Below, in pieces: positions 1 to 64,000 of a DNA stretch of 64,000 nucleotides. The notes beneath the pieces were generated by a model. That model had not been told where the DNA came from. It saw only the letters and a program-made list of their open reading frames with translations, and searched no databases. The translations under genes and the position numbers were made by a program. Numbering within the stretch: position 1 is the first letter of the stretch; each line of letters opens with the position of its first letter. Source of the stretch: a virus (taxonomy: Duplodnaviria > Caudoviricetes); the IMG/VR virus record IMGVR_UViG_3300021254_001514, positions 1 to 64,000 of that record; one strand, given 5' to 3'.

Positions 1-843
1 TGCTTTTCAAATGCTTTGAAGATGATGTCTGTAAAGTATAAAGATGAGTTTCAGTCAATAAACGAACTATTAAAAAAGATTGCAAAGGCAGAGGCTGCGG
101 CTGAGCGAGCGCGCCAGCAAGTTTTAAATGCAACAAAAGAAATTGAAAAGAATCAAAAGAAAAAGGTATTTGCATCAGATAAGTTAAAGGATGCAGAATT
201 TCTTGGAGAAAACTCAACACTTTTAATTGTTGAGGGTGACAGCGCGATGGGTGGTATGGCTCAAGCAAGAGATTATACCAAATATGGACTTTTAGCAATC
301 CGCGGAAAAATTATTAACTGTTTATCTAATCCTGAAGAAAAGATTTTCCAAAATGAAGAGATAAAACTTTTACTTAGTGCTATGAATATTACACCAGGTA
401 AATATAATGCTTCTAAATTAAGATATGGAAAGATTGCTATTTGTACTGATGCTGACTCAGATGGAGGGCATATAGGACTTTTAATTATGGCGGCGCTTGC
501 ATACCTTGCGCCAGATTTTATTAAAGAAGGTCGACTTTGCTGGCTTCGTTCTCCATTATATATAGTTAATAATAAGGGTAAAGAAACTTACTATTTTACA
601 GATGAGGAGTTTAATAAAGTTAGAAAAACTATTAAAGGCACAGTAACAAGAGCAAAAGGATTAGGCGAATTACCGGCAGAAACAGCTCACGCTTCTATGT
701 TTACTGAAGAATATCAAAGAATGGAGATCTTAGAATATAACAGTAGCGCGATTGATTTACTTTATGATTTAATGGGTGAGGATGTAGAGCCAAGACGTAA
801 TTTTATAATGAAGAAAGTAGATTTTAGTAAGGTGAGGGAATAA
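1..843 (+). CDS. gyrB: Type IIA topoisomerase B subunit (GyrB/ParE-like), C-terminal TOPRIM part; 5'-truncated by the window edge
   Basis: Frame is open from base 1. TOPRIM motifs IVEGDSA, LAIRGKIIN, CTDADSDGGHI and KGLGE, with a C-terminal LMGEDVEPRRNFI. Confidence 0.9.
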   Translation, partial: CFSNALKMMSVKYKDEFQSINELLKKIAKAEAAAERARQQVLNATKEIEKNQKKKVFASDKLKDAEFLGENSTLLIVEGDSAMGGMAQARDYTKYGLLAIRGKIINCLSNPEEKIFQNEEIKLLLSAMNITPGKYNASKLRYGKIAICTDADSDGGHIGLLIMAALAYLAPDFIKEGRLCWLRSPLYIVNNKGKETYYFTDEEFNKVRKTIKGTVTRAKGLGELPAETAHASMFTEEYQRMEILEYNSSAIDLLYDLMGEDVEPRRNFIMKKVDFSKVRE

Positions 844-1587
844 ATGAGTATTGTTTTATATAATGAAGATTGTTTGGAAACTTTAAAAAACATTCCAGAC
901 AAATCAATAAATTTAATTTTGTCTGATTTACCCTATGGTATGACTAAAATGGAATGGGATAAACAGTTACCTTTTCCTATTTTATGGAAAGAGTATGAAA
1001 GAGTTCTAGCGCCAAGTGGTAATATTGTATTATTTTCTTCTGGGTTATTTACGATAGATTTAATTAATTCTAATCGTAAGTTATTTAAATATAAGTTAAT
1101 TTGGAAGAAAAATGTACCAACTGGAATGAGTAGCGCAAAAACAAGACCAATGAAATATTATGAAGAAATTTGTATTTTTAATAAAGGTCACGCTACTTAT
1201 AATCCAATTATGAAACCAAGAGAAGGCAAGGGAAAAGATTGTTATAAGTATGAACATTACTTTGGTAAAAGTAACCATTTGGATTTGGAAAAGCAACCAA
1301 AAAAATATGACCCCAACTGGGTACAACCTTCTGATATATTAGAATTTAAAACAGTACCTAATCGTAATGGGAAATTACATCCAACTCAAAAACCAGTAGA
1401 GCTATTAAAATGGTTAATTCATACCTATTCTAATGAAGATGAAACAGTTTTAGATAATTGTATGGGTTCTGGTAGCACAGGAGAAGCTTGCATAGAATTA
1501 AATCGTAATTTTATTGGTATAGAAATAGACCCTAAATATTTTGAAATAGCAAAAAATAGATTGCAAGTAGGGGACACAAATGAATAA
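844..1587 (+). CDS. Orphan amino-DNA methyltransferase (N6-A/N4-C, beta class)
   Basis: Motif IV DLPYG near the N-terminus, HPTQKP, and motif I VLDNCMGSGSTG near the C-terminus. Confidence 0.9.
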   Translation: MSIVLYNEDCLETLKNIPDKSINLILSDLPYGMTKMEWDKQLPFPILWKEYERVLAPSGNIVLFSSGLFTIDLINSNRKLFKYKLIWKKNVPTGMSSAKTRPMKYYEEICIFNKGHATYNPIMKPREGKGKDCYKYEHYFGKSNHLDLEKQPKKYDPNWVQPSDILEFKTVPNRNGKLHPTQKPVELLKWLIHTYSNEDETVLDNCMGSGSTGEACIELNRNFIGIEIDPKYFEIAKNRLQVGDTNE

Positions 1588-1589
1588 AT

Positions 1590-1618
1590 TTGACTTTTAT
1601 TAAAAATTTTAGTATAAT
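1590..1618 (+). promoter_or_regulatory. Sigma-A-like promoter of the topoisomerase A gene
   Basis: TTGACT-17-TATAAT. Confidence 0.75.
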
Positions 1619-1651
1619 TAATTCATAAAATAAAAGTAAAAAGAGGGAAAA

Positions 1652-3997
1652 ATGGCTAATTTACAAAACACAATTAATGATAGTTTTGTTCAATATGCGG
1701 GAGCGGTTCTACAGAACCGCGCCCTTATTGATGTGCGTGATGGATTAAAACCTTCAGCACGCCAAATCTTTTATTCAATGTTAACTCATAAGCTTGTAAG
1801 TAAGAACCCCCATAAAAAGACAATGAACGCTGTTGGTATGGCCATGGCTGATTTTTATATTCATGGTGATTCAAGTTGTGAAGGCGTTATAATGCGTGCG
1901 GGGCAGCCTTTTGCTATGAGATACCCTCTTATAGATATAAAAGGTAACGCTGGGTCACTTATTGCAAGTGGTAACTGGGCGGCGCCTCGTTATACAGAAT
2001 CACGTCTTTCAAAAATTATGGATGTTATGTTTAAAGATATAGAAAAAAACACAATATCCGAATGGCGTGATTCGTATGATAACACAAAGCAATATCCAGC
2101 AGTATTGCCTTCAAAGGGTTTTTATAATATTGTTAATGGCTCGACGGGGATAGGTGTTGGTATGGCTTCGTCTATACCTCAATTTAATATAAAAGAATTG
2201 AACAATGCACTTATTTATTTAATTGACCATCCTGATTGTGATTTTGAAGATATATACTGTGCGCCCGATTTTGCAACAGGCGCGATCTTATATAACGAAT
2301 CTCAAGTAAAACAATCAATGAAGGACGGGACTGGTTTTGCTTGTAAATTAAGAAGTGTTGTTGATTTTGATAGTAAGGAACGCTGTTTTATTGTAACGGA
2401 GATTCCTTATGGTGTTTATACTAATACCATTTGTGGAGAACTGGAAGATATTATTAATGGAGAAGAAAATCCTGGAATTGAAAGATTTAATGATTTAACA
2501 GGTAAATCTCCTTTAATTAAAATTTATCTTACAAAAAAAGCAAATCCAGATAAAGTTTTGAAGTATATTTTTAAAAATACTTCTCTTCAATCTTATTTTG
2601 GTATTAACTTTACAATGCTTGATATGGGAAGATTTCCTAGAGTTTTTACTTGGAAAGAAATGTTGCAAGCTCATATTGACCATGAAAAAGTTGTATATAG
2701 AAGAGGTTTTGAGTTTGACCTAAAGAAAATAGAAGATAGGATTCATATAATTGATGGATTACTTATTTGTCTTGCTTCTATAGAGGAAGTTGTTCAAACT
2801 ATTAAATCTTCTTCTTCGGCGGCGAAAGCAGCCATAGTTTTACAAGAAAAGTTTTTACTTGATTCTGTTCAGGCTGAAAATGTTTTAAATATGAAACTTA
2901 GTCGTTTGGCTCATCTTGAAGTAGAAAAATTAAAAGAAGAGCGCGCGAATCTTCAAAAAGAAGCTTCTCAGATTCATTTAATTTTGGATGATGAAGAACT
3001 TTTTAAGAACGAGCTTAAGAAAGGATGGGAAGAAGTCTCTAAAAAATTTGGTGACGAAAGACGAACAAAAGTTATAGATAGTTTAGATAATGATTCAGAT
3101 GAGCCGATTGAAGTAAAACAGCTTTCAATTTCATTTTCTAATAATGATGCAATATATATATCTGAAACAAGTAATTTGTATACGCAAAAGCGTAATGGGA
3201 CTGGTACAAAATTTAAGCTTGATAAAGGAGAATATATTGTAGACAGTCTTGTTGGAGAAAATACTGATACAATTCTCTTCTTTACTTCTCATGGTAACTA
3301 TTACCACACTAAAATCAATGATTTTACACTTAACGAGAAGCAGTATTTATCCAACTATGTAACAATGTTACCTTACGAGCATATTGTCGCGGCAGCAATA
3401 ACCTCAAAAAAAGATTCAAAACCATATATAATTTTTGTTACTAAGAATGGTCTTGTGAAGAAATCAAGTTTAGAGGAATATAATTTAAGCCGCAGAGTGG
3501 GCGCGACCGCCATTAAATTGGATAAGGATGACAAAATTGTTTCTGTTTTATTTACAGATAACGAAAATATTGGAATCGTTTCTAAGTCTGGCAATTTTAT
3601 AATGATTACCACTTCTGACATTAAACCTATTGGTAGAGTTACTCGTGGGGTAATAGGTATAAAATTGAATACGGGTGATGAAGTAGTTAGCTCTATGGTC
3701 ATACCCAAAAACACAACAGAAATCATTTCGATTTCTACCGATGGTTACATCAAACGTAGCGCACTTTCTGAATTTAAAATTACAGGGCGCGCTACGAAAG
3801 GAGTAAAAATTCAAAAAACTGATGAATTATGCGACTTTTTGCCAATTAACAATAATGAGGACATATTGGTTGTATCCAACTCTTCTCAAATTAGATTAAA
3901 ACTTTCAGATATTCCTCTTATAGGGCGGGGTACTCAGGGAGTTAAATCTATTAAGTTGTCTGAAAATTCAAAAATCTTAAAATTGAACAGCTTATAA
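1652..3997 (+). CDS. gyrA: Type IIA topoisomerase A subunit (GyrA/ParC-like) with beta-pinwheel CTD
   Basis: DVRDGLKP, IHGDSS and catalytic AAPRYTE. C-terminal blade repeats (GRVTRGVIGIKL, GRATKGVKI, GRGTQGVKSIKL). Confidence 0.9.
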   Translation: MANLQNTINDSFVQYAGAVLQNRALIDVRDGLKPSARQIFYSMLTHKLVSKNPHKKTMNAVGMAMADFYIHGDSSCEGVIMRAGQPFAMRYPLIDIKGNAGSLIASGNWAAPRYTESRLSKIMDVMFKDIEKNTISEWRDSYDNTKQYPAVLPSKGFYNIVNGSTGIGVGMASSIPQFNIKELNNALIYLIDHPDCDFEDIYCAPDFATGAILYNESQVKQSMKDGTGFACKLRSVVDFDSKERCFIVTEIPYGVYTNTICGELEDIINGEENPGIERFNDLTGKSPLIKIYLTKKANPDKVLKYIFKNTSLQSYFGINFTMLDMGRFPRVFTWKEMLQAHIDHEKVVYRRGFEFDLKKIEDRIHIIDGLLICLASIEEVVQTIKSSSSAAKAAIVLQEKFLLDSVQAENVLNMKLSRLAHLEVEKLKEERANLQKEASQIHLILDDEELFKNELKKGWEEVSKKFGDERRTKVIDSLDNDSDEPIEVKQLSISFSNNDAIYISETSNLYTQKRNGTGTKFKLDKGEYIVDSLVGENTDTILFFTSHGNYYHTKINDFTLNEKQYLSNYVTMLPYEHIVAAAITSKKDSKPYIIFVTKNGLVKKSSLEEYNLSRRVGATAIKLDKDDKIVSVLFTDNENIGIVSKSGNFIMITTSDIKPIGRVTRGVIGIKLNTGDEVVSSMVIPKNTTEIISISTDGYIKRSALSEFKITGRATKGVKIQKTDELCDFLPINNNEDILVVSNSSQIRLKLSDIPLIGRGTQGVKSIKLSENSKILKLNSL

Positions 3998-4000
3998 AAT

Positions 4001-4029
4001 TTGCAAAAAGTTCAAATTTCAGTTATACT
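4001..4029 (+). promoter_or_regulatory. Sigma-A-like promoter
   Basis: TTGCAA-17-TATACT. Confidence 0.65.
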
Positions 4030-4123
4030 ATTTATAGAAAGTTAAGGAAAACGCTTTCAAAACTGGCCGTCCAGTTAAAAAAATAAAATAAAATAAAAAA
4101 GACGGATAAAAAGGAGAAAAAAA

Positions 4124-4378
4124 ATGAGACTTAAGGAAAAGACACAGGAAGCATTTGATTTTATCAAGAACCATGGTGGTAGCTGCACTACAGCAGAAAT
4201 TAAGGACGGTCTTGGACTGGAGAAGATTGCATCTGTAACAGGACGTGTTAATAGCCTTGTTAAGAATGAGCTGGCTACGACTGAAGATGGTGGTAAGACT
4301 GAGGATGGTAAGAAGATTACTATCGTAACCCTGACAGAGAAGGGTCAGAACTATGTACCTTCTGATGACGAAGAGTAA
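4124..4378 (+). CDS. Small winged-helix DNA-binding protein
   Basis: AAGGAG RBS. wHTH-like pattern TTAEIKDGLG...VTGRVNSLVKNEL...VTLTEKG. Confidence 0.6.
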   Translation: MRLKEKTQEAFDFIKNHGGSCTTAEIKDGLGLEKIASVTGRVNSLVKNELATTEDGGKTEDGKKITIVTLTEKGQNYVPSDDEE

Positions 4379-4394
4379 TTAGTTAAAATAATCG

Positions 4395-4430
4395 TGGTGG
4401 ACTTAAATTTTTCTAAATTTAAGTCCACTT
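4395..4430 (+). terminator. Hairpin, probable intrinsic terminator
   Basis: GTGGACTTAAATTT..AAATTTAAGTCCAC followed by TTT. Confidence 0.5.
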
Positions 4431-4494
4431 TCCCCTCAAACAAAGTAAAAAAGAATATGATAAAAATGAAAAGTAAAAATAAAAGGAGAAAGAA

Positions 4495-5421
4495 ATGTAT
4501 AGAAAAGCAGATAATAGAGTAAGAATTGAGGGTATCCTTGCAGAAAGCGATCTTAAATATACTTCTTATACAAAGAATGGCGTTCCTGTCGACGCTATCG
4601 GTGGAAGTATTAAAGTCCTTGTAGAACAGGTTATTAATGACAAGCCCGTAAGTGTAGAAATTCCTGTTTATATGTTTTCTTCTAAACTTACAAAGGCCGG
4701 TGGAATTAATCCTTCTTATGAATCTATTGAGAAGGTAATGAATGAATTTGTTTCTATTGCTGCCGCGGGTAGTTCTGCGCAGGCAGATAGAATTCGTATC
4801 ACCAACGGTGACATTAGAATGAATGAGTTTATTGGGCAGAATGGTCAGCTTGTATCTCAGCCTAGAATTCATGCTTCTTTTGTTAGTCGTGCGGTAGGTG
4901 ATTTTAAACCTGAAGCCACTTTTAACATCGAATTTATGGTGTCTAGCATCAATCAGGTGCTGGATAAGGATGGTGTAGAGCTTGATCCTCCCAAACTTTG
5001 CGTCCAGACGATTGTTCCGCAGTACACCGCCGAATCTGCGGCAGCCATGAATGTCGATGTAATACCTCTATATGCAACGGCTCCCGGCGTGATTGATGCC
5101 ATTTCCAATTATTGGGAGGCGGGCGCTTGTTATCGTGCAAATGGGCGTCTTAACTTTTCTTCTCGCGTCGAGGAAGTCGTTGCCGAAGGAGGTTTCGGTG
5201 AGCCGCAGCGTTCAACCAGAACCATTAATGTGAGTGAGTTTATTATTACTGGTGGATCGGAAGCTCCTCTTGAAGATGAACTTGCTTTTAATCTTGAAGA
5301 TATTAAGGCTGGTATGGCAGCGCGCAAGGCTCGTATTGAGGAAAGAAAGACAAGTAAAGAAGGTGCTAAGCAGACTCCTGCTAAGGAAACTTCTAAGGGA
5401 AAACTTGATCTTGGCTTCTAA
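4495..5421 (+). CDS. Putative single-stranded DNA-binding protein
   Basis: OB-fold-like start (RVRIEGIL), charged tail ending LDLGF, and position directly before a Sak4-like ATPase. Inferred. Confidence 0.55.
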   Translation: MYRKADNRVRIEGILAESDLKYTSYTKNGVPVDAIGGSIKVLVEQVINDKPVSVEIPVYMFSSKLTKAGGINPSYESIEKVMNEFVSIAAAGSSAQADRIRITNGDIRMNEFIGQNGQLVSQPRIHASFVSRAVGDFKPEATFNIEFMVSSINQVLDKDGVELDPPKLCVQTIVPQYTAESAAAMNVDVIPLYATAPGVIDAISNYWEAGACYRANGRLNFSSRVEEVVAEGGFGEPQRSTRTINVSEFIITGGSEAPLEDELAFNLEDIKAGMAARKARIEERKTSKEGAKQTPAKETSKGKLDLGF

Positions 5422-5437
5422 TTAAGGGGGTGACATA

Positions 5438-6406
5438 ATGGCTATAGATATTTTAAATATTCAGCCTAGTGTTATCTCTCGTGACTTAAAAGGAAAATAT
5501 GTTCTTATCTACGGACAACCTAAAGTTGGTAAGACATCTTTTGCCGCTAAATTCAAGAAAAATCTTATTCTTGCTTTTGAAATGGGTACCAATGCACTTG
5601 ACGGTGTATTGGTACAACCCATTCAGAAATGGGCGGATTTAAAATTAGTTTTACGTCAGTTAGATAATGCTAAAGCACATGAGCTGTATGACACAATTAC
5701 TATTGACACGGCAAGTATCGCCTATGATTTATGCGAACAGTTTATATGTCAACAGAATGGTGTACAAAAAATTAGTGATATTGCCTGGGGTCAGGGTTAT
5801 AGTGCGGTAAAGAAAGAGTTTGAAAACACTTTACGAAAAATAACCATGCTTGGGTATGGACTAATTCTTATTGCTCACAGCGAAACTCGTAAAGAAACTA
5901 TTGGAGATTCTGAAAAAGAATTTTATAGTCCAGCTCTTAATAAGAGATGCTATGAAATTTGTAATAGACTGGTTGATGTAATCGGTTATATAGCTTTGGA
6001 ATGGGATGAAGATGGTAATGCACATCGTTATCTCTATACTCGACAAACTCCATACGTAATGGCTGGTAGTCGTTTTAAATATTTGGCACCAAAAATTGAG
6101 TTTGGTTATCAAAATCTGGTAGACGCTATCGCAGAAGCTCTTGAAAAGAGTGAAACTCTTGATGGAGCAAAAGTTGTTGACAAAGCGTTAACAGCAAATG
6201 TTGAAGAAAAAATTGATTTCAATACCGTCCGTGCGGAAGCTCAAGAATTATGGAAAAAGCTTATTGAAAAAGATGAGTCAAATGCAGATACGATTCTAAA
6301 GAAAATCGAGATTATTATGGGTCATCGAATGAAGCTGTCAGAATTTACAGAGGACCAGGCAGATTTAATGTATTTATGCGTCCTGGAAATGAGGGACATG
6401 GTATAA
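5438..6406 (+). CDS. Sak4-like (AAA_24) ATPase / ssDNA annealing protein
   Basis: IYGQPKVGKTS Walker A, TITIDT Walker B, WGQGY, LIAHS. Confidence 0.8.
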   Translation: MAIDILNIQPSVISRDLKGKYVLIYGQPKVGKTSFAAKFKKNLILAFEMGTNALDGVLVQPIQKWADLKLVLRQLDNAKAHELYDTITIDTASIAYDLCEQFICQQNGVQKISDIAWGQGYSAVKKEFENTLRKITMLGYGLILIAHSETRKETIGDSEKEFYSPALNKRCYEICNRLVDVIGYIALEWDEDGNAHRYLYTRQTPYVMAGSRFKYLAPKIEFGYQNLVDAIAEALEKSETLDGAKVVDKALTANVEEKIDFNTVRAEAQELWKKLIEKDESNADTILKKIEIIMGHRMKLSEFTEDQADLMYLCVLEMRDMV

Positions 6407-6451
6407 GCTTAACGGAAAGGCGAAGTTTTAAATACTTCGTCTTTTCTTAAT

Positions 6452-6480
6452 TTGACTTTTTTAGAAAATTTTGATATAAT
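6452..6480 (+). promoter_or_regulatory. Sigma-A-like promoter
   Basis: TTGACT-17-TATAAT with extended -10 TG. Confidence 0.75.
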
Positions 6481-6513
6481 TATTTTAGAAAAAAGTTAAA
6501 GAAAGGAGAGATT

Positions 6514-7047
6514 ATGGCTCACGAGATTCAATGTCGTCTTTGTAAGGTTAGATTTGATACCGAAAAAGAGGACTTTGTTTTAGTTGGAAAGAAATCTTAT
6601 TATCATAAGAAATGTTATGAAGATTGGCTACATGGACGAAATAATGTAAAAACTCGAGGAGACGAGGATTTTTGGTATGAAAGTGTTGTTGATTATCTTT
6701 ATCGGGATGTACATATGTCTGTCAATTTTTCTAAATTAAAGAATCAATGGGAAAATTTTATTAAGCCAGAACGAAAGATGACTCCAAAAGGAATTTATTT
6801 TGCAGTGCGATATTACTATGATGTAATTCACGGGAATAAAGAGAAGGCACTTGGCGGCATAGGTATAGTTCCTAATGTTTATAAGGAATCTGCGCAGTAT
6901 TGGACAGATTTAGAAATAAAGAAAACAGGAACCCTAGATGCTATTATTGAACAAATAAAAACGAGACAGAATCGTGATATAAAATTAATCACAAGAAAAG
7001 CTCCTGAAAAAAAGGATAAAGCAAGATTTAGCTTAGATGATGTTTAG
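6514..7047 (+). CDS. Zn-binding hypothetical protein upstream of the helicase (possible loader)
   Basis: CRLC...YHKKC at the N-terminus. Function inferred from position only. Confidence 0.5.
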   Translation: MAHEIQCRLCKVRFDTEKEDFVLVGKKSYYHKKCYEDWLHGRNNVKTRGDEDFWYESVVDYLYRDVHMSVNFSKLKNQWENFIKPERKMTPKGIYFAVRYYYDVIHGNKEKALGGIGIVPNVYKESAQYWTDLEIKKTGTLDAIIEQIKTRQNRDIKLITRKAPEKKDKARFSLDDV

Positions 7048-7057
7048 AGGTGTTTAG

Positions 7058-8611
7058 ATGATTGATAAATCTACTAATCTTCAAATTTTTGGATGTTTAA
7101 TGAAACATCCTCAGTATTTAAGTGAATCTGATAAATATAATCTAACACCAGACGACTTCTACTCCAGATTTGAAACTTATATTTTTGTAGCAATAGATAG
7201 CTTATATAGAAACGGCGCAGAGCATATTCAGCCTATTGATGTAGAAAATTATTTAAGTACAAACGAGAATGCTAAATTAGTTTTTAAAGAAGAAAATGGT
7301 ATCGAATATCTACAGGATGCAGATTTTTTATCAGATGAAAAAAATTTTTCTTATTATTATAAGAAATTAAAAAAGTTTAATCTTTTAACTTCCTTTCAAA
7401 AGAAAGGCTTTGATATAAGTGATTTTTATGTAGAGAATCCTATTAAAGATAAGGACTTTGAAGTAAATAATAAATTTGAAAAGCTTGAAATAGAAGATAT
7501 TTTAACAGGTATTAAACAAAAACTTTTAGGAATTGAAAGAAGCTTCATTCAAAACGATACAACTGAAACAATAAATGTTTTTAACGGAATAGAAGATATA
7601 TTAGATGAAGCAACCTTGCAAACAGATGTGGGTATGCCAATTCAAGGAGAAATTTTTAATGAAGTGCTTGCTGGTGCGCGCAGGGGAACATTTGTATTAA
7701 GGTCTGGCTCTAGTGGTGTTAGTAAAACTCGTCAGGCTGTTGGTGATGCCTGTTACCTAGCTTTTCCTTTTAGATATGAAGAAAATGAAGATAAATGGGT
7801 ACAGGTTGGTAGTGGAGAAAAAGTTTTATTTATTGCAACTGAACAAAATACAAAAGAAATTCAGAAAATGATTTTAGCTTATTTAACCGGTTTTAATGAG
7901 ACTAAATTTCGTTATGGCGGTTTCACAGAAAAAGAACAGGTTATTATAAAACAGGCTTTATCAGTTCTTGAGGCTTATCAAGATAACTTTTATATAGTTA
8001 GGATGCCAAATCCAACTATAGAATTAGTTAAAACAATAGTAAGAGAAAATGTCTTACTTCATGATATAGGGTATGTGTTCTATGACTATATTTTTATTTG
8101 TCCAAGTTTACTAAATGAATTTAAAGGGTTTAATTTAAGAAACGACGAAGTTTTGTTAATGTTTTCTACTGCTCTGAAGGACTTAGCTGTAGAATTAAAT
8201 GTTTTTGTGATGAGTTCTACTCAAGTAAATGCAAATGCAGATAATTCTTCTAATATAAGAAATGAAGGCTCGATTGCGGGATCTCGTTCAATAATAAATA
8301 AAGCAGATGTTGGTGCGATAATGGCGCGGCCAACAAAAGAAGAAATGGAAATGTTAGAGAACGATGGTGGTATCTCATTTTATCCTAATATAGTAACAGA
8401 TATTTATAAAGTTCGTAGTGGAGAATGGAACCAAGTTAGAATTTGGAGTGATGTAAACTTAGGAAATTTGAGAAAAAAAGATTTGTTTGTTACTAATTCA
8501 AGAATGGAAGTTTTGAATGTTGGTACAAGTTATAACTACCAAACTGATTGGGATGATGAGCGATTAATGGATTATAGAGAACAGCTTAAAAAGTTAAACG
8601 AAGGAAGATAA
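7058..8611 (+). CDS. DnaB-like replicative helicase
   Basis: Walker A variant SGSSGVSKT, LFIATEQ, FYDYI, SSTQVN, GSRSIINKAD. Confidence 0.85.
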   Translation: MIDKSTNLQIFGCLMKHPQYLSESDKYNLTPDDFYSRFETYIFVAIDSLYRNGAEHIQPIDVENYLSTNENAKLVFKEENGIEYLQDADFLSDEKNFSYYYKKLKKFNLLTSFQKKGFDISDFYVENPIKDKDFEVNNKFEKLEIEDILTGIKQKLLGIERSFIQNDTTETINVFNGIEDILDEATLQTDVGMPIQGEIFNEVLAGARRGTFVLRSGSSGVSKTRQAVGDACYLAFPFRYEENEDKWVQVGSGEKVLFIATEQNTKEIQKMILAYLTGFNETKFRYGGFTEKEQVIIKQALSVLEAYQDNFYIVRMPNPTIELVKTIVRENVLLHDIGYVFYDYIFICPSLLNEFKGFNLRNDEVLLMFSTALKDLAVELNVFVMSSTQVNANADNSSNIRNEGSIAGSRSIINKADVGAIMARPTKEEMEMLENDGGISFYPNIVTDIYKVRSGEWNQVRIWSDVNLGNLRKKDLFVTNSRMEVLNVGTSYNYQTDWDDERLMDYREQLKKLNEGR

Positions 8612-8612
8612 A

Positions 8613-9659
8613 ATGATAAATTATCAAGAAATAATAGAAAATCTTGAATTAGACGGAGTAAAAAATCTTCTTAACTCACTCGATATTCCATACAAAGATA
8701 CAGAAAATGCCCTTATAATGCCAACTGTTTGTCATAACGCTGAAGCCGAGAGCGCATCTTGGAAACTTTATTACTATAAAAACACTCACTGTTTTTATTG
8801 CTTCACAGAGGATGGAGCGATGTCTATTTTTAAATTTCTTCAACATTTTTATGAGGCAAGAGGCGTTATTTACGACTGGTATCAAGATATATATAAGGTA
8901 GTAATAGACTGTTCTTCTTCAAGAAAAATAAATCAGAAAAAACACTATACCTCAGTAAAAGAAGATTATTTACAAAAAAAAGATAGAAAAGAATTAGTTT
9001 CCTATCCAAGTGGAGTCTTGGAGGTTTTCGTTCATTATTATCCTATTGAGTGGCTGAATGATAATATTTCTAAAGAAAGTATGGATAAATATGGTATTCT
9101 ATATTCTATAACCCAAAATAAGATTATAATTCCTCATTTTGATATAAATAATAGATTGGTTGGAATAAGAGGGCGCGCTTTAAACGAATGGGATATAGAA
9201 AATTTTGGTAAATATATGCCAGTTCAAATCGAAGGCAAATGGTATAGTCATCCTTTAAGTTTAAATTTGTATGGATTGAATAAGAATAAAGAAAATATAA
9301 AAAAATATAGGCGTGTTTATGTATTTGAAGCAGAAAAATCAGTACTTCAGTTAGAAGATTTTAGCGCACCTAATTGTTCCGTCGCGGTCTGCGGTAGTAA
9401 TTTTAATAAAATCCAAATGGATTTACTTATGAGATACTGCGCACCTTATGAAGTTATTCTGTGTTTTGATAGAGAAGAATTAGAAGGTGAAGATAAATAT
9501 TTTTTGAAACTATGGAATATATGTAAGAAATATAATAAATATTGTAATATGAGTTTTGTCTATGATAGAAGAGGACTTTCAAAAATGAAAGATTCTCCTA
9601 GTGATAATGGTGAAGAAATTTTTAAAAAATTAATTCAAGAAAGGGTAATGGTAAAATGA
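8613..9659 (+). CDS. DNA primase
   Basis: N-terminal Zn region (CHN...FYCFT), IIIPHFD...VGIRGR, TOPRIM FEAEKS and CFDRE. Confidence 0.85.
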   Translation: MINYQEIIENLELDGVKNLLNSLDIPYKDTENALIMPTVCHNAEAESASWKLYYYKNTHCFYCFTEDGAMSIFKFLQHFYEARGVIYDWYQDIYKVVIDCSSSRKINQKKHYTSVKEDYLQKKDRKELVSYPSGVLEVFVHYYPIEWLNDNISKESMDKYGILYSITQNKIIIPHFDINNRLVGIRGRALNEWDIENFGKYMPVQIEGKWYSHPLSLNLYGLNKNKENIKKYRRVYVFEAEKSVLQLEDFSAPNCSVAVCGSNFNKIQMDLLMRYCAPYEVILCFDREELEGEDKYFLKLWNICKKYNKYCNMSFVYDRRGLSKMKDSPSDNGEEIFKKLIQERVMVK

Positions 9660-9862
9660 AATTTTTTCTTATTGTATCAGAAAATTTTGATTATGATGAA
9701 TATGATGGTGTGGTGGTCGCTGCGGAATCTAAAGAGGAAGCTTTGGATATGTTAGACTATTATAAAAATGGCCAAGGAGAAATTGAATTAGAAGATGTTA
9801 CAGAAAAGGGAATAGATTTACCTTCCTTTATGCTGATTACTAAAATATCTGGAGTGGAGTAG
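9656..9862 (+). CDS. Small acidic hypothetical protein, paralogue of 60370..60600
   Basis: YDEYDGVVVAAESKEEA...GEIELEDVTEKG resembles YNEYDACIVLADSEEEV...GKIHIEEVTEKG. Confidence 0.7.
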   Translation: MKFFLIVSENFDYDEYDGVVVAAESKEEALDMLDYYKNGQGEIELEDVTEKGIDLPSFMLITKISGVE

Positions 9863-9871
9863 TTAAAAAGA

Positions 9872-11602
9872 ATGAAAACAAAATTAGTAAATGAAAACTT
9901 TAAGTCGGAATGGGTAAAAAATCTTCTGATTTCTCGAGGTGTTGATGGCGCGCGCCTTGAAGAATTTTTTAATCCAAGTTGGGCAAACATTTTAGACCCT
10001 TCTTTGCTTGATAATATTGATGAAGCTGCAAGAGCGATTATTGATGCGGTTAATTCAAATTGTCACATAGGTCTCGTAATTGATAGTGATGTGGATGGTA
10101 TTACTAGTGCGACAATTATTTATCAGTATCTTCACGAAGTTAATCCTGATGTAAATATTACCTATTTTTTTCATTCAAGTAAACAACATGGGCTTGAGGA
10201 CTGTTGGGAAAAGTTTATCGAAGCTGGAGTTTCTTTGGTAATTGAACCTGATGCCGGTATAAATGATAAAATTTACCATGATAAATTAGGAGAATGTAAA
10301 ATAAAGACCGTCGTTTTGGATCATCACGAATATGAGAATGGTGGTTTTTCACAGTATGCTATTTATGTAGATAATCAGACTTCTTCAAATTACTTAAACA
10401 AATCTCTGGCTGGTTGCGGAGTGACGTGGCAAGCTTGCCGAAGAATGGATGAAATCTTAGGAACTGATTACTCAAAAAAATATATAGATTTAGTCGCCCT
10501 CGGTTGTGCATCAGATGTAATGAGTCCACTGACTCTTGAAAATCGAGCTGTCTTTGATATAGGTTTTGATAATGTTCAGAATCCAACCTTTAGAGCTTTC
10601 TGTGACAAGCAAGCTTATTCGATGCAGAATATTATTAACTACACTACAGTAGCTTTTTATGTTGCGCCTCTTATTAATGCCTGTATGAGAACTGGTAATT
10701 CTGAAGAAAAGCTTCTTATGTATAAAATGTTTCTTCATCCTGATCGTATGGTCGAGTCTCATAAACGAGGCGCGAAAGGAGAAAGCGTTTCTATTCTTGA
10801 AGAAGGTCTTAGGGTTCTTACGAATGTAAAAGCGCGCCAGCAGCGTTTAATAGACAACTATATAGGTCAATTTCGAGGAAGAATTTTAGAAAATGGCTTG
10901 TCAGATAATAATATTATTGTAATTCCATTAACTGATGAAGATGATTTTACTAGTGAACTAAATGGATTACTAGCTATGAAACTTTCCGGAGAGTTTCATA
11001 AACCATGCTTGTTTTTGCGGGCAAGCAGTGATGGACTTTCCAAGGGAAGCGCGCGAAATCCTAATGGTAGTCCTATTTCAGACTTAAAAGAGTTCTATAG
11101 CGATTGTCCTTATGTTGAGTGGGCTTTTGGTCATGCTAGCGCGCACGGAGTAGCCGTTCAGACAAAACATCTTAATGACTTTGTAGATTGGTTTAATAAA
11201 AAAAGTTCTTGTTACACTTTTAATGAAAATAGTTATGAAGTGAATTTTGAATTAAAAGCAACAGACGAATACTTAAAAGATTTATGTTTAGAAATAGGAC
11301 AATATGATCGTTTATGGGGTGGCAATAATCCAACTCCAGTCATTAGCGTTCGACAAATTCATTTAAACACTAACGAGATTAAAATTCAAGGGAAGAATAA
11401 GGATAGTATTAAATTTGATGTAAATGGTGTTGCCTGTGTAATGTTTAGATGCAAGGAAATCATTGAAAAACTTAGTGCTTATAATCGCGTAACTTTAAAT
11501 TTTGTGGGAAAGGCAAAATTAAATGAGTGGATGGGAAAAACATCGGCTCAGTTAATTATAGAAGAAATAGAAATTTTAGAAGATAATCCTTTAGAGTTTT
11601 GA
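9872..11602 (+). CDS. recJ: RecJ-like DHH ssDNA exonuclease
   Basis: DSDVDG, VLDHH, LAGCGV, DLVALG, APLINA, GSAR, FGHASAHG. Confidence 0.9.
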   Translation: MKTKLVNENFKSEWVKNLLISRGVDGARLEEFFNPSWANILDPSLLDNIDEAARAIIDAVNSNCHIGLVIDSDVDGITSATIIYQYLHEVNPDVNITYFFHSSKQHGLEDCWEKFIEAGVSLVIEPDAGINDKIYHDKLGECKIKTVVLDHHEYENGGFSQYAIYVDNQTSSNYLNKSLAGCGVTWQACRRMDEILGTDYSKKYIDLVALGCASDVMSPLTLENRAVFDIGFDNVQNPTFRAFCDKQAYSMQNIINYTTVAFYVAPLINACMRTGNSEEKLLMYKMFLHPDRMVESHKRGAKGESVSILEEGLRVLTNVKARQQRLIDNYIGQFRGRILENGLSDNNIIVIPLTDEDDFTSELNGLLAMKLSGEFHKPCLFLRASSDGLSKGSARNPNGSPISDLKEFYSDCPYVEWAFGHASAHGVAVQTKHLNDFVDWFNKKSSCYTFNENSYEVNFELKATDEYLKDLCLEIGQYDRLWGGNNPTPVISVRQIHLNTNEIKIQGKNKDSIKFDVNGVACVMFRCKEIIEKLSAYNRVTLNFVGKAKLNEWMGKTSAQLIIEEIEILEDNPLEF

Positions 11603-11627
11603 TTTTTAAAGAAAAATATATTATAAT
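11599..11627 (+). promoter_or_regulatory. Sigma-A-like promoter (first copy of a 41-bp direct repeat)
   Basis: TTGATT-17-TATAAT. Confidence 0.7.
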
Positions 11628-11660
11628 ATTATTATAAAATAAAAAAAGAGGTCAAAACTA

Positions 11661-11999
11661 ATGAAAAAAATACTTGAAAATAATGCTAAAACAAGAGCCT
11701 ATTTAGATTCTTTACCAAAAATTTATATAACTGGGCGCTGGGCGCACTGGGGTATATTAGATTTTCCTTTTAGCGGAAAGTTTGAAGTAGTTCATAATAA
11801 TTTAACAGGGAAAGATGAATACCATCCTCTAGTCTGGAATTATTATGACTATAATGGCCTTGCAGATCAATATCAGTTAGTAGATATTTTTCATACAACA
11901 ACCGGAGTTATTTATGATTGGAGCTTTTTTAAACGATCGGCCGAACTTCTTGCAGAAACTCTTGAATATAAAGATAATAATACCTACACTTCTATTTAA
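11661..11999 (+). CDS. Hypothetical protein bracketed by duplicated promoters
   Basis: GAGG RBS and a 112-aa ORF. No recognisable motif. Confidence 0.7.
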   Translation: MKKILENNAKTRAYLDSLPKIYITGRWAHWGILDFPFSGKFEVVHNNLTGKDEYHPLVWNYYDYNGLADQYQLVDIFHTTTGVIYDWSFFKRSAELLAETLEYKDNNTYTSI

Positions 12000-12000
12000 T

Positions 12001-12029
12001 TTGATTTTTATAGAAAAATGTGTTATAAT
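12001..12029 (+). promoter_or_regulatory. Sigma-A-like promoter of the DNA polymerase gene (second repeat copy)
   Basis: TTGATT-17-TATAAT with extended -10 TG. Confidence 0.75.
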
Positions 12030-12058
12030 ATTATTATAAAGTGGAAAGGAGTTGAAAG

Positions 12059-15000
12059 ATGGATTACTATGGTTCTCTTCATAATCATACACATTATTCA
12101 AACCTTCGTCTGAGGGATTGTATAATTAAAGAAAACGAACTGATAGATTACGCAATAGAACTAGGCCATAAGGTCGTAGCATTTACAGACCATGAATCGT
12201 TGGCTAATGCAGTAAAAGTTGAAAAATATTATAATAAAATCAAGAAAGATAATCCAGACTTTAAAGTAATCCGTGGTAATGAGATTTATCTTGTTAGAAA
12301 TGGATTAAACGCAGACAACTTCGTAAGAGAAATTGATAGATATTACCATTTCATTTTATTAGCAAAAGATTTGGTAGGGTTTTATCAGCTATGTGAAATT
12401 TCCTCTCGAGCTTGGAAGAGATCTTATATGACACGAGGTATGCGTAGAGTTCCTACTTATTATCAAGATATAATTGATGTAATAGGAAACAATCCAGGTC
12501 ATGTAATTGGTAGTACCGCCTGCTTAGGTGGCGCGCTCGCCACACAAATTTTGCGCGCGACTGAAAGAATGGATGAATCTCTTTGGGGAAAGATTGACTT
12601 ATGGATTTCTCAGATGGATGAAGTATTTGGTCATGGAAATTTCTTTTTTGAGATGCAGCCGTCACATACGAAAGAGCAGATTATTGTAAATAAAAAAATT
12701 ATTGAATATAGTAAAAAATTTAATATACCTTATATTATAACTACGGATTCTCATTATCTTAAAAAAGAAGATAGAATTATTCATAAAGCCTATCTTAATG
12801 CACAAAATGGCGAGAGAGAGGTAGATGATTTTTATGCAACAACCTACATGATGGGAACCGAAGAACTTGAATCTTATTTCTCTTATTTAACAAGAGAGCA
12901 GCTTGATGAAGCATATTTAACAATAAAAAAAATTGCTGATAGTTGTGAAGATTATTCGATCTTAAAGCCGCTAAAAATTCCTAACTTAAAATGGAAAGAT
13001 TTTAATTGTGAAATAAGTGATAAAGAAAGAGAGAAACTTTTTGAAAAGATTCCTTATTTAAACACTTTTGCAAAATCTGAATATGTAAGCGACCAGGTAT
13101 TGGTAGACGCCATTATAAAAGGTATCTACACTCATACAGATCTTCAAAATCAAGAAGCATATGATGAAATAAATGCTTGTCTTGAAGATACTTGGGTATC
13201 CTCAAACGTAAATAATGCTCGATGGAGTGCTTATTATTTAAATCTTCAGAATATTATTGATATTTGTTGGGAAGCGGGCAGTTTAGTTGGCCCAGGAAGA
13301 GGTTCGGGTGTTGGCTTTATCTTACTTTATTGCTTAGATATAACCCAAATAAATCCATTAAGAGAAACAACCAAGTGTTATAGATGGAGATTCTTAAATC
13401 CAAATCGTGTTTCTGTTTTGGATGTTGATTTTGATATAGAGGGCGGCCGCAGAGCACAAGTTCTGAATGCTTTTCGTAAATATTATGGAGAGGATAGAGT
13501 TGCTAATGTAGCAACTTTTAGAACAGAAAAGTCTAAGTCGGCAATCCTTACCGCCGCAAGAGGTCTGGGTATTGATGTGGATATTGCTCAATATATAGCA
13601 AGCTTAATCCCAGCAGATAGAGGACAGTTAAGATCTCTTAAACAATGTATGGAAGGAGATCAAGAAAATGATTGGAAACCAATTAAACAGTTTGTAACAG
13701 AAATGACACAAAATTATCCTGAATTATGGACGGTAGCTCAAAGAATTGAGGGATTAATTTGTGGATACGGTATTCATGCAGGCGGAGTTATTTTTGTTGA
13801 CGAGCCGTTTACTAACTCTACTGGTTTGATGCGGGCGCCTGATGGAACAATCTGTACTCAGTTTGAGCTTCATGATTGTGAGGATGTAAGTCTTATTAAA
13901 TATGACGCATTATCCGTAGAAGCGATGGATAAAATTCATAATTGTATTGATTTGTTATGTGAATATGGATATGCGAAAAAGAAAAATACTTTAAAGGAAA
14001 CATACGAAAGTTTAATTGGTATTTATAATCTTGAAAGAGAAGATGAAAAAATGTGGAAGATGGTATTGAACCATGAAATAAATTCTCTCTTTCAGATGGA
14101 AAAACAGTCTGGTATAAATGGTATTGCAGCCTTAAAACCGACCTCGGTAGACGACTTAGCCACATTAAATTCTGTTATTCGTCTTATGGCACAAGAAAAA
14201 GGTGGTGAAATGCCAACTGAAAAACTTGCACGATTTAAAGCTAATCCTTCTTTATGGGACAAAGAAATGGAAGAATGGGGACTTTCTTTAGAAGAACGGA
14301 AGCTTCTTCATTCTGTTCTTGATACTTCTTATGGTATTTGTGAGTCACAAGAAGGTTTTATGACATTAGTGCAGATACCAGAATGTGGTGGATTTGATCT
14401 GACTTGGGCAGATCGCCTTCGTAAATCTATTGCAAAAAAGAACCCGAAGGAGTTTGACCAGCTTACGATTGAATATTTTAATAACTGTGAAGAAAAGAAT
14501 CTTAGTCGCAATCTTTGTAATTATGTGTGGAAAGTATTGGTTGCATATAGCAGGGGGTACGGATTTAATAAGAGTCATACTCTTGCCTATAGTTTGATAG
14601 CTCTTCAAGAAATGAATTTAGCTTTTAAATATCCAATAATCTTTTGGAATACGGCTTGTTTAATTAGTGATGCTGGCGGCAACGGTAATGAGGACATAGA
14701 AGAAAGCGAAGAGTATAAGGAAGAGACTTGTTTTGATGAGTTTGTAGATTTTGGAGAAGAAAAAGAAGATGATGAAGAAAGTGATGAAGATGATGAAGAT
14801 TCTGTAAAGGATAAAGTAAAAAAGAAAAAAGTAAAATCTACCAACTATGGAAAAATAGCCAGTGCAATAGGCAAAATAAAATCTTCCGGAATAAAGGTAG
14901 TGTCACCTGATATTAATGAATCCACATTCACCTTTTCTCCAGATGTAGAAAATAATCAAATTAGATATGGAATGTCTGGAATCACTAAAGTAGGCGAAGA

Positions 15001-16030
15001 ATTGGTTAATAGTATTATTGCTGGGCGCCCTTATAAAGATATTGATGATTTTTTAAGTCGCATCAAAGTTAATAAACCTCAAATGATAAATCTTATTAAG
15101 TCTGGCGCGTTCGATCGTTTTGGAGAACGAATTGACATAATGCACCAGTATATAAATAAGATAAGTGACACAAAAAAGAGAATCACTTTACAAAACATGA
15201 AAATGTTAATTGATTTTGGTCTTATTCCGGATGAGTATGATCTTCAACGTAGAGTGTTTAATTTTAATAAATATATAAAGAAAAGCAAGAAAGATGAGTT
15301 CTATTTAGTTGACGAAATAGCTTTCAATTTTTTAGAGAAAAATTTTGATATAGACGTTTTGGTTCCAAGTGAAGAAGCAGAAAGTGGTTTTAAAATTAAA
15401 CAAACAGTATGGGATAATATTTATCAAAGACAAATGGATATTATAAGACCCTACGTTAAAAAGAATAATGCAGAATTACTTGAAAAAGTAAATAATAAAT
15501 TAACAGAAGATGTATGGAATAAATATTGTAGCGGTTCTATTAGTAAGTGGGAAATGGATTCAATTTCTTGTTACATCCATAAACATGAATTAAGTGAAGT
15601 CAACTATGAAGAATACGGATGGAAACATTTTAATGATTTACCCACGACGCCTGAAATAGAAAAATACATTCCAATAAAAGGAAAAATGATTCCAATTTTT
15701 AAGTTAAATAGAATTGCCGGAACAGTGCTTGATAGAGATAAATCAAAAAAGACAGTGACTTTATTAACAGAAGATGGAGTTGTAGTTGTAAAAATTTATG
15801 GAGTTTTTCAAAATTATGACAAACAAATTTCTGAAAAGGGTGCAGATGGAAAGAAGCACGTTTTAAGAAAAAGCGAGTTTTCTCGTGGAAATAAAATTGT
15901 AGTGATAGGAATACGAGATGATGAGGGATTCCGCGCGAAGAAATATAAAAACACCCCATTTCATATCATAGAAACTATAGGTTCTATTGAAAATGGAAAA
16001 GTATTTATTGACAATAGGAATGATGAGTAA
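12059..16030 (+). CDS. dnaE: DNA polymerase III alpha subunit (family C, with PHP domain)
   Basis: LHNHTHYS, FTDHE, TTDSHY, GPGRGSGVG, LDVDFD, GIHAGG, IKYDALS, YGFNKSH. Confidence 0.95.
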   Translation: MDYYGSLHNHTHYSNLRLRDCIIKENELIDYAIELGHKVVAFTDHESLANAVKVEKYYNKIKKDNPDFKVIRGNEIYLVRNGLNADNFVREIDRYYHFILLAKDLVGFYQLCEISSRAWKRSYMTRGMRRVPTYYQDIIDVIGNNPGHVIGSTACLGGALATQILRATERMDESLWGKIDLWISQMDEVFGHGNFFFEMQPSHTKEQIIVNKKIIEYSKKFNIPYIITTDSHYLKKEDRIIHKAYLNAQNGEREVDDFYATTYMMGTEELESYFSYLTREQLDEAYLTIKKIADSCEDYSILKPLKIPNLKWKDFNCEISDKEREKLFEKIPYLNTFAKSEYVSDQVLVDAIIKGIYTHTDLQNQEAYDEINACLEDTWVSSNVNNARWSAYYLNLQNIIDICWEAGSLVGPGRGSGVGFILLYCLDITQINPLRETTKCYRWRFLNPNRVSVLDVDFDIEGGRRAQVLNAFRKYYGEDRVANVATFRTEKSKSAILTAARGLGIDVDIAQYIASLIPADRGQLRSLKQCMEGDQENDWKPIKQFVTEMTQNYPELWTVAQRIEGLICGYGIHAGGVIFVDEPFTNSTGLMRAPDGTICTQFELHDCEDVSLIKYDALSVEAMDKIHNCIDLLCEYGYAKKKNTLKETYESLIGIYNLEREDEKMWKMVLNHEINSLFQMEKQSGINGIAALKPTSVDDLATLNSVIRLMAQEKGGEMPTEKLARFKANPSLWDKEMEEWGLSLEERKLLHSVLDTSYGICESQEGFMTLVQIPECGGFDLTWADRLRKSIAKKNPKEFDQLTIEYFNNCEEKNLSRNLCNYVWKVLVAYSRGYGFNKSHTLAYSLIALQEMNLAFKYPIIFWNTACLISDAGGNGNEDIEESEEYKEETCFDEFVDFGEEKEDDEESDEDDEDSVKDKVKKKKVKSTNYGKIASAIGKIKSSGIKVVSPDINESTFTFSPDVENNQIRYGMSGITKVGEELVNSIIAGRPYKDIDDFLSRIKVNKPQMINLIKSGAFDRFGERIDIMHQYINKISDTKKRITLQNMKMLIDFGLIPDEYDLQRRVFNFNKYIKKSKKDEFYLVDEIAFNFLEKNFDIDVLVPSEEAESGFKIKQTVWDNIYQRQMDIIRPYVKKNNAELLEKVNNKLTEDVWNKYCSGSISKWEMDSISCYIHKHELSEVNYEEYGWKHFNDLPTTPEIEKYIPIKGKMIPIFKLNRIAGTVLDRDKSKKTVTLLTEDGVVVVKIYGVFQNYDKQISEKGADGKKHVLRKSEFSRGNKIVVIGIRDDEGFRAKKYKNTPFHIIETIGSIENGKVFIDNRNDE

Positions 16031-17172
16031 TGGGTACGATAGCTGTACATGATGCTGACTTTTTTAAATATGAAAATGTTATTCCAAACTTAGAATGTGC
16101 TAAACTGGTAACTTATTATAGAAATAATAATGAGATCGCGCTTCTGACGCCGCACTTGGCGCCAGAGCGCTATACCAAATTTATTGTAAGAAAAGAATAT
16201 AATGACGATGATTTTCCAAAAGAATTGTTTGCTCCTAACTGTGAATATGGCGGGCGAGCGTTTAATCCAAGTAAATATATACCGCTATCGCCCAAGATAG
16301 AAAAAACAATTCCAGATATGCACATTTATGATAAATATATCTCCTATTTTGGAAAAAAGAAAACTCATATAACGCAAATAAAAAGAATTTTAAATTGCGC
16401 GCACATAAGACTTGCGCCGGATTCAAAAAATTTATTGCCTTTTGAAGCTTTTAAACCATATTTTGATTTAAAGCCAACCGGAATATTTTTACACGATTAT
16501 GATTTAGCTTCTTTAAAACCTTATGATTTAATAAAACAGTTACAAGATCAAAGGAAGTTCATTACAAAATTTGGAATTAATCCTTATCCTGTTGGTAATA
16601 AGTACCCTATAATAATAAACAATCCCGAAGAACTTGAGAAATGGATGCAAATAGTAACTATCCCTAATGCTTTTTTTCTTGAGTACAGAGGATTTATGCC
16701 TGACGCACTTTTGTATAAACTATGCCTTGATAATAAACGCATGGCGCGTCAAATATATTATAATGTCTCTAGTGGATGCTCCTCAGAGAACGATTTTTTT
16801 ATAAATGTATTACCAAAAATTTTTATTCAGGCTTTATTTTTACGAAAGGCTGGAGTAAAAATTTTACTTACATACGATGAAGATTTTTTAAAGACCCATG
16901 AATTAAAAAAATTTATAGAGTTAATAAATTGCTGGATAAGTTTTCAGTGGAAAGAAGGCTTTGCGCCGCTCAGACAGACTCTATATGTTTTTTGTAGAGA
17001 TAATAAAAAACTTCATTATACAAACTGGGCATTTCAAAATGTTACTGTAAGTGTTGATGAATGTAGAGATATATTTCAATATACAAGAGAAAAAAATTAC
17101 GATTTTTTTAAACTATTTTATGAATGTGACTCAGTAATTCTTAAAAAGGGGGTGTTTGTGAGTGAGTGGTGA
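16030..17172 (+). CDS. Hypothetical protein; N-terminus resembles a phage radical-SAM-associated family but there is no CxxxCxxC
   Basis: DADFF..VIPNLECAKLVTYY...YGGRAF...IEKTIPDMHIY. Family resemblance is recalled, not computed. Confidence 0.45.
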   Translation: MGTIAVHDADFFKYENVIPNLECAKLVTYYRNNNEIALLTPHLAPERYTKFIVRKEYNDDDFPKELFAPNCEYGGRAFNPSKYIPLSPKIEKTIPDMHIYDKYISYFGKKKTHITQIKRILNCAHIRLAPDSKNLLPFEAFKPYFDLKPTGIFLHDYDLASLKPYDLIKQLQDQRKFITKFGINPYPVGNKYPIIINNPEELEKWMQIVTIPNAFFLEYRGFMPDALLYKLCLDNKRMARQIYYNVSSGCSSENDFFINVLPKIFIQALFLRKAGVKILLTYDEDFLKTHELKKFIELINCWISFQWKEGFAPLRQTLYVFCRDNKKLHYTNWAFQNVTVSVDECRDIFQYTREKNYDFFKLFYECDSVILKKGVFVSEW

Positions 17173-17356
17173 AGAGATTAGAAAAAATATTATTTCTCTT
17201 AATGAATCTATAATGGATGCAGTTAATCCCGCTGTTTTTGTATTAAATTCAAAAGTGCAGGAAGCACAAAAAGAGATTTTAAGACTTAGGGGTCTTTGTA
17301 ATCACGAATATGATGATTTAGGGTATTGTATTTATTGTGATAAAAGGAAGGATTGA
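17162..17356 (+). CDS. Small hypothetical protein with a Cys/His motif
   Basis: CNHEY...YCIYC. GTG start overlaps the previous stop. Confidence 0.65.
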   Translation: MSGEEIRKNIISLNESIMDAVNPAVFVLNSKVQEAQKEILRLRGLCNHEYDDLGYCIYCDKRKD

Positions 17357-17358
17357 AA

Positions 17359-17571
17359 ATGAAAGTGATTTTATATACAACACACTGTCCAAGATGTAAT
17401 GTATTGGCGGCTAAATTACAAGAAAAAGAGATTGAATATCAGGAAGTTACTGATGTAAAGAAAATGTTAGAAATGGGAATTACTACCGCGCCGAAGCTAG
17501 AAGTAGAAGGTAATCCATTAATGGATTTTAAAGAAGCTGTTGAGTGGGTTAGAAAATTTGGAGGAAGATAA
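17359..17571 (+). CDS. nrdH: Glutaredoxin/NrdH-like redoxin
   Basis: LYTTHCPRC and TAPKL; directly upstream of nrdD. Confidence 0.8.
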   Translation: MKVILYTTHCPRCNVLAAKLQEKEIEYQEVTDVKKMLEMGITTAPKLEVEGNPLMDFKEAVEWVRKFGGR

Positions 17572-19493
17572 TGAATATTAATATCAAAACAAAGAAGAAT
17601 TTTCAGACTCAGTTCAATAAAATGGTTGAACAATATGGAGAAGAATTTCTTCGCTTACAAGGTCTCAATGATGAAAAATTAAGTTTAACAGAGTTCATTG
17701 ATAATTTTATAGACTCTGATAATGTTGCTAATACTTCCGTAGATTCTAATGCAAATATTGCTCAGAAAGACATAGTTACTCTTACATCTGAAATGTCTAA
17801 GCCTCACCAAAAACTTTTAGCTTTTAATAAGTTATATTATGAATTAAATAAAAAATATGGCTTTAAGATTGCTAACCAGGCCATGGAGGCTCTTTGGTCA
17901 TATGCAATTTATATGCATGATTTTAATACAGCAACTTTTACCAGCTATTGTTTTGCGTATGATATTAAAGATATAGTAGAAAAAGGCCTATTCTTTATTG
18001 ATAATTATAATGCCAAGCCCGCGCGGCATTTAGATAGTTTTATCCAAATTCTAATGGAATCTATTGCTTTTCTTAGCCGGAGACAGTCTGGTGCAGTTGG
18101 TTTACCAAACTTAATTCCATATCTTTATTATTATTGGAGTCGTGATGTAGCTTCTGGATACTACACAAAAGACCCAGAAACTTACAAGCATCAACAGCTT
18201 CAGTCTTTAATTTATAGATTAAACCAGCCTTGGGTACGTTCAGACCAAGCTGCATTTACTAACGTCAGTGTTTTTGACCACCCTTATTTTGAAGCTATAT
18301 TTGGCGGCGCGCAGTTTCCTGATGGGAAATTCATGATAGATGAAGAAGAGGAAATTATCCAATTTCAGAAAGATTTTGTGGATGTAATAAATGAAATTAG
18401 AGAAGAGAACATCTTCACGTTCCCGGTAATGACAGCTTCTCTTCTTTATCAGGGACATTTTGTTGATGAAGAATTTGCTAGGTGGGCTTGCGAAGCTTCG
18501 AGAAAATGGAATCTATTCAATTTCTTCACGGACAGTACGGTCAATAGTTTGTCTAATTGTTGCCGACTAAAATCTGACGTTACTGACCTTTACTTTAATA
18601 GTATTGGAGGTACAGCATTAAAAGTAGGTTCCGTAAAAGTATCAACACTTAATATTGCAAGAGTCGCATATCAGAGTAGTGATGAAACGGACTTCTTGAT
18701 TAAATTAAGAAACTTAACAAATCTTAACCTAAAAATTCTTGATGTACAAAGAAATATTATTAAGAGAAATGCAGAAAAAGGTCTCCTTCCTAACTTTTCG
18801 TCTGGCTTAATTGACTTTGAACATCTTTATTCCACCATAGGTATTAATGGTATTTACGAAACAATGAAAACCTTTGGTTATGTTGAGGTTGATGAGTTTG
18901 GAAACAGCTTTTATAAAGAAGAAGCCTTTAGTTTAGGAAAACGATTATTTAAAGTAATTAAAACCTGTATTGATGACTTCGTTCTTGATAAGGATTATAA
19001 ATTAAATATTGAACAAGCTCCCGCTGAGCAGGCGGCAGTTAAAATGCAAGCCGCAGATAAATATTTATATCCTAAAGAAGTTGTTGAAGATTTGCCTCTT
19101 TATGGAAATCAATGGATTCCTCTTGGTATCAAAGCTACAATAGCAGAGCGTACAAGAATTTGTGCAGCTTTTGATTCTTATTGTAACGGTGGTTCCATCG
19201 AACACATAAATGTTGATGCTCCTTTTGAAAACTTTGAACAAGCTTGGCATATGCTTAATTGGGTGGCTGAACAAGGAGTAACTTATTTTGCTTTTAATGG
19301 AAAAATTTCTCAGTGTAAAAATAAGCACAGTTTCTATGGAGAAATTTGCCCAAAGTGCGGAGAACCAAAAGATTTGGAATATACTAGAATTGTAGGTTTT
19401 TATGTTCCAACTATTACTTGGTCAGAGCAAAGAAAGCAAGAAGGGCTATTGCGAGAATGGATGCCCGTTAATGAAAAAGGAGAGCTTGCTTGA
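17571..19493 (+). CDS. nrdD: Anaerobic (class III) ribonucleoside-triphosphate reductase
   Basis: QSGAVG, TFPV, SNCCRL, STIGINGIYE, GGSIEH, the Zn ribbon CKNKH..CPKCG and the glycyl-radical motif TRIVGFY. Confidence 0.92.
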   Translation: MNINIKTKKNFQTQFNKMVEQYGEEFLRLQGLNDEKLSLTEFIDNFIDSDNVANTSVDSNANIAQKDIVTLTSEMSKPHQKLLAFNKLYYELNKKYGFKIANQAMEALWSYAIYMHDFNTATFTSYCFAYDIKDIVEKGLFFIDNYNAKPARHLDSFIQILMESIAFLSRRQSGAVGLPNLIPYLYYYWSRDVASGYYTKDPETYKHQQLQSLIYRLNQPWVRSDQAAFTNVSVFDHPYFEAIFGGAQFPDGKFMIDEEEEIIQFQKDFVDVINEIREENIFTFPVMTASLLYQGHFVDEEFARWACEASRKWNLFNFFTDSTVNSLSNCCRLKSDVTDLYFNSIGGTALKVGSVKVSTLNIARVAYQSSDETDFLIKLRNLTNLNLKILDVQRNIIKRNAEKGLLPNFSSGLIDFEHLYSTIGINGIYETMKTFGYVEVDEFGNSFYKEEAFSLGKRLFKVIKTCIDDFVLDKDYKLNIEQAPAEQAAVKMQAADKYLYPKEVVEDLPLYGNQWIPLGIKATIAERTRICAAFDSYCNGGSIEHINVDAPFENFEQAWHMLNWVAEQGVTYFAFNGKISQCKNKHSFYGEICPKCGEPKDLEYTRIVGFYVPTITWSEQRKQEGLLREWMPVNEKGELA

Positions 19494-19729
19494 TGAACAT
19501 AATTGATAAACCAGTTAAAACAAAAATTTTAATGCCTGAGGTGCCGGCAAAGAGAGTTCGGCACCTCGTAGAGGTAATAAAAAATATGGATGACAATGAT
19601 CCAGTTACCTTACAATTTTTATTAGTTGCGCTTTTCCCTAATGTTTGGAATAATATAAAACAATACGCTACAGACTGCTATACAAACGGATATATTCAAG
19701 GACTTGAGGATGCAAAAAATGAGAATTAA
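19493..19729 (+). CDS. Hypothetical protein
   Basis: Coupled ORF between nrdD and nrdG. Confidence 0.65.
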   Translation: MNIIDKPVKTKILMPEVPAKRVRHLVEVIKNMDDNDPVTLQFLLVALFPNVWNNIKQYATDCYTNGYIQGLEDAKNEN

Positions 19730-20252
19730 GAATCTGATAGATGAAGATTTTATTAACTATAAGCTCCCATCTATGTATATAGCTTTTCCAAGTTGCTCCT
19801 TCAAATGCGACAGAGAAAACGGTTGTGCTTTATGTCAAAACTCTCATTTAACAAAAGAAAAAGACATAGTTATAGAGAAAGAAGAGTTAGTGGAAAGATA
19901 CTTGAAAAACCCCATAACAAGCGCAATCGTATTGGCCGGACTAGAACCTTTTGATAGTGAATTTGATTTACTACCTTTTATTGATTGTCTTCGACGAAAA
20001 TATGATTGCAAAGATACTGTGGTAATTTATACTGGTTATACAGAAGAAGAATTAAAAAAAGGTGAGTTTGGCACTGGAGAAAATAGTGAATTAAAATCTA
20101 AATATTGGGAAGAGCTAATTGGCTACGGAAATATAATCGTAAAATTTGGACGTTTTAGACCTAATAATAAGAAACATTTTGATAATGTATTAGGAGTTTA
20201 TTTGTGTAGTGACAATCAATATGCTAAGGAGTATATTAATGAAAGTTTGTGA
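19719..20252 (+). CDS. nrdG: Class III RNR activase (radical SAM)
   Basis: DEDFINYKLPSMYIAF, CSFKCDRENGCALCQN, LAGLEPF, VIYTGY, KFGRF, SDNQY. Confidence 0.85.
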   Translation: MRIKNLIDEDFINYKLPSMYIAFPSCSFKCDRENGCALCQNSHLTKEKDIVIEKEELVERYLKNPITSAIVLAGLEPFDSEFDLLPFIDCLRRKYDCKDTVVIYTGYTEEELKKGEFGTGENSELKSKYWEELIGYGNIIVKFGRFRPNNKKHFDNVLGVYLCSDNQYAKEYINESL

Positions 20253-20433
20253 AAGCGCGGATAAGGAACTTGTAAAAGAAGTAAGAAAACAGTTAAAAGA
20301 AAATAACGGATATTGCCCTTGCGCGCTTATAAAAGATGAAAATACAAAATGTATGTGTGCAGATTTTAGAGAAAAAATTAAAAATCAAATCCCTGGGGAA
20401 TGTATATGCGGTTTATTTGAGGTGATAGTATGA
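20239..20433 (+). CDS. Ferredoxin:thioredoxin reductase catalytic-subunit-like protein
   Basis: GYCPC...CMCADF...GECICGLF; AAGGAG RBS before ATG 20239. Confidence 0.75.
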   Translation: MKVCESADKELVKEVRKQLKENNGYCPCALIKDENTKCMCADFREKIKNQIPGECICGLFEVIV

Positions 20434-21029
20434 GTGTTGTTAAAATAGATGATTGCGGGCCAGTTAGTAACTGTATGGTATATGGATTAACTGAAAGTAT
20501 TAAAAGAGCTAAATATCCTATGGCAGAAGATGTAAAAAAAGTGAATGATTCGCTAACTAATGGAATACGTTCTCTTGGAAAAAGTGTTCGTGGAGAAGGA
20601 CATGACCAGTGGTTAACTGGTATTATTGTTCAATTTGATCTAACCTTTTCCAATAAAGCTTGGGTAGAAATGGAAAGATACCATTTTATAGATTTCGTAA
20701 GCTCTCAAAGCACTATGCATAAGATTACTTCTTTTGATTTAGATTATGCTTATAATAGTTATGTAGATAGAAGAATAGTAGAAATTATAAAAGAAAAAGT
20801 TGAAGAATATAACAATATACCGGACAATTCACCTGAAAAACGAAAAGATAAATATTTAGAAATTTTGTATAGTAACCCCGCTGGTTTTAGACTAACCGCT
20901 GGTATAACAACCAATTATCGTCAGTTAAAAACAATTTACAAACAAAGAAAAAACCATCGCTTACCAGAGTGGCGAGCCTTTTGTAGGTGGATAGAAACTT
21001 TACCATATAGCGAATTTTTAACGGTTTAA
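20430..21029 (+). CDS. Divergent ThyX-like (flavin-dependent thymidylate synthase fold) protein
   Basis: GHDQWL..IIVQFD, ERYHFIDFVSSQST, TNYRQL, QRKNHRLPEWR. The RHRxxS motif is degenerate. Confidence 0.6.
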   Translation: MSVVKIDDCGPVSNCMVYGLTESIKRAKYPMAEDVKKVNDSLTNGIRSLGKSVRGEGHDQWLTGIIVQFDLTFSNKAWVEMERYHFIDFVSSQSTMHKITSFDLDYAYNSYVDRRIVEIIKEKVEEYNNIPDNSPEKRKDKYLEILYSNPAGFRLTAGITTNYRQLKTIYKQRKNHRLPEWRAFCRWIETLPYSEFLTV

Positions 21030-21032
21030 AAT

Positions 21033-21061
21033 TTGATTTTTTGTCCATTATTTGGTATAAT
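21033..21061 (+). promoter_or_regulatory. Sigma-A-like promoter
   Basis: TTGATT-17-TATAAT. Confidence 0.7.
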
Positions 21062-21093
21062 AATTATATAAGGAATTAAAAGGAGATAAAAGA

Positions 21094-21312
21094 ATGATTT
21101 TTGAAGAAACAGTCAAAATTAGTGCCAATGACGAATCTAAAGCTAAGAATATAATCGAAGAATACCGTGAAAGAGCCAAGTCTGATGGATCTATTATTAA
21201 AAAGGCTGGCTATGAATATAAAACCAAGAAATCAAAAGGTGAAATTATCGCAGAGGTTTGGGTCGTAACAATTACTCAGGTATTCGGCGATGTTTGGGAG
21301 GGTCTAATTTAA
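21094..21312 (+). CDS. Hypothetical protein
   Basis: AAGGAG RBS; the stop overlaps the next ATG (TAATG). Confidence 0.75.
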   Translation: MIFEETVKISANDESKAKNIIEEYRERAKSDGSIIKKAGYEYKTKKSKGEIIAEVWVVTITQVFGDVWEGLI

Positions 21313-22202
21313 TGGAAGAAAAAATCAGTACAGAAAAGATAAATGAGCTAGTAGAATCTCTTGAATCAGTTGTTAATCAAGACGATAGTGTTAAGGCTCT
21401 AGTTGAGCTACTCGCTATGCCAGATGAAGAGTTTGAACTACTCGCGCCAGGTGTTTTACAATCTTACCAGCAGCAACTCAATAATCCAAATGATAGAATC
21501 CTTCTTGCTCAATCACTCAATGCTACTGGACAGAAAAGTGAAGATCTTATTGAAGTATTTAATGAGTTATCTAAGGCTATTGATTTAACTGATTTTACTA
21601 AAGTGAAGAGAGATTTCTTAAAGGAATTTTTTGGTTCTCTTGTTAACACTATTAATGAAACAGAGGGCATAGCAAAGCGTTACGTAACAGTACCGGTTCA
21701 GCTTTGTCATCCAGATGCAAAAATTCCTCAGTATGCTCATATCTCCGACAGCGGAATGGATGTGTATGCAATAGAAGATATTACTATCCATCCTGGAGAA
21801 ACTGTCTTAGTAAAAACTGGCATTAAAGTAGCTCTTCCTCCTGGATATGAACTTCAAGTTAGACCAAAAAGTGGACTTTCTTTAAAAACAAAAATGAGGG
21901 TAGCTAACACACCTGGCACAATAGACCAGGAGTATCGAGATGAAATCGGGGTTATCATTGATAATATAGACCCTCCTATTAAATCAATCGAAACAGAAGA
22001 AGTGTTTAAAGAAGATGGGACTATTGATTATCTTAAAGTAAAATCTATTGTTTATGGGTCTGATTATTATATAGAAAAAGGACAAAAAATTTGTCAACTT
22101 GTACTTTCAGAAGTACCTAAAGCGGCAGTATATACAGTATTAGATGTTAAAAATTTTGAGGGTGATAGAAATGGCGGCTTTGGAAGTACCGGAGCTTTCT
22201 AA
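21312..22202 (+). CDS. dut: Trimeric dUTPase with a long N-terminal extension
   Basis: Motifs SGMDVYA, QVRPKSG, GTIDQEYRDEIG, ICQLV and RNGGFGSTG. Confidence 0.9.
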   Translation: MEEKISTEKINELVESLESVVNQDDSVKALVELLAMPDEEFELLAPGVLQSYQQQLNNPNDRILLAQSLNATGQKSEDLIEVFNELSKAIDLTDFTKVKRDFLKEFFGSLVNTINETEGIAKRYVTVPVQLCHPDAKIPQYAHISDSGMDVYAIEDITIHPGETVLVKTGIKVALPPGYELQVRPKSGLSLKTKMRVANTPGTIDQEYRDEIGVIIDNIDPPIKSIETEEVFKEDGTIDYLKVKSIVYGSDYYIEKGQKICQLVLSEVPKAAVYTVLDVKNFEGDRNGGFGSTGAF

Positions 22203-22827
22203 AATAGATTTATCTATAATAGTTCCTTGTCATAACCTAGAAAACTACATAACTCCACTTTTGGTAAGTCTTGAATTACAAGTTTTATCCAATTATAAAG
22301 TAGAAATTATTTTTGTTTGTGATGCCTGTGAAGATGAAACAGCCGGAAAAATTAGAAGTTTTCATTTTTATAACTATGAAAGAGTCGAAATCTTAGAGTG
22401 TGAAGTATTCTCCGCTGGACTCGCGCGCAACGTAGGTAAAAGAGAAGCCAAAGGAGAATACACATGGTTTGTTGATGGTGATGACTGGCTTTTATACCCA
22501 TTTGCAATAGAATGTATCATGGAGAGGCTAATTGAAGAAGGTCGACCAAATGTACTAAAAATTGCGTATGATTGCCCTGAGTATTTCTATGCAAAGGGAA
22601 GCCCCACTATGGTGTGGCAATATATATACAAAACAGATTTTATTAAATATACCTCTTTCACAGGAATTAGTCCTCATGAGGACTCTGCATTTAACCAGAG
22701 AGTGGGAGAGCTTAATGGTGGTTTAGAGAAATTACCTTTCATTGGTAAACCATTATATTATTATAATTTTTTAAGAAAAGGGTCTACAATGCAACAATTC
22801 TTTACAAAAGGAAGAATTGACCCTTAA
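22171..22827 (+). CDS. GT2-family glycosyltransferase
   Basis: LSIIVPCHN, GLARNVG, WFVDGDD, HED. Confidence 0.85.
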   Translation: MAALEVPELSKIDLSIIVPCHNLENYITPLLVSLELQVLSNYKVEIIFVCDACEDETAGKIRSFHFYNYERVEILECEVFSAGLARNVGKREAKGEYTWFVDGDDWLLYPFAIECIMERLIEEGRPNVLKIAYDCPEYFYAKGSPTMVWQYIYKTDFIKYTSFTGISPHEDSAFNQRVGELNGGLEKLPFIGKPLYYYNFLRKGSTMQQFFTKGRIDP

Positions 22828-22838
22828 GGAAGGAGTGA

Positions 22839-23564
22839 ATGGCGCGAATAACTTTAGAGAGTATCGCGCAGGAACTCGCAAAAGAAAACTGGAAAATTTT
22901 GTCAACAGAATATACCAATCTTTCTACAGAAATGTGCTTTGAATGTAATGAGGGTCATAAGGTCTATACATCATGGGACAAATTGCGTAGAAAGCGCGAG
23001 TGTCCTGTGTGTAAACAAAATGAATTAAAAGAAAATAAACCGGTTATATTAAAAAAGAAAAAAGATAAAAATAGAATCCTTGCACTTGACCAAGCAACGC
23101 ATAATACCGGTTGGTCTGTGTTTGATGGAGAAGAACTTATAAAATACGGAGTCTTTAGAGCAGAAGAAGGTTTTGAAAATGAGGCTGAAAGACTTCATGA
23201 TATAAGAATGTGGCTATTTTCCATGATAGAAAATTGGAAGCCTGATATAGTAGCAATAGAAGGAATACAATATCAACCTACCATGGGAGTAACGACTTTT
23301 CAAACACTCGCTCGATTACAGGGCGTTCTGATAGAATTGTGCTTTGATATGAAGGTTACTTGCAAAGTTTGTCACAGTAGTACCTGGCGCGCCCACTGTG
23401 GAGTTAAGGGAAAACAAAGAAATGATAAAAAACGGTCGATGCAATTACTGGTAAAAAAATGGTTTGATATAAGCGTCACTGATGATGAATCTGATGCAAT
23501 AGGTATCGGAAAGTATGCAGCAGACGCCTTCAAAAAACAAACAGAAATTGTTAATTGGGAATAA
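22839..23564 (+). CDS. RuvC-like Holliday junction resolvase with an N-terminal Zn ribbon
   Basis: ILALDQATHNTGWSVF, VAIEG, DDESDAIGIG; N-terminal CNEGH...CPVC. Confidence 0.8.
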   Translation: MARITLESIAQELAKENWKILSTEYTNLSTEMCFECNEGHKVYTSWDKLRRKRECPVCKQNELKENKPVILKKKKDKNRILALDQATHNTGWSVFDGEELIKYGVFRAEEGFENEAERLHDIRMWLFSMIENWKPDIVAIEGIQYQPTMGVTTFQTLARLQGVLIELCFDMKVTCKVCHSSTWRAHCGVKGKQRNDKKRSMQLLVKKWFDISVTDDESDAIGIGKYAADAFKKQTEIVNWE

Positions 23565-23603
23565 AAAGAACCGCTCAGAATTAACTGAGCGGTTCTATTT
23601 TTT
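23563..23603. terminator. Bidirectional intrinsic terminator between convergent operons
   Basis: AAAA-AGAACCGCTCAG-aattaa-CTGAGCGGTTCT-ATTTTT. Confidence 0.9.
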
Positions 23604-25833
23604 ATAAAGTCTTTAAGTCTAAAACGTGACTAACTCCTGAAGCGATATAAGTAATTGTTCCATTTGGTATATCTATTACCCAATTTACATCATTATGAGT
23701 ATTTGGATCTTTCCCTCTAAGATAGATTTTTGTTACGGTATCCGCCTTATTGGAGTTTATATCTACGATTGCATCACTAGCAGGCTCTTCTGTATTTATT
23801 CCTATAGAATTTTTTCTATAAGAAATCGTTGGTTCTAAAGCAAAAACATTTAAGAAGTTTGTTGTAAATGTTTTTCTTCTAGTTGCCATAGCAGAGCTTT
23901 CAGTGACTAATTTTATAGTAAGACTTTTATCGCTCCAGTCTGTAATGTCACAATTAATTGGAGTGTCTAAAGTAGGTGTTTGTGAGGAAAGCGTTATATA
24001 TGGTGTAATTTGATTACCATCAGAGTCACAAATACAATATTTAATGGTCGTTGTACTATTGTCTGATATTCCGTAGTCAGTTACAGTACAATTATAATCA
24101 AGAGTCCAATTAGTTGGGTCTGATATTTCACAAGAATTTAATTTATAATTAGGTTTAGTATGTCGAATAGCTGGGTAAGTTTGTGGAACAACTTCAGCGA
24201 TACCACCATTCTTAACTGTAAAAGTACAGGTATAAGAATCTTGAGTAAGTTCTTTACAATAAAAACTTAAAGGAATATTAGTTCTTCGTCCTGATAAAAT
24301 GTCCCATGATGGATTATATCCTTCAGGAAAGTCTGGATAGGATGTTGTACTTACTGAAACATTTAAGGGATAAAAAGGTAAATCCGAAAAATAACCAAAA
24401 CTCAGATTATCTTCAGACCAAAAATCTATAGTAACTTTATTCTCATAAAAGATATTTCCAGCCCCTTCCCCTTCCTGTAAATAATGAGAAGAGGGATCAA
24501 AAGTTGTCCAAGGCCCTCTTAGAGATCTACTAAAATTAAATTCATGACTTATTATATTGGGAGCCTTATCAAAATTTACCTTAAAATCAACCCTTCCATT
24601 CTTATTGTTTTTATTACTGTTGTAATATAAATTATCAAAAACACTATTAAATCTAATAAAACTTCTTACAGTGTACTGTCCAGCAAAAGGATTAAACCAT
24701 TTTCTTATATGAGCATAATCACTCACAGTTGTAACACCTTGTTCTGTACGAGTGTTCCAAACAAAAATATTTTTCTTTTTAGCACTTAATGTAAGTCCAT
24801 TAACTCCATCTATACCACCTACCATAGCCTCTACAACAAAGCCAGGCACTCCCGTTGCATCCGGCCCCGAACCTGTTCTGTAAAAGCAAAAACTTACAGA
24901 TTTTAATGAAAAGTCTTGCTTAAATTGCGCCCAGCCTGTAGATATATAATCGTCTATAATACCGCCTTTAAGATTTAGATTTATAACTTGATCGTCTGAG
25001 TAGGTATCAAAAGCGTTTAGAGTATTATCTGTAAGGCCAGACAATGTTAAAGTCGTTCCAGTTAGGTCTGGTTCGCCAACCTCAGTAAAAATAGCAGATG
25101 GAGAAATCTTTGTAAAATTAGAACCTATATGACTTATCTGAACTTCAACGGTCGCGCCAGGAGGTACTGAATCACTTAGTTGAATATCTGTATAACATAG
25201 AAGCTGTTCTGTTTCTTCTATTGTATGAGTAAAGGTATTATCAATAACATAAAATGTGCTATCTTTTATGTATCCAACTCTTATTTCAACACTATCATTT
25301 GCGGAATCGTCTACATATTGAACAATTCTAATCTTATCTTTTATGTACCCAGCGGTACTTCCCGGAACATTAGAATTATCAAATTGATTATAAGTAGCTA
25401 CATTGTCTGATGCAGGAGGTAGCTCTTCAAAATAACCTGATGTAGAAGGAAAATATTTAGTATCTTTAGTTCCACCACTATTAGGAAGAAACTCGCATTT
25501 TATCCTCCACCGGATTCCTGTATTTTTTAATTTTCCACCATATAAATTAACATAAGCCTGCTCTACATCTATCTTTGGTAACTCAATTCTTTCAGTAGTA
25601 TCAATAGATGTAAGCCCTAATTTAATCGCCTTATTTGGGTGAATATGGCGTGGTTCAAGAGGATCGTCCAAGGTCTCTTCCATCTCTATAGACAACTCTA
25701 TCGTTCCTGGTTCATCTACCTGTATTCTCGGAGTCATTCCAGAAGCAAATTGCATTCTTGGCGCGGGACCTGAATATAGTCCCCACGCAATAAAAGCGTC
25801 AACTTGTGCAGCATCAAAACTTATAATTCCCAT
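23602..25833 (-). CDS. Tail-tip / tail fibre-associated structural protein
   Basis: Last gene of the tail operon; beta-rich, with a C-terminal ISYRKNSIGINT motif. Confidence 0.6.
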   Translation of the reverse strand: MGIISFDAAQVDAFIAWGLYSGPAPRMQFASGMTPRIQVDEPGTIELSIEMEETLDDPLEPRHIHPNKAIKLGLTSIDTTERIELPKIDVEQAYVNLYGGKLKNTGIRWRIKCEFLPNSGGTKDTKYFPSTSGYFEELPPASDNVATYNQFDNSNVPGSTAGYIKDKIRIVQYVDDSANDSVEIRVGYIKDSTFYVIDNTFTHTIEETEQLLCYTDIQLSDSVPPGATVEVQISHIGSNFTKISPSAIFTEVGEPDLTGTTLTLSGLTDNTLNAFDTYSDDQVINLNLKGGIIDDYISTGWAQFKQDFSLKSVSFCFYRTGSGPDATGVPGFVVEAMVGGIDGVNGLTLSAKKKNIFVWNTRTEQGVTTVSDYAHIRKWFNPFAGQYTVRSFIRFNSVFDNLYYNSNKNNKNGRVDFKVNFDKAPNIISHEFNFSRSLRGPWTTFDPSSHYLQEGEGAGNIFYENKVTIDFWSEDNLSFGYFSDLPFYPLNVSVSTTSYPDFPEGYNPSWDILSGRRTNIPLSFYCKELTQDSYTCTFTVKNGGIAEVVPQTYPAIRHTKPNYKLNSCEISDPTNWTLDYNCTVTDYGISDNSTTTIKYCICDSDGNQITPYITLSSQTPTLDTPINCDITDWSDKSLTIKLVTESSAMATRRKTFTTNFLNVFALEPTISYRKNSIGINTEEPASDAIVDINSNKADTVTKIYLRGKDPNTHNDVNWVIDIPNGTITYIASGVSHVLDLKTL

Positions 25834-25854
25834 TTATCTACCCTCCTTTGTCTC

Positions 25855-28800
25855 CTACATTATATATAAATTACATCCATTTGTAACAGGTTTATATTGC
25901 ATCTTATTCTTAATACTTAAACTTCCTTCTACATTAACTTTATCATTATTAATAGATATTTCGCTATCCGTCATAGAAATATTAGTATCTTCATCTTTAT
26001 AAAGTTTTATTTCTTCATTATTTAATTCTAGTTTTGCACCACCAGAACTATCTATTTTATCTTCATATATATGTAAAGAATCATCACCAGTTGTATATAA
26101 ATTTCCTAATTCTGCGGCGGAGCCTACGAAACTGGCTGCACCGTTATTAATTGAGATAAAACTTTCTCCATTGGCGGTAAATCCTGTCTGTCCAATAATA
26201 AATACTGGTGTCTGAGTCTGATCCTCATCATAATCAACATCATAGAAAGCAATTCCATTAGTAGTGTTAAAGAAACTTAACCCAGGCGCGCCATTTTCGC
26301 CAATTCCGTGAATCCTTGAAGCTTCAATGTCTGCACTTCGCACTGTACCTTCAAAAATTCCTTTATTAGCATACAGTGAACCATTTTTAGTAACTTGAAA
26401 AGCAGCATTTCTAATTCCTTCTTCGGTTGTTGAATTAGCGCCACCCCATATAATAATTCTGTTCCCGTCATTATCTTCACCACCAAATTTGTCAGAAATT
26501 ACCGGCGCCATTGTATTAATACCAGCGTAATTATTTCCATCAATTTGAGTAGTTAAAGAACCATTTAAAAATGCGTTTGAACTATAAAGTCCATAACCAC
26601 TAACTCCACTAATATTTAAATTACTTAGATTTCCAAGAAAAGCTTTTGTATTAAAAGTGGCTGAGACAGGTATCTGTTCAGTACCTTCTTGCGCGACTAC
26701 CTCTGAAATTGTAATTCCCTGACTCTTTAAACTTTCTATGCTATTCTCAGTCGAATTTATACCGATGACTATTTCGCCATCTTTACCAAGAGATACGATA
26801 CTGAAAACTTCTGTACTATCTATATTACTTCTAAAAATCGCATTTATATAAGGATGTCCCTCATCACTAGAGCTACTTATTGAAGTAACTTTTCCCAAAC
26901 TAACATTTCTACCATTACTATTAATTACATAGATATAATCGCCTACACTTCCACTGTATTCTTCTTCTAAATAAATAGTTCCGCTATTTTCGGTTATATC
27001 TGTCGATTCAACTTTGTAAGCAGTCTTGAAAAACATGACGCCGCCAACTACTTGTGTTTTGTCTGTTTCAAATATTACACTGGAAATTTTACCTCTAGCT
27101 TGGATATTATTAAACACTGCTAACTCAGGAGAAATACTGAACGCTTGTCCACCATTAGCTTCAATAGTAGAATCGGTTCCATTAAGAACTATATCCCCTA
27201 CAGTAATAGAAGTTTGGTTGCTCTCTGTTCCATCATCACTTTCTATTTTTATATAAGGATCAAAGTTATCTTCAGTGCCTTCTCCGGCTTTTGAGTAGAT
27301 ACCCTTCTCTCCAATAGTAAATCCACCAATACTACCTGTACTAGCAGAAATTTCTCCGCTAAAAGTACCTTCTTTAGCAACAATAGAACCATCTTCATAA
27401 ACAATAAAATTATCACTAGAGTTGATGACTTGCGCCTTGTCTTCTCCTTGCGCGATCCCTAAGTTGCCGATTTTTACATCATATACTTGTGTTTCTCCAC
27501 CAGAAGTATCTTCTCTATGTACGATATGTAACTTATCTTCAAGCCATAACTCCCCGTTATCTTTTGCCTCAAGTACAGTATTACCATCAGCGTCATTTAT
27601 AACCATACCATACTTAGTTGCTTCATTAGGGTCGTTAATCCTACCAATCTTTATTCGGTCTATAGTTTGAACTTCTCCAGACACTTCTTTATTTTGACTA
27701 ACTAAAATATCGTTATCTGTAGAAATTTCTACCTGACCCTGTCCGGTTATACTTTTTAAGAAGAATCCTTTCCAAGTAAGACCAAATCTTCCATCATCCC
27801 AAATGGCTTGTTCATTAGCTGGTACATAATTCGCGCCATCTAGCGCCTTGTTCATACCATAGACACCGTACTGATCAAATCTTACAAATTTACCAAAGTT
27901 AGCGCCACTCTCTGTATGGTTATAAGCAGTAATACCTTCTGTATCCCAGCGGAAAGTAGGATAGTTTCCATCAATTATAACTACTTCTTTAGTATCAAGC
28001 TGTCCAGAGGTTATTAAATTAGCAGAAACACCATTTCCATTAACCGCACTTGTCCATGTAGTGCCACCGTCTGTAGTAACAAAGACACCACCTGAAGTTA
28101 CTTTTGTTTTATAATTTGGATTCTGTGAATTTGATACAGTAATTCCGGTAGAGTCATTTTTTACAAGTTCGTTCTTTGCGCTATATACTAAGTTTTGATT
28201 CGCTTGAAGAGAGGCTTCTAATGTAGATGCTTGGATAGTTCCTTGAGTTGTCACTACATTTGCGGCCCGCGCATATTGTCCGGAAGCAAATTGTAAAGCC
28301 TGCGTCTGCGCGGTAATTCTTTGGAATAATTCTTCAAACTGAGTCTTATAATTCTGAATTTTAAATGAATCTTTTTCAGGTTCATCAAAATTGTAAGTAA
28401 CTTCAGAAATTAAAACCTTTTCCTTATAAGGAGTTTTAATACCATTTATGTAGACATATCCAAAGAAATCAGTATCTATAATAGATCCTATATCACCTAA
28501 ATTAAATACCTTACTCTTAAATTCCTCAAGAGCGTCTAATTTTAAAACAGATATGTTATAACTAACCTGAGGACGAGAAGAAGTATAAGCAACACTCAAA
28601 GCATCTAAATAATATAAATTATCATCTTCATAGTCATCACTATACCAAGTTCCTTCTTGAATAAAGCGAGAATACTTATTAAAAAACTTTTCATTTAAAG
28701 CCTTAATTTGGTCACTATAACCTTCTTGTTCTTCTTCTTTTTCTTCTATATCTTCGTTAAGCTTGTTGTATGCAGAAGTTAATTTAGTAATTTGGTCGTT

Positions 28801-31413
28801 AATAAAAGGAAGGCTATCTTGTAGTGAGGCTATTGCTGCCACTTTTGTATAAACAGCCTCATTATTTTTATTATCATTTATATATTTCTGTGCCTGTGCC
28901 CACGTAGTTACGTTAGCAAGTCTAATTAATTCGCCTTTTTTTTCAGTAATTGCTTTTTCCGTAGCGGCCTTTTGTTCAACGTAAATATCTTTCCAACTCT
29001 CGATTTGATCTCGTTCATTCTTTTTATTTGGAAGATATTCCTGTATTGCATTATATGCAGAACCAAGTTCATGTAAATGATAATAATATCCTATTGAATC
29101 ATCAGTAGATAAATATAAATCCTTATTTAATTGTCCACCGTCTAATAATCCTTGACTTATATAGTAATCAAAATTAAGAATAAAATCAGTTAAAGGATAA
29201 TTTTCTTCACTACGACCGATTGCACAATATCCTTGTTTACCAAATTCATTATTATTGGGTGGAACAATGACCTTTGTAACAATCTGATTAGATTGAACCG
29301 TTCTTTGAATAGATTTTAAATCAATTCCATAGATAAAACTTAGTCCAGTTTCTTCGCCTACAGTCTCTACAAAATTAATATGTTTTTGAGGTTTCCCGTT
29401 TATGTAGATGAGATTGCCGTTTTCTTCATGTTCAATAGTAAATCTAACCCAACATTCAAAAGTCTCTGCAATAGTTTGTAGAATGTTAAAACGATTAGAT
29501 TTTTCTACCGTAATACTTCTTATCTTTTCATAGTCATCGTTAAACTGCGGTTTAACATAGCTTAAATTTAACGGTTCTGTTGCTTTGTATAAATATTTTA
29601 TTTCTTTCGGGTCTGTAATTTTGGACGCGGTAGTTTTAGTTTTATTATAGTAATTATAATAAACCTTTGATACAGATTGTGTATCTAAATCACCAGGATT
29701 AATACGGACAATATTGCCATTTGCGTCCTCGCCTTCTACATATTTAAAAACTTGTATTTCTTCTATCCATAAATCGCCCCTAATTAAATTCAGTACAAAG
29801 CGAACCCCATTATCTCCGTAAGTTTCTGATCGTGGAAAAGATTTTATACAAGTTAATTCCCGTTCAACCCAGTGTGTCGCGCTATCATATGTAATTGCAC
29901 CGAGTCTAAAGAATGTCTCTGACGCGCCAGCCCCACGCTGAATATACAGATTTATCCTTGGGTCAGTGCTGCTTGCAGTAACATAAGTATCGCTTGGTAA
30001 ATTACCGTTGCTCTTTCTAGCTTTGTATCTAAATATATACTTTTCTCCAATAGAAATTCCATTTGGAATATAGTTAGATAATTCTTTTAAGCCAGAATTA
30101 CTATACTTACCAGCATTAGGGTCTGAAGTTGACCCCATTTTTAATAATAAATAACTTTTTGAATCTAGCCAGTCATCCGCAGTTTGTGCGCTGGACGCGC
30201 TAATCTCTGGATAAAGTTTAAAGATTGGTATGTTAGAACCTTGCTCTGCCTGCCATCCATCTGTAGTAGTAAAATCTTTATTATTTACGAAAAGATTATT
30301 AACAGAAGTTGGTGATTTAAACTCAGAACTTCTATGGCAATAAATTACGTCGTCTTTAGAAATTAATCCAGAGTATGGGTCTTGTGAACCACTAGGAGCA
30401 TCTGCTGTTGCTTTATATACATAGCAATATTTATTAGTTAAAGCATCATGTACGCATACTTGAGACTGAACAAGGCGCGAAGCCCTATATCTAAAAGAGA
30501 TTCCTTCTAAGTAATAAACAGCACCAATAATAGAACCATTTACTTTGAATACAACATACTGTACTCCATCAACTTCGGTCTTTTCCCAAGTACACCCTTC
30601 TATTTTATAATTAGTACCATTAGATACTAATTGTCCGTTTGTTTCTGTTGTATAATTTGAACTATACACAAATTCTAAATCTATAGTTCCTGAATTATCA
30701 CTGCTTTCTACTATCTTTTGAATTTCACTATAAAAAACTAAAACTGTTGAATCTTGAGGAATAGAAAAGGTCTCTTTTGTTATTTCATCAGTTGCATTAA
30801 ATTGTATTTCTGTAACAAGTTCATATACAGGCTCTTCTTTGTATTGACGAAGTATATCATTTCCTGTTTCACTAATATCCCAATCAGTGCCTTCTACTAC
30901 TTTTTTACCCAGTTCTACTGCGGTGCCTTGGTTGTTTTCCAATTCCGTATCAAAAGTTAATTCAAAACCGGTTTTAGATAATTCATTAATAAAACTATCA
31001 ATACAGGTATATGTAATAGATTTTCCGGCAGAGTCCTCTTGGCAATTTTTTATTACAAAATCATACCATTTGTTGTTGAAAAGAACTTTTACTTTTCTTT
31101 CATTTACAAGATATGGAAGATACGGATTTTGTACATTCGTTTCATCATAAACGATCTTTTTAATTTGTTGACCATTAATAGTAACATATTCATCTTCAAC
31201 ACTTTCTTTTTTATAGCTATAATACATTTTGAAAGTAAAGGTGTTTGTACCATTTATATTAGATACAAGTTTTGGCTCTACTGCACGACTCCTATCATTC
31301 ATAGCATTAGAACCAATTATAGCTATCTTCTTTTCTTCGTAATGTTCAGGAACATTACCTGTTGCAGGGACTAAATAATCTTCCCATAATGATATTTCAT
31401 ATTTACTTGTCAT
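25855..31413 (-). CDS. Large tail-tip protein (Tal / central fibre-like, 1852 aa)
   Basis: Follows Dit; coiled-coil centre and beta-rich C-terminal half (FQVTKNGSLYA, FIVYEDGSIVA repeats). Confidence 0.75.
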   Translation of the reverse strand: MTSKYEISLWEDYLVPATGNVPEHYEEKKIAIIGSNAMNDRSRAVEPKLVSNINGTNTFTFKMYYSYKKESVEDEYVTINGQQIKKIVYDETNVQNPYLPYLVNERKVKVLFNNKWYDFVIKNCQEDSAGKSITYTCIDSFINELSKTGFELTFDTELENNQGTAVELGKKVVEGTDWDISETGNDILRQYKEEPVYELVTEIQFNATDEITKETFSIPQDSTVLVFYSEIQKIVESSDNSGTIDLEFVYSSNYTTETNGQLVSNGTNYKIEGCTWEKTEVDGVQYVVFKVNGSIIGAVYYLEGISFRYRASRLVQSQVCVHDALTNKYCYVYKATADAPSGSQDPYSGLISKDDVIYCHRSSEFKSPTSVNNLFVNNKDFTTTDGWQAEQGSNIPIFKLYPEISASSAQTADDWLDSKSYLLLKMGSTSDPNAGKYSNSGLKELSNYIPNGISIGEKYIFRYKARKSNGNLPSDTYVTASSTDPRINLYIQRGAGASETFFRLGAITYDSATHWVERELTCIKSFPRSETYGDNGVRFVLNLIRGDLWIEEIQVFKYVEGEDANGNIVRINPGDLDTQSVSKVYYNYYNKTKTTASKITDPKEIKYLYKATEPLNLSYVKPQFNDDYEKIRSITVEKSNRFNILQTIAETFECWVRFTIEHEENGNLIYINGKPQKHINFVETVGEETGLSFIYGIDLKSIQRTVQSNQIVTKVIVPPNNNEFGKQGYCAIGRSEENYPLTDFILNFDYYISQGLLDGGQLNKDLYLSTDDSIGYYYHLHELGSAYNAIQEYLPNKKNERDQIESWKDIYVEQKAATEKAITEKKGELIRLANVTTWAQAQKYINDNKNNEAVYTKVAAIASLQDSLPFINDQITKLTSAYNKLNEDIEEKEEEQEGYSDQIKALNEKFFNKYSRFIQEGTWYSDDYEDDNLYYLDALSVAYTSSRPQVSYNISVLKLDALEEFKSKVFNLGDIGSIIDTDFFGYVYINGIKTPYKEKVLISEVTYNFDEPEKDSFKIQNYKTQFEELFQRITAQTQALQFASGQYARAANVVTTQGTIQASTLEASLQANQNLVYSAKNELVKNDSTGITVSNSQNPNYKTKVTSGGVFVTTDGGTTWTSAVNGNGVSANLITSGQLDTKEVVIIDGNYPTFRWDTEGITAYNHTESGANFGKFVRFDQYGVYGMNKALDGANYVPANEQAIWDDGRFGLTWKGFFLKSITGQGQVEISTDNDILVSQNKEVSGEVQTIDRIKIGRINDPNEATKYGMVINDADGNTVLEAKDNGELWLEDKLHIVHREDTSGGETQVYDVKIGNLGIAQGEDKAQVINSSDNFIVYEDGSIVAKEGTFSGEISASTGSIGGFTIGEKGIYSKAGEGTEDNFDPYIKIESDDGTESNQTSITVGDIVLNGTDSTIEANGGQAFSISPELAVFNNIQARGKISSVIFETDKTQVVGGVMFFKTAYKVESTDITENSGTIYLEEEYSGSVGDYIYVINSNGRNVSLGKVTSISSSSDEGHPYINAIFRSNIDSTEVFSIVSLGKDGEIVIGINSTENSIESLKSQGITISEVVAQEGTEQIPVSATFNTKAFLGNLSNLNISGVSGYGLYSSNAFLNGSLTTQIDGNNYAGINTMAPVISDKFGGEDNDGNRIIIWGGANSTTEEGIRNAAFQVTKNGSLYANKGIFEGTVRSADIEASRIHGIGENGAPGLSFFNTTNGIAFYDVDYDEDQTQTPVFIIGQTGFTANGESFISINNGAASFVGSAAELGNLYTTGDDSLHIYEDKIDSSGGAKLELNNEEIKLYKDEDTNISMTDSEISINNDKVNVEGSLSIKNKMQYKPVTNGCNLYIM

Positions 31414-31428
31414 TATTTAGTCACCTCC

Positions 31429-32772
31429 TTAATAAAATAAATAATCATACTGAACTTGTTCTATTTTTTTTGAATCATCATTTGTCGAAAGGACGCTAAA
31501 ACCAGGTGGAAGTTTAAAAAAGTCTCCCGCAGTGATTAAATCATTTGCTGTACGGACTGGAGCTTTATTAATATCACAATAATTTACTAAATTTGTTTTG
31601 GAGTCTATAGATAAATAAACATATTGCTTATTATCTTCTGGTTCAGAAAGACACAAAACGGGGTTAGTTTCATTTCCATAGGAACTAGTTAAAGATAAAA
31701 TAGTGATTCCTTCGTATTCAAAAGTACCACCATCTTTTATTTTTGGATTACTTTCTATATTAGTATCACTAAATTGCGCCCATGTTCTTCCTAAGTGCGC
31801 AGTTAATTCAAAACAAGATTGACTACTATTATATCGGATTCCATTTAATTGTGTATAATATAATTTTCCATTAAGTATTTGGTCTTGTTGGTCAACCTCG
31901 TATTCTTCTGCATAGCAAAAAATGAATTTTGGACAAGAATATAAGGTACTTGGTGACTGTTTCGCGCGAGCCATTACTTCCTCTAAAGCAGTTTGTCCAG
32001 TTGGAATATAGAGTATTTTTAATTTAGGAATAGATTGTACTTCTTTCCTAGTTAAATCATCTTCAATAGGAAACATATACGCGCCATAAACTTGATTATA
32101 AGTATTAACTCTCATAGAAGTTGTGTTTCCAGTTCTTATTGGAATCCAAATAGTCGGATCAGCCTCTATATCCCCTGCATTGTATAATTTTATAACGCTA
32201 CTATTGTGACCATCATAATCACCCTGACTGTCTAACATTGTGGTCGCGTTTTTCCACTCGTTAATATTATTCCAAGACGGAGTTCCTTCAGGATCATCCT
32301 CTGTATTTACATATTGATCTAAAAATTTATAATAAGACCGCGCATATGGATAGTAACAAATAAACTGAATAGTTCCTTCTCCTTTATACACTCTTTGCTT
32401 TGTGCCATTGACTTCTTCGTCAAAACAAAGAAAGTTAAATTGCGGCGGCGCCTGTATTTTTGCGGTATAAACCTTATAAGGCTCTTCATCAAAGATTAGC
32501 GGCCCGGTATCTTTTCCATTAAAGTGATGTCTAAATACCCGATACTGAAATTCTGTCATAGAATCGGTAGCAAAATTTATACTAAAAGTTCTATTTGTAT
32601 AGTTTGAACTAAAAAAATAAGTCCCATCTCCTCCCGGAACAGCAACGGTTTTGTCTTGAAAGGCCGGTACTAAATTGCTTTGATACCTACTTCCGTTACT
32701 GACCCTAACAATACCAAATTCAGAGGAATGGTGACCATTAAACCAAAATCCATAAAAATCCATACTCGCCAT
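31429..32772 (-). CDS. Distal tail protein (Dit) with an inserted domain
   Basis: GFWFNGHHSSEFG, VPGGDGTYF, LIFDEEPYKVY; directly after the tape measure gene. Confidence 0.8.
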   Translation of the reverse strand: MASMDFYGFWFNGHHSSEFGIVRVSNGSRYQSNLVPAFQDKTVAVPGGDGTYFFSSNYTNRTFSINFATDSMTEFQYRVFRHHFNGKDTGPLIFDEEPYKVYTAKIQAPPQFNFLCFDEEVNGTKQRVYKGEGTIQFICYYPYARSYYKFLDQYVNTEDDPEGTPSWNNINEWKNATTMLDSQGDYDGHNSSVIKLYNAGDIEADPTIWIPIRTGNTTSMRVNTYNQVYGAYMFPIEDDLTRKEVQSIPKLKILYIPTGQTALEEVMARAKQSPSTLYSCPKFIFCYAEEYEVDQQDQILNGKLYYTQLNGIRYNSSQSCFELTAHLGRTWAQFSDTNIESNPKIKDGGTFEYEGITILSLTSSYGNETNPVLCLSEPEDNKQYVYLSIDSKTNLVNYCDINKAPVRTANDLITAGDFFKLPPGFSVLSTNDDSKKIEQVQYDYLFY

Positions 32773-32827
32773 TTCTAAAACCTCCTTTACTCTCTTTTAA
32801 TAAGTAGCTTTTTCTAATTTTGTATCC

Positions 32828-32859
32828 AAAAAGTTGAGGGTCTTTACAAGACCCTCAAC
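32828..32859 (-). terminator. Intrinsic terminator after the tape measure gene
   Basis: Minus strand GTTGAGGGTCTT-gta-AAGACCCTCAAC-TTTTT. Confidence 0.8.
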
Positions 32860-32869
32860 ATATAAAATA

Positions 32870-35800
32870 TTATCTAATAAATCCAATAGAAGTAGTGTTT
32901 CTATAAGCACTATCATCCTGAATCTGTTTCTTAATCTTTTCTGCTAACTGATCTACATCGTAATCAGAACCAAGCTCAGCAGATATATCAATATCGTAAT
33001 AATTATTACCACCCGCGCCAAGTGAAGATTGATTACCATTTTTATTTAAAGAGCTTAAGGTATCTATTAAAGAAATAAAGTTCTGAGTATCTTGTTGATT
33101 AAGTACAAGTTCAGGTTTTGTTTTTGTACCATCGAGCCAAGCGGGGCCTGTAAAGTCTGCGAGACCACCAGTCTTAAACAATTTATACTCTGTTGGACTA
33201 CCATTTTTATCTACTTTTGCTGCTTGGAAACCAATGTTAGCTTTCTTCACGGCTTCAATTAAATCATTCGTCCAAGTCTGTTTACCAAAACTACTTAATG
33301 AGTTATATAGGTCATTATTTTTAAGTAACTTTTCGAGTTCAGAACCTATAACGCCATTAGTAAGAGCTTGTTGAATAAGTGGTCCAACCGTATTCCATAA
33401 TGTGCCATTCTCTTGGTCAATTTTTAGTTGCTCTCGCATTATTTCGATCTGATTAGCTCTTTGCTCAGCCGCCACATCAGCCTCATCTTGCATCTGTTGC
33501 AAGGATTGGTCAATTAAAGAATCTTGATAACTCTGTCTTGATTCTTCAAGTTCTTTTTCAAGTTGAAGTATCTCTTTTTGATTTGCACCAGAAGTATCTC
33601 TTCTTAAATATTCAAGACGAGACTCTCTTTGAGCTATTTCCTCTTCAGTCTTTTCATTTTGTCTAGCCTGTCGCTCCGCTTCAACTTGTTGCCTCATATC
33701 ATCAATAACTTTATCACTAGAATCTTTTATTGTGTCAGACAGGTTTTCGAGTTTATCAATCTCTTTTTCTCTTGCGGCTATAACTGCGTCAAGTACACGA
33801 TCTTCTAAGCTTTTAAAAGAATCAACCATAGATTTATTTAATTCATCAATGGCATCTTGGGCTTCATTCATTCCGTCTAAGGCTTCTTCGTAATAATTTG
33901 CCTGGTCTTGAACATAGTTGTAATAGGCTTCAATAAAAGAACCTAAATCATCCGCGCCTTCAACATTTTGAACACCATGAACTTTGTTCCAGGCTAAAAA
34001 CTGCTCATTATTACCAATTCTATCATTACCTATCATCATAGAATGAGTATTAAAATCATAATGAATTAAATCCATCATTTCTTTATAAGCAAATAACGGA
34101 CTACCTTTTTTCGCGTTAGCTATATTTCTAAATTGAACCCTCTTTCCTTCTGCATTAACATAACTACCACCTTGCCCTTTATTTGCATTCTCAACATCTT
34201 TCTTCTTCTGATTCATTATAGCTTCTTGAAGATCTTTTTGTTTCTTCAAAGCCATTACTTCGTCTTCATAAAGCTTATAAGATTGAGCATTAGTTTGATT
34301 AGTGTCTCTAACAGTCTTTTGGAAATCCCTTTCTAATCTTTCTCTAATTTTCATTAAAGATTCTGTTTCTTTAAGAGCATTATGTAGTTTATCATAAGGA
34401 TTAGTCCAAAGAGCAGTATTTTTGTTATCTGCTGCCTCACTAGACTTTTTTCCTCCACCTCCAGTTGAGCCTGTTGGAGGGTTATAAGTAGTAGGAGTAG
34501 AAGAACCTACAGCATTAAAATGGAGCTGTTTTGGAACTCTTAATTTATAATGCTGTTTTACCATTTCCGCTACAGCACCAGCCGATTGAATATATCCTTT
34601 AGTATCTCCAACTCTACCATTACTAAGCCAGTCAACTTCAATATCTTCATATTCAACCTGAGTATCAAAACCTGCTGCTGCCCAAACTTTAGCAAGTTCA
34701 TTAGCAGACATTGTACCAGTTCTCAGCATTTCATTACATTTATCTATAAAAGATTGAACTCCTGCGTCGACATTGGTCAAGTCCATCCCAGGCTCTAGGT
34801 CTGGTAAATCTAAGTTTTCTAATTCCCTCGAAAGTTCATTGATTTTGTTCCAGGTTTCCCTATCAGCAACGGGGTCGAATTGATCTCTAATTTGGATAGT
34901 TATATCCTTAGCCGCAGCCAATCTTAGCTGCTCTATAGCCTCCATGTCCCCTTGCGCAGCTTGCTGTAAAAGTTCCATATTTTCAGAACTTTCCCAAAAA
35001 GCGTCTGATAATGGTTCCGTTACATTTAACAACATTCCAACTGATTCCTTTAGGTCGTTAAAAACCTCGGAATCTACTGCGGAGTTGGCTTTTATTAAAC
35101 CAGTGTTTTCATCAATTAAAGCGTTCCAATCTTCATAACTATCACTAATTTGTTTAAGACCTTTATTAAATTTAATATTTAAGAAAGCTACTTCCGCAGC
35201 AGTCGTGTTATCAAGTTCTTTATTAGCTTTCTTAAGCTCAGTGGCTAAATGTTCTATCTCAGAGGTATCTATATCTATCTTATTTGCCTCTTCGTACATA
35301 GTAGTTATTTGACCAAGCTCAAAAACTGCCGACTGACTACCTTTTTCTATTTCAGTATATAATTCTGCATAAGCCTCTTGAGTAACACCGGCTTGAGCCG
35401 CTTGAACTTTTAACGCTTTAACTGCTGCCTCATCGCCTTGCATACCAAGATCGGCATTTTGAGTAGCAGTATTGGTACTCTGATAAGTTAGTATTTTGCC
35501 TTCTTGTGTTGCTTTAGCTTGAGCAGCTTTATTCTCAGCATAGTTATTCATGGTTGTAAAGAGTTTGTCTAAGTAACCATGAATTTGTTCCTCTGAAAAG
35601 GAATCCGCAGAAGAATTTTGGTCTATGCCAAGTAACGTACTCAGGTCTACTCCACCCGCACGAAGGTTATCTAAATATCCCTGAAAAACGTCTTTTAATT
35701 CTTGTCCTTGAAGAGAAGCTCGATCTTCTAATCCAGAAATAACATCATGAGGAGTACCGCCTTCATAACTAAGATAAGAAGATTCTCCCAAGACCTCGGC

Positions 35801-38800
35801 CGCCTTGATTTGATTATCAAGCTGCTTGTTTGCTTCTTCTAATACTGCTCGTGTGTTTTCGTCTAAAGCAGCGGTCAGGTTTTCCATCCTTTGACCGACA
35901 TATATATAGTTACCAGATAAATCTTTCTCAAAATCAGCAGCTATTTCCGGAGCAACCTTTATTAAGTTATTATATTCATCTTCTGAAAAAGTCCTGTCAT
36001 GCTCACCAGTTCTAATATCTTTTTGAAGTTGACCAATCGTGCGTATTTGTTCAATAATATTGTCCATATTGAACTGTTTTACTGAATGCGCGCCAGCTTC
36101 TATAGCTTTAATGAATCCTTGCATTTCAGATTCAGCAAAGATTGATTCACCGCCAAGATCGGCTAATATATTAGGTAAATCTTCTACCTCATCAATATTC
36201 CTCGGATCTATCATATTAAGCGCGGCAGCAACTTTTTCAAGATCGCCTGCACTTAAACCTTCTAAATAATCACTTATATTCTTTGAAGCTTCTTTTCCTG
36301 AGGCAGCGATTATATTATTGAAAAATTCACTAAAAGTTTTTACAGTACCAGCATCAGCATTCTCTAAGCTATCTTTTATTTCTTTTGGTAAAGATTCAAG
36401 ATACTTGTTTATGACTTCTAATGAATTAGTTGATGCATTTATAGCATCACTAATTATTTGTTCGTATTCAGTACTATCTTTTATTTCATTAGTAACTTCT
36501 TTTCCTGTCAAATAAGTATAAAGTGCATCTGTATTTCCGCTAAGACTATTAATTCTTTTTGCTTGCTCTTCATTTAATCCTAAGCCATTTTCTTTTCCAT
36601 AAATACTTTTTAATAATTCTCCTTGACTACCATCTAGCGCTTTAGCAAACTCTCTTGTAGCTTCAGTAGCCTTATCCATGGCATCAAGCTTCGCAAGCTC
36701 AGCTGATATTTCTTTATCGGAAATTTCTTCAACATTACGAGCTTTTAATAAATCATCGTAGTTGGTATACCCAAGTCGACCAGCGAGTTCGTTCTGTAGT
36801 TTTTGTCGATTCTCACCTTCATACTTACTAGTATCTACCGCATCTTCATAAGCTTTTAATCTATCAGAACTTAAAAAGTTATTTATGTATTTATTTTGTT
36901 CTTCTGTAAAATTTTCAGAACTTTCGATCTGTGCTGCGGTAGCTTTATAATAAGCTTCAAGTTTAGAATCGTTAGCTAATAATGTTTCGCCAGTTTTTCT
37001 CATGGCAGAAATCCATTCACCACCATTCTGTTTGGCGGCTTCAGCTAGTTGTTCCGTGGTTACCCCGAGCTTTTTAATTGATTCAGCATCTCCTGCTAAG
37101 GCTCTTGCAACATCTTCGTTAGTACCAAAAGCTGATGCGGTTATTGGATCAAAAAGTTCTTGTTGTTTACTAGTTAAAGCTTTATTTTGAGCTTCTATTA
37201 AGTCTCTTTGTGTAGAAATATTAATAAGTTGAGCATTTGATGCTCCTCTAGATTGATTACTTAAAATACTTTGTACTTCTGAAGAATTTGTATCTAAGAT
37301 AAGTTGGCCATTATTATTCTTAACATATTGAGCTAATTCACCATAGTTTTCAATCAAGTCAAGAACTTGTTTATTGGTATCCTGTACAGCATTTTTCCAC
37401 TCAGTAGTACCAACTGTCATTTTCTCAATGTTGGATTGAGATTCTTTCAATGAGTCAAGAGAATTCTTTAAGTCGTTATACCTTTTAGTAGCTTCTTCTG
37501 CTCCTTTCGCCGCGGCTTCCGATTTTTCTTGAACTTTCTTTAATTTTTCTTCAGGACTTTCTGATTTAAAAGCCTTAAAAGCGTTAACAAGAAGTAATCC
37601 TGCGCCCGCAGCTATTTTTAACGGTGTAGGTAATGCTTTGATCTGTGGACCAAAGGTCATAAGAGCTGTGCCGGCTTGAGAAAAAGTGTCACTAAGGGTT
37701 TGTCCAATCTTACCTACTGTTGAATCTGATTCTTTAGCAAAATGGTTTATAGCCGCGCCAACCATTGCAAGTCCTACGCCGACAGCTCGATAACTAATAG
37801 TAACCTTTTTATTTACCTGTTCTACTTGGCCACCCCAATCTCTAACGGCCTGATTGGTACTATTTAAAGTTACTCCATATTTAGAAGCCGCCTGAACAGC
37901 ACTTTCGTACCCTTTAGTTTTATAGACAGTAATGATTTCTTGTTTTTGTTCATCAGTTAATTTACTACCCTTTGACTCCCCTTCTTTTATTTTTAATCCG
38001 CTTAAAGATTTCTTTATGGATGTCAGGGCTTCCTTTGAAGGCTCCCCTACTAGCTTTTTTGAAATTACTTTTTCTGTAGTGAAGAATTTCTTTAGACCTT
38101 CTTTAAAACCTTTTCCATAGGATTGACTATTAGTTTCTCCTGTCTCTTCTAATTCGCTTCCTTCTTTTCCTAATTCTTTATTAACTATGCCTAAACTTTT
38201 ACCGATATTACCTAATAGTTTATTACCACCAGTCTTACCAAGTTTAAAACCACCAAAAATTAAGCCTATTCCAGCAAAACTTTTTGTCCAGCTACCACCA
38301 AACTTTCCGACCGTATCTAAAACTTTATTCAAACTGCCTATTAACTTAGTTAAAAGATCGACAACAAGTTTAATAGCCTCGTTGTTGGCTAAGGTCATTA
38401 AAAAAGTATCCCAGGCATTTTTTAACTGATTTAATTTAGTTTGTAAAGAGTCAAGTGTTTTTGCAAATTGTTCCTGAGAAGCCCCTGCTGCGTCATTAGC
38501 ATAACCTAATAACTCAGTCATTCTTGAGCTATCTTGCATTAAGGCAATAAAACGAGACTGCTGACGAGAACCGGCAGCCATTGTGGCAATATATCTTTGT
38601 TGTACTTGATCTAAGCTATCCCACTTAGATGACAGCTCAATAAAGATCTCATCAAGTCCTTTTGCACCAGTTAGATATTCATTAAGATTAATTCCTGCGG
38701 AACGAAGAGCTTGGGAAACCTTGTTTACATCAATTTCTTGGCCTTCCTCATCTGTTCCTAACAACTCTCCTTTTGAACGAAGCTCTTTTACTTCTGAAAA

Positions 38801-40381
38801 ACGGGCAATAACTGTTTTAAGCGCAGTACCCGCTGTTTCAGCAGACTCACGAGTTGTTTCAATAATTTGCGCAAGGAATGCAGCTGTATTTTCAAATGAC
38901 ATATTAGCGTTATTTGCTAATGATGCCACTTTCGTCATAGCGACAGAAATTTCATTTACATCGGAAGCAGTTTTAGCTGCTAAGTTAGAATACACATCAT
39001 TAATATTCTGCGCATTTGCTTCAGTAATTTCCATATTGAAACCACGAAGCGCATTTGTCATACGGTCGGTAGCTTCAGCAGCATCAAGTCCGGCAATACG
39101 AGCCATTTTTAGTGTCTCGTTAGAAACAGCCATTACCTCGTTAGTAGACAAACCTTGCTGGTAATAAAGTGTCGCAGCTTCGTATGCATCATGGATGGAA
39201 ACGCCAAGTTCATTCGCACGTTTTGTGTATTCGGGCAACTGATCCCACATATCACCGACACTAAAGTCAGTAACTACCGCAGTCTCAGTCATAACGGCAT
39301 CAAGGTCTTTAACAGTCTCGAAAGCAGCACTTACAGCTCTTTTAAACAGATTTACTGCATTTTCAAGACCGAAAAAGTATTTAACTTTATTTTTAAAATT
39401 TTCAAGAGTATTATCTAACTCTTTCGCATTTTCAGTACTCTCTTCTATGCCTCCACCAAGAGCTTCTGCCGCGTGAGCACCCTCAATAGCATTAGAAGAA
39501 AACTTCTCAACTATTTTTGAAGCTTTCTCTAAATTTTTTGAATCAATATCTTTGAGAGCGGAACGGAGTTCGTCGACACTCTTAATTGACGATGGATCAA
39601 AATCAAGTTTTATTTCACCAGCTTTTTGAGCGTCAGACAGCGCTTTTGTCACTTCTAACAAGCTGTCAGCTTTGATTTTATTTAAACTATCATTAAGTTC
39701 ATTTATTTCTTTATCGTATCTAGAAATCTGTTCTTCCGCGACAGCGATTTTTTGGTTTGAACCATTGATAGTAGTTTGTAATTTTTTTTCTTGATTTTCT
39801 AGCTTTTCTATTTCCGCGGCAGTCTCTTCTGTTGCTGTTTCGAGACCCCGTAAATTTACTAACTGTTCCTTTACTTCTTTTAAGTTAGTTTCAGCGACAG
39901 TTTTAGTTGCTATATTTTTTTCTTTTGTATTTTCTGCCTTACTTCTTTTTGATCTTACGCTACCTAACTCACTCCGAGTCTGTCTCTCTCTTTCGGCAAT
40001 TTTATTGTAGTAATTATCAATAGCTTTTTGTAAAGCATCAGCTTCTTTCTTTGCTACTTTAAACTTATCAGCTAAAGTAATTTTGCTTGAACCGCTATTT
40101 ATCTTTTTGAAGATTTTATCAAACTCACTACCTATACTATTAACTTCTGAGCGAATCTTCTTCTCGTCAAGTAAGCTTATTTTATTATCCTTGGTATATT
40201 GTTGAACATTTTTAATTTTATTCTCCAACTCATCCAAAGATTTTTCAATAGACCCTTTTAAATTATCGGGCATTTTTAGTTTAGATAGCTCTTTTTGTAT
40301 TTTAGTAAGTTGACTACTCATGTCACCTACTTTCGCAGCTACGTCAACCGTCAACTTCACAGTTCTATCATTTTGTCCCAT
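32870..40381 (-). CDS. Tail tape measure protein (2503 aa)
   Basis: TP901-type core (DLDAVMTETAVV, RIAGLDAAEA, ETAGTALKT), long coiled coils, C-terminal TGGLADFTGPAWLDGT..PELVL. Confidence 0.92.
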   Translation of the reverse strand: MGQNDRTVKLTVDVAAKVGDMSSQLTKIQKELSKLKMPDNLKGSIEKSLDELENKIKNVQQYTKDNKISLLDEKKIRSEVNSIGSEFDKIFKKINSGSSKITLADKFKVAKKEADALQKAIDNYYNKIAERERQTRSELGSVRSKRSKAENTKEKNIATKTVAETNLKEVKEQLVNLRGLETATEETAAEIEKLENQEKKLQTTINGSNQKIAVAEEQISRYDKEINELNDSLNKIKADSLLEVTKALSDAQKAGEIKLDFDPSSIKSVDELRSALKDIDSKNLEKASKIVEKFSSNAIEGAHAAEALGGGIEESTENAKELDNTLENFKNKVKYFFGLENAVNLFKRAVSAAFETVKDLDAVMTETAVVTDFSVGDMWDQLPEYTKRANELGVSIHDAYEAATLYYQQGLSTNEVMAVSNETLKMARIAGLDAAEATDRMTNALRGFNMEITEANAQNINDVYSNLAAKTASDVNEISVAMTKVASLANNANMSFENTAAFLAQIIETTRESAETAGTALKTVIARFSEVKELRSKGELLGTDEEGQEIDVNKVSQALRSAGINLNEYLTGAKGLDEIFIELSSKWDSLDQVQQRYIATMAAGSRQQSRFIALMQDSSRMTELLGYANDAAGASQEQFAKTLDSLQTKLNQLKNAWDTFLMTLANNEAIKLVVDLLTKLIGSLNKVLDTVGKFGGSWTKSFAGIGLIFGGFKLGKTGGNKLLGNIGKSLGIVNKELGKEGSELEETGETNSQSYGKGFKEGLKKFFTTEKVISKKLVGEPSKEALTSIKKSLSGLKIKEGESKGSKLTDEQKQEIITVYKTKGYESAVQAASKYGVTLNSTNQAVRDWGGQVEQVNKKVTISYRAVGVGLAMVGAAINHFAKESDSTVGKIGQTLSDTFSQAGTALMTFGPQIKALPTPLKIAAGAGLLLVNAFKAFKSESPEEKLKKVQEKSEAAAKGAEEATKRYNDLKNSLDSLKESQSNIEKMTVGTTEWKNAVQDTNKQVLDLIENYGELAQYVKNNNGQLILDTNSSEVQSILSNQSRGASNAQLINISTQRDLIEAQNKALTSKQQELFDPITASAFGTNEDVARALAGDAESIKKLGVTTEQLAEAAKQNGGEWISAMRKTGETLLANDSKLEAYYKATAAQIESSENFTEEQNKYINNFLSSDRLKAYEDAVDTSKYEGENRQKLQNELAGRLGYTNYDDLLKARNVEEISDKEISAELAKLDAMDKATEATREFAKALDGSQGELLKSIYGKENGLGLNEEQAKRINSLSGNTDALYTYLTGKEVTNEIKDSTEYEQIISDAINASTNSLEVINKYLESLPKEIKDSLENADAGTVKTFSEFFNNIIAASGKEASKNISDYLEGLSAGDLEKVAAALNMIDPRNIDEVEDLPNILADLGGESIFAESEMQGFIKAIEAGAHSVKQFNMDNIIEQIRTIGQLQKDIRTGEHDRTFSEDEYNNLIKVAPEIAADFEKDLSGNYIYVGQRMENLTAALDENTRAVLEEANKQLDNQIKAAEVLGESSYLSYEGGTPHDVISGLEDRASLQGQELKDVFQGYLDNLRAGGVDLSTLLGIDQNSSADSFSEEQIHGYLDKLFTTMNNYAENKAAQAKATQEGKILTYQSTNTATQNADLGMQGDEAAVKALKVQAAQAGVTQEAYAELYTEIEKGSQSAVFELGQITTMYEEANKIDIDTSEIEHLATELKKANKELDNTTAAEVAFLNIKFNKGLKQISDSYEDWNALIDENTGLIKANSAVDSEVFNDLKESVGMLLNVTEPLSDAFWESSENMELLQQAAQGDMEAIEQLRLAAAKDITIQIRDQFDPVADRETWNKINELSRELENLDLPDLEPGMDLTNVDAGVQSFIDKCNEMLRTGTMSANELAKVWAAAGFDTQVEYEDIEVDWLSNGRVGDTKGYIQSAGAVAEMVKQHYKLRVPKQLHFNAVGSSTPTTYNPPTGSTGGGGKKSSEAADNKNTALWTNPYDKLHNALKETESLMKIRERLERDFQKTVRDTNQTNAQSYKLYEDEVMALKKQKDLQEAIMNQKKKDVENANKGQGGSYVNAEGKRVQFRNIANAKKGSPLFAYKEMMDLIHYDFNTHSMMIGNDRIGNNEQFLAWNKVHGVQNVEGADDLGSFIEAYYNYVQDQANYYEEALDGMNEAQDAIDELNKSMVDSFKSLEDRVLDAVIAAREKEIDKLENLSDTIKDSSDKVIDDMRQQVEAERQARQNEKTEEEIAQRESRLEYLRRDTSGANQKEILQLEKELEESRQSYQDSLIDQSLQQMQDEADVAAEQRANQIEIMREQLKIDQENGTLWNTVGPLIQQALTNGVIGSELEKLLKNNDLYNSLSSFGKQTWTNDLIEAVKKANIGFQAAKVDKNGSPTEYKLFKTGGLADFTGPAWLDGTKTKPELVLNQQDTQNFISLIDTLSSLNKNGNQSSLGAGGNNYYDIDISAELGSDYDVDQLAEKIKKQIQDDSAYRNTTSIGFIR

Positions 40382-40397
40382 AACTCCCTCCTAACTT

Positions 40398-40428
40398 AAA
40401 AAATCGGCATTAGTTTCACTAATGCCGA
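40398..40428 (-). terminator. Intrinsic terminator directly upstream of the tape measure RBS
   Basis: Minus strand TCGGCATTAGT-gaa-ACTAATGCCGA-TTTTTT. Confidence 0.75.
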
Positions 40429-40430
40429 AT

Positions 40431-41225
40431 TTAAAAGTCACTATCTATATCATCACCCAAAAAGCAAAAATCGCTCACATAGGTGTCTCCTCTCGATCCC
40501 ACCGGAACCCCGATTGCGGAAAAATTACCAACAACAGGATTTGCTTGCGCTCCGAGCCTTATAGATAATTCAGACATTAGCTTTAATTTTGGAACCCTTA
40601 TAATACCGGTACTAATAGTTCCTGTCTTATCATCTTTAGCTTTCGTTTTTCCCTCTAACTCCAAAAAACCATTAAGCAATCGCTGTCCTATTTTATAAGA
40701 CTGCGCGCTTCCCGAATAATCAAATGTATAATCAATAACTACTGTTGTATATGGTGCATCAATAGTAATTATGTTATCTTCTAATGTAAAATTAGTAATT
40801 TTCTCCCCAGTTTCTTCCTGATAAATAAAAACTGAAGAAATATCATTGGGAGAATACTTTAACTCTATTCTATTGTTTTGGTCACTTTCTAATATCTCTG
40901 TCTTAGTAACCGAAATTGGCGTCTCATTCTCTAAAGTAACTAAATGCGCGCCAGTTAATAAAGCAAATTGAGTTTTTGAAAAGACTCCTTGAGAAAAATA
41001 AATGTTAATTTCTTTTGTTGTCTCCCAAAAAACGTGAGGCCTGTTATCAAAACCACCATTAGCAGTAACTCGTGTTACTATTTCTGATAAACCGCTAATC
41101 ATAATTTTATCAAACTTGGCAATAGTTTCGCCTTTTAAGATTTTTCTATTACCTATACCTATATCATAAGTAGCTTTTAACCTTACGTCCTCAAACTCTT
41201 TGAACGAAAATTTTTCTTCTGCCAT
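40431..41225 (-). CDS. Tail-tube-like paralogue
   Basis: Shares its layout with 41290..42075 (KEFEDV vs KEVADV; IIRVPKLKLMS..SIRLGAQANP vs FIIPKAKVQS..TITLEAEGDP). Confidence 0.6.
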   Translation of the reverse strand: MAEEKFSFKEFEDVRLKATYDIGIGNRKILKGETIAKFDKIMISGLSEIVTRVTANGGFDNRPHVFWETTKEINIYFSQGVFSKTQFALLTGAHLVTLENETPISVTKTEILESDQNNRIELKYSPNDISSVFIYQEETGEKITNFTLEDNIITIDAPYTTVVIDYTFDYSGSAQSYKIGQRLLNGFLELEGKTKAKDDKTGTISTGIIRVPKLKLMSELSIRLGAQANPVVGNFSAIGVPVGSRGDTYVSDFCFLGDDIDSDF

Positions 41226-41239
41226 CTTCTTTTCCTTTC

Positions 41240-41268
41240 AAAAAAGGTGGAGGCAAAAAGCCTCCACC
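41240..41268 (-). terminator. Intrinsic terminator after the major tail protein gene
   Basis: Minus strand GGTGGAGGC-ttttt-GCCTCCACC-TTTTTT. Confidence 0.8.
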
Positions 41269-41289
41269 ATCCATTAGTCTTATATTAAA

Positions 41290-42075
41290 TTAGCCTTCCG
41301 CGCCAGCATCCGGTGTAATATCATACTTAATAAGTCTCATCATAACACCATCATCAGGACGCAGAACACGAAGATCCATATTGAATACAGAAGGATCGCC
41401 TTCAGCTTCAAGAGTGATTGTGTTACCAGACTGAACCTTAGCCTTAGGAATGATGAACTGGAAGTACTCATCATCACCGGTAACAGAAGAACGTGCATAA
41501 GTATCACCAGTTACATAGTATGTGCCTGGGAATGTGTCGCCACTAATCTCAATCATACCACTCTTATCAGTCTCAACAGGTACGTTAAAGGTAACGTAAA
41601 ATGTTTCGCCTAGTTTAGTGCTTGCCGCAGCAGAAGAAATGGTAGAACCAGAAGCATCATAAATTGTGTACTCACTAGGAATCGTATAAGTTTTACCCTT
41701 TCCACCCTTATAGGTCTTTGGCATTTCCGGTGCAGAACCATTAACTGTCCATTTGATAGTTTTCTTTAACTCTGTAGGAGCTGTAGCATAGTTTCCATCA
41801 CCGAACATGATCGCCATGGACTTAGCAGAAAACAGTGCATCTTCAAGAGTTACAGTAATCTCTTTACCATAATCCCAGCTTACGAGTGCCGGATTACCCT
41901 TACCACCATTTGCAGTAACCTCTTCTGCGGTCTGTTCAATAGTGGAAACTTTTAAAGTATCAAGATACAGTACGGGATAAGTTGGCATTCCCTTGTTAGC
42001 GCCTGAATCACCAATTTTGTAAAAGGTAACATCGGCAACTTCTTTAATACCATATTGCTCTAAAATGTTAGACAT
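41290..42075 (-). CDS. Major tail (tube) protein
   Basis: Position, codon usage typical of high expression, GGKGNPALVSWD and TLEAEGDPSVF. Confidence 0.7.
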   Translation of the reverse strand: MSNILEQYGIKEVADVTFYKIGDSGANKGMPTYPVLYLDTLKVSTIEQTAEEVTANGGKGNPALVSWDYGKEITVTLEDALFSAKSMAIMFGDGNYATAPTELKKTIKWTVNGSAPEMPKTYKGGKGKTYTIPSEYTIYDASGSTISSAAASTKLGETFYVTFNVPVETDKSGMIEISGDTFPGTYYVTGDTYARSSVTGDDEYFQFIIPKAKVQSGNTITLEAEGDPSVFNMDLRVLRPDDGVMMRLIKYDITPDAGAEG

Positions 42076-42086
42076 TGTATAGCCTC

Positions 42087-42821
42087 CTATTTATCTTCTA
42101 AATTTTTAATCCAATATTCAGGTTTTATTTTTTTGCTATCTGCACCAGCAAGCAGGCTATCTATATCTATCTGATATTTTTCTTTTCCTTGATAGACACT
42201 CATAAGAATTGGTATTGCAGCATAGCTTAACTCTCCAATATTAAGTGGACTTAGTCCTATTTGCATACAAGAAATTGAAGCAATTATAGATTCAATTTTT
42301 AAACCCTTTCCTTGTTTAGCTTTAATACGGTCTCGATACCTTGCCTTAGCCTTGATTGCCTTTACACGAGGGTCTTCATCTGGTCTAGGCGGTTCTATTT
42401 CCTTATCGCCAACACAGGATCTTATTAAATTTTGAAATTCAAAGTAATCTTCTTCTTTGAGGATTCTTAACTCATTTACGTCTTTAACATTAGTAATATC
42501 CCCAATAATAATTTGTTTCGTTTCAAATAAGATGAAAATAGGTTCGTGAGTAAAAAATAAGAAGGCTTTTTCTAGCGCAATCTTAAATTGTGGACTATTA
42601 TAAGCTCCATTCAATATATATTCAAAAGGAGTTAATATATCTTTTGTGTCTTGTCCATTTCGTACATATTCATCTTCTATTTCTTCTTGAGAAAGAGTTA
42701 ATATCTTTAAAAATACCCCATAGTCTTTTGTTGCGATTACATCTTTTAATTTTGGTGGATAAACTAAAAATAAATTCTTAAACTCTACGGGGTATCCAAG
42801 CATAAAACAAGCTTTATTCAT
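42087..42821 (-). CDS. Tail assembly protein (chaperone-like)
   Basis: Position among the neck/tail genes; C-terminal SLLAGADSKKIKPEYW. Confidence 0.5.
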   Translation of the reverse strand: MNKACFMLGYPVEFKNLFLVYPPKLKDVIATKDYGVFLKILTLSQEEIEDEYVRNGQDTKDILTPFEYILNGAYNSPQFKIALEKAFLFFTHEPIFILFETKQIIIGDITNVKDVNELRILKEEDYFEFQNLIRSCVGDKEIEPPRPDEDPRVKAIKAKARYRDRIKAKQGKGLKIESIIASISCMQIGLSPLNIGELSYAAIPILMSVYQGKEKYQIDIDSLLAGADSKKIKPEYWIKNLEDK

Positions 42822-43302
42822 AATTTATAATTTCAAAGGTCATTTCATAACAGGAAATTTCATCTGTTAAGAAATTTAACGAAAAATCTCCACCTACAAT
42901 TTTTCCTAAACCATTGACATTTTTATCACAAAGACTTTTTTGAATTTCTCCCATTATACAGAATGGTCTTAAACTATCACTTTTAATTAACCATTGGGTA
43001 AGAGGTACAAAAACTTCTATACCAAGAGAGATGTCTCTAAATTCTCCATTCTCTATATTTGTCTTTCCTCTAACAACCCGTAAAGAAACAATACTCTGCG
43101 CCGTCTCCTTTGGGCCGACTCTAGGAATTATCTTTATAAGTTTACCAAAAATCAGTGATTCAATCTGTTCTTTGGTTAAATCCGCACCATTTAAGGGGTC
43201 TTTATCAGTATAATATAATAACTTCAGAAGATTCTGATTACTCATAAGTCTATTCATAATCTTCTGAAGGTTAAGTCCTAGTTCTCCTAAATTTCTAACC
43301 AT
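42814..43302 (-). CDS. Neck / tail-terminator-like protein
   Basis: ATG 43302 (MVRNL) follows a GGAGG RBS. Function inferred from position. Confidence 0.55.
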   Translation of the reverse strand: MVRNLGELGLNLQKIMNRLMSNQNLLKLLYYTDKDPLNGADLTKEQIESLIFGKLIKIIPRVGPKETAQSIVSLRVVRGKTNIENGEFRDISLGIEVFVPLTQWLIKSDSLRPFCIMGEIQKSLCDKNVNGLGKIVGGDFSLNFLTDEISCYEMTFEIINYE

Positions 43303-44026
43303 TCTCCACACCTCCCATTTTAAACCAATAATAATCATCCTCATTATCGGAAGGGGTTTGTTCTGGTGCAGGAGATAAATCATACTCATAAACAGGATCA
43401 ACAGTTACATATTCTACTCCATCAGTAGATTGTATATCATAACCAGTAACCCTATAATATTCCTGAAAAGGATCTTCTCCTATAATAAAATAGTCGTCCT
43501 TTTTAACAAATTCATTTCGAGGCATAATGAAGAAACTTGATTTTAAATTCTCTCCATAATATGTATCCATACGACTTCTTGATTTTAACTCGTCCTTCAA
43601 CATATTATTTTCTTGCCCATACATATATGCTAAAGCCGTCTGATGTGAACCATCGCGCGCAACCCAGGAAAGATTATGAGTCATGCTTAACATGACATAT
43701 CTATTATAACCACTAGCTTCTATACTTTCTAACCAGTAAACCATCCAAGGCTTTAAAACATCATCTTTGTCTGGAATATATAAAATAGTTCCGCCAGGGA
43801 AATTAGTATTTACATCGACCAATAAATATTGTAAAATCTTGGTGTCATTCTGTCGGTATCTTTCAAAACTACCAATTACAATTTGGTTATTATATTCTAT
43901 TTCAACTCTATAAACGCTTTTGGCTAAATAAAGTTGAAACTCTTTTTCTCTCTTATGCTGGATTCTTGACTGATAATCAGTCCCATATCTATTAAGTCTT
44001 TTTGTATAAATATCATAGTATTCCAT
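43295..44026 (-). CDS. Head-tail joining protein (putative)
   Basis: Position after the connector gene; coupled ORF. Confidence 0.5.
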   Translation of the reverse strand: MEYYDIYTKRLNRYGTDYQSRIQHKREKEFQLYLAKSVYRVEIEYNNQIVIGSFERYRQNDTKILQYLLVDVNTNFPGGTILYIPDKDDVLKPWMVYWLESIEASGYNRYVMLSMTHNLSWVARDGSHQTALAYMYGQENNMLKDELKSRSRMDTYYGENLKSSFFIMPRNEFVKKDDYFIIGEDPFQEYYRVTGYDIQSTDGVEYVTVDPVYEYDLSPAPEQTPSDNEDDYYWFKMGGVENG

Positions 44027-44288
44027 CGTTCTTATCCCTGGAAAGCAGACTCATACAATCAAAGACTGTCTTTCTAAAATATTCATATCTTAAATAACGA
44101 AGCATATTAACTTTATTACAGATAGTTAAGTAGTTAATAGTTTTTAACTCTTCAGGAAAACCTTGTAATTCAATAATAATGGCATCAAGGAACTGTTCCC
44201 AGGGGCCATCCTTTTCATATTCACAAAGCAATCCGAAGAGTTTATTTTTTAATTTATTATTATAGCCTTCTACAATACTATTATTCAT
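44013..44288 (-). CDS. Hypothetical protein
   Basis: Coupled ORF in the neck region. Confidence 0.6.
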   Translation of the reverse strand: MNNSIVEGYNNKLKNKLFGLLCEYEKDGPWEQFLDAIIIELQGFPEELKTINYLTICNKVNMLRYLRYEYFRKTVFDCMSLLSRDKNDGIL

Positions 44289-44709
44289 TTCCGGCTAATT
44301 CTCTATATGGGAATGGTTTATTATCAATAGAGCGATAATAAATACTTTCAAGTTTCGCTGCATTTTTCTGCTCGGCCGCCAACATAGCGTTAAACTTATC
44401 TAATAAATTGGCTTGAGAGAAATCTCTTTCATCATACAGCGGCTTAACATTTTCCCATGTAAGAATAGTTCTATTTAACCACTCACACTTCATATAACAA
44501 GCTAAAATCTGAACTTCGCTATTACTTAAATCATTATCAAATCCAGCACTTGTATAAGATAATGAAGTTCTCGGAAACTTAAAACGAACAACCGCGGCCT
44601 CTAAGAGAGTAAAAAGGTCGCGCTCGGTATCGCTTTCTTCCCAAGTTTCCCACTCATCATCTAAAATTTTACTTAAAAAAGCGGTATATACAGTATCAAA
44701 AGAGGTCAT
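44281..44709 (-). CDS. Head-tail connector/adaptor (putative)
   Basis: Helical 142-aa protein (TSFDTVY..FL, EVQILA..M) downstream of the capsid genes. Confidence 0.55.
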   Translation of the reverse strand: MTSFDTVYTAFLSKILDDEWETWEESDTERDLFTLLEAAVVRFKFPRTSLSYTSAGFDNDLSNSEVQILACYMKCEWLNRTILTWENVKPLYDERDFSQANLLDKFNAMLAAEQKNAAKLESIYYRSIDNKPFPYRELAGNE

Positions 44710-44712
44710 AGA

Positions 44713-45186
44713 TTAGTCCTCCTTATTCTGTTTCGCTAAACGAACTGCGGCAATTACATCACGACCGCATTTCTCCTTAATATATTCACACTTGTCAAAA
44801 TCAACAAGTTTATTTTTCACAGCATAATCAGCTAAAGCTTCAATCTGCTCGTAACCAAGCTTGTCCACATTAGCCTTAAATTCATCGAGCGGAAGATTTA
44901 CCATATACTTTCTGCGCTCTTTATCTGTTAAAACAATCACATTAACCGGTTCAGTAGCATCCTCAGGCTCAATGCCTAATTCCTGTTTAACTTTCAAATC
45001 TTCAATATATACAATTCCGGTATCAATCATATACTTAATCCCAGGCTCATAAAGTAACTGAGAAAAAATTTCTTTATCAATAGAAATAGAAGCACCATTA
45101 GGTGCCAACTCTCTTTTAAAATTCTGCATAGCTGACATAATAGTCACTGGAGAATTTGTAGTATTTTTAATTACAACCTTATCCAT
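44713..45186 (-). CDS. Hypothetical virion-morphogenesis protein
   Basis: GGAG RBS; directly after the MCP gene. Confidence 0.6.
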   Translation of the reverse strand: MDKVVIKNTTNSPVTIMSAMQNFKRELAPNGASISIDKEIFSQLLYEPGIKYMIDTGIVYIEDLKVKQELGIEPEDATEPVNVIVLTDKERRKYMVNLPLDEFKANVDKLGYEQIEALADYAVKNKLVDFDKCEYIKEKCGRDVIAAVRLAKQNKED

Positions 45187-45212
45187 ATTTTTACTCCTTT
45201 AACTCCTTTTTA

Positions 45213-45242
45213 TAAAGGGGAGAGGTTTATCCCCTCCCCTTC
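45213..45242 (-). terminator. Hairpin after the MCP gene (probable attenuating terminator)
   Basis: Minus strand AGGGGAGGGG-ataaa-CCTCTCCCCT-TTAT, with a weak U-tract. Confidence 0.6.
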
Positions 45243-45257
45243 CTATTTATTTTCTAT

Positions 45258-46331
45258 TTAGAAACCGTAAGGTGACTCAAAAGTCTGTGTAATTGCTGTA
45301 TTCTGGTAAATAGCCCAGTCATGCTGAGTCAGAATAGCGCAACCCATCTTTTTGTACGCATAAACTTCAAGCGAATTATCTCTGTTCTTGAAGTCATTAA
45401 TCTGTGTAGCACCCTCAAGTACAACCTTAACAACCTTTTGACGTCCAGTAGGCAGAATGTATGCTAACTGAGGATCAATCCAAGTCTTTTTATTGTTCTC
45501 GTCAATAAAGGACTGAGGAATCTGAACGATCGGAGTACCACGGAACAGATTAATATAACCCGTTCTATGAATAGCGTCAATATCTTCAGGAGAATAAACT
45601 CCTTGAATAGCGCTACTTGTTGCACCAGAACCGTAGGTAGTAATTGGAACGATTGCATCCGGTCCCATAGCACCTACGAACTCGGGCGGAGCAAAGATTA
45701 CAGCGCCGTCGCCATATGCTCTTACAACAGTGATAAGTTTCTGCATCTTATCGCCATCGAAACCGCTGACAATTTCCTTATTTGCAGCAGGACGATCAGA
45801 ATCATTTAGAGCAGCTCTCAGAGCCTTGTGAACTTCAAGATAAACTGCATCTGTAAGACCTTCAGTAATAATGGATACTACTTCAGCCAGAGATTCAACA
45901 CCATCAAGCATTCTCTCGAAATCAATGGTAGCTCCACCACCGACTGCGTGAGCCTTTACTGTAAATGTTTCGCTATCAAGACGGAAGGTTTCATATACAC
46001 CAGAAAGACCTACCTGAGTAAGGAACTTCTTAGCACGCTGTCTACCAACACCTCTCTTAAAGATAGCCTGTTGACCCTGAGGTACTACCTGTACTTCAGC
46101 AAAAGCGCTTAAAGCACTGATAACTCTCTTAGGCATAACTTCATCTACAGTATCAATAACAATATCATAAATATCATAACGATTTTTCATGAACTGGTTT
46201 ACAGAACCAGCAAGTTCTTTTAAACCATCCAGGAAAGCCGCATTTACATCAATGTCCTGATTAGCATAGCAAGCAGGTACGGTACCCTTAGCGGCATGAA
46301 GGGCGATTTCTTTTAATTCTTTAATAGTCAT
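45258..46331 (-). CDS. Major capsid protein
   Basis: Size, position after scaffold and decoration genes, and highly biased codons; SPbeta-like arrangement. Confidence 0.8.
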   Translation of the reverse strand: MTIKELKEIALHAAKGTVPACYANQDIDVNAAFLDGLKELAGSVNQFMKNRYDIYDIVIDTVDEVMPKRVISALSAFAEVQVVPQGQQAIFKRGVGRQRAKKFLTQVGLSGVYETFRLDSETFTVKAHAVGGGATIDFERMLDGVESLAEVVSIITEGLTDAVYLEVHKALRAALNDSDRPAANKEIVSGFDGDKMQKLITVVRAYGDGAVIFAPPEFVGAMGPDAIVPITTYGSGATSSAIQGVYSPEDIDAIHRTGYINLFRGTPIVQIPQSFIDENNKKTWIDPQLAYILPTGRQKVVKVVLEGATQINDFKNRDNSLEVYAYKKMGCAILTQHDWAIYQNTAITQTFESPYGF

Positions 46332-46346
46332 TTTCTCATACCCTCC

Positions 46347-46901
46347 TTAGCAAGAATAAACCTGAAGCTTAACAGCTTTCTGTCCATCAGGCATTGTTGT
46401 GTACTCAACAACTCTCATAGCAAGACCACTAGTCGGCGCACTAGAAGAGATTGCAGGAGTACCATCTGAACCTACAGAAGCATACAGGTTAGTTGTCTTA
46501 TAACTACCAAGAGCAGAAATAAATGCTGCCTCTGTAGCAAACTCAGTATCATTATAACTAATGCAGTTAGTTGTGTATTTGTCACCTACTGCAAGGTAAC
46601 CAATTCTCGGTAAAAAGTCGTCTGTTGGGTTAAGAGCAAAATCTTTCAGACCAGTTGCTCTTTCATCATATAGATGTTCTGCGCTATAAACAAGACCGAT
46701 TGGAAGTTTTTCGTCACCGCTAGGTGAGCAAGTACGCTTAACATTGTCTACATGAAGTAGCATACCATTCTCGACTTTCTTACCAGAAAATGCGGATGCA
46801 TCAGGCGCGCATTGAGCCTCAATACGACCGTCTCTACGGAAGGCACAGTTGTTAATTTCAACCTGGCCATAACCGTCAATAGTCATTCTTTGAAGAGCCA
46901 T
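46347..46901 (-). CDS. Capsid decoration/cement protein (putative)
   Basis: Lies between the protease-scaffold and MCP genes; YTTMPDGQKAVKLQV C-terminus. Confidence 0.6.
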   Translation of the reverse strand: MALQRMTIDGYGQVEINNCAFRRDGRIEAQCAPDASAFSGKKVENGMLLHVDNVKRTCSPSGDEKLPIGLVYSAEHLYDERATGLKDFALNPTDDFLPRIGYLAVGDKYTTNCISYNDTEFATEAAFISALGSYKTTNLYASVGSDGTPAISSSAPTSGLAMRVVEYTTMPDGQKAVKLQVYSC

Positions 46902-46921
46902 TTCATAAATCCTCCGTATTA

Positions 46922-48271
46922 TTATTTCTTATAACGAGCTAAAATTTCTTCTACACCGGTTCTAGGAACGTCAGTTGGTAAAATACCTCCTGTTCTTTCC
47001 GGCGTTAATGCAGCGGAGTTGGTCTTTTTCAGTTCATAAGCAAGATGCATATCAAGCTCCTCTGGAGTAAAATCATCAAATTTTTCGCGGTAAGATTCAA
47101 GCAGATCTTCGGATAATTTGTTGTTGTACTCGGCGACTACAGCCTCTTTTGACTGGGTCTCGATATTCTTCTTATATTCTTTTAAAGATTCGTTCTCTGC
47201 TGTAAGTGTTGCAATATTTTCCTGAGCTACACTGTAGCTAGATTGAACTTCTTGCACTTCTGTTTTTAAAGTAGAGTTCTCTTTAGTCAACTCTTCAATT
47301 TTGTTGCTAAATTCTGCACAATCAACGGCATTTTTCTCTGCATTAGTTAAATCTTCTTTTACTAATTCATATGTATCTCCGTTTAGTGCGCGAAGAGTAT
47401 CAAGAGTCTTCTTCTCATTTTCAGTTACGTCTACTATATAAACCGTAACTCTTTCACCAAGAGTCACTGAATCATCTTCATCATTTTTAGTGTAAAATAC
47501 TCTTTCAAAATTGCCAGTTTCATAATTAACAACAAGAGCATAATCATCAAAGACACTGCAAATACCATAAGTAACTGTCCAGTTATTATCAGCATTATAC
47601 TCTTCGTTTAGTAATTCCCAAATAGCATCATGTTTCTGGCTATCAGAAAGCTTAAAGTTTAACTTAGGCATTTCCGATCCTCCTTCATAACTATATTCTT
47701 TAATTTTTTGAATAGCTTCCTCAATAGTTTTCTGAAGAGAAAAGAAAGAAGCACCTTCAAAACAAGGTTCAACCTTATCTCCTAAAACCTGAAGTCCTAA
47801 GAAACTACCATGGTCGAAAACAACGTACTTCATTCCATTTATAATAGACATATGGTACTGAAGAGAGGGTTCATAAAGTTCCATTGATAAACTCTTCCCT
47901 ACTATTTTTGAAGCTTCAGGATATAAAGCAGAGTATATATATACATCAGTACAAGCATATACTCTTTCTACTCCATCTTCATCAATATGACTTTCCCAAG
48001 AAAAATTGTTGTTCTCAGGAACAATACCATAAATCCTACCTTCTGCTCTTGAATTACCGTGATCTGTATAATCACCGTCCCCATAAATACCTTTTACGGG
48101 TACATAAGGAAGAGTTGTAATGAGTTCATTAGCAAATTCTTCTGTGATATAAGTACCGTTTCTGTTTTCGTTTCGGTAAAAAATTCTGCATCGAGCCTTT
48201 GTTAGAATGTCATTTACTTTTTCAAAATCTCCATAAATACTAATGGGAAACTCTAACATTTCTTTATTCAT
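46922..48271 (-). CDS. Prohead protease-scaffold fusion
   Basis: N-terminal protease-like domain (NRNGTYIT, SLSMEL, LGDKVEPCF) plus an acidic coiled-coil C-terminus. Confidence 0.75.
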   Translation of the reverse strand: MNKEMLEFPISIYGDFEKVNDILTKARCRIFYRNENRNGTYITEEFANELITTLPYVPVKGIYGDGDYTDHGNSRAEGRIYGIVPENNNFSWESHIDEDGVERVYACTDVYIYSALYPEASKIVGKSLSMELYEPSLQYHMSIINGMKYVVFDHGSFLGLQVLGDKVEPCFEGASFFSLQKTIEEAIQKIKEYSYEGGSEMPKLNFKLSDSQKHDAIWELLNEEYNADNNWTVTYGICSVFDDYALVVNYETGNFERVFYTKNDEDDSVTLGERVTVYIVDVTENEKKTLDTLRALNGDTYELVKEDLTNAEKNAVDCAEFSNKIEELTKENSTLKTEVQEVQSSYSVAQENIATLTAENESLKEYKKNIETQSKEAVVAEYNNKLSEDLLESYREKFDDFTPEELDMHLAYELKKTNSAALTPERTGGILPTDVPRTGVEEILARYKK

Positions 48272-49745
48272 TATCAGAGCCTCCTTGACGATCTAATGAT
48301 TGCTCATTTTGAATCGTTTTTTCAGCTTTTTCTTCTATTGGTTTTTCAGGCGCGCCAACATCATTTGATGACTCAGTATAAGAAGAATATAAAGGAATTA
48401 ATTTTTCCCTTAAATCAAGAACATCATTCTCAAGAGCCTTTAGGTTGATAAGTTGCTGTTGATTGATACCCATCGCCGCAGACACATATAAGAAACTATA
48501 ACCGCTTTGCGCGAGCTTTAATGCATCTTTTATTATATCACTTTGAGTATATAAACTTACTGGTAAAACTAAATATTTAAAATCAATATTACTATTACCA
48601 AATAAGAAGTTAGTAATATAAGTTATAAAACGGGCGTACTTCGTAGCAAGAATCATCATTATAGAAATGTCATTCTTAATAGATGTTCCTAAAGCCTGAG
48701 AACCCGTCGGTGCGAATATCTGAGCACTTACACCTGCTTCAGAATATACATTTTGAAGCATTTTTTCTATTGATGTTGACACATTATCTGCTGACGTTTT
48801 AGAAATAATAGCATCTACATCAGCATAAGTTGTCAAAATAGAAAGATTAGGATTCTTCTTCATCATATTAACGGCGCCACGATGCATCTCGCGCGCCTCG
48901 TCTGGCTCAAACAGTAGCTGGCCATCATTTAAATGAGGAATTTTCTGTACTATAATCTTTCTAATTTCTTCAAGCTCTCTTTCTCTTTCAGTATCCACCG
49001 CATCATCATATTGTATTGTATTAGGAATAATATCAACAAACAATGGACGATGGTCATCAAAGAAAGAAAAGCATACGCCAATATCTGCGGGAAGTATTAA
49101 CCACGAAGTATCTGTTTTTCCTTTACTGTATTTCTTATAAAAAGAAGATACTATAGAAGGATAGGTTTTTAACGCAGTATCTTTTATTGCGGAATCAAAA
49201 ATAGAATCAAAATAACTAACATCAAATTCTACAATATCATTCCCGTAAATATCTCTAAAACGAGAGCGAGCATAACCAGAAGGAAGATCAAATATAACTA
49301 ATTTCTCTTTATTAAGAGTTTGAATTATACCATAATAACATCCATCAATAAGCGCACGGATAGACATTCTTGTCATTAATTCTACTAAGTTGGCTTTATC
49401 AAGATATTTTACCGCCGCGTAATACCTTTTTTCGATATGTGAACTGGAGAGTTTCTGACCGAATTTTGGATTAGGTATCAATAAACCTGAATATGTTAAA
49501 AGCGACGCGTAGTATAAAACTAATTTCTTATAAAGACCATTTCTTTCATAGAAATAACGGGAAAGCCTTTGTATTTCTACTGGATCGGTAGAACCTAATA
49601 TTCTTTCCACCTCTTCAAAACTATAATCTTTTTGGAAAGTCGTAATCTGCCATCTACCACCACTATTCCAAGAAGATTCGTTTGAAGCAACCATATCATC
49701 CATTGCTTTTTTGAAGGTAGCTATGTCAACAGTTTTTTCTTTCAC
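48264..49745 (-). CDS. Portal protein
   Basis: Position after the terminase gene, 493 aa, with a GCYYG stem pattern. Confidence 0.8.
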   Translation of the reverse strand: MKEKTVDIATFKKAMDDMVASNESSWNSGGRWQITTFQKDYSFEEVERILGSTDPVEIQRLSRYFYERNGLYKKLVLYYASLLTYSGLLIPNPKFGQKLSSSHIEKRYYAAVKYLDKANLVELMTRMSIRALIDGCYYGIIQTLNKEKLVIFDLPSGYARSRFRDIYGNDIVEFDVSYFDSIFDSAIKDTALKTYPSIVSSFYKKYSKGKTDTSWLILPADIGVCFSFFDDHRPLFVDIIPNTIQYDDAVDTERERELEEIRKIIVQKIPHLNDGQLLFEPDEAREMHRGAVNMMKKNPNLSILTTYADVDAIISKTSADNVSTSIEKMLQNVYSEAGVSAQIFAPTGSQALGTSIKNDISIMMILATKYARFITYITNFLFGNSNIDFKYLVLPVSLYTQSDIIKDALKLAQSGYSFLYVSAAMGINQQQLINLKALENDVLDLREKLIPLYSSYTESSNDVGAPEKPIEEKAEKTIQNEQSLDRQGGSDNE

Positions 49746-49750
49746 TGACT

Positions 49751-51559
49751 TTATGCCCCTCCTGTATAAAAAATTAACGTCCGTCCACTAAAAGCAGATT
49801 TTCTTTTTTGCTTTTGGTAAGCTTCTTCTTCTAACTCTTTAATTCTCCACTGCCCGTAAGCAAAAGCAGAATATTTATCTTTAGGAAAACGTGAGTTAAT
49901 TTGTTCCAAAGTTATGTCTGTGCCGGTTCTTTTAAGTCTTAAATTTGCCATCTCATCAAACAACTTTGTAGTAAGTTCATGAGGAAGTAAACGCTTTACT
50001 CGTTTTTCTACAGACATTTTTGAACCGACCTTTGACGCAAGTAGTTTTGCCCGTGCTTCCTGCTCTGTGATTAAAAATCTTACCATGCCGCTGTTTAGTC
50101 TTGTATAAGCATTCCCATGAATTTTTGGATTCAAAACTCCAGTAGCTTTCATGGAGTATAATATCATAGATGCATCCTTGGGTTGAATTTTTTTATAATC
50201 ATCATTATTGAAAAATCCATACGCGGGAAGAACATTTCCAAATATATCTGTTTGAGTCCTAATCATTTCATCGGCAAGTCCAATACCCAAGCCGTTGCAG
50301 TCAATCACGACCTCGCGCGGATTATATCTTTCAATAAGAAGCTTTAAATCTATAGCTTGCTGATTAAAAGTTTTAGTTTCCGCTTGTCTACCCAATACCT
50401 CTAAATTAACAAGAGTAGAATAATATTTATTATCCCTTATGTTAACTCTGAAGATACAAGCCACTGTCTGGTCTGACAATCTACCTACGTCTACTGATAT
50501 TAAGTAAAAAACATTAGGTTCTCCTCTAAACTTTTGCTTCAATTCCGGATTTTTTAAGCGTCGATATTTTTCCATCTTATCAAGTCTGAACCAGGACTCT
50601 TCTGATCCACCAAGCCAAACTCCCATATACTCACTAGCAAAAGTGCTTTCATTATAAGAAGGAGATAGTTTTAAATCCCTAACATACTTTCCATCAATAA
50701 GACCGTGCATTACGGGGATTCTATAGTCAAGACCTATGCAAAAATTTCTTTTAGGATCAATGATAGCTTTTTCAAAAGTATCTATTAAAGCCTCATAGGC
50801 ATAAGAAGACTTCATCCCCGCCGAAGTAGCATAGATAACCTGTGTGTTTATATTTTCATAAGGGTTAACAAGTCCATTAGCCATTCTTCGAGACACATTC
50901 ATCTGAGGTAAAATAACCTCACTAATCATCTGACCATCCTGGTCTCTAACCTCATCTATTAATGTAGCGTGCGTACGAATACCACGGTCAGAATTAATCG
51001 CACCACCAATAGATAAACGCGACCCATTCTTAAAATAAAGGTCGCAATAATCTTTACCGAAATTCGCATGAGGCGCGCCGCCTACTTCTTCCAATTCTTT
51101 CTTTAATAAAGGCCATATGCGCCAAATCTCTTCAATTTTTTGTCTTGATATTTTTGCTGCCTGATTTTTATTAGGAGCCACTATAGAGCCAACATGATTA
51201 GGAATAAACATACACTGCATATATTTACCTAATATAGAAAGAAAGGTTTTTGAAGTAGCACGCGCGGCAGTAATATAAAGAGTAGTATATCTCATGCAGG
51301 CGCGCAGAAAAACTCTTTGATAAGGAAAAAGAGTAAAACTTGAATTAACCGGTTGAATAGTGTCTAGGTAAATGTCCGGATAAGCAGAAAAAATTTGCCA
51401 GTATTCCTGTAACAAATTTTCATTTTTCTCTAACCACTCGGGAGTTATAATAACACCCTTTTCCAACTCTATGCCCTGTCTATATATTTTCTCTTTTACG
51501 TTAAAAGAAAAAGGTTTAGGCTCGCGCAGTTTAATAATATTACTTTCCTCATTGTTCAT
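49751..51559 (-). CDS. Terminase large subunit
   Basis: Walker A variant AARATSKT, Walker B LIDEVRD, nuclease ISVDVGR, C-terminal KDKYSA. Confidence 0.88.
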   Translation of the reverse strand: MNNEESNIIKLREPKPFSFNVKEKIYRQGIELEKGVIITPEWLEKNENLLQEYWQIFSAYPDIYLDTIQPVNSSFTLFPYQRVFLRACMRYTTLYITAARATSKTFLSILGKYMQCMFIPNHVGSIVAPNKNQAAKISRQKIEEIWRIWPLLKKELEEVGGAPHANFGKDYCDLYFKNGSRLSIGGAINSDRGIRTHATLIDEVRDQDGQMISEVILPQMNVSRRMANGLVNPYENINTQVIYATSAGMKSSYAYEALIDTFEKAIIDPKRNFCIGLDYRIPVMHGLIDGKYVRDLKLSPSYNESTFASEYMGVWLGGSEESWFRLDKMEKYRRLKNPELKQKFRGEPNVFYLISVDVGRLSDQTVACIFRVNIRDNKYYSTLVNLEVLGRQAETKTFNQQAIDLKLLIERYNPREVVIDCNGLGIGLADEMIRTQTDIFGNVLPAYGFFNNDDYKKIQPKDASMILYSMKATGVLNPKIHGNAYTRLNSGMVRFLITEQEARAKLLASKVGSKMSVEKRVKRLLPHELTTKLFDEMANLRLKRTGTDITLEQINSRFPKDKYSAFAYGQWRIKELEEEAYQKQKRKSAFSGRTLIFYTGGA

Positions 51560-52532
51560 CTATATCTACCTCAAACTCTTCTTCCTCTCCCTCAACTATA
51601 TAGCCCGCATTATCATACTCGTCAAGATCAAACTCTTTTTCTAACTCAAACACATTCTCTTCCAATTCTGTAGCATTTTGAAGAGATTGAAGTCTTTGTC
51701 CAATTTCATCACCAATTCCGCCTTCATTTATATAAAGCCTCTGGTTATAATTCTCAATATTCTTTAGAGTTTCATCAATAACATCTCTCGTTACATTATC
51801 ATAAAATTTATTTATGTGTCCTCTCTTCTCAAGCCACATACCTACTTCTGCGAAAGAATCAAAGTCGACCGCATTCTTTGTATTTTTTGGAGTAAATTCC
51901 GCAATTTTAACTAATCTATCATAGCTTGAAAGAAGTTTATCAACATCTTTATCTCCAGCACGAATCTTACTATCAATCTCTAAAGATAACTTACAAATCT
52001 TTCGCGCCTGATCTATAGGGAGCGCGCCATTAACTGACTGGGACACCAACAGTCCCTTATATAAATCTTCAAGATAATATAATTCTTCTTCTGAGTAATT
52101 CTCTCCCCAGGTCTTTCTAAGAACTTCAAGTTCATGTTCATGGACAAGCGGAATCTCATCCTCTAACATTCCTACTTCTCTTAACTTCTTATATTGTTTA
52201 AAATAATCTCCCCATCCAATAGACTTATAATCATCAGAAGAAAAAACATTAGCATAAATAGGCCAGGTATTCTCTTCGCCATTTAACTCTGCTAACCGCT
52301 CCCATTCCTTTACAATAAAAGGAATATCACTCCATTGACAAACTTTATCTATAACTTCCCAGTCAAAATTGTTCTCGCGCAAAAAGTCGCAAATACAATC
52401 ATTACAAACTGGTAAGACTCCTTCGGGATAGAAAATGGAATGAGTCTTAGCAAAATTATCCCCCAAATTCCCGCATTTCACGCATTTCTTAAATAGCGCG
52501 GCCTTCTTCGGAATTTTTGGTACTATCGCCAT
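51549..52532 (-). CDS. Zn-finger protein upstream of the terminase (terminase small subunit candidate)
   Basis: CVKCG...LPVCNDC. Function inferred from position. Confidence 0.5.
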   Translation of the reverse strand: MAIVPKIPKKAALFKKCVKCGNLGDNFAKTHSIFYPEGVLPVCNDCICDFLRENNFDWEVIDKVCQWSDIPFIVKEWERLAELNGEENTWPIYANVFSSDDYKSIGWGDYFKQYKKLREVGMLEDEIPLVHEHELEVLRKTWGENYSEEELYYLEDLYKGLLVSQSVNGALPIDQARKICKLSLEIDSKIRAGDKDVDKLLSSYDRLVKIAEFTPKNTKNAVDFDSFAEVGMWLEKRGHINKFYDNVTRDVIDETLKNIENYNQRLYINEGGIGDEIGQRLQSLQNATELEENVFELEKEFDLDEYDNAGYIVEGEEEEFEVDIDEQ

Positions 52533-52785
52533 CTATAACTCCTCCCTTATCAGAATTAGCCTTATTTAAAATTTTCAGCAATTCCTTTTTCTTTTTTCTT
52601 GATAGCTCATTATATTTCTTCATTATATCTTCAAAGATCTCGTCAAAATCTCTTGGTAGAGATTTTCCTTCACTATCTTTCTCTTCTTTTACCAGGCGGG
52701 CGCCCGTTAAAGAAGCGAGTCCTACAAAAATTTCAGGCTGTTTAATCTTTGAAATTTCAATCATAAACTTATCATTTAATTCCAT
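52489..52785 (-). CDS. Hypothetical protein
   Basis: GGAG RBS; coupled ORF. Confidence 0.65.
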   Translation of the reverse strand: MELNDKFMIEISKIKQPEIFVGLASLTGARLVKEEKDSEGKSLPRDFDEIFEDIMKKYNELSRKKKKELLKILNKANSDKGGVIDGDSTKNSEEGRAI

Positions 52786-52789
52786 TCCT

Positions 52790-54148
52790 CTACTCCTTAA
52801 CCTTAATTCTCTTTATTTTCTCGCACTTCTTACATCGAGGAGAAAATCCATCGCTAGACCTAGCTCTTTTAACAAAATTAATCTCATCCATAAGTAGAAC
52901 TCTGCCGCAATCTTTACACTTTTTGAAGTTTTCTGGAAAGAAAATATTCTCCAAGACTTCTCTATGTCTGCGCGCGGTCTGCGCAATTCCCTCTAAACAT
53001 TTCTTACAATATAAAGTAGAAATATAATTGGCTCTATACTTCTTCCCATATTTTTGATTAATAAAATTTACAATATCTTGATTCTGTACCTTTTGAATTT
53101 TTAAATCTAATATATCTTCTAAAATAGGATCTAAGTTACTAAGTTTCCTATAAACCATGGCGGCGCGCATAAATAAGCCCCTATTAGAATAAATAGAATC
53201 TTCAGGTTCTTCTAACTCTTCCCACATACTAAAAAGTGCATATAGGTGATCCGTATTTGTAAAATCAAAATACTTTTTTGTACCCGCCGCAGTATAAGCC
53301 AGCTTTTCTGGCTTCTCTACCTGTTCCTTTCTTTCATATTGACTTCCATCCCATAAAATTTTACTAATACTAATTAGCTCTTCCTCTCTAAAATCTTCGG
53401 GTTCCGGAAACCTATCCTCTCTAAAAATCTTTTCTCCTAATTCTCCTTTGAAGGGAAGTCCAATCGGTCTAACTAAAATTTCTTCACCAAAAGTCGGCCC
53501 GATTCCCTCATTAAAATTAAAAGTAGGTCTACTTAAATGAGTCTCATTAAAACTATCCCTATACGTATATTGCTCTCTTCTCATTTCAACTAGTGAATGC
53601 TTGAGTTTTAAATAGTTATAAGGAGAAGTTTGTTCAGAAAGACTCTTAATATTTTGTTGTTCTTCTGGAGAAAATTTGTCTAAGAGAGTTTGACGAGGTG
53701 GATTTTTTCGCTTATTATGCGCCAGGTCGTAAAAATTGATTAGAAGTTCTGTTTTGTCGATTTCTTTCCAGAGTTGTTCAAGAGCAGATAGAATGTGCGG
53801 TGGGGCGTTTTTGCGCGCCTCTGAACGAGAAAAGACTTCTCGTGAGATTTTTGTCGGAGGGTCGGATGGCCCTTTTAGCATTGTTTCAGAAAAGTTTGGA
53901 TTTTCGATTAAGGCATCGAGAGATTCGATTTTATTGGTGTCCCAAGTTCCGTATTTAGTTTCGAGTTCCAAGCCTTCTTGGCGGCCGTTTAGACCAGTTT
54001 CAGAATCTTTTCCCCATAAAATATATTTGGCCATTATATCAAGTTCGGACTCGTTGGGTGTAAAACGAATTTTTTGGAGGTAGTCTTGGATAAAGGTAAG
54101 ACGTTCTGAACGAGTTTGAAGTTGGAAGTTTAGTTGTAAGCGATTCAT
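52790..54148 (-). CDS. Hypothetical protein with a sigma-4/HTH-like segment and C-terminal Zn ribbon (regulator candidate)
   Basis: ILEDILDLKIQKVQNQDIVNFINQKYGKKYRANYISTL, then CKKC/CKDCG/CKKC. Confidence 0.5.
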   Translation of the reverse strand: MNRLQLNFQLQTRSERLTFIQDYLQKIRFTPNESELDIMAKYILWGKDSETGLNGRQEGLELETKYGTWDTNKIESLDALIENPNFSETMLKGPSDPPTKISREVFSRSEARKNAPPHILSALEQLWKEIDKTELLINFYDLAHNKRKNPPRQTLLDKFSPEEQQNIKSLSEQTSPYNYLKLKHSLVEMRREQYTYRDSFNETHLSRPTFNFNEGIGPTFGEEILVRPIGLPFKGELGEKIFREDRFPEPEDFREEELISISKILWDGSQYERKEQVEKPEKLAYTAAGTKKYFDFTNTDHLYALFSMWEELEEPEDSIYSNRGLFMRAAMVYRKLSNLDPILEDILDLKIQKVQNQDIVNFINQKYGKKYRANYISTLYCKKCLEGIAQTARRHREVLENIFFPENFKKCKDCGRVLLMDEINFVKRARSSDGFSPRCKKCEKIKRIKVKE

Positions 54149-54164
54149 TTTAGCTCCTTATATA

Positions 54165-54252
54165 AGCCAGACCAGTAGACTGGTCAGTAAGCCAGTGAGT
54201 AGACCAGCGAGTAGATTAGTAGAATTAATACTGGCGTATTGACTGGCGTATT
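54165..54252. repeat. Short tandem and inverted repeats in the leader of the leftward operon
   Basis: CCAGTGAGTAGA/CCAGCGAGTAGA in tandem (54192-54215), ACTGGCGTATT twice (54230, 54242), palindrome ACCAGT-AG-ACTGGT (54171-84). Confidence 0.75.
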
Positions 54253-54271
54253 TATTTTTCTTTCTATTCTT

Positions 54272-54300
54272 AGTATACAGAAAATTGGGGGAAAAGTCAA
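54272..54300 (-). promoter_or_regulatory. Leftward sigma-A-like promoter of the packaging/structural operon
   Basis: Minus strand TTGACT-17-TATACT. Confidence 0.7.
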
Positions 54301-54334
54301 ATTTTCGGAGTCACAATTTTTAAGAATCTCCTTA

Positions 54335-54510
54335 TTTTTTATTTCAAAAGTCTTTTTAAATTTTTTATTTCAAAAGTCTTTGTTACCAGGTGGGAGGGCA
54401 GTTAGACGCGTCTAACTCCAGTTTCCTAAAACCAACCCCGGGTAGGCGTACCTAACCTGAGTTAGCCGCCCCTAATCGCAATTAGATATGTTTAACCTCA
54501 GTTAGGTACA
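54335..54510. repeat. 21-bp direct repeat plus a GTTAG/CTAAC palindrome cluster
   Basis: TTTTTTATTTCAAAAGTCTTT at 54335 and 54361; perfect palindrome AGTTAGACGCGTCTAACT at 54400-17; TACCTAAC...GTTAGGTA inverted pair. Confidence 0.75.
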
Positions 54511-54693
54511 GAACGTTATTTTATAAACATAAAAGACAGTCTATAAATTTTATAACATAGTAGCGATAAAAAGCAAAAATATGCAAAAAAAATTTTTTTA
54601 AAAAAATGAAAAAAGGGGGTTGACAAGCTTTTTTTAGTGTGTTATAGTGTATACAGAAACAAGGAAAACCGAACCGCAAAAGGGGGGTACACT

Positions 54694-55170
54694 ATGAAAC
54701 GTAAAACCTATTCTATCAATATAGACTACGTCTATGACTCCGCGCGCAAGGGCGCAAAGTATAGCTTTAACAACGGCGCAAGCTGGGTCAATGGTGGTGA
54801 GGCTATTGAGATTTTTGTTAAGTCAGCGCTGGGTCTCTCAGCTGAGAAAGACGCTAACACGCCCTTCGATGTAGACAGTGATATCCCCGAATACCACGCA
54901 AGCGTGAAAAGCTCCGCTTTTACCTTAACAAGTGAAAAGCTGGGTGAGACTTTCGAGGAAGTGAAAGCTGAATACTTCCGCCGGACGGCTAGCACCTGCA
55001 CAGTATATGGATACGCTACAGAAGATACGCTGGTAACCTATTGGATGACAATGGAAGAGTTTGCAGAGTACCTGGACAAGTGGGGAACCTGGGAAGCCAG
55101 CCGCAAGGTAATCAGAGGAAAGAAGCTGAGTGGAAAGATGATAGAATGGTTCGAATCTAAGGTAGCGTAA
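54694..55170 (+). CDS. Hypothetical protein (first gene of the small-gene region)
   Basis: AGGGGGG RBS, own promoter, terminator hairpin at 55157-55180. Confidence 0.8.
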   Translation: MKRKTYSINIDYVYDSARKGAKYSFNNGASWVNGGEAIEIFVKSALGLSAEKDANTPFDVDSDIPEYHASVKSSAFTLTSEKLGETFEEVKAEYFRRTASTCTVYGYATEDTLVTYWMTMEEFAEYLDKWGTWEASRKVIRGKKLSGKMIEWFESKVA

Positions 55171-55452
55171 GCTACCTTAGAGGGAAATCAGTAAGTATAG
55201 AGAGAAGAACACTATGAGAACAAGAGAAGAAGCTGAGGTAAGAATCAACCATTGGAAAGCTGGTTGTTCATGCTGGATATGAAAGACCATTGGAAAGCTA
55301 AAGATTGGATACGCTATTATAAGATGAAGAAGGAAGCTGAAAAGCTTAAAGAAGGATTAAAGGTAAAAGCTTAGGCTCTTACCAAACAAAAACCTTGACA
55401 AGATAAATAAAGTATGATATAATTAAGCTATCAAAGATGAGGAGATAAAGCC

Positions 55453-55626
55453 ATGACAAGAGAAGAGATGTTAGATGAGGTTATTAGAGTAAGAGGGTTT
55501 GAGGATAGGTGGACAATCTGGTTTGCGGAACTAATGGAGAGTGAGACAATCTCTGATAGTGCTTTACAGAGTGCAATGGTTGCGGCGGTTGTAATGCCTT
55601 TCGATGATGAAGATGAGGATGAGTAG
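55453..55626 (+). CDS. 57-aa acidic hypothetical protein (MTREEMLDEVIRVRGFEDRW...)
   Basis: Not in the ORF track. Has a promoter at 55395, a GAGGAG RBS and a hairpin over the stop. Confidence 0.75.
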   Translation: MTREEMLDEVIRVRGFEDRWTIWFAELMESETISDSALQSAMVAAVVMPFDDEDEDE

Positions 55627-55769
55627 TCCTCATCTCTTTTACGCGTGGAGTATCAGCGCCCGGGCGATTTAGATTGTACACAATCTAAAATTTTTTATAA
55701 AAACTACTTGACAAAGTCTTATAAATAATGTATAATATAATTACAAAAAGAAAGAGAGGGAAATAAAAA

Positions 55770-55982
55770 ATGGGAGTTTATGAAGAGTTAGTAGAATATT
55801 TTGAGAATGGTTATGAAATATTCTTTGGTTCTTATTATGGTGATGATGATGAACCGATAGAGAGTTTACAGGAATTAGAATGGGCGTATAAGGATTCTAC
55901 TTGCGATTCTCTTTATATAGCATCCGTCGATGTTGATGATGAAAACCAATCCGTTTATGTATATGTAGGAGATGATGAGTAA
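55770..55982 (+). CDS. Very acidic small protein
   Basis: Own promoter and GAGAGGG RBS. Confidence 0.8.
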   Translation: MGVYEELVEYFENGYEIFFGSYYGDDDEPIESLQELEWAYKDSTCDSLYIASVDVDDENQSVYVYVGDDE

Positions 55983-56199
55983 TGGTGTATCTGTATATTT
56001 TTTGGATTATTTTATTCATTTTAAATTTAGTTGTTCTCTATATGTTTCGGCATTCCGAAAAATTTTTTAAAGACAGATTTAACAAAAGTTAAGTCTGTCT
56101 AACCTTGCCCGGGCGCGCCGTCATTTTGCATAAATTTTTTCTATTTTTTTGTATAATTTTTTACTTGACTTTATAGAAAAAATATGATAATATATAACC

Positions 56200-56346
56200 A
56201 TAGAAAACAAAAAACCCTTTCCTTTCCTAAAACTTTATAAGAGGGATTAAGGGGTAAGTGGCTTGAGGTTTGACGAGTAAAAAATTTTGCGGCGACCAGT
56301 CTCCCGTGGGATTTTTAAAAGCTTACTAACCATATCCCCTCCCTCT
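56200..56346 (+). ncRNA. Structured leader or sRNA candidate
   Basis: No ORF. Long-range pairs AGAGGG/CCCTCT, AGGGG/CCCCT and GTAAGT/GCTTAC behind promoter 56165. Confidence 0.45.
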
Positions 56347-56382
56347 AAAAAATTTTTCAAAAAAATTTAAGAGGAAAAAAAG

Positions 56383-56577
56383 ATGTCATTAAATAAAGCA
56401 ATTCAATATAATAAAGAACATAGAAAACCTTTCACAGGTGCAAAAAGTATTTGTAAAAGTTGCCGCAATCATGGCGGTTGTCCGTGGTGTGAAGGCAATA
56501 GGAAATATAAATACAAAAAAGTTGAAGAAAAAACAGAAAAAGACTTGACAAATTTTGAAAAATATAATATAATGTAA
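56383..56577 (+). CDS. Cys-rich small phage protein
   Basis: KEHRKP...CRNHGGCPWC. Confidence 0.8.
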   Translation: MSLNKAIQYNKEHRKPFTGAKSICKSCRNHGGCPWCEGNRKYKYKKVEEKTEKDLTNFEKYNIM

Positions 56578-56605
56578 TTACAAAAAAAGAAAGGAGATTC
56601 CTAAA

Positions 56606-56725
56606 ATGTGTATAATGGATGGAGTTGTAATTGCAGGTTGTGCTTTTGGATTATATATAATTGCCCTTATTGATGAAGGAATTAAGCAATTCAAAAAGAG
56701 GTTAAATGAAAAGAGAGGAAAATAA
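56606..56725 (+). CDS. 39-aa membrane peptide
   Basis: AAGGAG RBS; MCIMDGVVIAGCAFGLYIIALIDEG... Confidence 0.65.
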   Translation: MCIMDGVVIAGCAFGLYIIALIDEGIKQFKKRLNEKRGK

Positions 56726-56726
56726 A

Positions 56727-56921
56727 ATGGAAAATGTTCATATAAGATATGAGGGCGATTTATTTCTCACAGGACTTGCGCTTTTATTTATTGCACTAAA
56801 ATTGTGTGGCGTTATTCATTGGTCGTGGTTGTGGGTTCTTTCACCACTTTGGATTCCTTTTGGATTGATAGTTATATTTATCTTAGTTATTTTAGTTTGT
56901 AAAATTATAAAAAAGGGTTGA
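56727..56921 (+). CDS. Small membrane protein, paralogue of 60836..61051
   Basis: LKLCGVIHWSWLWVLSPLW. Confidence 0.8.
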   Translation: MENVHIRYEGDLFLTGLALLFIALKLCGVIHWSWLWVLSPLWIPFGLIVIFILVILVCKIIKKG

Positions 56922-56974
56922 CAAAACAAAAGTAGTGTGATATAATAAAGAAAAAAAGAAAGAGAGGATTTCAT

Positions 56975-57037
56975 ATGGCATTTATTTTCGTTTTCATCTA
57001 TTTTTCTGCATTATTCGTTGTAGCAAAAGAGGATTGA
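56975..57037 (+). CDS. 20-aa hydrophobic micro-ORF
   Basis: Own promoter (56918) and GAGAGGA RBS; MAFIFVFIYFSALFVVAKED. Confidence 0.45.
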   Translation: MAFIFVFIYFSALFVVAKED

Positions 57038-57048
57038 AGGAAAAAAAC

Positions 57049-57387
57049 AAAATCAAGAAAATTTAAGAAAAATGATTGACAACTTGAATTATATATGATA
57101 TAATTAAATCAGAAAAACGGAAAGACTTGCATCCAGTGGTTCGATGAAGATGGAAAATTTACTGGAAAAATTGAATGGGTATAGAGGGAAGAATATGAAA
57201 GATATAATTAAAAGAGAAACAGTAAAAGATTATACTTCTTGGGATTTAAACGCAAAATGTGTCAGAGTAAAAAATAGACAGGAACTTGAATCTAAATTCA
57301 AGAGAAAAGCAAGAAGAAAAAATCGAGAAAATTTAAGAAAAATGGTTGACAACTTGAATTATATATGATATAATTAAATCAGAAAAA
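57049..57387 (+). repeat. 69-bp promoter-containing direct repeat (57049-57117 / 57319-57387)
   Basis: Two mismatches; period exactly 270 bp. Confidence 0.92.
57195..57368 (+). CDS. Basic hypothetical protein
   Basis: GAGGG RBS before ATG 57195; the C-terminus is encoded by the second repeat copy. Confidence 0.65.
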   Translation: MKDIIKRETVKDYTSWDLNAKCVRVKNRQELESKFKRKARRKNRENLRKMVDNLNYI

Positions 57388-57406
57388 AAGAAAGAGAGGA
57401 ATTTAT

Positions 57407-57616
57407 ATGGAATGGACAAAATGGTTTTCTGTTGATGAGAGGTTGCCAGTATCAGGTGACACCGTGCTTGCGTATGATGGTTCAGATATGTTTGTAGCGT
57501 GGTGTTTTATTGACACTGATGAAAACTGCGTGCGATGGCATAGTTTTGATTCCAATTTCGATAAAGATACACCGATAATAAAATGGATGCCATTACCAGA
57601 CCCACATGAAGACTGA
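57407..57616 (+). CDS. DUF551-like protein
   Basis: WFSVDERLP...VLAY...IIKWMPLPDP. Confidence 0.8.
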   Translation: MEWTKWFSVDERLPVSGDTVLAYDGSDMFVAWCFIDTDENCVRWHSFDSNFDKDTPIIKWMPLPDPHED

Positions 57617-57822
57617 AAAATAAATAGTATAGATGGGCGCAAATGTATGTTTGCGCCTTTTTGTGGTCTTGAGTGCAAACGTCCTTTAATTATAGTTAGA
57701 CGTGTCTAACTTTTACCCGGGCGAGGTTAAGCGAGTCTAACTAAAATTAAATAAAAAAATACTTGACAAAACAAACTAAATGTGATAATATATAATCAGA
57801 AAAGGAAAGAGAGGTAATAAAA

Positions 57823-58131
57823 ATGATTAATATTAGAACACTTAGAAAAATTTCTGATAATGGCGGTCTCACTCTTAAGAATGGCAAACCGATTTCCTAT
57901 AAAAGCGGATGGCAAGTAGCAACCGAAGGAATCGAAACTACAGATATTCTTGAAGCGATGAAAGCAATTAAAGGATATAAGGGAAATTGCGGAATTTGGT
58001 TCTCTGATGGAATCTGGTACATAGATAAAAGTAAAAGAGTAGATACAAAGCGCGAAGCCATGGAGATTGGGCGCAAGTGCAATCAGATTTCTATTCTTAG
58101 ATGGCGCGATATGGGTTTGGCGTACTGCTAA
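57823..58131 (+). CDS. Hypothetical protein
   Basis: Own promoter, GAGAGG RBS, and a stop inside hairpin 58107-58141. Confidence 0.8.
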   Translation: MINIRTLRKISDNGGLTLKNGKPISYKSGWQVATEGIETTDILEAMKAIKGYKGNCGIWFSDGIWYIDKSKRVDTKREAMEIGRKCNQISILRWRDMGLAYC

Positions 58132-58255
58132 ACCCATATCGAATATTCGTTTTTTTTGCCCGGGCGCCACGTAGTTAGACGAGACTAACTAAAATTAAAT
58201 AAAAATTTTTTTAAAAGGGGTTGACAAACCATAAACTCCGTGCTATAATGTATAC

Positions 58256-58465
58256 ATAAGGTGAGAGATGGCAGAACGAGAGAAGGTCACAAGTCGACCG
58301 TATAAGACCATTTGACGAAAGTCCCCACCACCGCAAGCCGAAGTCCAACTTTGCGGTATATAAATGTGAGGCAACAGCGCACGCTCTTGGAAGTGCGAGG
58401 GTGGTTGGATTGAGAGAAAATGAGTTCGAGAGGTTTATCCCTCTCGGACTCGGCGCCCGGGCGCC
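58256..58465 (+). ncRNA. Structured ncRNA candidate with a pseudoknot
   Basis: Consensus promoter at 58221; no long + strand ORF (a 15-codon ORF at 58268); several stems, a GAAA tetraloop and an 8-bp loop-tail pairing. Confidence 0.6.
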
Positions 58466-58578
58466 GTTTTGTTATTTTGCACAAAAATAAAATCAATTTT
58501 TGTATATTTTTTTTCTTGACTTTTTATATATTAAGTGATATAATATATACATAAGATAAAGAAAAGGAGAAAAACAAA

Positions 58579-58683
58579 ATGGCAATCATTAAACTTGACG
58601 GTTATGTAATCGGTACGGAAAGAATTGAAGAAATCAACATAAGAGAACTTGAAGAAAATGGTTTCGTTGTTGTTATAAAGTAA
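58579..58683 (+). CDS. 34-aa hypothetical protein (MAIIKLDGYVIGTE...)
   Basis: Own promoter and AAGGAG RBS. Confidence 0.7.
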   Translation: MAIIKLDGYVIGTERIEEINIRELEENGFVVVIK

Positions 58684-58731
58684 AACGTATGTATTAAATA
58701 TAATAATAATAACTGAAAGGTAGGAGAAAAT

Positions 58732-58926
58732 ATGAAAGTTGAACTTATTTATTCCACTAAAGTAACTGTTTACTTTGATGACCTTTTTGAAAGAACAATG
58801 ACAGGAACTCTTGGAGAAATTCTTGATGAAGTAAAACTTTTAATGAGAGGATATAATTTTTCAAAGAGTGAACTTGTAGATGGTTTTACTGGTGAAATTA
58901 TAGCCATTGTTAAAACAGAAGTTTAG
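58732..58926 (+). CDS. Hypothetical protein
   Basis: AGGAG RBS; stop inside hairpin 58916-58949. Confidence 0.8.
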   Translation: MKVELIYSTKVTVYFDDLFERTMTGTLGEILDEVKLLMRGYNFSKSELVDGFTGEIIAIVKTEV

Positions 58927-59069
58927 TGCTTTAATGCACTAAATTTCTGCCCGGGCGCGCCGTCATTTTGCACAAAAAAAGACAAGAATTTTGTACACTT
59001 TTTTTTCTTGACAAATAAATAAAAATATGATAATATAATTATAGAAAATAAAGGAAAGGCGGTAAGGAT

Positions 59070-59504
59070 ATGGTAAAGGAAATTTGGTTTGATATGGACG
59101 GAACAATCGCAAATCTGTATGGTGTTGATGGTTGGCTTGATATGCTTATCGCTCAGGATTCTACACCCTATGAAGTAGCCGCTCCTATGGTGCGCATGGC
59201 AACGCTGGCAAGGTTGTTGAATCGTCTACAGAGACAGGGTTATAAAATTGGAGTTATCTCTTGGCTGAGCAAAACTTCCACCCCCGAATATGATAAAGCT
59301 GTCACAAAAGCAAAAAGAGCTTGGCTTGCAAAGCATTTAAAAAGCGTAAGGTTCGATAGAATAGATATAGTAAAATACGGTACACCAAAACAGAAAGGTA
59401 GAAACGGAATCCTGTTTGATGACGAAAAGCCGAATCGTGAAAACTGGAACGGCACTGCCTACAATGTAGACAACATTATCGAGGTATTGAAGGGGCTTGC
59501 ATAG
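59070..59504 (+). CDS. HAD-superfamily phosphatase (5'-nucleotidase-like)
   Basis: WFDMDGT, ISW, K, and ILFDD motifs. Confidence 0.85.
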   Translation: MVKEIWFDMDGTIANLYGVDGWLDMLIAQDSTPYEVAAPMVRMATLARLLNRLQRQGYKIGVISWLSKTSTPEYDKAVTKAKRAWLAKHLKSVRFDRIDIVKYGTPKQKGRNGILFDDEKPNRENWNGTAYNVDNIIEVLKGLA

Positions 59505-59547
59505 CCCTTTCTTTCAATGCGCCCGGGCGAACTTGTTCACCCGAGTT

Positions 59548-59576
59548 ATTATAACACATTGGGAGAGATTTGTCAA
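59548..59576 (-). promoter_or_regulatory. Antisense (leftward) sigma-A promoter 1
   Basis: Minus strand TTGACA-17-TATAAT. Confidence 0.8.
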
Positions 59577-59716
59577 TAGGCAATTCATACAAATATTTTC
59601 TATAAAATTTGTGTATTCTGACATATTGCATTTTCATAAAACTTGTGATATACTTTAATTACAGTAAAGGAAGAAGATAAAGTTAAATATTATTATGAAA
59701 CATGGAGGTATTGATT

Positions 59717-59929
59717 ATGTATATTATTACTGTATTAACTTCTGGGAAGTACCATAATGTAACACTTGGTCATCGGGTTGCTTTTACTCGATTTGGTTTA
59801 AAATATATGACAAATAACTTCTATGAATGTGATTGTAGTTTTACAGTAGAAAAAACCTTTAAATTACATAATTTAGTCTTTGGAACGAAATTAATTTATT
59901 TCAGAAAGGCAAAACGAGAGTACAAGTAA
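59717..59929 (+). CDS. Hypothetical protein
   Basis: GGAGG RBS before ATG 59717. Confidence 0.75.
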   Translation: MYIITVLTSGKYHNVTLGHRVAFTRFGLKYMTNNFYECDCSFTVEKTFKLHNLVFGTKLIYFRKAKREYK

Positions 59930-59965
59930 TCGTCCTCTCGGGCGCGCAAGCGTCCGCGCCCGGGC

Positions 59966-59995
59966 ATTTTATCACAGGAAAGGAGTGTTTGTCAA
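59966..59995 (-). promoter_or_regulatory. Antisense promoter 2
   Basis: Minus strand TTGACA-18-TAAAAT with extended TG. Confidence 0.65.
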
Positions 59996-60116
59996 GAGAA
60001 AATTTTAAGAAAAAATAAAAATTTTTTTGAAGTTTTTTCTTGACAAATTTTAGATTTTTTGATATAATTTAATTACAGAAAGGGAAAAAATCCCATAAAT
60101 AGAAAGGAGAATATAA

Positions 60117-60353
60117 ATGTATATTGATGAAACAGCAAAAATGGAAGCTTATTTTAATGATCGAGAAAAGGAATCTTTTATTGATACTATTGGAATCCTT
60201 GAAAAATTAATTGACAAAATGATAGACTATGAACGTCGTTATATTGAATATGATAATTATGATGATGATGGTTATAATGCTTATAGTATTGTAACAATTA
60301 AAGATGTAAAAGAAACACTTGAAAATATTAAAGAGATGAATTTTATTTATTAA
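60117..60353 (+). CDS. Acidic hypothetical protein
   Basis: Own promoter and AAGGAG RBS. Confidence 0.8.
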   Translation: MYIDETAKMEAYFNDREKESFIDTIGILEKLIDKMIDYERRYIEYDNYDDDGYNAYSIVTIKDVKETLENIKEMNFIY

Positions 60354-60369
60354 AGAAAGGAAAACAAAA

Positions 60370-60600
60370 ATGAAATGTTATATGGTATATGTAGACAAAG
60401 TTAATTATAATGAATACGATGCTTGTATTGTGTTGGCTGATTCCGAAGAAGAAGTTCGTAGTATGTTTAAAAAAGAAGAATCTTATGAATATATTCCTGG
60501 AATAGAAGAGGATGTTTACTTTTATAACTATCAAGGAAAAATTCATATAGAAGAAGTAACAGAAAAAGGTTTGGTTCTTGCAAGTTTTAATGCAGGATAA
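60370..60600 (+). CDS. Hypothetical protein, paralogue of 9656..9862
   Basis: Shared motif described for 9656..9862; AAGGA RBS. Confidence 0.8.
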   Translation: MKCYMVYVDKVNYNEYDACIVLADSEEEVRSMFKKEESYEYIPGIEEDVYFYNYQGKIHIEEVTEKGLVLASFNAG

Positions 60601-60673
60601 ATGAAAGGAGAAGAATAAAATTTTAATACCGAGAAGGCGCACCCTTCTCGGGTGTGCTTTGCACACCCGAGTA

Positions 60674-60703
60674 ATTATACCGCCCGGGGTGCAACTTTGT
60701 CAA
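60674..60703 (-). promoter_or_regulatory. Antisense promoter 3
   Basis: Minus strand TTGACA-18-TATAAT. Confidence 0.7.
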
Positions 60704-60835
60704 TAGGAAAACTTCACAAATTTATAAAAAATATTTTGTTTATTTTGTCTATTGCCTTTTTTTTATATTGTGATATACTATAATTACCGAAAGGGAAGAA
60801 AACAAAAACACACAAAAAGAAAAGGAGAGAGTAAA

Positions 60836-61051
60836 ATGAAAAATAATAATACAAAAAGAGTAGGTCTTGGTTTCTTTGATGCTTTAACAATCGTATTCAT
60901 TGTATTAAAACTTTGTGGCGTAATTACTTGGTCATGGGTATGGGTACTGGCGCCACTGTGGGGACAGATTGCAATAATTTTACTAATTGTAATTATTGGT
61001 GTTTCTATCGTATTGATAAGGGACAGAAGATGCAATGGAATGTTTTTTTAA
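60836..61051 (+). CDS. Small membrane protein, paralogue of 56727..56921
   Basis: LKLCGVITWSWVWVLAPLW; AAGGAG RBS. Confidence 0.8.
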   Translation: MKNNNTKRVGLGFFDALTIVFIVLKLCGVITWSWVWVLAPLWGQIAIILLIVIIGVSIVLIRDRRCNGMFF

Positions 61052-61200
61052 GTAAGACATGGAGAGTGAAAAAATGTTTGCTTTCTTAATTGTCGTAACA
61101 GACGAAAAACAAAAATAAAAAACCTTTTCCTTCCTTAAAAAAGAGTAGAGATTTTTCTCTACTCTTTTCCTTTTCTCGAGCGTGCGCGCACGCCCGAGCA

Positions 61201-61229
61201 ATTATACTACTTCGCGCCGGATATGTCAA
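61201..61229 (-). promoter_or_regulatory. Antisense promoter 4
   Basis: Minus strand TTGACA-17-TATAAT. Confidence 0.8.
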
Positions 61230-61335
61230 TAGTAAATTTTAACAAAAATTTTTTATTTCTTTGTGCAAAATTTTACTTGACTTTTTTTCTCTTTTCTGAT
61301 ATAGTATATATAGAAAGAGAAAGGAGATTTCTAAA

Positions 61336-61572
61336 ATGAGAGAATTTTTCTGTATCGAAGAACCTTATACTTTCGAGGTCATGGATTTATTTTCCGTCAT
61401 CACTGTATTAAACGTGGTTTTAGTTCTTGTAGGTCTTTGGTGGGCGCCAATTATCGGACTTGTAAATTGTGCTTTAAACATTCTGTACAGTGTAAAGCAT
61501 AAAAGTCATATAAATGGTTATGTGATGCAGATTGCACTCATTGTATTAAATAGTTATTTTTTAACTTTATAA
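61336..61572 (+). CDS. Small membrane protein
   Basis: AAGGAG RBS; two to three hydrophobic segments. Confidence 0.8.
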   Translation: MREFFCIEEPYTFEVMDLFSVITVLNVVLVLVGLWWAPIIGLVNCALNILYSVKHKSHINGYVMQIALIVLNSYFLTL

Positions 61573-61775
61573 AAAAGTTCTTGACTTTTTAACTTTTATA
61601 GTATATAATATAATTACAAAGTTAAGGAAAGGCTTTTAAAACTTCTGATAAAACCCCATAGGAGTGTGTAAGGAAGTCAAGGTGCGCACAGGGTTGAAAA
61701 AATCTTTTTAAAAGGGTCTTGACAAACCTTTCCTACTTTGATATAATAAAGAAAAAAGAAAGCGAGGATTTAAAA

Positions 61776-61988
61776 ATGACAGAGTGGTACAATTTCCTTT
61801 ATGAAATCGTTGGAGAAGAAAGCGACCTTTGCGGAGAAGAATTTCTCGTTGCGGTTAATGTACCTTGGGAAAATGCGCAAGATTATGCAAATGGTATTGC
61901 AAGAACATCATTTCCCAATGAAGAAATCAGAGGTTATGGTTATGTAACCGAAGAAGAAGCGGAAATGATGGGACTTGATACATACTAA
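61776..61988 (+). CDS. Acidic hypothetical protein
   Basis: GAGGA RBS before ATG 61776; own promoter. Confidence 0.8.
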   Translation: MTEWYNFLYEIVGEESDLCGEEFLVAVNVPWENAQDYANGIARTSFPNEEIRGYGYVTEEEAEMMGLDTY

Positions 61989-62061
61989 AAAGAAAAGGAC
62001 TTAACAAAAGTTAAGTCCCTTTAACTTTACCCGGGCGCGGCGGATTAAGGCATAATCTTAT

Positions 62062-62090
62062 ATTATATCATATTATTTCTTTCTTGTCAA
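62062..62090 (-). promoter_or_regulatory. Antisense promoter 5
   Basis: Minus strand TTGACA-17-TATAAT with extended TG. Confidence 0.8.
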
Positions 62091-62209
62091 TAGGCAAATT
62101 ACACAAATTTTTCTTTTTATTTTTGTCACTTTGTATATTGCAATTTTTATAAAATAGTAGTAATATAATATATGAAAGGTGAGGGAAGTCTGGCGACTAT
62201 CCCAAAACC

Positions 62210-62435
62210 CTTCAAAAAAAAGTTAAAAAAACTCTTGACAAACTCCTTAAAATCTGATATAATAAAGATACAAAAGAGGTCAAGAAAAACTTCTTAAAAA
62301 AGTTAAAAAAAGACTTGACAACTCTTTAAGAATCTGATATAATAAAGGTACAAAAAGAGAAAAGCCTTTAAAAAACTTCTTAAAAAAAGTTAAAAAAAGA
62401 CTTGACAAGCAACCGAAAAGGTGCTATAATAAAAG
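62210..62435 (+). repeat. Triplicated promoter unit (periods 80 and 87 bp)
   Basis: AAAAAAGTTAAAAAAA...CTTGACA-17-TATAATAAA three times. Confidence 0.9.
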
Positions 62436-62517
62436 TGTAAAAAGGAAGAGATAGGAACTCTTCCATAACAAATAAAAATTGCGCCCACTGCATAAGTGTG
62501 GGAGAAAGAGGTCTATT

Positions 62518-62871
62518 ATGACAAAGAGAATGTTTCTGGAAGCTGTAGTAAATGGTTCTGAGCTTACTGATGAGATGAGAGCTTTCGCTCGTGAGACTAT
62601 TGATAAGCTTGACGCTACAAATCGGTCTCGCTCCGCTAAGGTCGCTGAAAAGCGTGCTAAGGAAGATGCTCCGCTGATTGCAAAAATCATGGAGTACCTC
62701 GCCGCTAAGGGTACTGGTGCTACCGCATCTGAAATCGCTAAGGAAGTAGAGGTCTCTACCGCAAAGGCTTCCGCTCTGTGCGCAAAGCTTGAGCGTGAGG
62801 GTGAACTCGTCTCCTCCAAGGCTAAGGAGCGTGCGCCTAAGGTCTACGCTATTCCGTCTGATGCGGAATAA
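62518..62871 (+). CDS. Winged-HTH DNA-binding protein, probably highly expressed
   Basis: ATASEIAKEVEVSTAKASALCAKLEREGELV; GCT/AAG/CGT codon bias; GAGG RBS. Confidence 0.75.
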   Translation: MTKRMFLEAVVNGSELTDEMRAFARETIDKLDATNRSRSAKVAEKRAKEDAPLIAKIMEYLAAKGTGATASEIAKEVEVSTAKASALCAKLEREGELVSSKAKERAPKVYAIPSDAE

Positions 62872-62875
62872 TCCC

Positions 62876-62906
62876 AAAGGGGGAAAGGGTCTTTCGACCC
62901 TTTCCC
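62876..62906 (+). terminator. Hairpin after the wHTH gene
   Basis: GGGAAAGGGTC-tttc-GACCCTTTCCC. Confidence 0.65.
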
Positions 62907-63139
62907 AATAACTAAATAAAACTTGACAAAATTTAAAATTTATTATATAATAAATATAGAAAATGAAAGGGCGTAGACTATCTGCGCCCGGATAACTTCA
63001 TTTCATATTTGCCCGGGCGCGGTTAGACAAGTCTAACTAAAATTAAAGAAACTTTTTTAAAAAAGTTGTTGACTTTTTTCTTATTCTGTGGTAATATAAT
63101 ACTTGTAAGGAACAGAATAAACGAAAGAGAGGACTTAAA

Positions 63140-63781
63140 ATGAAAGTTATCGTTCTTGACACGGAGACTACTAACTCTATTGATGACCCCATCTGTTATG
63201 ATATTGGGTGGGCAGTAGTTGATCCTGAAACTGGAGAAATTTTTAAGACAAGAAGCTTTGCGGTAGCTGAGATTTTTCTTGATAAAGAGCTGATGAGCTA
63301 TGCGTATTTTGCTGATAAAATCCCCTCTTATTGGGATGAGATTAAACGTGGAGAACGGAAACTTGCTCGCCTCTATAATATTAGAAAGGCTTTACAAGCT
63401 GATTGCAAGAAATATTTCATTTCTGAAATTTATGCACACAACGCTCGATTTGATTATCGTTCGTGCAATCTCACGCAAAGATTTTTGACTTCTTCTAAAT
63501 ATCGTTATTTTTTCCCTTACGGAATAACGATTTGCGATACGCTAAAAATGGCAAGGGAAGCCTTCAAGAATTGCCCAGAATACTGCGATTTTTGTGAGAG
63601 AAATAACTATAAAACTGAGAAAGGACAAAACCGTTATACCGCTGAAATTCTTTATAGGTTTTTTACAGGTGATAATGATTTTATGGAAGAGCATAAAGGT
63701 CTTGATGATGTTAGAATTGAAAAAGAAATTTTAAAAGAATGCTTGCGAAGAGGTATTACAAAAAGTGCGCTTTGGTCTTGA
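63140..63781 (+). CDS. DEDDh 3'-5' exonuclease
   Basis: VLDTETT, YAHNARFD, CDTL, EEHKGLDD. Confidence 0.9.
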   Translation: MKVIVLDTETTNSIDDPICYDIGWAVVDPETGEIFKTRSFAVAEIFLDKELMSYAYFADKIPSYWDEIKRGERKLARLYNIRKALQADCKKYFISEIYAHNARFDYRSCNLTQRFLTSSKYRYFFPYGITICDTLKMAREAFKNCPEYCDFCERNNYKTEKGQNRYTAEILYRFFTGDNDFMEEHKGLDDVRIEKEILKECLRRGITKSALWS

Positions 63782-64000
63782 CCAAGGCGCCCGGGCGCGG
63801 TTAGAGACATCTAACTAAAATTAAAGAAAAATTTGAAATTTATGCTTGACTTTTCTGAAAATATCGTGTATAATCTTATTAAAGAGTTAAGGAAAGCGCG
63901 CAACTCCCAAAAAAAATTGAAAAATTTTTTAAAAAGTCCTTGACAAACCAAATAAAGTATGCTATAATAAGTATATAAAAAAGAAAGAGAGGTAACTACT

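Follow-up and report, generated by a model that had tools for sequence, protein, structure and literature searches.

Why a phage should keep strong promoters that run against the surrounding genes and lead to no open reading frame is the question raised by the early region of this uncultured siphovirus-like phage from gut or rumen, which carries a DNA polymerase similar to YorL of SPbeta, the nearest cultured homologue (37%). In a first-pass annotation of the window, that is, the whole 64,000-nucleotide stretch analysed here, five such promoters, each described as back-to-back with a forward gene promoter, were proposed to make a family of short hairpin RNAs.

Leftward promoters and their setting

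The five leftward promoters, P1 to P5, are where that annotation had placed them, packed in 2.6 kb of the minus strand: four are perfect TTGACA-N17/18-TATAAT matches and one agrees at 11 of 12 positions. P1 (59548..59576, with the -35 at 59576-59571 and the -10 at 59553-59548) combines a 12/12 consensus with a TG-extended -10; P2 (59966..59995), the 11/12 match, reads TTGACA-N18-TAAAAT with TG, and its upstream context, TTTTCTC-TTGACAAA, resembles antisense promoters of distant phages; P3 (60674..60703, 12/12) has an 18-nt spacer with CCCCGGGCGG inside; P4 (61201..61229) and P5 (62062..62090) are both 12/12, the latter again with TG, the extended -10 being present in three of the five. A sixth copy, P6 (64762-64734, minus strand), with a CCCGGG palindrome, lies just outside the window and marks the outer limit of the early array; it is kept at this border in three relatives, in which the neighbouring protein is 48-66% identical. 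Perfect consensus matches number 18 in the window, all in 55395-64000, against 0.07 expected from shuffles, and the spacers of the six leftward promoters are mutually unrelated in sequence. From these features we infer polymerase binding and start sites, the five sites and the sixth being most likely working promoters of the host sigma-A type.

As claimed before, P1-P5 aim at no credible ORF: they sit 40-150 nt past the stop codons of plus-strand genes, and the sole long minus-strand frame, a 107-aa ORF behind P3 (60666-60343), is F-rich antisense nonsense, dismissed as a gene and regarded as a composition artefact. The back-to-back arrangement holds for four of the five, but no convincing forward partner or gene was found for P5; the partners at 60040-68 and 61277-305 are strong, and those at 59626-54 and 60752-79 are of the extended -10 type with a weak -35. 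In the P1 cassette the divergent spacer (59577..59654, plus strand) contains an inverted repeat, ACAAAT...ATTTGT, and the forward promoter TTGCAT-17-TATACT (59626-59654); save one base it is 100% conserved in a close relative, L078 (see below), and blocks homologous to it follow P3 and P5. Every unit has a gene-strand terminator on one side and, on the other, the next promoter of that strand.

The fixed base of the hairpin stems, noted earlier, is not peculiar to these hairpins and turned out to be a general boundary motif, CCCGGGCG; whether or not a backward promoter is present, almost all spacers between early genes have it, in this phage and in its relatives. The 14 copies of CCCGGG in the 82.9-kb genome all fall within 54437-64723; in distant phages, the position of CCCGGGCG is occupied by GGCCGGCC.

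Hairpins and predicted transcripts

Within 1-2 nt of the -10, P1-P4 run into a GC palindrome of 10-11 bp, which P5 lacks, as had been noticed; P5 has the CCCGGGCGCG motif alone (62030-62039). Since the palindrome begins so close to the -10, the likely start lies inside its 5' arm and the leftward RNA would retain only part of the stem, in agreement with the earlier remark that the palindrome reaches upstream of the likely start site. In distant phages, the stem begins 7-8 nt past the antisense -10.

The P1 palindrome, CCCGGGCGAAC-TT-GTTCACCCGAG (59522..59545), includes the CCCGGGCG boundary motif; at two of its positions the leftward RNA has G.U where the forward RNA has C.A, and its fold scores -16.0 leftward versus -9.5 forward. 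At P2, the palindrome CTCGGGCGCG-N8-CGCGCCCGGG (59937..59964) folds and also scores as a forward terminator-like site in the terminator scan (tail CATTTTATCA); a second predicted hairpin, CGAGAG...CTCTCG with a leftward U-tract (59905..59940, minus strand), shares 4 nt with the palindrome arm and covers the last codons of the 59702-59929 gene. P3 is followed by a hairpin pair (60629..60671; fold z -4.7 and -4.4), in which CCGAGAAGG/CCTTCTCGG (60629-60651) overlaps the palindrome CTCGGGTGTGC-TTT-GCACACCCGAG (60647-60671). The P4 palindrome, CTCGAGCGTG-CGCG-CACGCCCGAG (61175..61198), is perfect in L078, whereas in the present phage one change leaves a G.U pair in the leftward RNA, which in the forward RNA is A.C; beyond it lies a predicted bidirectional intrinsic terminator (61133..61168; terminator scan, folds z -4.4 and -5.5), shared by the 60837-61051 gene in the forward direction and the P4 RNA, of a predicted ~62 nt (61194 to ~61133), in the leftward one. 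A comparable element (61985..62022; terminator-like sites on both strands, fold z -3.3) would serve the 61777-61988 gene and a P5 RNA of ~70 nt.

The second hairpin with a leftward U-tract, previously reported for three cases, is clear at P4 (61139-61168) and P5 (61993-62022) and acceptable at P2, but weak at P3 and missing at P1; as terminators of a discrete RNA, the sites of P4, P5 and P6 are clear, that of P2 is plausible, that of P3 weak and that of P1 absent. Products of 55-85 nt (first predicted at ~55-70 nt) are plausible for P2, P4, P5 and P6. In 12 of 16 cases the leftward strand folds better than the forward one, though the margins are mostly small. A search of the window against Rfam gave no match at gathering level, the best by E-value being STnc400 (28 bits versus a threshold of 80) at 61132-61196.

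Conservation in a close relative and in other phages

L078, a metagenome contig 97% identical to this phage, was the sole close relative found in a metagenome scan with a 78-aa early protein. Between the two, the promoter hexamers show no difference in 48 positions, as compared to 9 of 69 in the spacers (13%), plus two length changes, and 41 of 1388 in the background. In particular, P1 keeps identical hexamers around a spacer with 6 substitutions and an indel, P2 is 100% identical, P3 has unchanged hexamers and a 17-nt spacer with 2 substitutions, and P4 differs by one spacer substitution. Of the first interpretation, the part that is supported is that these are promoter units under selection, whose leftward transcripts would be non-coding and begin with a GC hairpin. 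A 274-nt gap in L078 ends 5 nt before the start of the P3 palindrome, all 4 intervening aligned columns being different, and a 165-nt insert distinguishing the two phages sits behind the 60040-68 promoter; these indels, ending at module edges, lend indirect support to the idea of cassette recombination, but the promoters are not required for that.

The 10-kb early arrays of the three nearest IMG/VR relatives showed no embedded copies such as P1-P5, and comparison of the region with GenBank phages by blastn gave no match; the exact pattern of this phage's module had no match in IMG/VR, and TATAAT-N0-14-CCCGGG was absent from five relatives. The more general module, an antisense consensus promoter followed by a GC hairpin of free sequence and then abutting the terminator of the upstream gene, is present in many uncultured Firmicutes phages of 130-196 kb, several per locus, which were reached by two independent routes (the NT5C homologue and the leader pattern), and in the deposited genome phAss-1, whose record has no feature annotated at the module sites and whose paper mentions neither the promoters nor the hairpins. 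Homologues of the NT5C-like gene upstream of P1 exist with 88-97% identity. A scan of genome contigs with the leader pattern was rejected as a clue to the host, since all that it hit were contigs from MAGs of scattered taxa, which are probably mis-binned phage sequence or chance matches.

Of 68 promoter-plus-hairpin modules from the related phages, 40 have a terminator of the gene strand 40-85 nt past the antisense -10; a terminator in the direction of the antisense promoter occurs within 130 nt in 18 of the 68 only, so that short discrete RNAs are not the rule in the wider module. A fold of <= -12 kcal/mol within 50 nt follows 37 of 56 ORF-less antisense consensus promoters, versus 24 of 122 sense promoters and 12% of random windows. 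Across copies and phages the stem sequence is free and the pairing is kept; the stems are nearly all Watson-Crick on both strands (13 G.U and 7 A.C in 395 pairs), as expected if both transcripts must fold, the Watson-Crick fraction being a circular test, in that hairpins were picked for pairing, and showing only the variety of pair types. A diagnosis of the functional strand from the 13 versus 7 counts was discarded as not decisive. The 58 genes upstream of the modules fall into 43 clusters, a diversity that speaks for a generic role at boundaries. Some pairs of module and gene keep their synteny between phages (two clusters of 4-5), and the upstream families gave no functional clue, their PHROGs matches being of unknown function.

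Possible roles of the backward promoters

The explanation that we prefer, with somewhat less than even confidence, is that these putative sigma-A promoters are terminator-coupled antisense units which insulate or damp the early cassettes in cis; a family of trans-acting small RNAs is considered less likely. The order of the parts at a boundary would be the upstream gene, its forward terminator, the GC stem-loop, the backward promoter, an A/T-rich spacer with an operator-like inverted repeat, the forward promoter and the next gene. A polymerase leaving the backward promoter would transcribe the GC stem and at once reach the terminator of the upstream gene; where this is bidirectional (P4, P5, P6 and probably P2), a non-coding RNA of 55-85 nt would result, and where it is not (P1 and, weakly, P3), the RNA would continue antisense into the upstream gene. 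We infer that the main effect is exerted in cis, by head-on collision of promoter-bound and outgoing polymerases with forward polymerases leaking past the terminator, the stem-loops fixing the point of collision; read-through would be blocked into the next cassette or, at the edge of the array, into the oppositely oriented gene block. Secondarily, the upstream mRNA may be reduced in level through pairing of its 3' end with the leftward RNA. Several points speak against insulation. Of the roughly 25 boundaries between early genes of this phage, only 5-6 carry the backward-promoter module, so that either insulation is not required everywhere, or the remaining boundaries may rely on the CCCGGGCG motif alone. 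The likely start inside the palindrome would leave the leftward RNA with part of the stem only, and the early arrays of the three nearest IMG/VR relatives showed no embedded copies. Promoter escape may be poor where a consensus promoter leads into a GC-rich initial region, and in a synthetic precedent (PMC4731013) no effect on the upstream gene was seen with bidirectional terminators.

A broader version, which we regard as doubtful, is that large Firmicutes phages possess a dedicated, portable insulator, in which an ORF-less consensus promoter serves only to fire host polymerase head-on into the preceding terminator, a GC stem-loop of free sequence marks the site of collision, and the short capped RNAs may in addition act in trans, for instance by soaking up host RNases or an RNA-sensing defence. 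Were this correct, such elements would be the first natural "surrogate convergent genes". On the preferred explanation itself, the module would be a compact natural insulator, by which phages could keep early genes independent and yet freely shuffled, even with dozens of them, each under its own promoter and some possibly toxic; it would also provide a ready-made part for Gram-positive synthetic biology. More broadly, uncultured gut and rumen phages share a regulatory grammar overlooked by gene-centred annotation, as at the unannotated sites of phAss-1.

Rather unlikely, in our opinion, is the possibility that the units are gene-specific cis-antisense regulators, of the kind of lambda OOP or type I antitoxins, lowering the upstream gene through RNase III cleavage or a structural change, with collision as a secondary effect. 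Each predicted RNA is indeed perfectly complementary to the 3' UTR and terminator of the upstream gene; the P1 RNA, having no leftward terminator, would cover the NT5C-like gene, and the P2 RNA overlaps the last codons of its neighbour. The RNAs of P3, P4 and P5 would however stop short of the coding region, at the stop codon at the latest, codons being reached from P1 and P2 only, and the upstream genes are mostly unrelated and soluble. The exception is at P4, where the upstream gene (60837-61051) encodes a strongly hydrophobic, type I toxin-like protein of 71 aa (maximum hydropathy 2.98); the two syntenic module-gene clusters of 4-5 across phages also favour gene-specific pairing. 5'-end-dependent decay by RNase J1/Y is established in Firmicutes, and a 5' stem-loop would stabilise the RNA in such a host; what speaks against regulation of this kind is that backward and early promoters alike are constitutive and of consensus type, which leaves no built-in timing.

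Improbable, in turn, is a role mainly as a DNA element, the palindromes and CCCGGGCG being sites for protein binding, cruciform formation, recombination, R-loops or primers at cassette borders; on this reading the promoters would open or mark the DNA, or simply be carried along. Such a role would accommodate the occurrence of CCCGGGCG at nearly all early boundaries of this and four related phages irrespective of a backward promoter, the equivalent placement of GGCCGGCC in distant phages, palindromes that are near-perfect on both strands and extend upstream of the likely start site, and gene gain and loss relative to L078 that ends at module edges, as in PeSL elements (PMC4122927); a precedent is offered by SPbeta, in which a repeated intergenic motif is bound by the master repressor (PMC10516654). 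It leaves unexplained, however, why perfect -35 and -10 hexamers are kept at exact spacing amid changing spacers and why inner stem positions covary, and it would call for an implausible number of origins or primer sites, five to seven per 7-10 kb.

The proposal from which the analysis started, a multi-copy family of stable small hairpin RNAs acting in trans as decoys for RNA-sensing defences, sponges or antitoxins, now appears very improbable. At P2, P4, P5 and P6 a strong promoter, a hairpin at the 5' end and a terminator at the 3' end do make up 55-85 nt units, and the module is widespread; but the hairpins share no sequence beyond the boundary motif, and stems differ between copies and are completely different in relatives, which makes a sequence-specific decoy or guide family unlikely. 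Moreover, only the 18 of 68 modules mentioned above end within 130 nt, no Rfam family matches (the best being the sub-threshold 28-bit hit at 61132-61196), and the location is always linked to a terminator, which an RNA gene acting in trans would not need. That the units are non-functional leftovers, inverted early promoter modules remaining after cassette shuffling, is scarcely credible: the region is clearly shuffled and the upstream motif of P1, P3 and P5 (TTTGT..TTTGCCTATTGACA) is common to gene-strand promoters of distant phages, but the hexamers do not vary although the spacers change fast, the promoters keep a fixed placement with respect to the hairpin, the edge copy P6 is conserved across 48-66% protein identity, and the module recurs in many lineages.

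Comparison with known systems

The initial statement that no such arrangement had been described was too strong, as lambda OOP, type I antitoxin RNAs, collision terminators and a synthetic part combining a terminator with an antisense promoter are close precedents; the module is a new variation on known antisense and convergent-transcription designs. At convergent genes of E. coli, head-on polymerase collision, positioned by a nascent stem-loop, prevents read-through (bioRxiv 10.1101/2022.10.23.513370). In these collision terminators, studied by Wang, Watters, Ju and Liu, transcription units converge across a stem-loop; in the present sequence the GC and terminator hairpins likewise lie between a gene running forward and a promoter running backward. 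The partner here is, in contrast, an ORF-less consensus promoter seemingly existing only to supply the opposing polymerase, in a phage element present in several copies, belonging to a Firmicutes-type host, at which collisions are predicted. With a synthetic terminator plus constitutive antisense promoter, repression scales with the strength of the latter, mostly through transcriptional interference, and in this design of Brophy and Voigt (2016) the parts follow a complete expression cassette in the order found here (PMC4731013). Their part was engineered and worked with unidirectional terminators, whereas the phage units are natural and 3-4 of the 6 terminators are bidirectional.

Lambda OOP (pO-oop-tO), P22 sar and the type I antitoxins of SPbeta and B. 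subtilis prophages are short antisense RNAs with their own promoter and an intrinsic terminator. As in OOP, the phage units have their own promoter on the opposite strand just downstream of a phage gene; those RNAs are single-copy, conserved in sequence and overlap the coding region of their target, whereas here 5-6 copies with free stem sequence overlap mostly the 3' UTR and terminator of unrelated genes. OOP is characterised by overlap with the 3' part of a coding region and cleavage that depends on RNase III; here such overlap is predicted at P1 and P2 only, and the type I toxin-antitoxin layout of a hydrophobic gene plus antisense RNA fits only P4, with the 71-aa product of 60837-61051.

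N4-type promoters are used by a virion RNA polymerase, the hairpin itself, with a 5-7 bp stem and a 3-nt loop, being the promoter. The analogy with N4 suggested at first fails, the 2503-aa and 1852-aa ORFs matching tape-measure and tail families and not a virion RNA polymerase; a reading as N4-like hairpin promoters was likewise rejected, the stems here being of 10-11 bp and downstream of ordinary -35/-10 hexamers.

In T4-like myoviruses, PeSL (promoter-early stem-loop) cassettes carry composite terminator/promoter motifs between small early ORFs in plastic regions, and indels between close relatives end at these motifs (PMC2839356, PMC4122927). The likeness lies in a stem-loop and early promoter between small ORFs and in L078 indels (274 and 165 nt) ending near module edges. 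PeSL elements are not known to have a backward promoter, whereas the promoters considered here oppose the genes, in a siphovirus-like phage of a different group and host promoter type, with a GC boundary motif specific to the present lineage.

Finally, the pR and pL promoters of coliphage 186 stand face-to-face, tens of bp apart, and interfere with each other; similarly, convergent promoter pairs flank a GC hairpin in phAss-1 and L058-type phages. In the phage under study, unlike 186, the hairpin faces a terminator in place of a second promoter, and a lysis-lysogeny switch plays no part.

Backward promoters and their hairpins

The early-type array of this phage (~54.6-64.7 kb), composed of ~25 small rightward genes most of which have their own promoter, contains five leftward sigma-A-type promoters exactly as reported by the first-pass annotation: P1 (59576-48), P3 (60703-674), P4 (61229-01) and P5 (62090-62) match the consensus perfectly, P2 (59995-66) matches it at 11 of 12 positions, and three of the five carry a TG extension. 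They indeed point at no ORF: none of the five is followed by a ribosome site or by an ORF that looks credible, and a 107-aa frame behind P3 was rejected as a gene, being phenylalanine-rich antisense noise. Palindromes of 10-11 bp begin 1-2 nt after P1-P4, and at P5 only the CCCGGGCGCG motif is found. A sixth, similarly built unit (P6, 64762-64734, leftward), with a palindrome, a U7 bidirectional terminator and a predicted RNA of ~83 nt, lies just beyond the window.

Folding from the likely start sites yields two hairpins per promoter; the second one is a true bidirectional terminator, predicted on both strands, at P4 (61139-61168) and P5 (61993-62022), and an acceptable one at P2, but it is weak at P3 and no terminator at P1. 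The proposed RNA size of ~55-70 nt roughly agrees with the lengths predicted for P2 (~50-55 nt), P4 (62 nt) and P5 (70 nt). The P1 RNA, having no terminator, would continue into the NT5C-like gene at 59070-59504. A match to Rfam STnc400 (61132-61196, leftward strand), below threshold (28 bits where the gathering cutoff is 80; E 0.04), coincides in span with the predicted P4 RNA and probably reflects the hairpin-plus-terminator shape only. On either side of the P4 unit are encoded small, strongly hydrophobic proteins of 71 and 78 aa (60837-61051 and 61336-61572), which could be membrane-active early proteins.

Occurrence of the module in other phages

In the 10 kb fetched from each of the three nearest IMG/VR relatives no embedded copy equivalent to P1-P5 was seen; all three do have the edge copy, equivalent to P6, located where the early array ends on its outer side and firing into a CCCGGG palindrome. 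Loci found through an NT5C homologue belong to phages of 140-190 kb. Their backward consensus promoters have a conserved leader (GGAAAATTC), and GC hairpins that do not resemble one another in sequence come next, each directly against the terminator U-tract of the upstream gene. A pattern built on this leader recovered 20 loci on 19 viral contigs, with 15 distinct hairpins; these loci (L057-L076) contain at least one module each by construction, so that what counts as independent evidence is the loci reached via NT5C and, inside the pattern-selected loci, the extra units that have other leaders (as many as seven in 7 kb).

Over all loci, 37 of 56 distinct ORF-less consensus promoters oriented against the local gene array have a fold of -12 kcal/mol or lower within 50 nt, a level reached by 24 of the 122 sense promoters that lack an ORF and by 12% of random windows. 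Of 68 modules with both promoter and hairpin, 40 have a gene-strand terminator at 40-85 nt downstream, and only 18 have a same-direction terminator within 130 nt. In phage phAss-1 (OQ749652.1; predicted host Clostridia, PMC10607447), two face-to-face promoter pairs (2815-2905 and 5018-5109) occur at unannotated sites, and two more are found in L058 (1692-1787 and 4234-4329, reverse-complement coordinates); all have perfect or near-perfect consensus and are separated by ~90 bp with a GC hairpin in between, a distance at which polymerase footprints would overlap. Promoters, terminators and hairpins are not mentioned in the phAss-1 paper (PMC10607447).

Proposed mechanism and alternatives

The reading that we favour is that the module may be a device for terminator-coupled antisense transcription, acting in cis; the consensus promoters are present and conserved, and we infer the steps beyond. 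Host sigma-A polymerase would bind the backward promoter near the release point of forward transcripts (at P4 the expected start is ~18-24 nt away from the forward U-tract of the terminator at 61139-61168), and, sitting on the promoter or leaving it, would meet a read-through polymerase head-on, the stem-loops fixing the point of encounter; such a meeting would insulate the next cassette and, at the array edge, shield the oppositely oriented gene block. As an additional effect, in the manner of OOP, the leftward RNA could pair with the upstream 3' end, and this effect would possibly be dominant at P1, P2 and perhaps P4, where the upstream gene encodes the hydrophobic 71-aa protein. No description of the module, a backward promoter with a GC hairpin at a terminator, was found in the literature searched. 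In its logic it is a variant of antisense and convergent-transcription schemes that are already known.

Gene-specific antisense control, in which each unit would serve its own upstream gene, appears rather unlikely: the 58 upstream genes fall into 43 clusters, mostly of unknown function. Two upstream-gene families retain the module across phages, with the stem sequence wholly replaced.

Less probable is a site acting at the DNA level (border, recombination or priming), for which the SPBRE/MrpR system of SPbeta (PMC10516654) and the PeSL cassettes (PMC4122927) offer analogies.

The genome has 14 copies of CCCGGG, all within 54437-64723 (54437-63795 in the window, plus 64723), and nearly always as CCCGGGCG(CG) in the spacer between a gene terminator and the next promoter. 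The observation that CCCGGGCG(CG) marks nearly every early-gene boundary, whether a backward promoter is present or absent, and also the early boundaries of relatives in which the adjacent 452-aa protein has no more than 40-66% identity, indicates that the "fixed stem base" is the general boundary motif of the lineage; the claimed compensatory variation survives only at the hairpin-specific inner positions (AAC/GTT, TGC/GCA, TG/CA, CG/CG), which do covary. The motif is conserved in relatives L005, L008, L009, L020 and L025, and more distant phages have GGCCGGCC at the equivalent position. CCCGGGCG(CG) may be bound by a protein or serve as a site of recombination.

A family of trans-acting hairpin RNAs is more doubtful still. 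Nearly all stem pairs are Watson-Crick, with 13 G.U and 7 A.C among 395. In this phage the wobble positions of P1 (two) and P4 (one) favour a leftward RNA, that of P2 a forward RNA; by fold energy the leftward RNA is the better one in 12 of 16 cases, the difference mostly being small. This fits a hairpin that has to fold in both transcripts, or that acts as DNA, and does not fit a one-strand RNA gene. In this phage the -10 element and the palindrome are so close together that transcription is expected to start within the 5' arm, as had been suggested, but this does not extend to the distant phages, where the stem starts 7-8 nt after the -10 element and the whole hairpin would therefore cap the RNA.

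That the units are inert leftovers of shuffling is very improbable. The spacers of P1-P6 have no common sequence, and over P1-P4 a metagenome contig (L078) ~97% identical over 1.6 kb shows no change at 48 hexamer positions, against 9 changes at 69 spacer positions (with two spacers also altered in length by one base, 17->18 and 18->17), 4 at 105 palindrome positions and 41 at 1388 in the rest of the alignment; the chance of 48 unchanged hexamer bases at the spacer rate is ~0.001. Cassette-sized indels between the two adjoin promoter or palindrome edges: in the contig the 76-aa gene is missing, owing to a gap of 274 nt (vs window 60363-60641) ending 5 nt before the P3 palindrome, the aligned bases in between all differing, and an extra gene of ~55 aa is found behind forward promoter 60040-68 (vs window 60086-60116).

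Other features of the phage and its early array

The record (82,852 bp, ~33% G+C; the window is its first 64 kb) is that of a siphovirus-like phage, with ORFs of 2503 and 1852 aa matching tape-measure and tail families, a topoisomerase II, a DnaB-like helicase, a RecJ-like exonuclease, an anaerobic ribonucleotide reductase and a large DNA polymerase whose closest cultured homologue is YorL of Bacillus phage SPbeta (37% identity). Perfect TTGACA-N16-18-TATAAT promoters number 18 in the window (0.07 expected), all inside 55395-64000; promoter type and relatives point to a host among the Firmicutes. Perfect forward promoters stand in tandem at ~80 nt spacing (62235, 62315, 62402) on a repeated ORF-less unit (62172-62440), and two promoters 270 nt apart (57076-57104 and 57346-57374) are identical over 29 nt. 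ORF-poor forward transcripts at 61609-61700 and 62166-62230 have a common stretch (AAGGAAGTC / GAGGGAAGTC), and similar leaders come after promoters in L013, L025 and L027; this stretch may represent a conserved leader or small forward RNA.

Between the forward promoter and the boundary motif or backward promoter there are inverted repeats resembling operators (ACAAAT...ATTTGT and TTGCACAAAA...TTTTGT(A/G)CA) at 59577-59625, 60704-60751 and 62091-62140, and also at 56115-56160, 58465-58510 and 58960-59005, with similar ones in L009 and L034. Past the window, where the early array meets the leftward gene block, an ORF-free stretch between leftward promoters 64762 and 65165 (64763-65130; L004 1541-1908) is rich in repeats, namely AAGCTGCAAAG (three to four copies), ACTCTATAA..CTTATAAAATT (two) and GC(G/A)GCTGGGAGCGG (two); it could serve as an origin or in regulation.
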